Source: a virus (lineage: Duplodnaviria > Caudoviricetes). Taken from it: DNA of 39,958 nucleotides. Position 1 is the first letter of the stretch. Each line of letters begins with the position of its first letter. The DNA lies in the IMG/VR virus record IMGVR_UViG_3300017778_001652, positions 1 through 39,958 of that record; one strand, written 5' to 3'. Made by a program: the position numbers and the translations under genes. Positions 1 through 39,958 of the stretch are shown in pieces. The notes under the pieces were generated by a model. That model saw only the letters and a program-made list of their open reading frames with translations, did no database searches and was not told the DNA's origin.

Positions 1-1395
1 CGTTTGCGGCACCCAGACCAACCCAGACTGCACAATATCTGTTACTGCGTTCAACCGCGCTAGTTTATCCCCGGAACCACGGTGTGGTGTGTATTCTTGT
101 ACGGGCAACCCCATACGGCGCATCTCTTGATACAGCGCGGCACCGTTTGATTTCTTCTCAACGATGAACGAGTCAGGCTCCCAGTACTTATATTCTTCAA
201 GTGCCAGCCGCTTTAACTCCGGGAACTCCACCCGCTTCTTTATCGAGTTAAGCAAGATGATGTTGTGGCAGTCAGCCTCGTCGTTAAACCACACGCCCCA
301 AGTTGTCAGCGCGGTGTAGTCGGCTCGGTTATGCGACTCCGCAGCGGCATCCAGCGACATAATGATGTATTCGCACTTAGGTGGGTCTTCCGCAGACCAC
401 TGCTGCCACCACTCGCGCTTCACTATCGAGGCTTCTTCTGATGTGGGGTTCTGCTGGTACTGCGCGTTCCACTGGAACAGCGGCATGGACGCTTTTGTTC
501 GCTTCAGTGCAGTCAGGTCGTAGAACTCGGGCCACAAGGCTTTCTCGGTGATGAGTTCTGTTTCCTTGTCTTTTATTTCCAGTATCGCTGGGAACTCAAC
601 AATCTCGTACTGGTCCCCGCCCTCGTTCTTCTGCATATCAGAGATGACACGCCCCGTCAGGTCGTTAAGGTGCCAGCGGGTTTGAATGATCGCAACCCTG
701 CCTCCCGGCATCAGTCGAGTACGCGCACCGTAGGTGAACCACTCGTAGGCTTTATCGAACACCTCGAAGTTACCGTTGATGATGTCTTGCTCGTTGTGTG
801 GGTCATCTACCAGCAACAAGTCTGCACCTCGACCAGCCAGAGCAGAACCAACGCCGCAAGCGTAGTATTCACCCCCCACGTTAGTATTCCACCTACCAGC
901 AGATTTACTATCTTGGGCAAGAGTTACTGTTGGGAATACCATCTTATACGCTTCGGTGGCGATTATGTTTCGCACCTTTCTACCGAAGTCAACTGCAAGG
1001 TCTGCAGTATGTGACACCATCAGCACCTTCTTATCCGGGTGTTTGCCAAGAAACCATGCCGGGAAGTAGATAGATACTAATTGACTCTTGCCATGACGGG
1101 GCGGGATATTAACGCAAACCCGGTCTTTGGTACCCTCTGCGATACTCATCAGCATATCTGCAAGGATGCGATGATGCTTACCAACCTTATAATCGGGCTG
1201 AATATGTTTGCAAAACTCGATCAGGTCATCACGGCAGGTTTGTGCAGCGCGACGGTCAGCTAAAGTCTGAGCAACTTGCAGGATTTCTTCTTGTTCTGCT
1301 GCATCGAATTGGTCGATGTTCTCGACAAGCAGGTCAATATCCTCGTCGGATAAATCTAGCGCAAGCAAACCGCTTTCACTGTTCACCTCGCTCAC
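1..1395 (-). CDS. terL: Terminase large subunit (3' end runs off the window)
   Basis: Not in the ORF track; segments translated by hand from GTG at 1395, which overlaps the terS stop as GTGA. Walker A NIPPRHGKS, Walker B GADLLLVDDPH, nuclease-domain SLDAAAE..DYTALTTWG and IVEKKSNG. Confidence 0.95.
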   Translation of the reverse strand, partial: MSEVNSESGLLALDLSDEDIDLLVENIDQFDAAEQEEILQVAQTLADRRAAQTCRDDLIEFCKHIQPDYKVGKHHRILADMLMSIAEGTKDRVCVNIPPRHGKSQLVSIYFPAWFLGKHPDKKVLMVSHTADLAVDFGRKVRNIIATEAYKMVFPTVTLAQDSKSAGRWNTNVGGEYYACGVGSALAGRGADLLLVDDPHNEQDIINGNFEVFDKAYEWFTYGARTRLMPGGRVAIIQTRWHLNDLTGRVISDMQKNEGGDQYEIVEFPAILEIKDKETELITEKALWPEFYDLTALKRTKASMPLFQWNAQYQQNPTSEEASIVKREWWQQWSAEDPPKCEYIIMSLDAAAESHNRADYTALTTWGVWFNDEADCHNIILLNSIKKRVEFPELKRLALEEYKYWEPDSFIVEKKSNGAALYQEMRRMGLPVQEYTPHRGSGDKLARLNAVTDIVQSGLVWVPQT

Positions 1396-2093
1396 ACATC
1401 ACCGCCATTTACGAGGGCTTTGTGCAAATCAACGAACGGGCTGTACGAAGTTGTCGAGTCGTAGCCAATTTCGGTGTCAAGATCGTCTACTAAGGAGATT
1501 TCGGGTGGAAGAATCTCTGTATCTGCATCAATCTCCACTGCATCTGCGATTTCCTGCACAGGTTGGGCCTTGGACCGCAAAGAATCCAGCTTTTCACGCA
1601 ATGATTTACGCAAATCATCAGTAGAACGGTGAGTAACCGTCACTTCCGAGCGTTCTGTAAACAAACCAACGTCAGAAATCTTACCCAAAAGCTCCAAAGC
1701 ACGGATACGCACCTTGGCATCGGGATTTCCGGCCTCTAAAAGCAACTTATTAGTGACGAAATTACGGATTTGAACCGCGTTTTTTACAACGGCATGGCTA
1801 AATTCGCGTAGCGAGTCGTCAATTTGCAGGATTACTGCAGGGCGTAACTGGGAAAAAGCAGTGGTAGTGAGTGCTTGATTGGTTTTGTCTTCATCTTTAG
1901 CAAAAGATGTCACCAAATCATCGATGATTACCTCGTCATCGAACTCTGGAGCGAGTGCTTCTGCATCCAACCCGTTATCTGCAAGCTCGTGAATCGTCTT
2001 GCAAGCAGCAGCCACACGTTCTTGGAGTAACGCATGGGGCATATCTTCCAGTGGCATAGGCACACCGAGATCAGGTAGGCAGGTTATTTCCAT
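1392..2093 (-). CDS. terS: Probable terminase small subunit
   Basis: 233-aa ORF immediately upstream of and translationally coupled to terL. The RIRALELLGK motif is typical of phage TerS proteins. Confidence 0.75.
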   Translation of the reverse strand: MEITCLPDLGVPMPLEDMPHALLQERVAAACKTIHELADNGLDAEALAPEFDDEVIIDDLVTSFAKDEDKTNQALTTTAFSQLRPAVILQIDDSLREFSHAVVKNAVQIRNFVTNKLLLEAGNPDAKVRIRALELLGKISDVGLFTERSEVTVTHRSTDDLRKSLREKLDSLRSKAQPVQEIADAVEIDADTEILPPEISLVDDLDTEIGYDSTTSYSPFVDLHKALVNGGDV

Positions 2094-2126
2094 TGACAGT
2101 AATCGCAGCCGTAAGGCGGTACGCCA

Positions 2127-2155
2127 AATGTAATGTATGCAAAATAAAAATGCAA
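2127..2155 (-). promoter_or_regulatory. sigma70-like promoter for the terS/terL (leftward) operon
   Basis: Minus strand TTGCAT (2155-2150), 17-nt spacer, TACATT (2132-2127), about 35 nt upstream of the terS ATG. Confidence 0.55.
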
Positions 2156-2333
2156 TGGGGTTAAATAAAAGTGACGGGGGGTGTTCCTATATTGGAGGGG
2201 GTGGGGTACGTGTTGCGGGAAAACAACAAGGGAGGGGGGGGATTTAAAAAAGAGGTAGTCGTTTGTTTGTGCTACTAATCTATGCAGCGATGCGGAGTCC
2301 CATTCTGTATAGCGGGGGGCCGGGTGCGGGTGG

Positions 2334-2356
2334 GTTGTCCCGGGATACGGGGGAAA
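2334..2356 (+). repeat. Direct repeat copy A (23 bp; partner at 3268-3290)
   Basis: GTTGTCCCGGGAtACgGGGGAAA versus GTTGTCCCGGGAcACcGGGGAAA, 21/23 identical. Confidence 0.85.
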
Positions 2357-2368
2357 TCATGCTATCTA

Positions 2369-2396
2369 TTGCCAGATCGTGTGATCCTGCTACAGT
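2369..2396 (+). promoter_or_regulatory. sigma70-like promoter with extended -10
   Basis: TTGCCA, 16-nt spacer ending TGc, TACAGT. It is followed by a leader hairpin (ATCGGT..GGATGC-atacc-GCATCC-ACCGAT) and a GGAG RBS. Confidence 0.55.
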
Positions 2397-2450
2397 ACGT
2401 CTATCGGTTCAAGGATGCATACCGCATCCACCGATATCGGAGAATGAAAA

Positions 2451-3092
2451 ATGGCTACTCGCACCAAGAAAACCCCAGTTGCTGATTTCGTTGAAACCCT
2501 CGGAAACGAGATTGACAGCGAGCGTCAGGCGAAGATCGATGAGTTTGCGGCTCGCACCGCCAAGCTGGACATGTCCAGCCTGAAAGAATTCTTCGTGGCG
2601 GGGATGACGAACGAGCGCACCGCGAAACGCTCGTGGCTGTTCCTTGGCGACCAGCTCATCATGCGCGGCTTCACTTCGAAGGACATTTTCAAGCCTTCGA
2701 AGGAACAGCCAGCGACTGAGGAACTGACCGCCATTCGAACCGCGATCATCGACTACGGGTTCCCGAAAGAAATGTCTGACGGCATCAAGCTTCCGGCTCG
2801 TCAGCGTGTCATCTACGGGCCTGAAATGCGTCAAGCGATCATGTATGCGCTCGACAAGGAAATCCCTGACTTCCTCAAAGCGATCAAGAACGCGATGCGC
2901 TCAGTCGAAGAGCGCGGCCCGAACAGCGGCAACAAATCGATGGCGGAACTGCTGGTCGAAACTTGCGAAGAATGGATCAAGAAAATTCGCAAAGCTGACG
3001 ACAAGAAAATCGACTTCGATTGTGTCGATGTGATCGGCGCGCTGAAAGATGTCATCAACGCTGTCGGCATGGAATCGTCCGACGAAGAATAA
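2451..3092 (+). CDS. Hypothetical protein, first rightward gene (213 aa)
   Basis: Long ORF with a GGAG RBS, visibly C/G-ending codon bias, its own promoter and double terminator. No recognisable motif. Confidence 0.85.
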   Translation: MATRTKKTPVADFVETLGNEIDSERQAKIDEFAARTAKLDMSSLKEFFVAGMTNERTAKRSWLFLGDQLIMRGFTSKDIFKPSKEQPATEELTAIRTAIIDYGFPKEMSDGIKLPARQRVIYGPEMRQAIMYALDKEIPDFLKAIKNAMRSVEERGPNSGNKSMAELLVETCEEWIKKIRKADDKKIDFDCVDVIGALKDVINAVGMESSDEE

Positions 3093-3112
3093 AAATCTTC
3101 CCTGCTAGTTTG

Positions 3113-3138
3113 AACCCCGCGCCGGCGGGGTTTTTTTT
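3113..3138 (+). terminator. Intrinsic terminator 1
   Basis: AACCCCGC-gccg-GCGGGGTT followed by a T run. Confidence 0.9.
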
Positions 3139-3164
3139 CGTCTGCGCTTTTCTCGCTCGGCTCG

Positions 3165-3189
3165 GCCCCGCTCCGGCGGGGCTTTTTTT
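3165..3189 (+). terminator. Intrinsic terminator 2 (near-duplicate of terminator 1)
   Basis: GCCCCGC-tccg-GCGGGGC-TTTTTTT. It shares the downstream CGTCTG with terminator 1. Confidence 0.9.
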
Positions 3190-3211
3190 CGTCTGTACTT
3201 TTTCACCTATC

Positions 3212-3363
3212 CAACCCCGAAACCAGTTTCATGCAGCGGTGTGGAGCGTCAGGCAACTCGGTGCAAAGTTGTCCCGGGACACCGGGGAAACTACAGAACA
3301 ACCCCAGTGAAACCAGTGTTCATGCAGCGGTGTGGAGCGTCAGGCGCAGCGCAAAGTTTTCCC
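3212..3363 (+). repeat. Two-copy imperfect direct repeat (~64 bp) with a 27-bp identical core
   Basis: TTCATGCAGCGGTGTGGAGCGTCAGGC at 3228-3254 and 3319-3345. Flanks CAACCCC..GAAACCAGT and GCAAAGTT are shared. Confidence 0.9.
3268..3290 (+). repeat. Direct repeat copy B (partner at 2334-2356)
   Basis: 21/23 identity to 2334-2356. Confidence 0.85.
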
Positions 3364-3387
3364 CCGCGAGCCGGGACAACAATGATG

Positions 3388-3789
3388 AAGATACATAATT
3401 TTTGAGAATGTGTATCTTTTTTCGATTTGCCTCATTTTATAGCGAACTTATGGAACATTCAGAACTTGGTGGTTCCCCTTCTAAATCAAGGACTTACCGA
3501 CGTTGACCCCACACGACGTTGCTGGTTACCACTATCTGCGATTATGACTGATTGTGACAATGTTCGGCGGAAGTTCTGCATTGTTCGGTGATTCAAGAAC
3601 ATTACCTTTTAGCAACGAAACGCAAGCAGGTGGCGCAGGCTGCCATTGTTAACCATGAATTACATGTCATTATTTATCATTACTTATTATTATTTGATAA
3701 TGTTCTATTGTTCGGTACCACCCCCACTTTTATAGAGCAACTTTTTGACTTTTCCCAAAAGATACACCTTCTCAAAAATTATGTATCTT
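3388..3789. repeat. 33-bp inverted repeat pair (3388-3420 and 3757-3789)
   Basis: AAGATACATAATTTTTGAGAATGTGTATCTTTT versus AAAAGATACACCTTCTCAAAAATTATGTATCTT: reverse complements with one mismatch. Each arm is itself a dyad, AAGATACA-N15-TGTATCTT. Confidence 0.9.
3484..3496 (+). promoter_or_regulatory. IHF-binding consensus site 1
   Basis: AATCAAGGACTTA fits WATCAANNNNTTR. An identical copy is at 3855. Confidence 0.6.
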
Positions 3790-3854
3790 TTACCTTTTTT
3801 CGTTTTGGGAAGGTCCACTTTTTGTACTTTACGAACAAACGAACATTGCTTATG

Positions 3855-3867
3855 AATCAAGGACTTA
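3855..3867 (+). promoter_or_regulatory. IHF-binding consensus site 2
   Basis: AATCAAGGACTTA fits WATCAANNNNTTR. Confidence 0.6.
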
Positions 3868-3981
3868 CGTGCCCCAACCACCGAACATTACCCCCCTTTT
3901 TTCGAACACCCTCCAGAACATTACCCCTTCCGAACATTACCTTACAACCAGACGCTATGAGATAGCAAGGAACTGTATTAC

Positions 3982-4010
3982 TTGACTTACGATGTGCTAT
4001 GTGTTATACT
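3982..4010 (+). promoter_or_regulatory. Strong sigma70 early promoter P1
   Basis: TTGACT, 17-nt spacer, TGt-TATACT (extended -10). Positions 4000-4020 are identical over 21 bp to 5549-5569. Confidence 0.85.
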
Positions 4011-4015
4011 ATAGT

Positions 4016-4573
4016 CTGTTGAGTGGTAGATCGAGGTAAGTAGTAAGTAGGTAGAACCGAAGAGCACCGCTCAACGCTCTTTAACAATATGCAGGTTCGA
4101 GTCGAAAGACAGATGTGCACCGTGACAGGGTGCACGAGAACCGGACTCGGTGGGTGTCTGATGACCCACCTGACAAGCATCCAAAGCCCGTGAGAACGGG
4201 GGAACTGTTGGTTTGTTGTTTCGGTACTTACCGCTTGATCGTTGGATTATTTTCCACCGATCTTTAAGACGGCTACCGGATGACTCCCGTAGACGCTGAC
4301 TGGTAACGGTCAGATCAACACCCCCTAGTAGTCCAGAGCGATGGCAACGGGGCGAGCTACTCGCCCTCCTGCGATGTGGGAACAAGCTGAGACTAACCCG
4401 CATAGGCCCGTAAGGAAAGACTTACGGCTACGGTGTTGCTGCGTATGTACAGCAACCGAGATCATTGCGTGACTTCCGCCTTTGTTGGTTTTTTGTTTTT
4501 GTTTAACGGTTGCTCCCGGTTAACGCCGGGGGCTATCTACAGTGCATCAATCCCGGTGCTCTGTAATCTAGCC
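4016..4573 (+). ncRNA. Candidate large structured RNA / long leader (~560 nt), family unrecognised
   Basis: No ORF of 60 aa or more on the plus strand, directly after P1. More than a dozen stems, with GNRA tetraloops GAAA (4104), GAGA (4192) and GTAA (4303), G-U wobbles that work on the plus strand, and enclosing helices. Confidence 0.65.
4075..4087 (+). promoter_or_regulatory. boxA antitermination element (rrn-type)
   Basis: CGCTCTTTAACAA matches the rrn boxA GCTCTTTAACA. It lies immediately 3' of the hairpin 4018-4027/4066-4075 and about 60 nt after the predicted transcription start. Confidence 0.75.
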
Positions 4574-4589
4574 AAACCAAGGAATGAAG

Positions 4590-4784
4590 ATGAAAACTGA
4601 AAACGTAATTGAGAACTTTACTGCTGCGATGCAGCGTATCCGTAAGGATGCCAACTGCGGTGCGATAAGCGACTGGCAAGTTGCCACCGACTCCGAAGGC
4701 TTTCGGCATATCTTTGTCGAAGACCCATTCACCCGCGAGTGGTTCGAGGCATACAACGAAGGAAGGGAGTTGTGCCATGCGTGA
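4590..4784 (+). CDS. Small hypothetical early protein
   Basis: AAGGA RBS fits ATG 4590 better than 4584. First of a chain of overlapping ORFs. Confidence 0.7.
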   Translation: MKTENVIENFTAAMQRIRKDANCGAISDWQVATDSEGFRHIFVEDPFTREWFEAYNEGRELCHA

Positions 4785-4893
4785 AGATGGGGACGATGTT
4801 GAGTTTGTTTTGTCTGCCACAGTATTGTGCGCCGTGTACGTGCTGGCGTTGGCAGTGGTTCTGTTGGATATCTTTTATTGGAGGGCAGGATGA
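4777..4893 (+). CDS. Small membrane protein (38 aa)
   Basis: GGGAG RBS; MREDGDDVEFVLSATVLCAVYVLALAVVLLDIFYWRAG contains one hydrophobic helix; ATGA-coupled to the next gene. Confidence 0.65.
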   Translation: MREDGDDVEFVLSATVLCAVYVLALAVVLLDIFYWRAG

Positions 4894-5147
4894 GCGGTGA
4901 GCAAGATGGTGTGCAAAAGATGCGCCCGTTGTGCATTGTGTGTTCCGACTTCTTTGCGTCTGCACGACGCCGAGCGGGTTACAAAACGTGCCTTGTCTGC
5001 GGTGAGGAGGCCGCAAAGGATGAGAGGAAGAGTTGGACAGTTATAAGCCTTTATAACAAAGGGGCTTATCAGTTTTGCACAACAAGTGCCGCAGCACAGA
5101 CGCTGCGGGAATCAAACCCAAAAGACCCGCGCTGGGTCAACGACTAA
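4890..5147 (+). CDS. C4 zinc-finger protein (DksA/TraR-like finger)
   Basis: CIVC-x15-CLVC with ARRRAG between the Cys pairs; GGAGG RBS; ATGA overlap. Confidence 0.65.
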   Translation: MSGEQDGVQKMRPLCIVCSDFFASARRRAGYKTCLVCGEEAAKDERKSWTVISLYNKGAYQFCTTSAAAQTLRESNPKDPRWVND

Positions 5148-5159
5148 GGAGAACGTGTG

Positions 5160-5324
5160 ATGAAGAAAGTATGGGTAGTGTGGGTGGGTGATAGTGATAT
5201 GTCGTTGTTGATTGGTGTATATGCCAACGCCGCAAGCGCAACCAAGAAGTTGGAGGAAATGCAGGAAGCAAACGAGGGTCGAGGACTCGACCACTACATA
5301 ACTGAAGAAGGAGTGAGGGAATGA
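5160..5324 (+). CDS. Hypothetical protein (54 aa)
   Basis: Manual translation MKKVWVVWVGDSDMSLLIGVYAN...GVRE; AAGGAG RBS; ATGA overlap with the next gene. Confidence 0.75.
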   Translation: MKKVWVVWVGDSDMSLLIGVYANAASATKKLEEMQEANEGRGLDHYITEEGVRE

Positions 5325-5506
5325 ACGACGAGAAGAAGGAAATGAATTTGAAGGAAGCACTGAACTGTGCGTACTGGACGATGAAGCAGGAACTCGATTA
5401 CATACAGGAGGAATTGGACAACCACGACAAGCAGTACTTGAGAATCTCCGAGGCCGACTTGATCGAGGCCATCCGTGTGCTGGACGAACACATGCGGTTG
5501 ATGTGA
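5321..5506 (+). CDS. Hypothetical protein (61 aa)
   Basis: GGAG/GAGG RBS, coupled to the upstream ORF. Confidence 0.75.
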   Translation: MNDEKKEMNLKEALNCAYWTMKQELDYIQEELDNHDKQYLRISEADLIEAIRVLDEHMRLM

Positions 5507-5530
5507 GTGGTGTGATCTAGTGTCAGTTAC

Positions 5531-5559
5531 TTGACATTGGTATCATCTTGTGTTATACT
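5531..5559 (+). promoter_or_regulatory. Strong sigma70 early promoter P2
   Basis: TTGACA, 17-nt spacer, TGt-TATACT; paralogous to P1. Confidence 0.9.
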
Positions 5560-5630
5560 ATAGTCTGTTAGTTGAGAAGCGTTCGCCGTTTGCGAATAGC
5601 AAATATGGCGGACGATGTGTGAGTGAGATC

Positions 5631-5648
5631 GTTATAACTGTTTATAAC
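5631..5648. promoter_or_regulatory. 18-bp palindrome, copy 1
   Basis: GTTATAACTGTTTATAAC, one mismatch from copies 2 and 3. Confidence 0.75.
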
Positions 5649-5659
5649 CAACCTAAAGA

Positions 5660-6583
5660 ATGGATCAGGAAATGAATACTACGAACATTGCAAATTTCAA
5701 CGCTCCGGTGACTGTCACCAACGTGCCAACCCTGAGTTCAAGCGGTGTGCTGGTTGAGTTGTCGATCAGCGTGTGGACTGGGCGCAAGCAAGACAAGACT
5801 GCCACCAAGCAAGTGGCGGATCAGAACGGTGCCAACAAGGCACACATCAACACAACGAAAGCGTTGCTCGGCGACTGCGCCGAGTTGGATGCAGTCAAGA
5901 AGTTCTCAGCGGGTTCGCGTCAGTGGTCCTACGGTGGGACCGAGGGATGGGGCGATCTGGGTCAGCGGTATCTGCCGATGATGCGGTTCCCAAGTTTCCA
6001 CAAAGATATTACCGAGCAACGCACCGAGTTCTATGCTCTGGTCGAGCAGTTCCTGTCCACCTACGAGTTCGCACAAACCAAGGCACAAGCGCAACTCGGT
6101 GCGCTGTACAACCCAGATGAATACCCGAGTGTGGAAAGTCTGCGTGACAAGTTCAAGTTCAACATTGCGTATCCGCCCGTGCCGACTGGTGGCTTTGTGC
6201 AGAACATCCAGAGCGAAGCCGAGCAGTATCTGGCCGACGAGTACAACCGCGTTTATACGGAGCGCATCGAGGGTGTGATGAAGGGGGTGTGGCAGCGTGT
6301 GTACGATGCCATCAAACATATGTCGGACAAGTTGGACTGGGGTGGCGAGGGTTCGGCCAGCGAGAAGAAGCGTATCCATGCAACGACTCTGGACAATCTG
6401 CGGGAGTTGTGCGGCATGTTGCCCGACTTCAATGTCACCAACGACAGCCGACTGTCCACCCTGCATGCCGAGCTTGACCAAGCATTGATCGGGGTAACTA
6501 CCGATGCTCTGCGCGAGGATGATACGTATCGTGCCGAGACTAAGAAGGCGATGGATGCCATCCTGTCTAACATGGCATGGTGA
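5660..6583 (+). CDS. DUF3150-like helical protein (start may be 5672)
   Basis: 307 aa. LVELSISVWTGRK N-terminus and YP..ESLRDKFKF motif resemble DUF3150-type proteins that neighbour AAA/VWA genes (recognised from memory). Confidence 0.6.
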   Translation: MDQEMNTTNIANFNAPVTVTNVPTLSSSGVLVELSISVWTGRKQDKTATKQVADQNGANKAHINTTKALLGDCAELDAVKKFSAGSRQWSYGGTEGWGDLGQRYLPMMRFPSFHKDITEQRTEFYALVEQFLSTYEFAQTKAQAQLGALYNPDEYPSVESLRDKFKFNIAYPPVPTGGFVQNIQSEAEQYLADEYNRVYTERIEGVMKGVWQRVYDAIKHMSDKLDWGGEGSASEKKRIHATTLDNLRELCGMLPDFNVTNDSRLSTLHAELDQALIGVTTDALREDDTYRAETKKAMDAILSNMAW

Positions 6584-6599
6584 TTTGTGTGTGAGTGAG

Positions 6600-6654
6600 C
6601 AAGGCCGAATGGGTCGGCCTTGTTTTGTGTTGTGTTGTTATAAATGTTTATAAC
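6600..6654 (+). promoter_or_regulatory. Hairpin plus 18-bp palindrome, copy 2
   Basis: CAAGGCCGA-atggg-TCGGCCTTG (6600-6622), then GTTATAAATGTTTATAAC (6637-6654). Confidence 0.8.
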
Positions 6655-6675
6655 CGAATGAAAAGGAATTGAATC

Positions 6676-7803
6676 ATGTCTACGCAATCTATCTATGATG
6701 TTTCGCTGTCTCAAGCCGTCAACATGATCCGTCTTACGGGTCATCAGAATACCGTGCTGCTCCAAGGCCACATGGGTACGGGTAAGTCTTCCATGCTCAA
6801 GACGCTGGCATCAATGCTCCCAACCCATCATCCGGTCTACTTTGACTGCACCACGAAAGACTTGGGCGATATCACCATCCCAAAGATTGGCAACGACGCC
6901 GAGACTGGCAACGACTTCGTGAAGTATGTTCCCAACGAGGAACTCGGTCTGCACTTGGATGGCCCGATCATTCTCATGATTGATGAGTTCGGTAAGGCGA
7001 ACCCTGCAGTGAAGACCGCCCTTCTCCGCTTGATGCTGGAGGGCAAGACTGCTGGCTACACGAAGCATCCCCAGACGATCATCTTTGCCACAACCAATCT
7101 GGGCAGCGAGGGTGTGGGTGACTTGTTGCCAGCACATGCCCGTAATCGTCTGACGGTTCTGCGCGTTCGTAAGCCGACAGAAGTTGAGTGGATCGAGGAC
7201 TTCGCTTTGGAGAATGGTATCGACCCAATCATCCTGTCGTGGGTGAGGGAGAACCCGCAAGTGTTTGCTTCGTTCGAGGACGTTATCGATCCCAAGGATA
7301 ACGAATATATCTTTCACCCAAAGGCGGTGGGTCGGGTGTCGTTCGTTACGCCGAGAACGCTGGAGATGGCGAGCCACTGGTTAAAACAGCGCGAGCATAT
7401 GTCGTCCCATGAATTGACGGCTGCGCTTATCGGTACGCTGGGCCAACGTGCTGCGTCTGACATGAGTGCATACATTACTGTTGCACTTGATATGCCAAGG
7501 CTGGATGACATCAAGGCTAACCCGCTTACCTGCAAGGTTCCGACTAACAACTCTGTGGTGTGTATGGTTGTGCATCGGACGTTGGGATGTATCGAGCGTA
7601 ACTGGTGCGATGCGTGGATGGACTACATGCTGCGGTTGCCAGCCGAGGCGCAAGGTATGTTTGCCAATGCCATCGTCCGTAGTGTCGAGAAGGACTCAAG
7701 CGGTAAGCCGAAGTCCAAGCGGTTGATGGAGGTGTTCACCAACAAGAAATACGCTGACTGGGCGTTGAAAAATAATCACTTGTTTGCTAGTGACAAGCGG
7801 TAA
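6676..7803 (+). CDS. AAA+ ATPase (MoxR/CbbQ/CobS-like)
   Basis: Walker A GHMGTGKS, Walker B ILMIDE, sensor-1 ATTN, Arg finger ARNR, sensor-2 TPR. Confidence 0.9.
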   Translation: MSTQSIYDVSLSQAVNMIRLTGHQNTVLLQGHMGTGKSSMLKTLASMLPTHHPVYFDCTTKDLGDITIPKIGNDAETGNDFVKYVPNEELGLHLDGPIILMIDEFGKANPAVKTALLRLMLEGKTAGYTKHPQTIIFATTNLGSEGVGDLLPAHARNRLTVLRVRKPTEVEWIEDFALENGIDPIILSWVRENPQVFASFEDVIDPKDNEYIFHPKAVGRVSFVTPRTLEMASHWLKQREHMSSHELTAALIGTLGQRAASDMSAYITVALDMPRLDDIKANPLTCKVPTNNSVVCMVVHRTLGCIERNWCDAWMDYMLRLPAEAQGMFANAIVRSVEKDSSGKPKSKRLMEVFTNKKYADWALKNNHLFASDKR

Positions 7804-7824
7804 GTAGTGGTATAGTGTGGGAAG

Positions 7825-7864
7825 CAAGGCTGAATGGTTCAGCCTTGTTATAAATGTTTATAAC
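7825..7864 (+). promoter_or_regulatory. Hairpin plus 18-bp palindrome, copy 3
   Basis: CAAGGCTGAA-tgg-TTCAGCCTTG (7825-7847) fused to GTTATAAATGTTTATAAC (7847-7864). Confidence 0.8.
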
Positions 7865-7879
7865 TGAATGGAGAAGGAT

Positions 7880-9157
7880 ATGTTGATGATCGGTAAGCAA
7901 TTGACCGCAGCGCAGCGGTTGGAGAAGTCGGTTCGTGATCTTCTCTCTAAAGATTACTTCGTGCCGTTGTCCGGTGTGCTGTTGTGTGTACAGCATGCGG
8001 TGGATACGACCAACAAGATCAAGACCGCCGCGACTAACGGTGTTTGGTGTAAGTACGGTGAGGCGTTCGTTGACAGTTTGACCGACGCCGAGCTTCGCTT
8101 CCTTGTTTTGCATGAAACCTACCATTGCATGTACAACCATCTGACCACTTGGGGCTGGATGTACAAAGAAGGTGGTGCTCTGGCGAATCAGGCGTGTGAC
8201 CATGTTATCAACCTGCAGATTCTGGAGATCGAGCAGTACGACAGAGAACTTAAAGGCTTCCTCGTTATGCCCAAGGGTGGCTGTGCTGATCGTAAGTTCC
8301 TCGGTATGGACAGCCCGACTGTGTACAAGATGCTGAAGGAACAGCAAGAGCAAGAGCAAGAGGATGAGCAGGATGGGGGCGAGGGTCAAGGCGAGGGTGA
8401 GGGTGAGGACGGTGATGGTCAAGGGGGTCAGGCTGGTGATGAGGCTGATGATGGCTTTGATGAACATGACTGGGATGCAGCGGACAAGTTAAGCGCAGAG
8501 GAGAAAGCCGAGAACGCTAGGCAGATGGATGAGGCTGTGCGTCAGGGTGCGTTGCTTGCATCTAAGTCAGGCAAGGGTGGTGATCGTGTTCTGGGTGACA
8601 TGCTTGCTGCTAAGGTGCGTTGGCAAGATGCGCTCCGTGAGTATCTGCAAGCAACGTGTGCTGGTAACGAGTTCTCTACATGGCGTAAGCCGAACCGTCG
8701 CTTCGTTGCATCGGGTATATACATGCCGTCTGGCGTGTCCGAGATCATGGGCGAGTTGGTGATCGCCGTTGACATGTCAGGCAGCATCGGTGACCGCGAG
8801 GTTGCTCAGTTCTTGGGTGAGATCACTGCTATCTGCGAGACTGTGCGGCCCGAGAAGTTGCGCTTGCTGTACTGGGATACCGCAGTCTGCCAAGACGAGA
8901 AGTATGAGCGTGAGGAACTGATTAACTTGGCAGCATCAACTCGGCCAGCCGGGGGTGGCGGTACTTCACCATCGTGTATCACGGATTACATGGTGTCCGA
9001 GGGTATCAAGCCGCAAGTGTGTGTGGTGTTGACTGACGGCTGGGTTGGATCGGACTGGGGTGGCGCATGGCCCTGCCCTGTCTTGTGGTGTATTGCAGGT
9101 AACAAGTCAGCAAGCCCCACTACGGGGTCGGCTGTTCACATCGACTGGAATAACTAA
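7880..9157 (+). CDS. Metallopeptidase-like plus VWA domain protein (DUF2201-like)
   Basis: HETYH (HExxH), acidic Gly-rich linker, MIDAS DMSGS...GGGGTS...LTDG. The GGAG RBS favours ATG 7880 over 7868. Confidence 0.88.
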   Translation: MLMIGKQLTAAQRLEKSVRDLLSKDYFVPLSGVLLCVQHAVDTTNKIKTAATNGVWCKYGEAFVDSLTDAELRFLVLHETYHCMYNHLTTWGWMYKEGGALANQACDHVINLQILEIEQYDRELKGFLVMPKGGCADRKFLGMDSPTVYKMLKEQQEQEQEDEQDGGEGQGEGEGEDGDGQGGQAGDEADDGFDEHDWDAADKLSAEEKAENARQMDEAVRQGALLASKSGKGGDRVLGDMLAAKVRWQDALREYLQATCAGNEFSTWRKPNRRFVASGIYMPSGVSEIMGELVIAVDMSGSIGDREVAQFLGEITAICETVRPEKLRLLYWDTAVCQDEKYEREELINLAASTRPAGGGGTSPSCITDYMVSEGIKPQVCVVLTDGWVGSDWGGAWPCPVLWCIAGNKSASPTTGSAVHIDWNN

Positions 9158-9167
9158 GGAGAATGAG

Positions 9168-10133
9168 ATGACATACGAAGCAATGAAAACCAGCATCATG
9201 GTTAGGGAATCCAATAGGCGAATGAAGGAATGGAACGAAGAAGATAGAAGAGTGCCGGAGGGCGAAGACGTAAAAGACTTGGACTACATCGACGGCATCC
9301 CCGTCGCTCCTTCTCTTTTCGCACTGGCATCAGAAATTCGCAAGGTTAACCCTGCCATCAAGTTCTGCAACACGAACAGGCACTCATGGGTAAATGAGCG
9401 TAGGTTGTTTTGTCGTTTGTATGCATACCGTGAGGGGCACGATTACGTGCTTGGCGAGATCGGCTGGGGTGACTATCGGCTACGCAAGAACTACGAAACC
9501 ATCAACAAGTACATGGTGGCGAGCCGCAAGATCGAGAACCAGAAGGTCAAGTACTACAACGACCAACATCACATGGCGATCACGGACAACCTGAAGAGCG
9601 CAGTCAAGAACGCATGTAAATTCCTCGTGCCGCATACGCTGGAGGAAGTGGCGGATATGTCGTTCCGTGATTTCAGTAGGGAGGTGCGTGACCAGAAGGA
9701 CGGGGCTGTCAACAATGCGCGTTCCTTCGTAGATAAATGCACTTCCTTCAATGTTGTTAGAACAGAACTTCACAACTTGATCCGGTTGGGTGTGCAGTTC
9801 GTAACGCCCGAGTTCAAGTCTGCTGCGGAAGAGTTGTTCAAGGCAACAGCCGAGGCCGAGGTTGAGAAGGCTCGCAAGATCGGTGCGTACTTCGTGCAGT
9901 TCAAAGAATACGTGGGTGTGATGCGGGTCAACGTGATTACCTTTGACACAAACTTCCGCAACGAAGTCTCGTCAGGTGCTGGCACCTCAACCCAATTCCC
10001 CGCATCCGACTTGCCGCTGGACATCCAAGAGAAGGTCGCTGTTCTGTCTATGGTGGAGGATGGCACGAGCATCCCCGGTGTGGGCAGGAAGGTGTCGGCT
10101 ACTTCGTTCTGGTTGGAGCGGGAGTTGACATGA
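9168..10133 (+). CDS. Hypothetical protein (321 aa)
   Basis: AAGGAG RBS before ATG 9168. The C-terminal domain is similar to that of the next gene. Confidence 0.85.
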   Translation: MTYEAMKTSIMVRESNRRMKEWNEEDRRVPEGEDVKDLDYIDGIPVAPSLFALASEIRKVNPAIKFCNTNRHSWVNERRLFCRLYAYREGHDYVLGEIGWGDYRLRKNYETINKYMVASRKIENQKVKYYNDQHHMAITDNLKSAVKNACKFLVPHTLEEVADMSFRDFSREVRDQKDGAVNNARSFVDKCTSFNVVRTELHNLIRLGVQFVTPEFKSAAEELFKATAEAEVEKARKIGAYFVQFKEYVGVMRVNVITFDTNFRNEVSSGAGTSTQFPASDLPLDIQEKVAVLSMVEDGTSIPGVGRKVSATSFWLERELT

Positions 10134-10684
10134 ACGAGGGGGTGGGTAAAAGATACTGGGGGGGTGGTAGTTACCCCAATGCTCACATAACCAAATCATA
10201 TTTCTTTATGTCAACTAAAGAGTGGGACGATCTCAAGTATGCGCTCAGGAGAAGGGCGCAACGATACAACTGGAACAATCTGGAAGGGCTGAACACATCT
10301 GCTACAAGCATGCCGTATGGTGAGCTTGACCGACTCGAAGACACGTTAGTAACGAAAGCAACAATGAAACCAACAGAAGAACAAATCATTCACCGCGTGG
10401 ATGTGGGTGTGAATGATCTGCATCCCGTGCGAGTCTTCACTTGGGGCTGTGAAAGTATTTCTACCACACCGAAAAATAAAGACCCAAAGATGCTTCCAGT
10501 GGACGACGACTTGATCTATGATTCGGTGGACGACTTGCCAGAATGGATGCAGCAGAAGTTAGCTGTGCTGTCTGGTATTGATTGCAGCAAACCAACCGAA
10601 GAGTTGGAAGGTATTGGTAGGCGAGTAGCGGGTCATGTCTTCTGGGTCTACCCGTCTGCTGGTGAGAAGTTGGAGAAGAAGTAA
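10130..10684 (+). CDS. Hypothetical protein (184 aa)
   Basis: ATGA-coupled with a GGGAG RBS; C-terminal DDLPEWMQQKLAVLS..GIGRRV..FWV. Confidence 0.85.
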   Translation: MNEGVGKRYWGGGSYPNAHITKSYFFMSTKEWDDLKYALRRRAQRYNWNNLEGLNTSATSMPYGELDRLEDTLVTKATMKPTEEQIIHRVDVGVNDLHPVRVFTWGCESISTTPKNKDPKMLPVDDDLIYDSVDDLPEWMQQKLAVLSGIDCSKPTEELEGIGRRVAGHVFWVYPSAGEKLEKK

Positions 10685-11049
10685 TGGCACAAACGCCCGA
10701 AGCTAAAGTTAAAGCTGCGGTGCGGAAGGTGTTAACCGAGTTGGGTGCGTACTACGTCATGCCTGTCACAAGCGGGTATGGCAACTCTGGCGCACCTGAC
10801 TTCCTTGTTTGCCTTGCTGGTCTGTTTATTGGGATCGAGTGCAAGGCTGGCAAGAACACACCGACTGCATTGCAGGAAAAGAATCTGCAGCAAATACAAA
10901 AAGCAGATGGATCGGCGTTCGTTGTAAACGAACATAACATAACAGAACTTGATTACTTACTAAGGAGAATTGAAAATGATTGGAGAAAACATGGATACCG
11001 TAACCACACAAATCCCACAAACGAAACAAACGAAACCAATGAAAGCTAA
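10684..11049 (+). CDS. VRR-NUC / Holliday-junction-resolvase-like nuclease
   Basis: TPEAKVK..GAPDFL..FIGIECKAG..PTALQ is a PD-(D/E)XK signature. Confidence 0.9.
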   Translation: MAQTPEAKVKAAVRKVLTELGAYYVMPVTSGYGNSGAPDFLVCLAGLFIGIECKAGKNTPTALQEKNLQQIQKADGSAFVVNEHNITELDYLLRRIENDWRKHGYRNHTNPTNETNETNES

Positions 11050-11497
11050 ACCGAAAGCCAAGGCCAAGGCTAAACCGAAGAAGTCCAAGCAGAAAACCAC
11101 GAGCCTTACAAAGCGAATCGTCCTTGCATCAGATGAGGGCAAGTCTCCGCGAGAGATCGCTGAGTTGTTGGGGATCAACGCGCAAACCGTGTACTCCGTG
11201 CGGTGGCAAGAGAAGATGCGACGTAAGAACACTGTTGGAACCATCGGGACTGAGATGGGAACCGAACACTGGTTTCAGCAGGAAGTCGCCAAAGCTGCGA
11301 AGCAAAATAAAACTGAGACAAATACTCCAACGGATTGGGACGAAATCGTTCGTGCCTACAAAGCTATGGAAGCCGCACCTGTCACGCCCCCACCCAAGTT
11401 CACTTTTAACGAGCCACATGCACCCGCGCTCCTTCCACCACAAACATTCTTTGCACGGATCAAAGCCGCATACACCGTGCTGCGGGGGGTCAAGTAA
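10991..11497 (+). CDS. Basic HTH DNA-binding protein
   Basis: Lys/Ala-rich N-terminus, then GKSPREIAELLGINAQTVYSVR helix-turn-helix; GGAG RBS before ATG 10991. Confidence 0.75.
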   Translation: MDTVTTQIPQTKQTKPMKAKPKAKAKAKPKKSKQKTTSLTKRIVLASDEGKSPREIAELLGINAQTVYSVRWQEKMRRKNTVGTIGTEMGTEHWFQQEVAKAAKQNKTETNTPTDWDEIVRAYKAMEAAPVTPPPKFTFNEPHAPALLPPQTFFARIKAAYTVLRGVK

Positions 11498-11664
11498 TGA
11501 ATACATCTTTGCTGAAAGCCTCGCGTCGGTTGTGGACTAGCGAGTTTGCGTCGGAAGAATTGAACAAGGTAAACCAACTGAAATGGGCACGAGCAGTAAA
11601 GATGTTGGGTCCGAAGTGGGCGTTGTCCCAGCAACTGCAAGTACAGAAAAAATTGAGCAGTTGA
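11497..11664 (+). CDS. Hypothetical protein (55 aa)
   Basis: Manual translation MNTSLLKASRRLWTSEF...KWARAVKMLGPKWAL; TAATG coupling; fills the gap exactly. Confidence 0.7.
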   Translation: MNTSLLKASRRLWTSEFASEELNKVNQLKWARAVKMLGPKWALSQQLQVQKKLSS

Positions 11665-11667
11665 GTG

Positions 11668-11886
11668 ATGGGGCCAAGTACAGCAGGTTTTTCATGCCCA
11701 GTGTGCGGAGCATGGACGAGGGTTCTTTCAACGAGAAAAGCCATTCGGCGCAGGGAGTGTGCAAACTTGCACCGTTTTTATACCGAGGAAGCAGTGCTTG
11801 GCCCTTCAAGTATCAAATCAGATGAAGACACTAATTCACGTAAATCAGCATGTGGTGAAGAGCAACGCGAAGACGGGAGCGAATGA
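11668..11886 (+). CDS. Zinc-ribbon protein (NrdR N-terminal/Ogr-like)
   Basis: CPVCGAWTRVLSTR..IRRRECANLHRFYTEE. Confidence 0.7.
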   Translation: MGPSTAGFSCPVCGAWTRVLSTRKAIRRRECANLHRFYTEEAVLGPSSIKSDEDTNSRKSACGEEQREDGSE

Positions 11887-12088
11887 CCCTGTGCTCACCG
11901 TGAAAACCTACAAGTCGAATGTGTATGCACATGAGGTAGAGATTCATGGCCCGAGTCGCGTTGTGTATCAGCCTGAGTCACCGCTGTCTTGTGGTGCAAA
12001 AGTGTGGATCGAAACTTATGCAGAAGTAACCATCAACCAAACAAAGGAAGAAAGTAATGAAGACAAAGATACCGGAGGAGATGTGTAG
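11822..12088 (+). CDS. Conserved phage hypothetical protein
   Basis: MKTLIHVNQHVVKSN...PLSCGAKVWIET; protein-like composition from ATG 11822. Confidence 0.75.
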   Translation: MKTLIHVNQHVVKSNAKTGANDPVLTVKTYKSNVYAHEVEIHGPSRVVYQPESPLSCGAKVWIETYAEVTINQTKEESNEDKDTGGDV

Positions 12089-12248
12089 CGGCACATGCGG
12101 TGGCAAGCGAGAAAACTGCCCCGTGCCTATGGCTTGCGGTTGGCCCGAAGATATTAACAAAGAGAACAAGATTCTTAGCAACCTAATAGGAATACTAGTG
12201 TGCGTCGGGCTTATTGTTTTTTGTGCGGGGGTGATCGTATGGCTTTGA
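12057..12248 (+). CDS. Small Cys-rich protein with a C-terminal TM helix
   Basis: CSGTC..CPVPMAC plus a hydrophobic C-terminus; AAGGA RBS. Confidence 0.65.
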   Translation: MKTKIPEEMCSGTCGGKRENCPVPMACGWPEDINKENKILSNLIGILVCVGLIVFCAGVIVWL

Positions 12249-12430
12249 TCTGGAGAGTTGCCAGCAAAGCCGCAAAAGAATCCATGCGTAATCGGATTCC
12301 AATCGAAGAGATACTGAAAACAACGGGCACAGGATGGGAGATTCCCGCTGATGTCAAACGCCCCGATGGTATGACCGCTAAAGAACTGGGGCAGTGGGTG
12401 CGAGAGGTAGCAAGGCCATGCGGGTATTAG
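12239..12430 (+). CDS. Hypothetical protein (63 aa)
   Basis: GGGGTG RBS before ATG 12239; part of the overlapping chain. Confidence 0.6.
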   Translation: MALIWRVASKAAKESMRNRIPIEEILKTTGTGWEIPADVKRPDGMTAKELGQWVREVARPCGY

Positions 12431-12594
12431 TTGTGCTGGTTGCCATGCTGTTGGTGGCTTGTGCAAAATCGGATCAACCCGAAGAAGTACCTGATGACGA
12501 GTTATTCGACTGCGAGCTTAGTAAGGACAAGAAGTTTATTGTCTGCTATGACCGCAAGCGTAGAGAAGTAGCAACGAAAGGGAAAAATGAATAA
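12418..12594 (+). CDS. Small lipoprotein
   Basis: MRVLVVLVAMLLVAC is a signal peptide with lipobox LVAC; GAGG RBS. Confidence 0.7.
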   Translation: MRVLVVLVAMLLVACAKSDQPEEVPDDELFDCELSKDKKFIVCYDRKRREVATKGKNE

Positions 12595-12826
12595 CGAAAA
12601 AGATTACATAGAGTGTGCCAACCAAAAGGTTTATGTAAAACACAACATCACTTACGTCCCACATTACTCCAAGCCGGGGGTATTTGTAGGTCCGGGGTGG
12701 GCAGGTAAAACGATAAGCCCAAAAGGACACGCCGTATACCACCCGAACGAGTACACAGAAGAACAACTCATCGATGCAGGGGCGGGTGTGTCGGAAATGT
12801 TTTTGTGGGTTAGGGATGAAGGATGA
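12587..12826 (+). CDS. Hypothetical protein (79 aa)
   Basis: AGGGA RBS; part of the overlapping chain. Confidence 0.7.
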   Translation: MNNEKDYIECANQKVYVKHNITYVPHYSKPGVFVGPGWAGKTISPKGHAVYHPNEYTEEQLIDAGAGVSEMFLWVRDEG

Positions 12827-13098
12827 GTGACCAAAAGCCTGTGGCGTGGCTACGTCAACGTGACAACAAACTGGCGTTAAGTGATGGTGGGCTGTTTGGT
12901 AGTGATTGGACGCCTCTTTACTATGCTGCCCTAGCGCAGCCTGAGCAGGAGCCCTATCCACTGCCTGAATCTCTCTACCCCGACAGTAAAGACTGGTCGG
13001 CTTCTGATTATGTTGGTCGCGTTGAGTTGCTGCACTTCATGTACGAATCAAAACGGCGCGAGGTTGAGCAGTTAGAGACAGCGCATGGGATTGAGTGA
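12823..13098 (+). CDS. Hypothetical protein (PVAW...TPLY mosaic type)
   Basis: QKPVAW...WTPLY and AALAQPEQEP segments are common in phage accessory ORFs; ATGA coupling. Confidence 0.7.
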   Translation: MSDQKPVAWLRQRDNKLALSDGGLFGSDWTPLYYAALAQPEQEPYPLPESLYPDSKDWSASDYVGRVELLHFMYESKRREVEQLETAHGIE

Positions 13099-13316
13099 GT
13101 TTAGGCAAATTAACCTTGAAGGATAAACTAATGAAACTGTATCCAACCCGAATTGAATGTGTGTGCGGGGAAACTTCTGATTTGCTGTTCATCATTGAGA
13201 ACATAGACGGGTGTGCCGCAAGTGTGAACATCAAAACCTGTGTCACTGCCGAATACTGGGACGAACTTACAGTCAAGATCAAAGAGGCGTTAGTGCTGAT
13301 GAACTTGGGGGATTGA
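13095..13316 (+). CDS. Hypothetical protein (start may be the internal ATG at 13131)
   Basis: GTGA coupling; AAGGA upstream of the internal Met. Confidence 0.6.
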   Translation: MSLGKLTLKDKLMKLYPTRIECVCGETSDLLFIIENIDGCAASVNIKTCVTAEYWDELTVKIKEALVLMNLGD

Positions 13317-13672
13317 TGGCTATCGGAACATTCACACGGTTCTGTTGGCGGTGCAAACAAAACAAGATGGCTCTAGGGGGCCGTGTTCAGCCACGCACAA
13401 AAATGTGGCTATGTAAAAGTTGTACAGAAGGCGAGAGTATGGAGTTCAATAACGGCAATCCCCCAAGCGTGGGCTGGTGGCCGACAAAGATGAAAGCCGC
13501 TTTGTACTACGGAACCTATCGATGGTGGGACGGCGAACGCTGGTCGTGGGCAGCATTTGCTCATGAGTCAGCAGCGAAGGCCGCATACTGGGCGGGAAAG
13601 AAAGAAGCAAGACAACTGGAAGTTGAGTGGGCAAACCGCCCGAAAGACTGGCCCAAACGAAGCCGCACATGA
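13316..13672 (+). CDS. Zn-ribbon plus Trp-rich hypothetical protein
   Basis: CWRC..CKSC followed by NPPSVGWWP..RWWDGERWS; TGATG coupling. Confidence 0.65.
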   Translation: MAIGTFTRFCWRCKQNKMALGGRVQPRTKMWLCKSCTEGESMEFNNGNPPSVGWWPTKMKAALYYGTYRWWDGERWSWAAFAHESAAKAAYWAGKKEARQLEVEWANRPKDWPKRSRT

Positions 13673-13863
13673 CGCGCCCAGAAAGTCCCTGTGTTGCAGT
13701 CTGCACAACACTTTATGACGAAGTGTGTAAAGGCTGCGGCAGAACCTACATCGAAGTCGCGCAGTGGTTGAGCATGACAGAGGAAGAACGCGAAGTAGTG
13801 TGGCAGCGTATCGATGCCGAGGCTACGGCATGGAGATACAATAGATATAAGGATCGCACATGA
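13669..13863 (+). CDS. DUF1289-family putative Fe-S protein
   Basis: SPCVAVC..VCKGCGRT..EVAQW..M.EEER signature. Confidence 0.85.
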   Translation: MTRPESPCVAVCTTLYDEVCKGCGRTYIEVAQWLSMTEEEREVVWQRIDAEATAWRYNRYKDRT

Positions 13864-14039
13864 ACGAGCCAAAGAAACCACGAAACATCATCGGTAAATC
13901 AATGAAGACGGAGATGGATCGGAGGCTCGAACGGCTAAGAGAGTTTTTAATCATGCAGGAGGAACTAACACCCCTTGCATCGTTTGAGTTTCATTGTTTG
14001 ATGACCAGATTGAAAAGAAAGGAAGAAGAAAATGACTGA
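13860..14039 (+). CDS. Hypothetical protein (59 aa)
   Basis: Manual translation MNEPKKPRNIIGK...RKEEEND; AAGGA RBS; ATGA coupling. Confidence 0.65.
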   Translation: MNEPKKPRNIIGKSMKTEMDRRLERLREFLIMQEELTPLASFEFHCLMTRLKRKEEEND

Positions 14040-14223
14040 AGATGAGAAGGATGCAGAGATATCTCGTCTGCGTAAGGCGTTGTACTACGAAGCCAATCGC
14101 TTCTCCCGCATTGGGACTCATGCTCCCGACTGCTGGAAGTGGGGGCCGCAGCATTACGAATGTGCATTACGTAAGATTAAAGAGATTAAAGATAAGGTTG
14201 AAAACTGGGGCGATCATGACTGA
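14032..14223 (+). CDS. Hypothetical protein (63 aa)
   Basis: THAPDCWKWGPQHYECAL motif; AAGGA RBS. Confidence 0.7.
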   Translation: MTEDEKDAEISRLRKALYYEANRFSRIGTHAPDCWKWGPQHYECALRKIKEIKDKVENWGDHD

Positions 14224-14452
14224 ACAAGTAGCAAACGAGATACAAGTGGGCGGAAATCATTACAAAGACATGGCGATTTCCCCTTGGGAATTGATGGAAG
14301 CCGTGCTTACTCATGAGGAGTTTGTAGGATTTCTTAAAGGCAACATATGCAAGTACGCCCTACGTGCAGGTCGCAAAGAGGGTAGCGACGACGCATCCAA
14401 AGCTAAACATTACATGCAGAAACTCAAAGAAGTTACTGGTAGTGGCTGGTAA
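14216..14452 (+). CDS. DUF3310 (T7 gp1.7/SaV-like) protein
   Basis: QVGGNHY...GFLKGNICKYALRAGRK..DASKAKHY signature. Confidence 0.85.
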   Translation: MTEQVANEIQVGGNHYKDMAISPWELMEAVLTHEEFVGFLKGNICKYALRAGRKEGSDDASKAKHYMQKLKEVTGSGW

Positions 14453-14460
14453 ATGAACGC

Positions 14461-15156
14461 ATGAAGACATTCATAAACTATTTTGGGGGTAAATACCGTA
14501 TATCTGCAATGTACGGCCCACCAAAGTACGATACGGTGATAGAACCCTTTGCTGGCGCAGCGGGGTATTCATTGCGACACTCGGAAAAAAACGTAAAACT
14601 GTACGAAGTTAATACCGATTTAGTTGCCATGTGGAAGTGGTTGATTTCGGCCTCCCCAGAAGATGTGCTGCGCTTACCAATAGAGTTTGACCATACAGAC
14701 GAACTAGATGTGGCACACGGGGCGAAGGTTCTTATTGGATTTTGCCTAAACACCGGAATCGTATCCCCCGCCAAAACCAAAAGTAAGTGGGCTAAAGAAT
14801 ACAAAGAAACAAAGCAGTTCTGGGGCATCGGTAGGCGTGAGCGTATATCTCAACAAGTTACAGGCATAAAGCACTGGGAATGTACTTTGGTCGACGACTA
14901 CTCTGAGATACCCAATCAGGAAGCAACTTGGTTCATTGATCCCCCATATCAAAATCAAGGGAAACACTATGTCCACAACTGCGAAAGCATAGACTTTCCA
15001 CACCTTGCCGAGTGGTCTAAGAGCAGGGGCGGGGAAGTGTTTGTTTGCGAGCAAGAAGGAGCAACATGGCTCCCGTGGACACACAGCAAAGATGTGAAGG
15101 CGAACGCCAAGACAAAGCGTTCAAAAGAAGTTTGGTATTACCAAAAAGGAGAATGA
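14461..15156 (+). CDS. Dam/D12-class N6-adenine DNA methyltransferase-like protein
   Basis: YFGGK (motif X), EPFAGAA (motif I), FIDPPY (motif IV). Confidence 0.85.
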   Translation: MKTFINYFGGKYRISAMYGPPKYDTVIEPFAGAAGYSLRHSEKNVKLYEVNTDLVAMWKWLISASPEDVLRLPIEFDHTDELDVAHGAKVLIGFCLNTGIVSPAKTKSKWAKEYKETKQFWGIGRRERISQQVTGIKHWECTLVDDYSEIPNQEATWFIDPPYQNQGKHYVHNCESIDFPHLAEWSKSRGGEVFVCEQEGATWLPWTHSKDVKANAKTKRSKEVWYYQKGE

Positions 15157-15157
15157 A

Positions 15158-16987
15158 GTGACCGTAATAACAATCGACTTTGAAACTTACTACGATAAGG
15201 ATTTCAGTCTGTCAAAGATAACCACAGAGGAGTACATACGTGATCCGCTGTTTGAAGTTATCGGCGTTGCCGTCAAAGTTGATAACGGAGAAACTGAGTG
15301 GGCCAGTGGTACGCATCAAGAACTGAAGACTTGGTTGCAGCAATTCGACTGGGCGAACTCGATGGCACTTGCACACAATGCCATGTTCGACGGGGCAATC
15401 CTTAATTGGAAGTTCGATATTCGTCCGAAGGTCTGGCTCGATACGTTGTGCATGGGCCGTGCGTTGCACGGTGTCGAGGTGAGTGGCAGTCTGGCTGCGT
15501 TGTCTGAACGCTACGGTTTGGGCGTGAAGGGCACTGAAGTTGTGAACGCATTGGGGATACGCCGAAAGGATTTCTCTGAAGAACAACTTGGGCGATACGG
15601 GGACTACTGCATCAATGACGTAGTGCTTACGTACATGTTGTTCAACACAATGCTCCTCAAGTTTCCGAGAAGCGAGCTAAAACTTATCGACATAACCACC
15701 CGGATGTTTACCGAGCCCGTGCTTGAATTGGACACGATCATGCTGGGCGAACACTTGCAGGAAGTGCAGGACAAGAAGGCTGCCCTCCTCGCTGATAGCG
15801 GCGTTACCACTGATGATCTGATGAGCAACCCGAAGTTTGCGGAAGCCCTGATGAATCTCGGTGTTACTCCTCCAACTAAGATCAGCCCACTTACGGGTAA
15901 GGAAGCGTTTGCTTTTGCCAAGACGGACGAAGGGTTCCTCGCTTTGCAGGAACATCCTGATTGGAGAGTGCAAGGTCTGGTTGCTGCGCGGTTGGGTATG
16001 AAGTCCACGTTGGAAGAAACCCGCACAGAACGGTTCATCTCCATAGCCGAGCGGGGCGCACTACCCGTGCCGATTAAGTATTACGCTGCACATACAGGGC
16101 GGTTCGGTGGATCGGACAAAATCAATCTGCAGAACCTGCCTAGTCGTGGGATCAACGGCGGCAAGTTGAAGAAGGCTATCAAAGCCCCAGAGGGCTACAG
16201 CATCATCGATGCTGACTCGGCGCAGATCGAAGCGCGGGTGCTGGCGTGGTTGGCAGGACAGGAAGACTTGGTTGAAGCCTTTGCCAAGAAAGAAGATGTG
16301 TACAAAAAGATGGCGGCATCCATCTACGGTAAACCCGAAGCCGACATCACCAAGCCAGAACGGTTTGTGGGCAAGACCACTATCCTCGGCTGCGGGTACG
16401 GTATGGGTGCGGCTAAGTTTCAAGCAGCACTAAAGAGTTCTACCCCGTCAACCGAAATCTCAATCGAAGAAGCACGGCGGATCATCGACATCTACCGCAA
16501 GACAAGCCCCGAGATCACCCGACTCTGGACGCAAGCGCAGAAGATGTTAATTAGTTTGAGCCAAGGTAACGGTGCATCGGTGGGGCGGGCTGGGGTTCTC
16601 GAAGTTGTACCTAAAGAGACTGGCATCAAACTACCAAACGGGCTGCTCTTGCGGTATGATGATCTCCAAGCGCGGCAAGGAGAAAAAGGGTACGAGTTTA
16701 CGTACAAGACGCGCAAAGGCCGCATCAAGATATATGGCGGTAAAGTTGTAGAGAACGTCTGCCAAGCAATCGCTAGGTGCATCATCGGGGAACAGATGGT
16801 CCGTATCGCCAAGCGATACAAGGTGGTTCTTACGGTGCATGACGCAGTGGCGTGTGTTGTACCTGACGCCAAAGTTTGGGAAGCACAGGTTTACGTGGAA
16901 GAGTGCATGCGGTGGGTTCCCGAGTGGGCCACTGGATTACCCCTGAACTGCGAAAGCGGATTCGGTAAATCTTACGGAGATTGTTAA
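15158..16987 (+). CDS. polA: DNA polymerase family A with 3'-5' exonuclease domain
   Basis: ExoI DFETY, ExoII HNAMFD, ExoIII YCINDV; TGRFG..NLQN; motif A DSAQIEAR; motif B RFVGKTTILGCGYG; motif C VHD. Confidence 0.95.
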   Translation: MTVITIDFETYYDKDFSLSKITTEEYIRDPLFEVIGVAVKVDNGETEWASGTHQELKTWLQQFDWANSMALAHNAMFDGAILNWKFDIRPKVWLDTLCMGRALHGVEVSGSLAALSERYGLGVKGTEVVNALGIRRKDFSEEQLGRYGDYCINDVVLTYMLFNTMLLKFPRSELKLIDITTRMFTEPVLELDTIMLGEHLQEVQDKKAALLADSGVTTDDLMSNPKFAEALMNLGVTPPTKISPLTGKEAFAFAKTDEGFLALQEHPDWRVQGLVAARLGMKSTLEETRTERFISIAERGALPVPIKYYAAHTGRFGGSDKINLQNLPSRGINGGKLKKAIKAPEGYSIIDADSAQIEARVLAWLAGQEDLVEAFAKKEDVYKKMAASIYGKPEADITKPERFVGKTTILGCGYGMGAAKFQAALKSSTPSTEISIEEARRIIDIYRKTSPEITRLWTQAQKMLISLSQGNGASVGRAGVLEVVPKETGIKLPNGLLLRYDDLQARQGEKGYEFTYKTRKGRIKIYGGKVVENVCQAIARCIIGEQMVRIAKRYKVVLTVHDAVACVVPDAKVWEAQVYVEECMRWVPEWATGLPLNCESGFGKSYGDC

Positions 16988-17190
16988 TGATTGAGAAGAT
17001 CGAAGTAGAAGAGATCGTTGACTACGCTATGCCACTAATGCAGATAGACAAGTTGGCTAAACAGATACACTACGATTGTTTGCACGGTAACTTGGCGCAA
17101 GCAGAGGAACTGACTATGTACTTGATCGCGGAAGGCCGCATCCTCCGTAACTCTTTGGTAATCATGCAGAACAAGGAACGAACCAAGTGA
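16987..17190 (+). CDS. Hypothetical protein
   Basis: TAATG coupling to polA; helical, 67 aa. Confidence 0.7.
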   Translation: MIEKIEVEEIVDYAMPLMQIDKLAKQIHYDCLHGNLAQAEELTMYLIAEGRILRNSLVIMQNKERTK

Positions 17191-17855
17191 ATACTCGCTG
17201 GTCTTTCAGTAGCATCAAGTTGTTTGAGCAGTGCCCACGCAAATATCACCACATCAGGATTCTGAAAGATCACGTAGAGTCTGAGACTGAAGCCATGCTG
17301 TATGGCACAAGGTTTCACGAGGCAGCAGAGTTCTACATTAAAAACAATACTCCGTTACCCCAATACTTTAATTTTGTTAAGTCCACTCTCGACAATCTCA
17401 AGCAGATGTCAGGAGAAAAACTTTGTGAGTATGAGATGGGTGTGAAGGAAGACCTTACACCGTGTGCATTTGACGATCCAGATGTTTGGTTCCGTGGCAT
17501 TGCCGACTTGCTGATTCTTGACCATGAAACGGGTGAAGGGCGAGTTATTGATTACAAGACAGGTAAAAGCGCGAAGTATGCCGATCCGGGACAACTGGAA
17601 CTCATGGCTCTTTGCGTGTTTAAGCACTTCCCCACGATCAAGAAGGTGAAGTCTGGCTTGTTGTTTGTAGTATGCAATGCGTTCATCAAGGACAAGCACA
17701 GTGCTGACCAACAAGATGTACTGTGGGAGAAGTGGGTTCAGCGGCATAATCGGCTGAAGGTGGCAATGCAAACGGATGTCTGGAATCCAAAGCCGAGCGG
17801 ACTGTGCCGAGCGCACTGCATTGTCACAAGCTGCCCCCATAATGGTAGGAAGTAA
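17187..17855 (+). CDS. PD-(D/E)XK exonuclease (Cas4/RecB-like)
   Basis: WSFSSIK.FEQCP, GTRFH, GIADLL..IDYKTG, QL..Y-like motif, C-terminal Cys cluster CRAHC....C. Confidence 0.9.
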   Translation: MNTRWSFSSIKLFEQCPRKYHHIRILKDHVESETEAMLYGTRFHEAAEFYIKNNTPLPQYFNFVKSTLDNLKQMSGEKLCEYEMGVKEDLTPCAFDDPDVWFRGIADLLILDHETGEGRVIDYKTGKSAKYADPGQLELMALCVFKHFPTIKKVKSGLLFVVCNAFIKDKHSADQQDVLWEKWVQRHNRLKVAMQTDVWNPKPSGLCRAHCIVTSCPHNGRK

Positions 17856-17863
17856 GGTAAATC

Positions 17864-18118
17864 ATGGCGTACACAAAGTCCCCCCGCCCATATAAAGAAG
17901 AGTACAAAGCGCAAGTGGAGCGCGGTGAGCACGAGAACCGGATGGAGCGGCAACGCGCTCGTCGTGCGTTAGATAAGAAGGGCGTCAACCGTGCGGGTAA
18001 GGATGTGTCGCATGTGAAGGCACTCGCCAAGGGCGGGACCAACGCCGATGGGTATAAGTTAGAGTCACCATCCGCAAACCGGAGCCGCAACTTGCACAAA
18101 AAGGGCGAGAAGAAGTAA
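17864..18118 (+). CDS. Small HNH-like protein
   Basis: GKDVSHVKALAKGGTN...SANRS resembles an HNH (DxxH..GG.N..N) fold; basic. Confidence 0.65.
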   Translation: MAYTKSPRPYKEEYKAQVERGEHENRMERQRARRALDKKGVNRAGKDVSHVKALAKGGTNADGYKLESPSANRSRNLHKKGEKK

Positions 18119-18121
18119 TGT

Positions 18122-18616
18122 ATGGAGAAGGTAATTAAAGAGATCGCACGAAGCGTCCTTAGAAAATTACCTCCCGCTAAAGTAGAATTCGATGACCTCC
18201 TTCAAGAAGGACGGCTGGCTGTCTGGCTACAACGAGACAAGATCGCAACGCTAGATGCAAAACACACCCGTGCCTTTGTAGCGCAGTGCGCTAGGTGGGC
18301 GATGATCGATTGGGTTCGGTACATGTGGCCCTCTCGCGGTAAGAACGGGGCGATACTGAACACCAACGTAGACGACTACGAAGAATCTTTTAGTGAGCGT
18401 GGCAGTGTAGACACAACTCTTAGCCATGCTCAGGCCATGCAAGCTGTTGAACGAGTAGAAAACAAGTTAACAGCAAACTATCGATTAGAGGTTTTATACC
18501 TATTTATACAAGGGCTGGAAGGCAAGGACATAGCAAAAAGGCTATGTATACGTCCTGAGACAGTGAGCCGCTACAAGAAAGAAATCCGAAAAGTTGTTAA
18601 CGAATTTATTGGGTGA
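18122..18616 (+). CDS. sigma70-family (ECF-sized) sigma factor-like protein
   Basis: Region 2-like DDLLQEGRLAVW and F...ARWAMIDWVR; region 4 HTH GKDIAKRLCIRPETVSRY; 164 aa. Confidence 0.75.
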   Translation: MEKVIKEIARSVLRKLPPAKVEFDDLLQEGRLAVWLQRDKIATLDAKHTRAFVAQCARWAMIDWVRYMWPSRGKNGAILNTNVDDYEESFSERGSVDTTLSHAQAMQAVERVENKLTANYRLEVLYLFIQGLEGKDIAKRLCIRPETVSRYKKEIRKVVNEFIG

Positions 18617-18619
18617 TAC

Positions 18620-18901
18620 ATGGTGCAGCCGCCTATCGTTATGGTTGTTTGGGAAGATGCCAAAACCTTAGACGCAACCTCATGGGTTGAAAACCGCGAT
18701 CACACATACAAGCCCCACTTGGTTTTTTCGGTGGGGTTTTTGCTTTCTGATACAGAGAATGGTGTTATCTTGACACAGGCATGGAACCCTGAGTTGATCG
18801 GCGCACGGGACCAGATTCCAAAGTCCATGATCCGAAGCATGACTTTTCTTAGCCCCGAGAAAATAAAAAAGTCGCGGCAGTTGACTCCTCAGATCAACTA
18901 G
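18620..18901 (+). CDS. Conserved phage hypothetical protein
   Basis: VVWEDA...SVGFLL...IPKSMI pattern; 93 aa. Confidence 0.75.
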   Translation: MVQPPIVMVVWEDAKTLDATSWVENRDHTYKPHLVFSVGFLLSDTENGVILTQAWNPELIGARDQIPKSMIRSMTFLSPEKIKKSRQLTPQIN

Positions 18902-18910
18902 TGGCATAAT
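18881..18910 (+). promoter_or_regulatory. sigma70-like promoter
   Basis: TTGACT, 18-nt spacer ending TGg, CATAAT. Confidence 0.65.
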
Positions 18911-18916
18911 TTCATC

Positions 18917-19075
18917 TGGTTCATGGATGCCGCTGTAAGGTGTGGGTGAGCGGTAAGGGCTTCACAGCCTTATAACTACACCAGCCAGCACGGGGTTCCT
19001 TTCATTCGCTCCGGGAACTGGCAATAATTCGGTAAGGCAGAACGGTTAAGGCTGTTCTGCCTGTTTTGCCATGAG
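18917..19075 (+). ncRNA. Candidate structured sRNA or 5' leader upstream of the helicase
   Basis: Nested stems 18921-26/19069-74, 18928-32/19030-34, 18934-44/18963-74, 18984-88/19018-22 and 19035-45/19052-62. Confidence 0.5.
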
Positions 19076-19092
19076 TACAACAAATAGAGCAC

Positions 19093-20631
19093 ATGGAAAT
19101 CGTAGAGAACAAAGCGTTGTTGCTAAAGTTGCGTGACCCTGCAAAGGTGACGAACATCATTCCAAAAAGCAAAGCACTTGATGAGCACACGGTGCTGGTG
19201 AACTGGGGGTTAGATGAAGTTCAGGTGTTAAAGAACCTGAAAATAAAAAACGTACCTTCACCTATTTTTCGTAGCTACGATTGGCCCGGACTCTACAAAC
19301 CGTTTGACCATCAGAAAACAACAGCGGCGTTCTTAACGCTGCATAAAAAAGCGTTCTGCCTAAACGAGCAGGGCACTGGCAAGACGGGTAGCGTGATCTG
19401 GGCGGCGGACTACCTGATGAAACAAAGCCGCATACGCCGTGTGCTGGTGATCTGCCCACTGTCGATCATGGACTCAGCATGGCGGTCAGACTTGTTCAAG
19501 TTTGCCATGCACCGATCAGTCGATATTGCATACGGGTCGGCTGATAAGCGGCGAGAAGTAATCAACGGCCCCGCCGAGTTTGTCATCATCAACTACGATG
19601 GACTGTCGATTGTTGAGCAAGATGTCGCCAAGGGAGGGTTTGACCTGATTGTCGTTGACGAGGCAACCCACTATAAGAACGTAAGTACCGAGCGGTGGAA
19701 GACGTTGAACCGACTGATGACCCCGCAAACATGGCTGTGGATGCTGACCGGAACCCCTGCGGCTCAGTCGCCCGTTGATGCTTTTGGATTAGCTAAACTG
19801 ATTAACCCTGAAGGTGTACCTAAGTTCTTTACATCATTCAAAGAAATGGTGATGTACCGGGCGACACAATTCCGCTGGGTTCCTAAAGAGTCGGCCACAA
19901 AAACTGTTCACCGAGTGCTGCAACCTGCGATCAGATTCACCAAAGAAGAGTGCCTTGATCTGCCGGAGATGACCTACGTTGACCGTGCTGTGGCCCTGAC
20001 CAAGCAGCAGGAAAAGTACTACAAGCTGCTCAAGAACCAGATGATTATTGAGGCTGGCGGCGAGGAGATCACCTCCGTTAACGCTGCAGTTAATTTAAGC
20101 AAGTTGTTGCAACTCTCATGCGGTGCCGTCTACTCCGACAACAAGGAAACAATCGAGTTCGACATCAGGAACCGATACGCTGTACTGAAGGAAGTCGTTG
20201 ACGAGGCGGCTAACAAGGTGTTAGTGTTCGTCCCCTTTCGCAACTCGATCCAGATTCTGACCGATAAGCTGCTGGGGGATGGCTACACCGCAGAGATCAT
20301 CAACGGGGATGTGTCGGCCAACAAGCGCACCGAGATTTTCAAACGCTTCCAAGAAACACCGGAACCGCGCATACTAGTCATCCAACCACAAGCTGCGGCA
20401 CACGGGGTGACTCTGACTGCAGCAGACACGATAGTGTGGTGGGGGCCGACAAGCTCTCTCGAAACTTACGCGCAAGCAAACGCACGAGTGCATCGGGCAG
20501 GGCAACATCACCCTACAACAGTTATCAGGCTACAAGGTTCAGCGGCTGAAAGACACGTATACAAGATGTTAGATACAAAAGACGCTGTACACACACAAAT
20601 TGTTGATCTTTACAAACAATTGCTTGACTGA
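19093..20631 (+). CDS. SNF2-family helicase
   Basis: EQGTGKT, VICPLS, VVDEAT, LTGTP, HGVTL and QANARVHRAGQ. Confidence 0.93.
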   Translation: MEIVENKALLLKLRDPAKVTNIIPKSKALDEHTVLVNWGLDEVQVLKNLKIKNVPSPIFRSYDWPGLYKPFDHQKTTAAFLTLHKKAFCLNEQGTGKTGSVIWAADYLMKQSRIRRVLVICPLSIMDSAWRSDLFKFAMHRSVDIAYGSADKRREVINGPAEFVIINYDGLSIVEQDVAKGGFDLIVVDEATHYKNVSTERWKTLNRLMTPQTWLWMLTGTPAAQSPVDAFGLAKLINPEGVPKFFTSFKEMVMYRATQFRWVPKESATKTVHRVLQPAIRFTKEECLDLPEMTYVDRAVALTKQQEKYYKLLKNQMIIEAGGEEITSVNAAVNLSKLLQLSCGAVYSDNKETIEFDIRNRYAVLKEVVDEAANKVLVFVPFRNSIQILTDKLLGDGYTAEIINGDVSANKRTEIFKRFQETPEPRILVIQPQAAAHGVTLTAADTIVWWGPTSSLETYAQANARVHRAGQHHPTTVIRLQGSAAERHVYKMLDTKDAVHTQIVDLYKQLLD

Positions 20632-20652
20632 GCCGCCAAACAGCATTAGACT
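20624..20652 (+). promoter_or_regulatory. sigma70-like promoter
   Basis: TTGACT, 17-nt spacer, TAGACT, upstream of an AAGGAG RBS. Confidence 0.6.
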
Positions 20653-20683
20653 GTAGGCTCTGTAACCAACCAAGGAGAACGGA

Positions 20684-21100
20684 ATGACAGACACGGCATC
20701 ACCCGCCGATGGAACAGTGCCCCCAGAAAAGCTGGTGAGGGTGTATTTGAAGATGCGTACCGCACGGGATGCGCTTGTTAAGGACCACGAAGCAGAACTG
20801 TCCAAGGTCGAGGCTTCTATGCAACAAGTGAAGTCGGCTTTGCTGGCGTACTGTAAAGAACACAACATCGAAAGCGTTCGTACCAAAGCGGGGCTGTTTT
20901 ACCGCACCATCAGGCAGCGGTACTGGACGAACGATTGGGAGTCTATGGGCAAGTTTGTGGTAGAGCACAACGTGCCCGAGCTTCTGGAAAAACGTCTGCA
21001 TCAGGGAAACACAAAAACTTTCCTTGAGCAGAACCCCGACTTGCTCCCACCGGGATTGAATGTGGATAGCGAATTTACCGTAACTGTGAGGAAAGCGTAA
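20684..21100 (+). CDS. Conserved phage replication-module protein
   Basis: Coiled-coil N-terminus, SVRTKAG, DWE, LLEKR, LPPGLNV; AAGGAG RBS. Confidence 0.8.
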   Translation: MTDTASPADGTVPPEKLVRVYLKMRTARDALVKDHEAELSKVEASMQQVKSALLAYCKEHNIESVRTKAGLFYRTIRQRYWTNDWESMGKFVVEHNVPELLEKRLHQGNTKTFLEQNPDLLPPGLNVDSEFTVTVRKA

Positions 21101-21327
21101 TGACTGAAAATAAGTATGTAACGATTAACGATATTGCAGAACACTACACGGTGTCTATTTCTACCGTCCGTGCATGGATTCGTACCAACACAATTCCATA
21201 TTTGCAGGTAGGCAAAACCTTCCGGTTCAAGTTGTCTGAAGTCGATGCTGCATTGCGTGATGTACGGACCAAGAAGATTGACGACGATGTGGAAGCACTT
21301 GTCGATAACCCAGACCAAGACATTTAA
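21100..21327 (+). CDS. Excisionase-like (HTH_17) DNA-binding protein
   Basis: YVTINDIAEHYTVSISTVRAWIR..IPY.QVG..FRF. Confidence 0.85.
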   Translation: MTENKYVTINDIAEHYTVSISTVRAWIRTNTIPYLQVGKTFRFKLSEVDAALRDVRTKKIDDDVEALVDNPDQDI

Positions 21328-21338
21328 GGAGATAAAGA

Positions 21339-22256
21339 ATGAGCGAACTTTCATTGTTCAAAGGTGGCGTCCCAGCATATCTGGTGGGGCTGGAAGATGA
21401 CACGACCAACAATCTTGCTGGTGGTGAAGTTGGCATGCGTCGTATGTCGATCAAGGGCGGTGTGTTCCGCGAGATGATCGGTAGCAAGGAATATCGCGTT
21501 AGCGAAGAGCGGTCTATCGGCGTGGTCATTATCAAAGCCGCACCGACCAAAAACCGCACGTACTTCTCTGGTCCATACGTTGAGGGTGAAAACGCTTCAC
21601 CTTCTTGCTGGTCGCATGACACCCAAGTGTCGGCTCCAGAAGTCCCGGCAGATCAGCGTCAGTCGGCTAAGTGCATGGACTGCCCCCAGAACATCAAGGG
21701 CTCTGGGCAGGGTGATAGCCGCGCTTGCCGATTCCAGCAGAGGGTTGCCGTGCTGCTTGAGGGCGAGGTTCAGAAGAAGGAAGTGTATCAATTGATCCTT
21801 CCTGCTACTTCTATCTTCGGTGATGGTGAGAAGGGCAAGCTGCCACTGGAAGCATATGCACGTCATCTGCGAGCCCACGGTACTCCGATTGCTGGGGTCA
21901 TTACCGAGATGCGTTTCGATACGGCAAGCCCAACGCCGAAACTGACGTTCAAGCCAGTCCGTGCAGTTACGGAAGATGAGCTTGCAGTTGTTCGTGAGAT
22001 GCGTACTTCCAAGGAAGCGGAAGAGGCTATCAAGTTGACGGTGAACCTTACGCCGAAGAAGCCAGCCGCTGCGTTGTTTGAAGAGGAGCCGGAAGAAAAG
22101 CCAGCACCTAAGAAACTTGCTGCGCCGAAAGTGGAGAAGGCGGCTGTGGTTGAAGAGGAAGAAGACGAACCTGCACCTAAGAAGGTTGCCAGCAAGAAGC
22201 CCGATCCTGCGACTTCTAGTTTGGATTCCCTTGTGACTGGTTGGGATGACGAGTAA
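21339..22256 (+). CDS. Putative ssDNA-binding protein
   Basis: Cys cluster (CWS, CMDCP, AC), Pro/Lys/Glu linker and acidic-aromatic tail WDDE; positioned before the primase-helicase. Confidence 0.65.
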   Translation: MSELSLFKGGVPAYLVGLEDDTTNNLAGGEVGMRRMSIKGGVFREMIGSKEYRVSEERSIGVVIIKAAPTKNRTYFSGPYVEGENASPSCWSHDTQVSAPEVPADQRQSAKCMDCPQNIKGSGQGDSRACRFQQRVAVLLEGEVQKKEVYQLILPATSIFGDGEKGKLPLEAYARHLRAHGTPIAGVITEMRFDTASPTPKLTFKPVRAVTEDELAVVREMRTSKEAEEAIKLTVNLTPKKPAAALFEEEPEEKPAPKKLAAPKVEKAAVVEEEEDEPAPKKVASKKPDPATSSLDSLVTGWDDE

Positions 22257-22267
22257 CTGAGTTTGGG

Positions 22268-22343
22268 GTGATGGGGGTGTAGCTTATTTTGCTACGTATG
22301 TAGCATTTTTGAGTACGTGCCCCCATCGCTTCCTTTCTTTTAC
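22268..22343 (+). terminator. Long hairpin followed by a pyrimidine tract (terminator or processing site)
   Basis: GTGATGGGGG..CCCCCATCGC enclosing TGCTACG-ta-TGTAGCA, then TTCCTTTCTTTT. Confidence 0.55.
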
Positions 22344-22370
22344 TTTCTCCTACCCTGACGCAATGCGGAT

Positions 22371-25211
22371 ATGCAAACACACGATTTCCTTTCCGCAGTT
22401 CTTGGGGGCACTGGGTACATATGCGTTTTTGGGGCGAACCCAGCGAAGAAACGTGTAGTCCAGAAGCTGTACGCCACCATTGAAGCTGCTTGTTCCGCAG
22501 CGGATAACCTATGTCAAGAAGGCTTCGATGCCTACTTCGGGTTAGCCCGATTCCAAACAGATAAAAACAGGAGGGCTGACAATGCGCTAAGTCTTAAATC
22601 GTTCTTTCTTGACATTGACTGCGGCGCACACAAAGACGAAACCGAGGGTTACCCCGGTGGGCAGGGTGATGGGCTTGTTGCACTGCGTCAATTTTGTTTT
22701 ACGGTGGGGCTTCCCAAGCCGACCATCATCAGTTCGGGGCGAGGACTACACATATATTGGGTACTGTCATGCCCAATTCAGGTATCTGAGTGGGTTCCCG
22801 TTGCTGAACGGCTTAAAGATTTGTGTGGGATACATGGACTGGTTGCTGATCCTGCGGTTACTTCTGATACAGCGCGAGTGCTTCGTGTACCGGGGACATC
22901 CAATTTCAAGGATAGCCCACCGAGTTCGGTGCAGGTTATCGGGAAGGTTGCCGAGGAAGTAGAGTTTGCAGCGTTCCGAGATTTGCTCGGCGCTCCGAAA
23001 AGCGTACTGAAAAGCGTACCGTTGTCGGACTTAGAAGACGACATCGCATCTTCAATTCTTGGCAACTACAAGAACATTTTCAAGACCATCGTAATCAAGA
23101 CGGCGGAAGGCCGGGGGTGCAACCAACTCAAGCAGATCATCGAGCAGCAAGACACCATCAGCGAACCAATGTGGCGCGGTGGGCTGTCGATCACGAAGTT
23201 TTGTGAAGACGGAGTAAAGGCCGCTCACCGCATTTCATATAAACATCCGGGGTACAGCGCAGACGACACGGCTAGGAAGTTAGATCAGATAAAGGGACCG
23301 TACACATGCACTACCTTTGATAAGTTGAACCCCGGGGTATGTGCATCATGTATGCACATGAATCATGTGAAGAGCCCAATTGTGCTGGGCCGAGAAGTGC
23401 AGGAAGCCCCCGATGATGGTGAGGTTTACGTTGTTGAAGATGTGCCCGAAGTCGCACCGATTGCAGGGAAGCAAAAGTATGTAATACCGAAATACCCAGT
23501 GCCCTACTTCCGAGGAGTACACGGCGGGGTGTTCAAGCGAACCAAAGACAAGCAAGGTGACCCGCTAGAAATTCCGGTTTACCACAACGACTTATATGTT
23601 ACCCGCCGACTGCACGACCCAGAAGTGGGGGAGGCGATGGTAGTTCGATTGCATTTACCGAAGGATGGTGTACGGGAATTCACCATACCTCTTGCAGCAT
23701 CGTTAGCAAAAGATGAGTTCCGAAAATTTATGGCTATGAATGGTGTAGCCATGATGAAGATGGAAGAACTCATGACATACATAACTACATGGGTGAACAA
23801 ATTGCAGAATGACACTAACGCAGATATTGCTAGGCGGCAGTTCGGGTGGACCGACGAGACTTGCTCCGCATTTGTTATCGGGGACAAGGAAATCCACGCG
23901 AACCGCATCGAGCACAACCCACCATCAAGTTCTACGCTTCGCATGTTTAGCATGTGCAAGTCGAAGGGATCGCTGGAGGAATGGAAGAAAGTTGCTGACT
24001 TCTATAACCGTACTGGCATGGAGATGTATCAGTACGTCATCGCGCTTTCTTTCGGTTCTCCGCTGGTCGCCCACAGTCCAGACGGCTCGGCTTTGTTCCA
24101 CATGTTTAGCAAAGACCCCGGCCTCGGAAAGACAACGGCAATGCGAGTGGGTAGCAGTATCTGGGGACACCCGAATGAGATGATGTGCCAAGAGCGCGAC
24201 ACGGCTAACTCTAAGATGAACCGCGCTGAGATTTTCAAGAACGTCTTTTTAACAATGGACGAACTTACAAACATCTTGCCCAAGGATGCAAGTGATCTTG
24301 TCTATGGATTGACAGGCGGCGCACAACGGAATCGGCTTAGTATGGGCGGCAACGTAGAGCGGTTTCGGGGGGATCAATGGCGGCTTAATGCTTGCAGCAC
24401 GGGTAACACCAGCCTCATTAGCCGAATCATGATGTTCAAGGCTATGCCCAAAGCCGAAACCGTTCGCATAGTAGAAGCCCCAGTTACTGCGTACTCGTTT
24501 GATTCCAAGTCTGAGACTGATGCGTTCGGGCAGTTGCTGTTAAATAACTACGGTCATGCGTGTGTACCGTACATGCAGTTACTCATGCAGCGGGGGGATG
24601 AACCCAAGCAGTTGTTCTTTTCTATGCAAGAAAGAATTGACAAAGCCGCAGGGCTATTGCAGCCGCATAGGTTCTGGTCTGCTCAAGCGGCGTCTGCTCT
24701 GGCTGGGGCAGTGATTGCCAAGAAAGCGGGGCTCATTAACTACGACATCCCCGAGTTGTTCAAGTGGATTACGGGAGTGCTTATCCGTAACAAGACTGGC
24801 TATATTGAGAACAACACCAATGCAGAAGAAATCCTCACCACTTTCCTCGCAGAGAACTACAACAACATTCTTCGTATCAAGAGCACCGAGGATGCACGGT
24901 ACACAAACGATGCCGATATCTGCATCATTCCAGACAATGCACCCCGGTTCCAGTTTGTGGCTCGTTATGAATACGACATCAGGCGGCTGTACTTGATTCC
25001 GAAGGTGTTCCGTGAATGGTGCAGCAAACAACAGATTGCGTACACGGATGTTGTGGATGAGCTAAAGGGTGGGCGCACTAAGGCTCACATGAAGAAGCAA
25101 CGGCTCGGTAAGGGCACACGTATGAACCTGCCACCGATGGATGTGCTTGTCTTGAACTGCTCGGACTTCTTGCTTGACCTAGACGAAGATGGCGCTTCGA
25201 CCCCCCACTAG
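22371..25211 (+). CDS. Primase-helicase (AEP/RepB-like N-terminus plus DUF927 helicase)
   Basis: FLDID, SSGRGLHIYW, RVLRVPGT, Cys cluster, FGW, Walker A GLGKTT, Walker B MDE. Confidence 0.9.
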   Translation: MQTHDFLSAVLGGTGYICVFGANPAKKRVVQKLYATIEAACSAADNLCQEGFDAYFGLARFQTDKNRRADNALSLKSFFLDIDCGAHKDETEGYPGGQGDGLVALRQFCFTVGLPKPTIISSGRGLHIYWVLSCPIQVSEWVPVAERLKDLCGIHGLVADPAVTSDTARVLRVPGTSNFKDSPPSSVQVIGKVAEEVEFAAFRDLLGAPKSVLKSVPLSDLEDDIASSILGNYKNIFKTIVIKTAEGRGCNQLKQIIEQQDTISEPMWRGGLSITKFCEDGVKAAHRISYKHPGYSADDTARKLDQIKGPYTCTTFDKLNPGVCASCMHMNHVKSPIVLGREVQEAPDDGEVYVVEDVPEVAPIAGKQKYVIPKYPVPYFRGVHGGVFKRTKDKQGDPLEIPVYHNDLYVTRRLHDPEVGEAMVVRLHLPKDGVREFTIPLAASLAKDEFRKFMAMNGVAMMKMEELMTYITTWVNKLQNDTNADIARRQFGWTDETCSAFVIGDKEIHANRIEHNPPSSSTLRMFSMCKSKGSLEEWKKVADFYNRTGMEMYQYVIALSFGSPLVAHSPDGSALFHMFSKDPGLGKTTAMRVGSSIWGHPNEMMCQERDTANSKMNRAEIFKNVFLTMDELTNILPKDASDLVYGLTGGAQRNRLSMGGNVERFRGDQWRLNACSTGNTSLISRIMMFKAMPKAETVRIVEAPVTAYSFDSKSETDAFGQLLLNNYGHACVPYMQLLMQRGDEPKQLFFSMQERIDKAAGLLQPHRFWSAQAASALAGAVIAKKAGLINYDIPELFKWITGVLIRNKTGYIENNTNAEEILTTFLAENYNNILRIKSTEDARYTNDADICIIPDNAPRFQFVARYEYDIRRLYLIPKVFREWCSKQQIAYTDVVDELKGGRTKAHMKKQRLGKGTRMNLPPMDVLVLNCSDFLLDLDEDGASTPH

Positions 25212-25425
25212 AAAACCAACGGGGGAAATAAACCCCGATGGAGTGCCAATCAATATCGTTTGGGCAGATTTGGTTGTGGGTGCATCTGTATTTGTACCTG
25301 CCATCAACATGACAAGGTTAACTGGGCAGATGCGCCACGCCGCAAAGGCTCGCGGTATGCAACTCAAATGTGTGGAGCGGATCGAGAACGGGAAACTGGG
25401 GATGCGCTTTTGGCGGATGCTGTGA
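25189..25425 (+). CDS. Small conserved DNA-binding-like protein
   Basis: W..L.VGASVFVP...GMRFWR pattern; last rightward gene. Confidence 0.75.
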   Translation: MALRPPTRKPTGEINPDGVPINIVWADLVVGASVFVPAINMTRLTGQMRHAAKARGMQLKCVERIENGKLGMRFWRML

Positions 25426-25478
25426 TATAGTTTCCTCGGGTGGTGCAACGCCACCCTTACGTTCTCTCCTCTCCTTTT

Positions 25479-25506
25479 ACCCCCGGCGTTCTGCCGGGGG
25501 TCTTTT
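25479..25506. terminator. Terminator hairpin between the convergent arms
   Basis: ACCCCCGGC-gttct-GCCGGGGGT-CTTTT; the U tract lies on the plus strand. Confidence 0.75.
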
Positions 25507-28500
25507 CATTCCTCGCCTTCCAACTCATCCCGAAGAGCCATCAACTCTTTCTGCGTTCCGGGGGCTAGGATGATTCCGTTTACAACCTTAGCATTGTTGA
25601 AAGCCCTGCGTGAGCGGGTGATGGTGTCGTTCAAGTTGCCAAGATCGGGGTGCTTCTCGTAAAGTTTTTGGAGTTTCTCGTAAGCCTCTGCAGCCCCTTC
25701 GTAGTCTCCCACCTTCGTGGCTATGTTTAGTTTTTGCAGTTGTTTGGAACGACCCTCTCCAACGGACTTCTCGATGCCCTTCAAGACAGCATTGATCTCA
25801 AGTTCTTTGGTGTATTCGGCGGGGGTGAAGCCCAGCATCTGTGCCCCGGCGTTCCATGCACTAACATCTCCCATAATGGGATCACCACGCAACGTGTTGG
25901 CTCCCTCGGTAGCGAAGCGGATACCCTTCATGATGTTAGCCAGAGCAACGGGGGACATGCTTTCAAGCCCACGTTCAACTTGCCCATCCTGAAGTTGCGA
26001 AATACCGCGCTCCATTCTCGTAACCACGCCAATGAATGGGCCACCCAAAAGTTGAGCGAGGCTGTCAACCACCGTTGAAGAGCCAGAAGAAACTGGGGAT
26101 TCCTTAAAGATCAAGTTGCTCAACCCGATACGCTCGGCAACGGTCAACCCAGTAAGGCTGTTTATCAAGCCCTTATAAAATGTTTCGCCTGTAGTCCCAC
26201 GCACTACAGAACCAAAATCTTCTTCGTCGTCTTCCTTGAACATGTTGTAGATCATTGATACAACACCGAACATGGGCATACCTTGCAGACCAGCAAACAA
26301 CGCCGTCTGCCCCATGATCCCCCCCAACTGCTTAAACGCTGCGCTGCGAACTTCTGGGCTCTCACCCTTCAGGGCTTCCCTAGCAGTTTTGAACAGAAGA
26401 TAGTTCATCTTCACGCCGTAGCTCTTGAACATCCAAAGCACTCGGCCAACAGCATTTTGAGCAATGGGTGGAGCCGCTGCCGCTGCCGTACCACCGTTAA
26501 CTAGTTCTGTAAGGTAGAGGGCTTGCCTTGCTGCGGCTTGTTGTTTCTCTTCCGTCGAAAGTGCTTTCTCTTCTTTTGTAGCCTTTGGGCTACTCAGTCG
26601 TTGCAGTTCCAGATCGTATGCAGCCATCAAGGAAACTTCGCGGTTCATCCGCTCGCCTTGGTGCATGAAAAATCCGCTGGCAGCGTTGACTCGGGCCAAA
26701 GGAGATGCACTGTCTTCGGCTTCCAGCACATCAGACATTTGGGAGCGGTTGAACTGACCCATCTTGCGGCCAAACTCTACAAGTGCCTTGTACTTCCTAA
26801 GATGTTTTGGAATATCTTCCCCATCGAAGTCGATGTTGTCCATCGAGGGCATGGCCGTGCGGGTAAGTTTTTCATCCTTGGAACCCAGCATCTCTACATT
26901 ACGCTTGCCACCACTGCCCATATAAGCAAGGGAGGCGTCCGTTATGGCTTTTTGAGTTGCCCCGTACCCGTACTTACCACCAAGGTAAGGCATCACAATA
27001 AGCGGCATCTGGGACAAGTTAACAAGCGCAGAAGATACGTTAAAGCCGAGCAGGGTGGTGAAGCTGATCGTGTTCAGGATGTTTGCCGCTCTCGACACCG
27101 TAGGTGACTTGGCGAAATCTACTCGACTGCTAAGTTCATCGAAGTATTCTTTTGCAAGCTGGTTGTCTTCGGCCTTGCCGGATTTACCGAGTTCTTTCAC
27201 ATGTCTCAGCATCTCAGACCGTGCTTTGTTAAGCATAGCCGCATACTTCATGTTGGAGATTTGCCGAGAGATACTGAACGACTTCTCGCGCAGCGCACGG
27301 ATCGAGTCTTTGCGGAAACCCAACACGCCCTGCCGTGCAGCGAAAGACTTGGCGAACGCCGTTTCCGGCATTGTGGACAGATACATACGCATGATCTGCT
27401 CCATCGATTCGTCGTAGTTCTTCTGCGCTTCGGTTCCCTCTGGACGGTTTCTTTCCATCAACTGCAGTATCTCATGCACAAATGATGTATTGGGGACATT
27501 CTTGTAGTTGAGTTCTGACAGCTTGGCAAACTTCTGAAGATCGGTAGCCCCCGATTCTTTTAAGATTTCAAGGCGACGTTCACGTTCGCGCTCACCTTCA
27601 AAGGCTTCGATGTATGTCTCGGTGGTGCCTTGGGTGGTAGGTGCGTTGTAGGACAACCAGAATTTACCGTTACGGGTAAGTGGAAAGTACGGATCGATCT
27701 CGCCTTTTTCTATAATCTTTTTAAGCAGTTCGTTCTTGAACTTCTCCCGCAGCACTGGGTCTTCCACCGTTTCATCTACTCGCCCTTCCATAGAGGCGAT
27801 GATTTCTTTACGCAAAGCGGCGTAGTTACTCTTCATCAAGTTGTACATACGTACCGCTTGTGGGCCGAGGGAGGTGAGTTCTTTGTTCAGCTTATCCCAG
27901 TTTGCTAGGGCTTCGGCTTGCGCTTTGGCATCCTTGGAGAACTTATCCACGTAGAACTGGCGGGGCCGAGTTGGGTCTACACCCTCTACCGTACTGCTGT
28001 AAATAACTTCGTTGAAACGATCAATCACCGTCTGGCTTACAGATTTGGCCCACTTGTCCAAGGCAAGGCACACCGACTCGATGCGCTGGTTGCGGGTGTA
28101 TTCATCACCCTTTCGCATGTTGACAAGCTCGTTGATTAACGGGGCGTTGGGGATGTACTTCTTAGCGATGTCCACCATAGTGTCCAACGGCATAACCGCA
28201 AACAACATCTTCTTGGCAAGACGCCCAGCACTACGCACAAACTCATGAACCGCATCGGCTCGTTCTGGCGTCATCCCGGGAAGCTGCTCCAGTGCATTAA
28301 CACCCTCGTTCAGCCAAGATGAAATTTTCGGGTCGCGTGGATTAAGCACAGCCGCATACAGCGCAGTGCCGTCCCGGTAATTTGGTGCGGGGGACAGGAT
28401 CGCCTTGATTGCGTTATCGGCTACGGTGTAGGCAGATTCGAGCGGAACCGATTCTTTACCCATCAAGGTGCGGAACAGATTGCGAATCGTGTGCATGAAC

Positions 28501-31500
28501 CGTTGCCATGCCGAGATCGGTGAACCGTTGTAGTTCAGAGAATTAAGTTTTGCCTTGAACTCGTCATTCGCCCAAGTCTCCGCAACGAACTCATCGAGGC
28601 TCTGAGCACCGTACTCGGTGTCGAGCGAACCCTTCACTTCGTTGAAAAGTTTTGTGAGTTGCTTCGTTACCGGATGCGATGGGTTTGCCAACACATGGGA
28701 CGTAGCCGCATGGGACAGTTCGTGGAACAACGTGTGGGTATTCATGCCCACTTCGGAATCAAGTACGATGGTGTTTGATACGGGGTCGTAGTAACCCGCA
28801 ACGCGCTTACCCGAAGAATCCGTCAGTTTGTGCACCGTACGGACGTTGACATCTGCGGTGACTTTTGCAAACACGCTTGCCAACTCACGGGTGGCCTTGT
28901 CGCCACTTTCGGCCATGAACCTCAACGCTTGTTGCAACTGCCCGTTATACAGTGCCTGACGAATTACAGGATGCAGCGAGGCAGCAAATGGGGATGTGAT
29001 TTCTGAGAACAGCCCTTTTTCAAACCAATCAACCCTACCCTCGACATCATCAAACTCTAAGTCGTCTGCACGGGGGATGCTTCTTTCGGCTGCTAGTTCA
29101 GCATCTTCTTTGGCTTCTTGCGCTGCCGTAGACTCCGCATCAATTTGCTCTTGCACCTTCTCACTGTACCGCGCCCTCTTTTTATCTTTCTTAGCGTAAT
29201 CTTCTTTGCTCTTTTTAGAAACAAGTTTTGTTTCTTTTTTCATGAACTCTTGGAACTGCTTGTTGGCAGTTGTACCAAGGTTCTTTTCTACCCACGTTGC
29301 CGCTGCTTGTGCCGCTTCGCCGCCAGTACCTTCAAAGAACGCTGCTTCAATGCTTGTCTCCCCAGATTTTCTAAAGCGGGGGGTTTCGTGAGCAATGTCA
29401 AAAGCAATGCCGTGCAGCGCATCTACGAGATGTGGCACTTTTGAGAAATAAGATTCTGCGGCCTTGCTTTCGTCTGATTTGTTTTCTTTATCAGCCAGTA
29501 GTTTGGCAACAACTTCTTCGTCCTTTTCGGACACATTCTCACGAAAATCTTTGTTCTGCGTATAACCACTTCCAGTAACTACTTGGAACCGTGCAGTTGC
29601 CCGTCTTTTCTCTAGGGCACGTTGTTGCTCCAGAGCGGTTTGCTTTTCTTTAGTAAAAGCAGGTTTTTCTGTTTTGGGTTCAGTAGGTTTTTCGGTCTTT
29701 GGCTCTTCCGCCTTTGGCTCCGTGGGGGCGGTTTCGACTTTTGCTTCAGTCTTTGCTTTTGACTTTTTGGGTTTTGATTCTGGGGCGGGGGCTTCAGCTT
29801 TTACTTCCGCAGGGGCAACAGGAGCGGGAGCAACAGGAGCGGGAGCAACGGGGGTAGGTTCAGTTATAACGGGGGTAGGTTCAGTTATAGCGGGGGTAGA
29901 TTCAGTTATAGCGGGGGTAGATTCAGTTATAGCGGGGGTAGATTCAGTTATAGCGGGGGGCGTAAAAGTTCCAGAAAGCAAAGAGAGAACGTCAACGTCT
30001 TTACCAGTTGCGGCCTTCCACGCATCTTTCTTTTCCTGCAGTTGTACGTCTAACGCATCAAACTTTTTACGGGCAGGGGAATTCTTGAATGGTGTTTTAC
30101 CGTTACCAGTAAGCAATCCCTGTTTTTGCTGAACGATGCTTGCCATGTCCCGATGCAAGGTTTCGAGATTGCTGGCTGGCGCAGTGGGGGGAGTTACTGG
30201 CGCAGTGGGGGCGTTAGTTAGCCCTGCAATCTCAGCGCGTTTTTGCGCGATACCCGCACGGGCGGCGTACATTTCTGCATCCGTACCAATTATGTCTTGT
30301 TCTATATCTTGAGGGGCTGCAATTTCTTTCTGTAGACGGGCAACTTTAGTTGCAGTATCTTCAACAGGTTCTGCAGTTAGTGCAGGGGGCACTGATCCTT
30401 CTCGAACATCAGGTCCGACAGGAGGAATCCCAGTTGATACCACTCCTGCTGGTTCAGAAACTCCAACTCCTCCGGGGGCTGCTGGTCCGCTGGGCTTGCT
30501 AACCACTCCAACGCTTTCTCCAACTGGTGGAGCGACAGGTACTTCTCCTGCTTTGGCTGTATCGGGTACGACATTTTCGGCTCCTTGTGCGGTGCTTCGT
30601 TTGGCAATCTCCGCTTGAATTGCGGCGATCAGGGGCTTGTTCTGTCCTTCGGGTGTTTTTGCTAACTGCTTCTTTAGTGTCGAAGCCAACTTCTTATCGT
30701 TCCACTCCCGTGCCAATGCTTCCATTGCGGTGGGGGTAGCGGGTACACCTTCAGGTGGTGGGGTGGGGCGTCCGTCAGGTTCGACAGTAGGAACGGGAGG
30801 AGTAACGGGGGCAGCAGGGGCAGTTACTTGTTGCAGTGCAGCAGCAAGTTGATCGGGTGGGACAGTAGAAGAAAGCGCAGGGGTGGGGGTAGCGGGAGCC
30901 GCTTGCGTTTCGACGGGGGGTGCTGCAGCGGCGGCTGCTTCGGCTTCGCGCCTAGCAAGTTCTTCTTGGGCTGTGCGTTTTGCGTAGACAGATTCAGCAA
31001 TAGCACCGGGAGTGCCAAGCACACCGCCACCGATACCGCCTTTGATACCTGCTTCCAACAACCTGTCGATATTTTCCGGGCTGAATACGTCGCCCTTCGC
31101 TCCAGCGGTTTTCTCGGCAAGGATAGACAGAAGTTCTTGAGTACTCTCGGTACCCGCTTCCATACCCACAGTAGCAGCCAGAGATTTAGCCAGCCCCATC
31201 TTAATGCTAGGTGGGACGATAGTGGAACGGTTTACTATCTCACTGGCAACTTTTGCACGGGTTGCAGGGGAGAACTGGGAAAGCAAGCGAGCAGGGATAA
31301 CTGAATCAAGGGCAGCTTGTGCCGCGCCGAACGCAGTGGCGATACCGGGTTCCAGATTACCAGTCTCTTCATAGATACCTTGGAAGGTATCGGGTGCGTT
31401 CAACCCAAGAGAAGAGCCGTAGATACCGAGGTTTGTGCCGAGTTCTTTTGCACTGGGGACTGCTTGTGCCCCTGCTTTTTGAGCGAATCGGGTAGCAAAA

Positions 31501-32030
31501 TCTGTTGCGGCTTCGCCAGTGAGCCCTTTTGCAGCGGCACGTTCTGCAGCAAGTCGGTTAATCCCAGATAGGGCCGCACGTTTAGCCCCCATGCCGACAA
31601 CTCCGGCACCAGTGAGCATAGCCAATATATCCGGGCCGACCTCACCGATAGTTTCAACGCCGTAACCAATAGCGTTACCCGCCCCATCAACATCTTTGTA
31701 CGACTTAAATGCGGTGGGGTATTTTTCTTCTGCCGCTGCACGGGTGGCTTGGGCCTCCCCAAGCTTGCGTTCTGCAAACTCATCGTAGCCCAAAGCCGAA
31801 CCCACCAGTGCGGGAAGCCCTTCTGTAAGGGTACTACCAAGCCCCGACATACTCCTGTTAAAACTATTAGACAGGATTCTTCCCAACCCAAGATTGCGGT
31901 AATCCGGGTTGTACTCTAGAGTACTTGCTTTTTTATCCGCAATATACTGCGCCCGTGCTTGAACTTCCTCTGGGGGCATGTCGTCCGGGAATGACACCGG
32001 ACCATAATTTGGGATGTCAATGATTGGCAT
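25506..32030 (-). CDS. Giant internal virion/ejection protein with a zincin-like (MPTase) domain
   Basis: 2174 aa, last gene of the structural arm; GYYDP..IVL..HTLFHELSH..DEFVAE; Pro/Ala/Thr low-complexity linker; C-terminal helical region. Confidence 0.75.
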   Translation of the reverse strand: MPIIDIPNYGPVSFPDDMPPEEVQARAQYIADKKASTLEYNPDYRNLGLGRILSNSFNRSMSGLGSTLTEGLPALVGSALGYDEFAERKLGEAQATRAAAEEKYPTAFKSYKDVDGAGNAIGYGVETIGEVGPDILAMLTGAGVVGMGAKRAALSGINRLAAERAAAKGLTGEAATDFATRFAQKAGAQAVPSAKELGTNLGIYGSSLGLNAPDTFQGIYEETGNLEPGIATAFGAAQAALDSVIPARLLSQFSPATRAKVASEIVNRSTIVPPSIKMGLAKSLAATVGMEAGTESTQELLSILAEKTAGAKGDVFSPENIDRLLEAGIKGGIGGGVLGTPGAIAESVYAKRTAQEELARREAEAAAAAAPPVETQAAPATPTPALSSTVPPDQLAAALQQVTAPAAPVTPPVPTVEPDGRPTPPPEGVPATPTAMEALAREWNDKKLASTLKKQLAKTPEGQNKPLIAAIQAEIAKRSTAQGAENVVPDTAKAGEVPVAPPVGESVGVVSKPSGPAAPGGVGVSEPAGVVSTGIPPVGPDVREGSVPPALTAEPVEDTATKVARLQKEIAAPQDIEQDIIGTDAEMYAARAGIAQKRAEIAGLTNAPTAPVTPPTAPASNLETLHRDMASIVQQKQGLLTGNGKTPFKNSPARKKFDALDVQLQEKKDAWKAATGKDVDVLSLLSGTFTPPAITESTPAITESTPAITESTPAITEPTPVITEPTPVAPAPVAPAPVAPAEVKAEAPAPESKPKKSKAKTEAKVETAPTEPKAEEPKTEKPTEPKTEKPAFTKEKQTALEQQRALEKRRATARFQVVTGSGYTQNKDFRENVSEKDEEVVAKLLADKENKSDESKAAESYFSKVPHLVDALHGIAFDIAHETPRFRKSGETSIEAAFFEGTGGEAAQAAATWVEKNLGTTANKQFQEFMKKETKLVSKKSKEDYAKKDKKRARYSEKVQEQIDAESTAAQEAKEDAELAAERSIPRADDLEFDDVEGRVDWFEKGLFSEITSPFAASLHPVIRQALYNGQLQQALRFMAESGDKATRELASVFAKVTADVNVRTVHKLTDSSGKRVAGYYDPVSNTIVLDSEVGMNTHTLFHELSHAATSHVLANPSHPVTKQLTKLFNEVKGSLDTEYGAQSLDEFVAETWANDEFKAKLNSLNYNGSPISAWQRFMHTIRNLFRTLMGKESVPLESAYTVADNAIKAILSPAPNYRDGTALYAAVLNPRDPKISSWLNEGVNALEQLPGMTPERADAVHEFVRSAGRLAKKMLFAVMPLDTMVDIAKKYIPNAPLINELVNMRKGDEYTRNQRIESVCLALDKWAKSVSQTVIDRFNEVIYSSTVEGVDPTRPRQFYVDKFSKDAKAQAEALANWDKLNKELTSLGPQAVRMYNLMKSNYAALRKEIIASMEGRVDETVEDPVLREKFKNELLKKIIEKGEIDPYFPLTRNGKFWLSYNAPTTQGTTETYIEAFEGERERERRLEILKESGATDLQKFAKLSELNYKNVPNTSFVHEILQLMERNRPEGTEAQKNYDESMEQIMRMYLSTMPETAFAKSFAARQGVLGFRKDSIRALREKSFSISRQISNMKYAAMLNKARSEMLRHVKELGKSGKAEDNQLAKEYFDELSSRVDFAKSPTVSRAANILNTISFTTLLGFNVSSALVNLSQMPLIVMPYLGGKYGYGATQKAITDASLAYMGSGGKRNVEMLGSKDEKLTRTAMPSMDNIDFDGEDIPKHLRKYKALVEFGRKMGQFNRSQMSDVLEAEDSASPLARVNAASGFFMHQGERMNREVSLMAAYDLELQRLSSPKATKEEKALSTEEKQQAAARQALYLTELVNGGTAAAAAPPIAQNAVGRVLWMFKSYGVKMNYLLFKTAREALKGESPEVRSAAFKQLGGIMGQTALFAGLQGMPMFGVVSMIYNMFKEDDEEDFGSVVRGTTGETFYKGLINSLTGLTVAERIGLSNLIFKESPVSSGSSTVVDSLAQLLGGPFIGVVTRMERGISQLQDGQVERGLESMSPVALANIMKGIRFATEGANTLRGDPIMGDVSAWNAGAQMLGFTPAEYTKELEINAVLKGIEKSVGEGRSKQLQKLNIATKVGDYEGAAEAYEKLQKLYEKHPDLGNLNDTITRSRRAFNNAKVVNGIILAPGTQKELMALRDELEGEE
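29815..29959. repeat. Coding tandem repeats: 15-bp (about 2.3 copies) and 21-bp (about 5.3 copies)
   Basis: CGGGGGTAG(G/A)TTCAGTTATA(A/G) x5 from 29849, encoding PAITEST; GCAACAGGAGCGGGA x2, encoding PVAPA. Confidence 0.95.
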
Positions 32031-32043
32031 AGTGCGGTACTAG

Positions 32044-33750
32044 TTATCTTTCGGCTTCGGTGTAAGGCGTGGCGGGAGCACCATACTTACTTGCTTCTTT
32101 AATATCGCGCTCTACATTACTTCTTGCTTGCAACACGATGGGGTCAGAAGCAAGTTCTTCCGCTGTAATGTTGCCATTCCTGATATTTACGACCAGTCTC
32201 TTACCTTGTTCCCCAACATCTGCAATAGCCTTCAATGCCTCGGGGCTATTCTTAATCATGCCGGGATTAAACTGTTCAGCAACGTACTTCCGCAGTTCAA
32301 TAACTTCTTTGGTGGTCAGCCCCACGGGTTTTTGTGCTGATGCTAATGCGGCCCTTAGCCCTGCGGATTCCAACAAACCACGAACACGTTCGGCTGCGAC
32401 TTCTTCTCTAGAATTAGCAGCGATGTTAGCCGCTGTAATACCTGCTTTGCTAGAGTACATATTGGCAGCAAGGTTGGCAGATAGTTTTTGATACTCTTGT
32501 TGGGCCTTAACAATTTCTGCGTCGGCTTTTCGCAGCGCATCGACATCGCCAACTTGACGAGCGTATTCTGCCTGTTTAGATGCGTCAATCAACCTCAAAT
32601 ATGCGGCATCACGGCCAGCCTTGGCCGCTTCAAAATTAGCGGTTACTTCTGCCGTGCGAGCGCCGCCGCCGCGAATCAATGGACGAGCAGCTATTTGTGC
32701 CAACCCCAGTTGTCGAGCATCTTGGGCTTGAGCCATCTCTTGGATTCTGGTGGCTGTTGCAATATCTTGAGCACCAAAGTCTGGGCGATTCTCCCTGAGT
32801 TTTCTGTCGGCAGCGTAAAGCCTGTTTTGCTCTGACATATCAGGTTTAGTGAACCCCGCCCCTTGCATTTCAGCCATGATCCCAGACAGTGTTGGTCCAT
32901 CAGGAGCGGCTTCGCGTCGGGCACCAGATTGAGCAAGAGCGCCGAGCCCACCGTCAGGAGGTGCAGCGGTAGGAGCAGGAGTAGGAAGTTGACCGTAAAG
33001 CCTGTCAATTTCTGCTCGTAGTTGTGCTTTCTCGGCGGGATTAGTTACCCGGTCCATCTCTGCGCGGAGCGTATTTATAACCGCTGCGATGTTCGTATTA
33101 GGGGCGTAGTCGAATTTCAGGCCCGATTGCTTACCCCCGGCTTCTTCCGGCTGCGCTTGTTTTTCTTGAGCCGCCAAAAAAGCTTCTTCTCGCGGATGCG
33201 ATGGAATCCTGCGAGTTGGGGAAAAGATATTCATCTCTTCTGGGATCATCGATGACAACCCGCTATAGATTGTCTCCCCCAACGTGCGACCACCCTCGGC
33301 ATAACCGATTACACCACCCTCGGCAAACTCGCCCATATCTACAGGCAATCCTGCAAGTCCACCTTCAGCCATGTTCTGCGTGGGTTGTGGCCCTTGCTTC
33401 TGCACCATCTGTGCGGCCTGTTGAGCAAGTTGTTGCTGCTGGGCTTGCTGTTGGTTCTGCGCCACACTCGGCCCAGTTTGCTGGGCTTGTTTAAGCTGGT
33501 CAAGAATACCAGCCAACCCCTCTTGCCCTGCTTCCGGTGTAACCGGAGGGACTCCACTTTGTTGTGGTTGTTGGGGTTGTTGTGGCTGTTGAGGAGGAAT
33601 GATCCCCGCGCTCTGGGCCGCTTGTGCCGCAACAGTTGGCTGGCCGTTAGGGGCTTGTAACTTGGCTCCCGCCTTGAGCGAATCCAAAAACAACTTGGTA
33701 GCAGGGGGCAGGACCGACTGTGGTTGCGTTTGCATAGGATTTCCAATCAC
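32044..33750 (-). CDS. Putative internal virion protein
   Basis: 568 aa, Gln/Pro/Ala-rich, MAEGG/FAEGG/YAEGG repeats; GTGA-coupled (alternative ATG at 33735). Confidence 0.65.
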   Translation of the reverse strand: MIGNPMQTQPQSVLPPATKLFLDSLKAGAKLQAPNGQPTVAAQAAQSAGIIPPQQPQQPQQPQQSGVPPVTPEAGQEGLAGILDQLKQAQQTGPSVAQNQQQAQQQQLAQQAAQMVQKQGPQPTQNMAEGGLAGLPVDMGEFAEGGVIGYAEGGRTLGETIYSGLSSMIPEEMNIFSPTRRIPSHPREEAFLAAQEKQAQPEEAGGKQSGLKFDYAPNTNIAAVINTLRAEMDRVTNPAEKAQLRAEIDRLYGQLPTPAPTAAPPDGGLGALAQSGARREAAPDGPTLSGIMAEMQGAGFTKPDMSEQNRLYAADRKLRENRPDFGAQDIATATRIQEMAQAQDARQLGLAQIAARPLIRGGGARTAEVTANFEAAKAGRDAAYLRLIDASKQAEYARQVGDVDALRKADAEIVKAQQEYQKLSANLAANMYSSKAGITAANIAANSREEVAAERVRGLLESAGLRAALASAQKPVGLTTKEVIELRKYVAEQFNPGMIKNSPEALKAIADVGEQGKRLVVNIRNGNITAEELASDPIVLQARSNVERDIKEASKYGAPATPYTEAER

Positions 33751-35597
33751 GGGAACATAGCCTTAATAAGGCCAAGCAAGTCGTCAAGATTGCCAGCCGA
33801 CGATGCGTTAGCAGTCGTAGTATTGGTCGCCACGGGCATACCAGAGAACATCGTTTGCAGGAACTGAAGTTTCTTGTAAGGGTCAGCGCGTTCTTCTTCA
33901 AACTGACCGCGACTCGCATCAATACCCTGTTGCTCAATAGCGCGTTGTTTATCACCAATGTTAGCTGCCGCAGTAGTTGCTTGGACCCCATAATCAGCGA
34001 CGTTCTTTTGCTGGTTAACCGCATTGTTATAAGCGGTATTCAGGCCAGTCAACTGATTGGCGTTCTGCAACGTAGCAAGATTACGGTTCCCTTCGGACTC
34101 CATAATTGCCTGTCGGCTCCCACCAAATGCACCTGCCTGAGTCAACCTGCCAGCATCTGCCACTCGGGAAATATCTGCTTGCCTACGGGCTTCCGTGTTC
34201 TGGACATCAACTGCACCTTGCATATACGGGTTCATGTAACTTTGTACCGAACCAACTGGGCCGAGTGCTCCGGGCAAGCCCGCCGCAGCAGTAAACGCTT
34301 GACTTTGCACTGGAGAAGTGCCAGCAGCCAACGGTCCTTTATAGGCTTCATAAGGCGTCTGGGACAATGCATCTGCCCTACCAATCATGTTGGTAACAGT
34401 CGGACCAGCCCAGTTTGATAGCGAGCTAGAAGTCGATGTTCCTTCTGGCGCGTCCATCGTTGAACTGGCGGGAGGGACCACCGAACCAGTCGGACCAGCA
34501 AATGCCACTGCACCGCCACCCGCATATCCGGCAATACCGCCGGGGGTAAACTTTTCTGGGTTGATCTGTTTACCGTGCTTCGGGTTACCTGTACGGGCCT
34601 TCCGTACTCGGGACATCATCTTGTAGAGCGCATCTGCCCCGGCTTTGGAGTTGCCGTTACCAAGGTGAGACACAACGTCCGCAGGGATTACAAACTCACC
34701 ATGACTCAACTTGGCTCGTTGTTTACCGTCAATGTCGGTGTCGATCTTGTCTGCCATGCCATCCGTGGCACCATCCAAATATCGAGGTTGCTTGGCCCTG
34801 CCCCCCCGGGCAAGTTCCATGATTCCGCCTTCAGCCGCATACTTCATAGGTGTAAAACTCTGCCTTCCCATCACTGGCTCGGACGAACCAGAATATGCTT
34901 TGTAAGGGGCTTGCGCCAATTGTTGCCGACTTGCAGTGTATTTTGGAACACCGCCCTGATACCCAGAAACAGATTTGGGATCAGCAAAACTTGGGTTGGC
35001 CGTGGCATAAATCTTTGCAAGAAGCGTTGCAAGATCGGCAAGTCCACCGGCTGATGTAGCCTTATCACCCCCCGCTTTAGTTGCGCCGCCGACTAGTTGT
35101 TTAACAGCATCAACCGCTTTGTTTATGATTGAATTGTTTGATCCACTTGCTACTCCACTTGGAATCCCACCGCCAGCACTAGTGGCTGATATAGATGTGG
35201 GCATCCCGGAAGTTCCACCCGCCCCGCCGACAATGCCCGAGAACGATAGTCCAGACCCCGTTCCACCACCACCCGTGTAGACAAACTCATTGCTCGTTGG
35301 GTTGTACTCGAAGTCCGAAACATTGAGCCCCGAACCTTGATTGGTTGGTTGTGCCAGCGTATAACCAGTGTCAGTTGGTGTGTACTTAATGCCTTCCGTA
35401 ACCCCGGAAGAAGACCCCAACGAATAATTTGGGGATGTCCATGACGAATCTAGAAGTGACGATGGGGTTAGGTTTGCCAGAAACTCTTCGTTGGAAAACC
35501 AGTCTGACGGTGCAAAGTTAGTGGCAAAGTCATATTCCGTATTCCACCAATCAGAAGGTGCGTAATCTCCACCAATGCCGTAGTAGTCATCTGCCAT
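33747..35597 (-). CDS. Putative internal virion/DNA-ejection protein
   Basis: 616 aa; GATDGMAD.I..LSHGEFVIPADVV motif, then a Gln/Ala-rich YMNPY..AGAFGGSRQAI segment. Confidence 0.7.
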   Translation of the reverse strand: MADDYYGIGGDYAPSDWWNTEYDFATNFAPSDWFSNEEFLANLTPSSLLDSSWTSPNYSLGSSSGVTEGIKYTPTDTGYTLAQPTNQGSGLNVSDFEYNPTSNEFVYTGGGGTGSGLSFSGIVGGAGGTSGMPTSISATSAGGGIPSGVASGSNNSIINKAVDAVKQLVGGATKAGGDKATSAGGLADLATLLAKIYATANPSFADPKSVSGYQGGVPKYTASRQQLAQAPYKAYSGSSEPVMGRQSFTPMKYAAEGGIMELARGGRAKQPRYLDGATDGMADKIDTDIDGKQRAKLSHGEFVIPADVVSHLGNGNSKAGADALYKMMSRVRKARTGNPKHGKQINPEKFTPGGIAGYAGGGAVAFAGPTGSVVPPASSTMDAPEGTSTSSSLSNWAGPTVTNMIGRADALSQTPYEAYKGPLAAGTSPVQSQAFTAAAGLPGALGPVGSVQSYMNPYMQGAVDVQNTEARRQADISRVADAGRLTQAGAFGGSRQAIMESEGNRNLATLQNANQLTGLNTAYNNAVNQQKNVADYGVQATTAAANIGDKQRAIEQQGIDASRGQFEEERADPYKKLQFLQTMFSGMPVATNTTTANASSAGNLDDLLGLIKAMFP

Positions 35598-37439
35598 TTA
35601 AGCCACCTTCTTTGGGTAAAGTCTATTGACTGTTGGCGTCAACCAACCTAAGTCCATTGGTTTTACATTTGCCAATACTGGCGCGGATGTGGTCCCGCCT
35701 GACTGCCCACCACCTAACATACCTGCCAATGACAAGTAGTTTAGCAAATTGTTATTCCCATTAACAGCAGTAGTTGCGGTTGTTGGCGCAGTTGTGGTAG
35801 GTGTATTAACCGCAGCATTGACTGTTGGGGCCGCAGTAGTTGTGGTTGGAGCCGTAGTTACAGGTTGTGCGGTTGCTGTGGTGGCTGCTGGAGTTGATGC
35901 AGCAGTTGTGGCTGTCGGCTTAACGGCATTGGGGGCCGCAGCAGTTGTTGTAGCGGTTGCTGGTCTGGCAGGGGCGGATGGCCTGTTTGGGGTTGAAGCA
36001 GCTTGTTCTCTAAGAAACGTGGCTAATGCTGTTCCTGTCAAGTTAGCACCAGCGGACGCCAAGAACTTGTCCAGTTCAGGATTACCCGTTACCCCACTCA
36101 AGGCTCCACCAACTTGCCCCGCCGCCAAATTACTTACCGCGCCGATTGCAGTGTTTGTCAGGGCATCGCCTAAGTCCCGTCCAGCAACAACTTGTCCAGT
36201 AAGGTTGGCGGCTGCACCGGGGAGAATTTTATCAACAGCGGCGATGCCAGTAATATCTTTGGGCTGCACCGGACCCTGTTGCCCTGCGGGTAACTGATCT
36301 GTCAACAAACTTTTGATGCCCGATGCTGCGCCACCAGCCAGTGCAGATGTTGCAACGTCTTTTAAATTGAAATTACCAGTAACAGCGCCAGCCACTCCAG
36401 CTTGAGTTGCCCCCTGCGCCGCGCCGCCTAACGCTGCTTTAACAGATGAGTCCAGCCCCGACAAAGCCCCTTGAGTTGATGCATTGGCTAACCCGCCCAA
36501 GTATGATGTCCCGCCCGTAAGGACAGCGCCTTTAATGATGTCATCAAGGCTCGCGCCACTGGCCGCACCAATACCTGCACTAGTTGCAGCAGCAAGCCAC
36601 GGGTTACCTGTAGCAATTCCTACAACTGCGGGAGCAGCTTTTAAAATAAACCCGCCAATTCCGCCGGGGGCGTTACTCTTCCAGTCAGGATGAAAAACAG
36701 GATTCCCGTTGGCGTCGGGCTTAACCATATAGTTGGTGCGGCCTTTACCAGCAGCCGTCCAACCTATCTGCCCCTTATCATCCTTGTACCATTTAATGGG
36801 GGTAGATTCAACCTTAATTGGCTTATTATCTAACTTAGAATCTATAAGATCATCTAATTTAACGTATTGGTTGTTCTGTAAGTTTCCGTTTTTGTCATAC
36901 GTTAAATCTCGAATGTCTGAAACACCCTGAAGCGCGAGCAAGTTTGCAACCTGACTAGCGTTGCGATCAGCATCTATGGTGGTTTTCCAATCAAACCCAT
37001 ACGCTTTTGATTGGTTAAGTAACTGATCTTTTAGATGCCGCTGGATTGCTTGCCCATCTTCAGTTGATAGATACCAAGCTTTGCGATCCCCACTGTTATA
37101 TGTATTTATCTTATTAGTTAAATACCATTTGTCTCTATCTACGTACGATTTTCCGGCTGGGGTATTAAGAAAATTGTCTTTTATCTTTTTTTCTACCGCC
37201 GCTCTAGCATCATCTTTAATCTTGGCTTTTGCAGCCGCCGCCTTCCCTTCGGCTACCGCTTTGTCCCATGCCGCTTTGCGTATTGCCTCTTTTTGTGCCT
37301 CAAGTGCTAGTCGGGTGTCGCGTTCCTTAATGTAATCACTAACCGTATTTGCGGCGGAAGGCCCAGCATTAGTATTTTGAGCAAGAGTCGTGGCTTCCTC
37401 CGTACTCGGCTTGGAGGATGATCGTCTGGTTATAGCCAC
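35598..37439 (-). CDS. Putative internal virion protein with a Gly/Ala-rich membrane-active segment
   Basis: 613 aa; AAGGA RBS; hydrophobic Gly/Ala zipper-like region and Thr/Ala/Pro tail. Confidence 0.6.
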   Translation of the reverse strand: MAITRRSSSKPSTEEATTLAQNTNAGPSAANTVSDYIKERDTRLALEAQKEAIRKAAWDKAVAEGKAAAAKAKIKDDARAAVEKKIKDNFLNTPAGKSYVDRDKWYLTNKINTYNSGDRKAWYLSTEDGQAIQRHLKDQLLNQSKAYGFDWKTTIDADRNASQVANLLALQGVSDIRDLTYDKNGNLQNNQYVKLDDLIDSKLDNKPIKVESTPIKWYKDDKGQIGWTAAGKGRTNYMVKPDANGNPVFHPDWKSNAPGGIGGFILKAAPAVVGIATGNPWLAAATSAGIGAASGASLDDIIKGAVLTGGTSYLGGLANASTQGALSGLDSSVKAALGGAAQGATQAGVAGAVTGNFNLKDVATSALAGGAASGIKSLLTDQLPAGQQGPVQPKDITGIAAVDKILPGAAANLTGQVVAGRDLGDALTNTAIGAVSNLAAGQVGGALSGVTGNPELDKFLASAGANLTGTALATFLREQAASTPNRPSAPARPATATTTAAAPNAVKPTATTAASTPAATTATAQPVTTAPTTTTAAPTVNAAVNTPTTTAPTTATTAVNGNNNLLNYLSLAGMLGGGQSGGTTSAPVLANVKPMDLGWLTPTVNRLYPKKVA

Positions 37440-37459
37440 AATAGTTCCTTAGATGGAAA

Positions 37460-38851
37460 TTACTGGGTGGTCAAGTCGTAGAAGGACATAGAGCCTATCC
37501 CGCCACCGGAACCAGCGCCACCAGTTGTTACAACCCTTGCAGCCAAAGTGTAAACGTCACTGACCCCGGCTATAGAAGCGCCAAGTTGCAAATCCCAGTT
37601 GTATATGCCAGAAATAGAAAGAGGTGTCGGGCCAGATTTGCCAGTGGTAAACGAACTATAGGAAAGGGCTCCGCCCGTAATCGCCGTCGATGTAATGTCG
37701 TATTCAACATTTGCGTCTGAAGGTACTACCACCCAAGACGGGCTAGTAAGTGTTGCATTTTTGAACAACGCAATCTCATAGTTGTCTGATGTTGTCGGCA
37801 AGAAATTAAAAGACGAAGGAACTACCACCGCCCCTAATGCCGTGGACTTCAGGCGTATTGAGACCATTGGGTAAAAAGCGGTCGTAATAGTTGAATTGCT
37901 TGTTGCGTTTACCCGTCTTGCAATGTGATCTACGGAAGTTGCCCCATACCCACCCTCAGAAATAACCGTAGAGCAGATTGCTTTCATGGAAGCCGCCAAC
38001 GCCGCCGTGGTTGTTGTTATTTCGTACCGTATCGGCAAGATAGCAGTCGTCATATAGACGCTGATGTTTTCGTTGGCATTTTTGAACGTGTGGCAAAGAA
38101 TGTATTCGCCGTTAATGATGAAGCCACATCGAACTGATCCAACGCCAAGCCATTCAAAATCCATCCAAAGAATTTGTGCTTTGTCGGCATTTAGCGTCAA
38201 CCCAGACGGGCCTGTACCATCAAGTTTGTCCCCGTTCCAGTTGGCTTGCGTTATCTCTCTCAAATCGCTAGGAGTGCCGGGGTTTGGCAAAGAACTGGAT
38301 CGCAACACAAAAGAATACGTCCCGCCAACGCGCTTGAAAAACACTCCGTTGGAGGCGTTAAAATATCCGACGCGCTGGGTTAGATTAGCACTTGTGCTGC
38401 TATCCATCACAAACGTTGCCATAACCAGCAAACTTTTTCCCGGTTGGTATGAAAATGACCGGAAAGACTGCCGAATTACAGAACCAACACCTCCCCCAGT
38501 TACTTCCATCTTAACCGAAGATTCATTCGGTAGAAACGACGCTGCGCCAGTGCCTGTTGTCGCTATATCAAATTGGTCATCTACCGCATAGCGATTCTGG
38601 CTATCAAACAGCGTGTACGGCTGGCTAACTCGAAGTCTTCCAAAAGCATCAATAGTGCCGCCACTAAAACCGTTGATTGTTACGCTATTGGAAGAATAAG
38701 TCACCACTTGCTCCAGAAGTTGATCTAGCTGATTAAAGTACAGCCGCAAGATGTTATTAAGTTTATCTAGATAACCTGCTTCATATGCTGACGGAGCATC
38801 AGGCAGGGCTGGAGCGACAAACCGTTTAACAATGGTGGATATGATGCTCAT
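37460..38851 (-). CDS. Virion structural/tail-associated protein
   Basis: N-terminal APALP.AP..Y...LRLYFNQLD, then a beta-rich DAFGRLRVS..LFDS domain; ATGA-coupled to the tail gene. Confidence 0.7.
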   Translation of the reverse strand: MSIISTIVKRFVAPALPDAPSAYEAGYLDKLNNILRLYFNQLDQLLEQVVTYSSNSVTINGFSGGTIDAFGRLRVSQPYTLFDSQNRYAVDDQFDIATTGTGAASFLPNESSVKMEVTGGGVGSVIRQSFRSFSYQPGKSLLVMATFVMDSSTSANLTQRVGYFNASNGVFFKRVGGTYSFVLRSSSLPNPGTPSDLREITQANWNGDKLDGTGPSGLTLNADKAQILWMDFEWLGVGSVRCGFIINGEYILCHTFKNANENISVYMTTAILPIRYEITTTTAALAASMKAICSTVISEGGYGATSVDHIARRVNATSNSTITTAFYPMVSIRLKSTALGAVVVPSSFNFLPTTSDNYEIALFKNATLTSPSWVVVPSDANVEYDITSTAITGGALSYSSFTTGKSGPTPLSISGIYNWDLQLGASIAGVSDVYTLAARVVTTGGAGSGGGIGSMSFYDLTTQ

Positions 38852-39957
38852 CGTCTGCCATCCGACTTAATGTCAATACGTGGAGAGCCAAGCTGCCATG
38901 TAACCCCAAGGTCTTCGGATGAAATTTTAAGTGACATCTGCCTACCGCGCACTCGAATGTTTACTTGCCCAGTAAACTGCTCAACGGGAACAGTGGCCGA
39001 GCGCGTAATAGCCCCAGTGTCTGATCCAGCAACAGATGCGGGGTCCGTGTAGCCAGAACCAGAGTTTTGTAATGGCAAGAGCGTAAGCATAGCCCGTGGG
39101 TTTTCAGCAACTGAACCCCGAAACGTAATGTCTGGAAGAACGCGCCAGATAAAACCAAAGTTGTGCCCGTCATCAATGTCAAACTCAGACGATGTGATGT
39201 ACGAAAAGATTGGCGCGGGGGTTCCAGAAGAGTTATCGTCAACTCCAACTTCGTGATAAACCAACTTCCCGCCACCCTCAACTGGGTAAACGGCAATCGG
39301 GTTTTGGCTAATGATGCTGTTGTCCACCCATGCCGTCCGAGTCATGTTGCCGTTGTACCACGCCTTTTCGGTGTAGTTGTATACAACATACTTGTCAATG
39401 ACGGCGCTATTGCGTGAGCAATAAAACCACCAAATCTCATTGAACTTCTCAACGGTAGTAGCAAACACCTGCCCTGTTTGATCGTTGTTAAAGTCTTGAA
39501 ACACAGCTTGTCGCAGATCGCAAATGATGGTCTGCACACGGCCATCGTACATGTAGAACTTGTCAGCGCCCATCCAGTACGTTACGCCAGCCGCAACAGT
39601 TGAACCCCTGTCACTAACAATAGAGATGTTGTCCGCAAGCAGTTGAGTGCCCCACACAATCGGAGCCCCAAGATACTGCATGGAGTACAGGGCAGTATCC
39701 GTAAACACCAAGATTTCCTGTCGAACCTGCATGGCGGAAACAATTTCTGACCCGTGGGACAACCGAATTCCACCCGCTTGATTGGTGGCGGCGGGTGTCC
39801 AATTAACAGCACTTTCTTGATCCGACCAGCGAATCAACATTGCGTCTTGAGATGCGCTACCAAGTTCGTTTGCGCCGAAAGCAATGACAAACCGTGATGA
39901 ATCCGAAACAAGGATGATGTTTTGTTTTGTTGGGACATTAGATGCCCCAGCTTTAGA
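38848..39957 (-). CDS. Tail tubular/stabilisation (nozzle, P22 gp10-like) protein, 5' partial
   Basis: The frame stays open to the window edge. Beta-propeller-like IRWSDQE, YWMG..FYMYDG, EIWWFY, C-terminal RVRGRQ..WQLG.PRIDI..DGRR. Confidence 0.75.
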   Translation of the reverse strand, partial: SKAGASNVPTKQNIILVSDSSRFVIAFGANELGSASQDAMLIRWSDQESAVNWTPAATNQAGGIRLSHGSEIVSAMQVRQEILVFTDTALYSMQYLGAPIVWGTQLLADNISIVSDRGSTVAAGVTYWMGADKFYMYDGRVQTIICDLRQAVFQDFNNDQTGQVFATTVEKFNEIWWFYCSRNSAVIDKYVVYNYTEKAWYNGNMTRTAWVDNSIISQNPIAVYPVEGGGKLVYHEVGVDDNSSGTPAPIFSYITSSEFDIDDGHNFGFIWRVLPDITFRGSVAENPRAMLTLLPLQNSGSGYTDPASVAGSDTGAITRSATVPVEQFTGQVNIRVRGRQMSLKISSEDLGVTWQLGSPRIDIKSDGRR

Positions 39958-39958
39958 A

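Follow-up and report, generated by a model that had tools for sequence, protein, structure and literature searches.

The window analysed here is a complete virus record of 39,958 nt, and all coordinates refer to this record. Scans of its proteins against PHROGs and Pfam identify a family-A DNA polymerase, helicases and a sigma-like protein, as well as an AAA ATPase paired with a DUF2201 vWA protein, and a DarB-like protein of 2,174 aa. A gene scan of the whole 39,958 nt found no tRNA or tmRNA gene, a search of cultured phages found no close relative, and the best-matching sequencing runs are freshwater metagenomes. No RNA dataset was listed among the runs, a result without bearing on expression. 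Leftward terminase genes are followed by a gene at 2451-3092, two terminators and an AT-rich spacer, all before the promoter P1, the start site of which we infer to be at about 4014-4018. The leader that follows (4016-4573) and the features around it are:

3982..4010, plus strand: promoter P1, sigma-70 type, TTGACT-17-TG-TATACT (10/12 consensus matches, extended -10)
4018..4075, plus strand: 5′ hairpin P0, a 10-bp stem (4018-4027/4066-4075; pair probabilities 0.93-0.97) with a variable interior, in the place of the rrn boxB
4076..4086, plus strand: boxA, GCTCTTTAACA, a perfect match to GYTCTTTAANA
4090..4142, plus strand: domain 1, with closing helix 4094-4098/4138-4142 and a GTGAC-loop hairpin
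4143..4334, plus strand: central domain, with a GNRA hairpin, a TTCGGTA/TACCGGA arm and a CTGACTG-GTAA-CGGTCAG hairpin (71% identity to the homologue L192 over 4171-4339, with compensatory pairs)
4338..4468, plus strand: variable hairpin cluster, containing the GGAAAGAC-loop hairpin (4406-4428)
4481..4505, plus strand: U-rich linker of variable length, in which indels and substitutions cluster; absent from L192
4513..4573, plus strand: 3′ domain, with hairpin X (4513-4532) and terminal hairpin Y (4531-4573)
4579-4583, plus strand: Shine-Dalgarno word AAGGA
4579..4784 (including the Shine-Dalgarno word), plus strand: first early gene, 64 aa, ATG at 4590, of no family (protein cluster of 8 members)
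5531..5559, plus strand: promoter P2 (11/12 consensus matches)
6597..6625, plus strand: terminator-like hairpin (stem of 12 pairs, tail rich in U and G) that separates the DUF3150-like gene from the operon running from the ATPase and vWA genes to the polymerase

P1 and P2 are identical over 21 nt around the -10 element, and a motif scan of the genome gave no boxA match nearby behind P2. No promoter-like site with at least 10 consensus matches lies between P2 and 18881, the next such site, about 13 kb on. The hairpin at 6597-6625, in the tail of which the U-run at 6625 is not clean, is a candidate antitermination target.

Several repeats lie around this region. A 33-nt inverted repeat (3388-3420/3757-3789, 97% complementary) flanks 336 nt of the AT-rich spacer, has GAACATTAC-type repeats near it and looks like a replication origin or an invertible segment. 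A 27-nt repeat with a ATGCAGCGGTG core is found at 3228-3254, 3319-3345 and 2279-2305, adjoining a GTTGTCCCGG inverted motif, and similar GCAGCGGCG repeats occupy the equivalent place in L001 and L002. The palindrome GTTATAA-N3-TTTATAAC, a candidate repressor operator, has three copies (5040-5057, 5631-5648 and 6637-6654), two of them shortly 5′ of ribosome-binding sites.

A preliminary description of this DNA had claimed a multi-domain structured RNA of about 560 nt without a plausible plus-strand gene, and both parts of the claim are borne out. The leader has a folding energy of -210.4 kcal/mol (z -4.37), equalled by none of 100 shuffles; the minus strand gives a z of -3.74. The genome was divided into 142 non-overlapping windows of 280 nt, each compared with 18 shuffles; 4296-4575 (z -3.99) shares the first rank and 4016-4295 (z -2.43) comes 12th, against a median z of -0.34. 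Two other windows, 22216-22495 (z -3.99) and 21376-21655 (z -3.5), also fold well, the former covering the intergenic gap at 22256-22371 upstream of the primase-helicase. Within 4016-4600, ATG 4590 is the sole start codon with a Shine-Dalgarno-like word. The helices listed earlier are present at the places given for them, as are the three GNRA loops (GAAA 4104-4107, GAGA 4192-4195 and GTAA 4303-4306); the 10-bp 5′ hairpin and the perfect boxA had been overlooked. A search of the window against Rfam gave no hit at the gathering score and none within 4016-4573 at E up to 5, and L192 gave no match at E up to 1, so that the RNA remains uncatalogued. No description of this RNA, or of large phage leaders headed by boxA, was found in the literature searched, in which subscription papers are thinly covered. 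Four motif spellings and the contig identifier likewise gave no hits in six supplementary files of a catalogue of 10,006 candidate viral RNAs (Fremin 2023, PMC10690425).

The boxA at 4076-4086 matches the consensus GYTCTTTAANA (PMC5725501) at every position; this is the E. coli-type consensus and may not equal the rrn boxA of the host. The plus strand of the genome has no other perfect copy and the minus strand has one, at 19226; the motif at 4076-4086 sits 65 nt behind P1 in the order hairpin, then boxA, as in rrn. Four phages of the same group, the window, L098, L112 and L135, have a promoter, a hairpin and a perfect boxA followed by an ORF-poor stretch of about 490-680 nt, which indicates that in this group boxA accompanies long leaders. 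The homologues L192 and L205 are headed by a boxA with one mismatch (A replaces the first G), followed by 390-420 nt. The leaders of L098, L112 and L135 were considered as homologues of the window RNA and rejected, as they have nothing but boxA in common with it; they form a second type of long boxA leader, with GTAGGGTATG-like motifs and, in L098 and L135, GTGAATA-like motifs (by eye). A scan of viral sequences for a -10 element plus boxA returned 111 loci, mostly chance matches on inspection. Perfect boxA copies also lie shortly behind a promoter, with shorter leaders, in L104, L107, L136, L140, L134 and L148. Judged from such motif matches, boxA-headed phage transcripts appear to be widespread. 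Promoter plus boxA was found in none of 33 clusters of ATPase relatives, several loci of which end short upstream. The two closest ATPase relatives, L001 and L002, have the same gene order as the window and short leaders in place of the long one.

The homologue L192 came from a metagenome pattern scan that returned three loci, the others being the record of the window itself (L193, excluded from counts) and a chance match, L194, which was rejected as a pattern match without similarity. L192 is ∼70% identical to the window from boxA through the Shine-Dalgarno word, with all domains in the same order. Over 68 alignable pairs, 55 are the same, nine compensatory, three changed on one side and one broken, a count that leans in favour of the helices since these were picked with both sequences in view. 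The compensatory pairs are spread over seven helices, and such changes occur in helices that the preliminary description had named with only the window in view: CTGACTG, CCGTAAG, GTGCACC and, in the last hairpin, the upper stem. In L192 unrelated paired sequence takes the place of five further stems (by eye), and nothing corresponds to the GCGATG/CATTGC helix, the GGGCGAG and GAAA hairpins or the U-rich linker. The folding z of the L192 leader is modest (-2.17). On the reverse strand of L192, at ∼899-954 and directly 3′ of the first gene, lies a type I hammerhead-like sequence (CTGATGA, stem II, GAAA, stem III, TC); an additional base precedes stem II, and Rfam gives no match at E up to 1.

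A more distant member, L205, was reached through the downstream protein of L192. Its leader has the one-mismatch boxA and three of the hairpins (GTGAC-loop, GGAAAGAC and last), its similarity to the window residing mainly in the 3′ modules (nhmmer E 2e-11; 5′ part E 0.37), and it folds no better than shuffles (z -0.35). The L205 record (48% complete) has a terminase without a tblastx match to the window and shows no match to the ATPase or polymerase of the window, and stretches of 6 kb and 19 kb lack any tblastx hit to it. The cassette is hence shared across phage lineages and precedes unrelated genes. L207-L210 are members of the same group as the window and carry the GGAAAGAC hairpin and short shared motifs in the spacer 3′ of the first gene, far from boxA, and the L207 module folds like shuffles (z 0.05). 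The cassette is thus absent from the closest relatives and present ahead of an unrelated gene in another lineage, and as far as can be judged from these loci it behaves as a portable unit running from boxA to the Shine-Dalgarno word, without a 3′ terminator. In several lineages the first gene encodes a member of a 140-aa phage protein family (L205 3929-4399, L206-L210 and P0001) that has an invariant KGQKAFY motif and matches nothing in Pfam or PHROGs.

The family as found counts two complete members, a distant third and some partial modules. No homologue was found among cultured phages with the window and L192 as queries, in species genomes by pattern or by P0001 alignment, with the DUF3150-like protein as query, or by nhmmer or blastn over 80 ATPase loci and the 111 promoter-boxA loci. 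Patterns run on viral contigs gave 0 hits, 10 hits of which none was homologous, and 12 hits with a single homologue, L220, at the same place as L205. A covariance model, R1, built from two training sequences, scored only these among 96 sources, and with filters off its best E over nine loci was 0.18. A genome index returned a sole above-chance match, a 28-nt exact match to 4103-4130 in two small bacterial assemblies (B1 and B2), which could be a CRISPR spacer naming the host.

Covariation, which the preliminary description had named as a check, is thus present as compensatory changes in L192 and in the terminal hairpin, in a family too small for R-scape-level statistics. Hairpin Y has 15 pairs with two internal loops, ends 5 nt 5′ of the Shine-Dalgarno word, and keeps 15/15 pairs over the window, L192 and L205, five of them changed on both sides. 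One of 500 shuffles scored as high, and slid controls were 18-43% paired. The proposed fourth domain does consist of two hairpins ending just before the ribosome-binding site, but its GGTTG/TAGCC closure has a probability of 0.0; closure is by GGCTA 4531-4535 with TAGCC 4569-4573 (probability about 0.6), kept in all three sequences with one compensatory change. Similarly, the helices of the third domain are present in the window, but its GCGATG/CATTGC closure and its GGGCGAG hairpin are among the elements absent from L192. The TGTTG/CAACA closure of the second domain is found in the sequence, but has a probability of 0.05 in the window alone and is invariant in L192, and hence uninformative.

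The GTGAC loop of domain 1 is common to the window, L192 and L205 while its stems are rewritten, and the GGAAAGAC-loop hairpin is kept with 7/7 pairs in L192 (one compensatory) and 5/7 in L205, and is found in L207-L210 as well. In the model the central domain is likely to be closed by GGACT/AGTCC; its topology is partly ambiguous and not settled, and its conserved single strands are TGACAAGCAT, CCGTAG and CCCTAGTAG. An invariant TGCA (4090-4093) may pair weakly with 4370-4373 (probability about 0.1). Four other readings of the leader were rejected. The U-rich linker is not a terminator, having no preceding hairpin, being missing in L192 and not being among the terminator-like sites; a TAGTC/GACTA pseudoknot loses its pairing in L192; both words of a CCGG kissing loop lie within helices, one of which shows covariation; and the CTGATGA word of a box C/D (or hammerhead) reading is lost in L192.

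In close relatives the leader is far more conserved than its flanks. One contig of run X12 differs at 50 of 263 positions in 3700-3962 and at 6 of 370 in 3963-4332 (Fisher p 1e-14), and one low-depth contig of run X17 differs at 0 of 82 positions in 4499-4580 and at 18 of 165 in the gene behind, 4581-4745 (Fisher p 0.001). Relatives provided 21 substitution rows, 13 from near relatives and eight from a more distant contig (X5 record 9). When mapped on our own structure model (268 of 558 nt paired), nine of the 13 are unpaired, two change A-U to G-U and two break a helix-end pair; the A-U to G-U changes favour function on the plus strand, as had been argued earlier. The eight substitutions of the distant contig, placed by hand, leave the stem 4538-4542/4561-4565 of hairpin Y untouched, the stem above it being rewritten. 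Indels fall in the P0 loop, in the loop at 4246 and in the U-rich linker, and variation in P0 is confined to its loop region (substitutions at 4038 and 4039; 9-nt insertions at 4048-4051). These observations, together with the folding, support the view that the leader is a large, uncatalogued, plus-strand structured phage RNA under selection. A change at 4477 in two relatives would perfect an 8-bp pairing of 4474-4481 with 4049-4056 in the P0 interior, enclosing boxA; this was noticed by eye and may be chance. A loose end in run X5 carries a hairpin like that of the L098, L112 and L135 leaders immediately 5′ of a match to 4112-4176 of the window, a hint that leaders may be mosaic.

We propose that the cassette, consisting of the 5′ hairpin, boxA, ∼480 nt of structured RNA and the terminal hairpin, may be a cis-acting processivity or antitermination element for the early operon, a reading drawn from sequence comparison to which we assign a probability of roughly 0.45. 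Host sigma-70 polymerase would initiate at P1, and boxA, by analogy with rrn, would bind NusB-S10 and nucleate an rRNA-type Nus/SuhB complex, which would shield the long untranslated RNA from Rho and aid its folding. The folded core, tethered to the polymerase, might then replace the N-type protein that is apparently missing from the phage. No N, RT or RNA-binding family was identified among 32 proteins compared with PHROGs and 30 compared with Pfam; N-type proteins are small, divergent and easily overlooked in family scans. Transcripts from P1 would thereby continue beyond the hairpin at 6597-6625 to cover the genes for the ATPase, the vWA protein and the DNA polymerase, whereas those from P2 would mostly stop there, and RNase III may cut hairpin Y, a candidate RNase III-type site, to free the message of the first gene.

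A role in cis is favoured because the cassette has no terminator and a ribosome-binding site always adjoins it, because the 13 kb beyond P2 contain no strong promoter-like site, and because a terminator-like hairpin before the ATPase is enriched in phages with promoter and boxA. This hairpin is present in two of three such phages (two of four with L207) and in one of 31 others, an association (Fisher p about 0.016, and 0.03 with L207, calculated by hand) that is post hoc and ignores relatedness; two of the 33 clusters were omitted for short flanks, and loci incomplete upstream may have a boxA in the missing part. The L098 phage has boxA and no such hairpin before its ATPase, and we regard the correlation as weak. 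In rrn, boxA is required and is by itself enough to form the complex (PMC10250234), which implies that antitermination may do without the 480-nt fold. The role of boxA might instead be confined to ensuring that a long RNA is produced, as it does for rRNA and CRISPR arrays. The altered first base of boxA in L192 and L205, the placement of the L207-L210 modules and the shuffle-like folding of the L205 and L207 leaders also count against the cis reading.

Much of the same evidence can be read in terms of an RNA acting in trans, made in the style of a miniature rRNA: boxA and Nus would ensure synthesis and folding, an RNase III-type cut at hairpin Y would release the core, and the core would act in the first minutes of infection as a decoy, a counter-defence sponge or a self-assembling ornate RNA. 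The invariant loops and single strands (TGACAAGCAT, CCCTAGTAG, GTGAC, GGAAAGAC and AATYCC) suggest tertiary contacts or protein binding, and the element is accessory and moves among lineages like a moron. Its size is like that of ROOL and OLE (PMC12286853), and boxA serves long non-coding transcripts elsewhere (PMC10250234, 10.64898/2026.07.09.737519). We nevertheless consider a trans-acting product, the main alternative, less likely than a role in cis, in view of the missing terminator and the adjoining ribosome-binding site, the genome free of tRNA genes, a search that found no partner or target, and the gain or loss of entire sub-domains among homologues. Of the guesses made earlier for an undescribed large phage RNA, antitermination gains the support of boxA; the decoy and the precursor of small RNAs have no positive evidence, the decoy being still conceivable. 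A further possibility is that there is no single large fold, boxA being joined by independent small modules (the GGAAAGAC hairpin, the terminal processing hairpin and stabilising stems) that would protect or process the message. Such a patchwork would account for L205, which shares mainly the 3′ modules, for L207-L210, in which the GGAAAGAC hairpin and short motifs lie elsewhere in the locus, and for long-range helices that are invariant or of low probability; it is improbable in light of the domain order kept in L192 from boxA to the Shine-Dalgarno word, the compensatory pairs in seven helices and the conservation across the whole leader in close relatives.

Two further explanations were considered. 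Mobility, conserved junctions, the CTGATGA word and the TAGTC/GAGACTA pair, which resemble motifs of hammerhead and group I cores, as well as the hammerhead-like sequence 3′ of the gene in L192, would suit a catalytic or selfish RNA such as a new ribozyme or an intron remnant. The loss of CTGATGA and of the TAGTC/GACTA pairing in L192, the absence of Rfam ribozyme or intron matches in window and L192, and a set of scanned proteins without an RT make this very improbable, and membership of the hammerhead or group I classes finds no support in core words that L192 does not conserve. Still less credible is a protein gene on the minus strand (4071-4403, 110 aa) as the cause of the conservation. 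The overlapping L192 frame is open for 111 codons, three of the five substitutions seen among close relatives are silent, and the deletion at 4246, of 3 nt, preserves the frame. However, substitutions between window and L192 are spread evenly over codon positions (10/46, 11/45 and 10/45), comparable open frames occur in 7.7% of shuffles, and conservation reaches 4573, beyond the frame. The frame also has no visible upstream Shine-Dalgarno word, its L192 counterpart has no methionine, it has no PHROG match, and the exact protein is missing from the protein collection searched.

Taken more broadly, the cassette may, tentatively, exemplify portable phage RNAs that are transcribed like rRNA, in which boxA would capture Nus/SuhB, the folded core would either replace an N-type antiterminator or be excised as an immediate-early RNA effector, and the whole would move as a boxA-to-ribosome-binding-site unit. 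The description of a new system was overstated, as boxA/Nus antitermination is known from rRNA, CRISPR arrays and lambdoid phages with N, a dedicated protein partner was not found and parts of the domain architecture are unconserved. Large ornate phage RNAs are also known, with no assigned function, and the leader joins both kinds of element. If the effect is in cis, this would be a new RNA-based antiterminator, and a core in place of N would provide an all-RNA, Nus-assisted route past intrinsic terminators; if it is in trans, a large phage RNA would gain a function. The promoter, boxA, 560-nt RNA and downstream hairpin can be transferred to a reporter without culturing the phage.

The early leader of phage T7 has a host promoter, a boxA-like signal and the RNase III site R0.3, and the present leader likewise combines a host promoter and boxA with a long hairpin, interrupted by internal loops, shortly 5′ of the first ribosome-binding site. 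The geometry of hairpin Y is T7-like and conserved, cleavage being a prediction; to our knowledge, a conserved multi-domain RNA of this size is not known from the T7 leader. The rrn leader, with its NusA/B/E/G-SuhB-S4 complex (PMC10250234, PMC8632103, PMC5725501), resembles the window in its strong sigma-70 promoter, hairpin, perfect boxA and long structured non-coding RNA. In rrn operons boxB, boxA and boxC follow in that order just past the promoter, and the Nus/SuhB complex resists Rho and is proposed to act as a folding chaperone (PMC10250234, PMC8632103). In contrast, the phage boxA precedes ∼480 nt of uncatalogued RNA joined to phage mRNA rather than rRNA, and neither boxC nor a leader-trailer helix was noticed by eye in the phage leader. 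Lambda nut with N, HK022 put and B. subtilis EAR are promoter-proximal RNA signals for read-through (PMC8632103), and the phage leader has a predicted cis role at the head of the early genes. Compared with lambda nut, the order is hairpin-boxA rather than boxA-boxB and no N family was found among the proteins scanned; a GAAA tetraloop hairpin does lie 3′ of boxA in the window, and is absent from L192. HK022 put is an N-independent double hairpin of ∼65 nt (PMC8632103); the phage RNA is seven to eight times longer and has boxA, and its size, its architecture and the absence of an Rfam hit place it outside the put class. CRISPR leaders (10.64898/2026.07.09.737519) also have boxA ahead of a long untranslated transcript, where it holds off Rho, whereas the present leader has no repeats or spacers, is phage-borne and is followed by genes. 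ROOL, GOLLD and OLE are similar in size, multi-domain fold, phage origin and accessory distribution, and ROOL and GOLLD often lie near tRNA islands (PMC12286853); the present RNA differs from them in being an operon leader with boxA, without an Rfam match or neighbouring tRNAs. On this comparison the leader would function as a hybrid of an rrn leader and put or EAR, while in size it resembles an ornate phage RNA.
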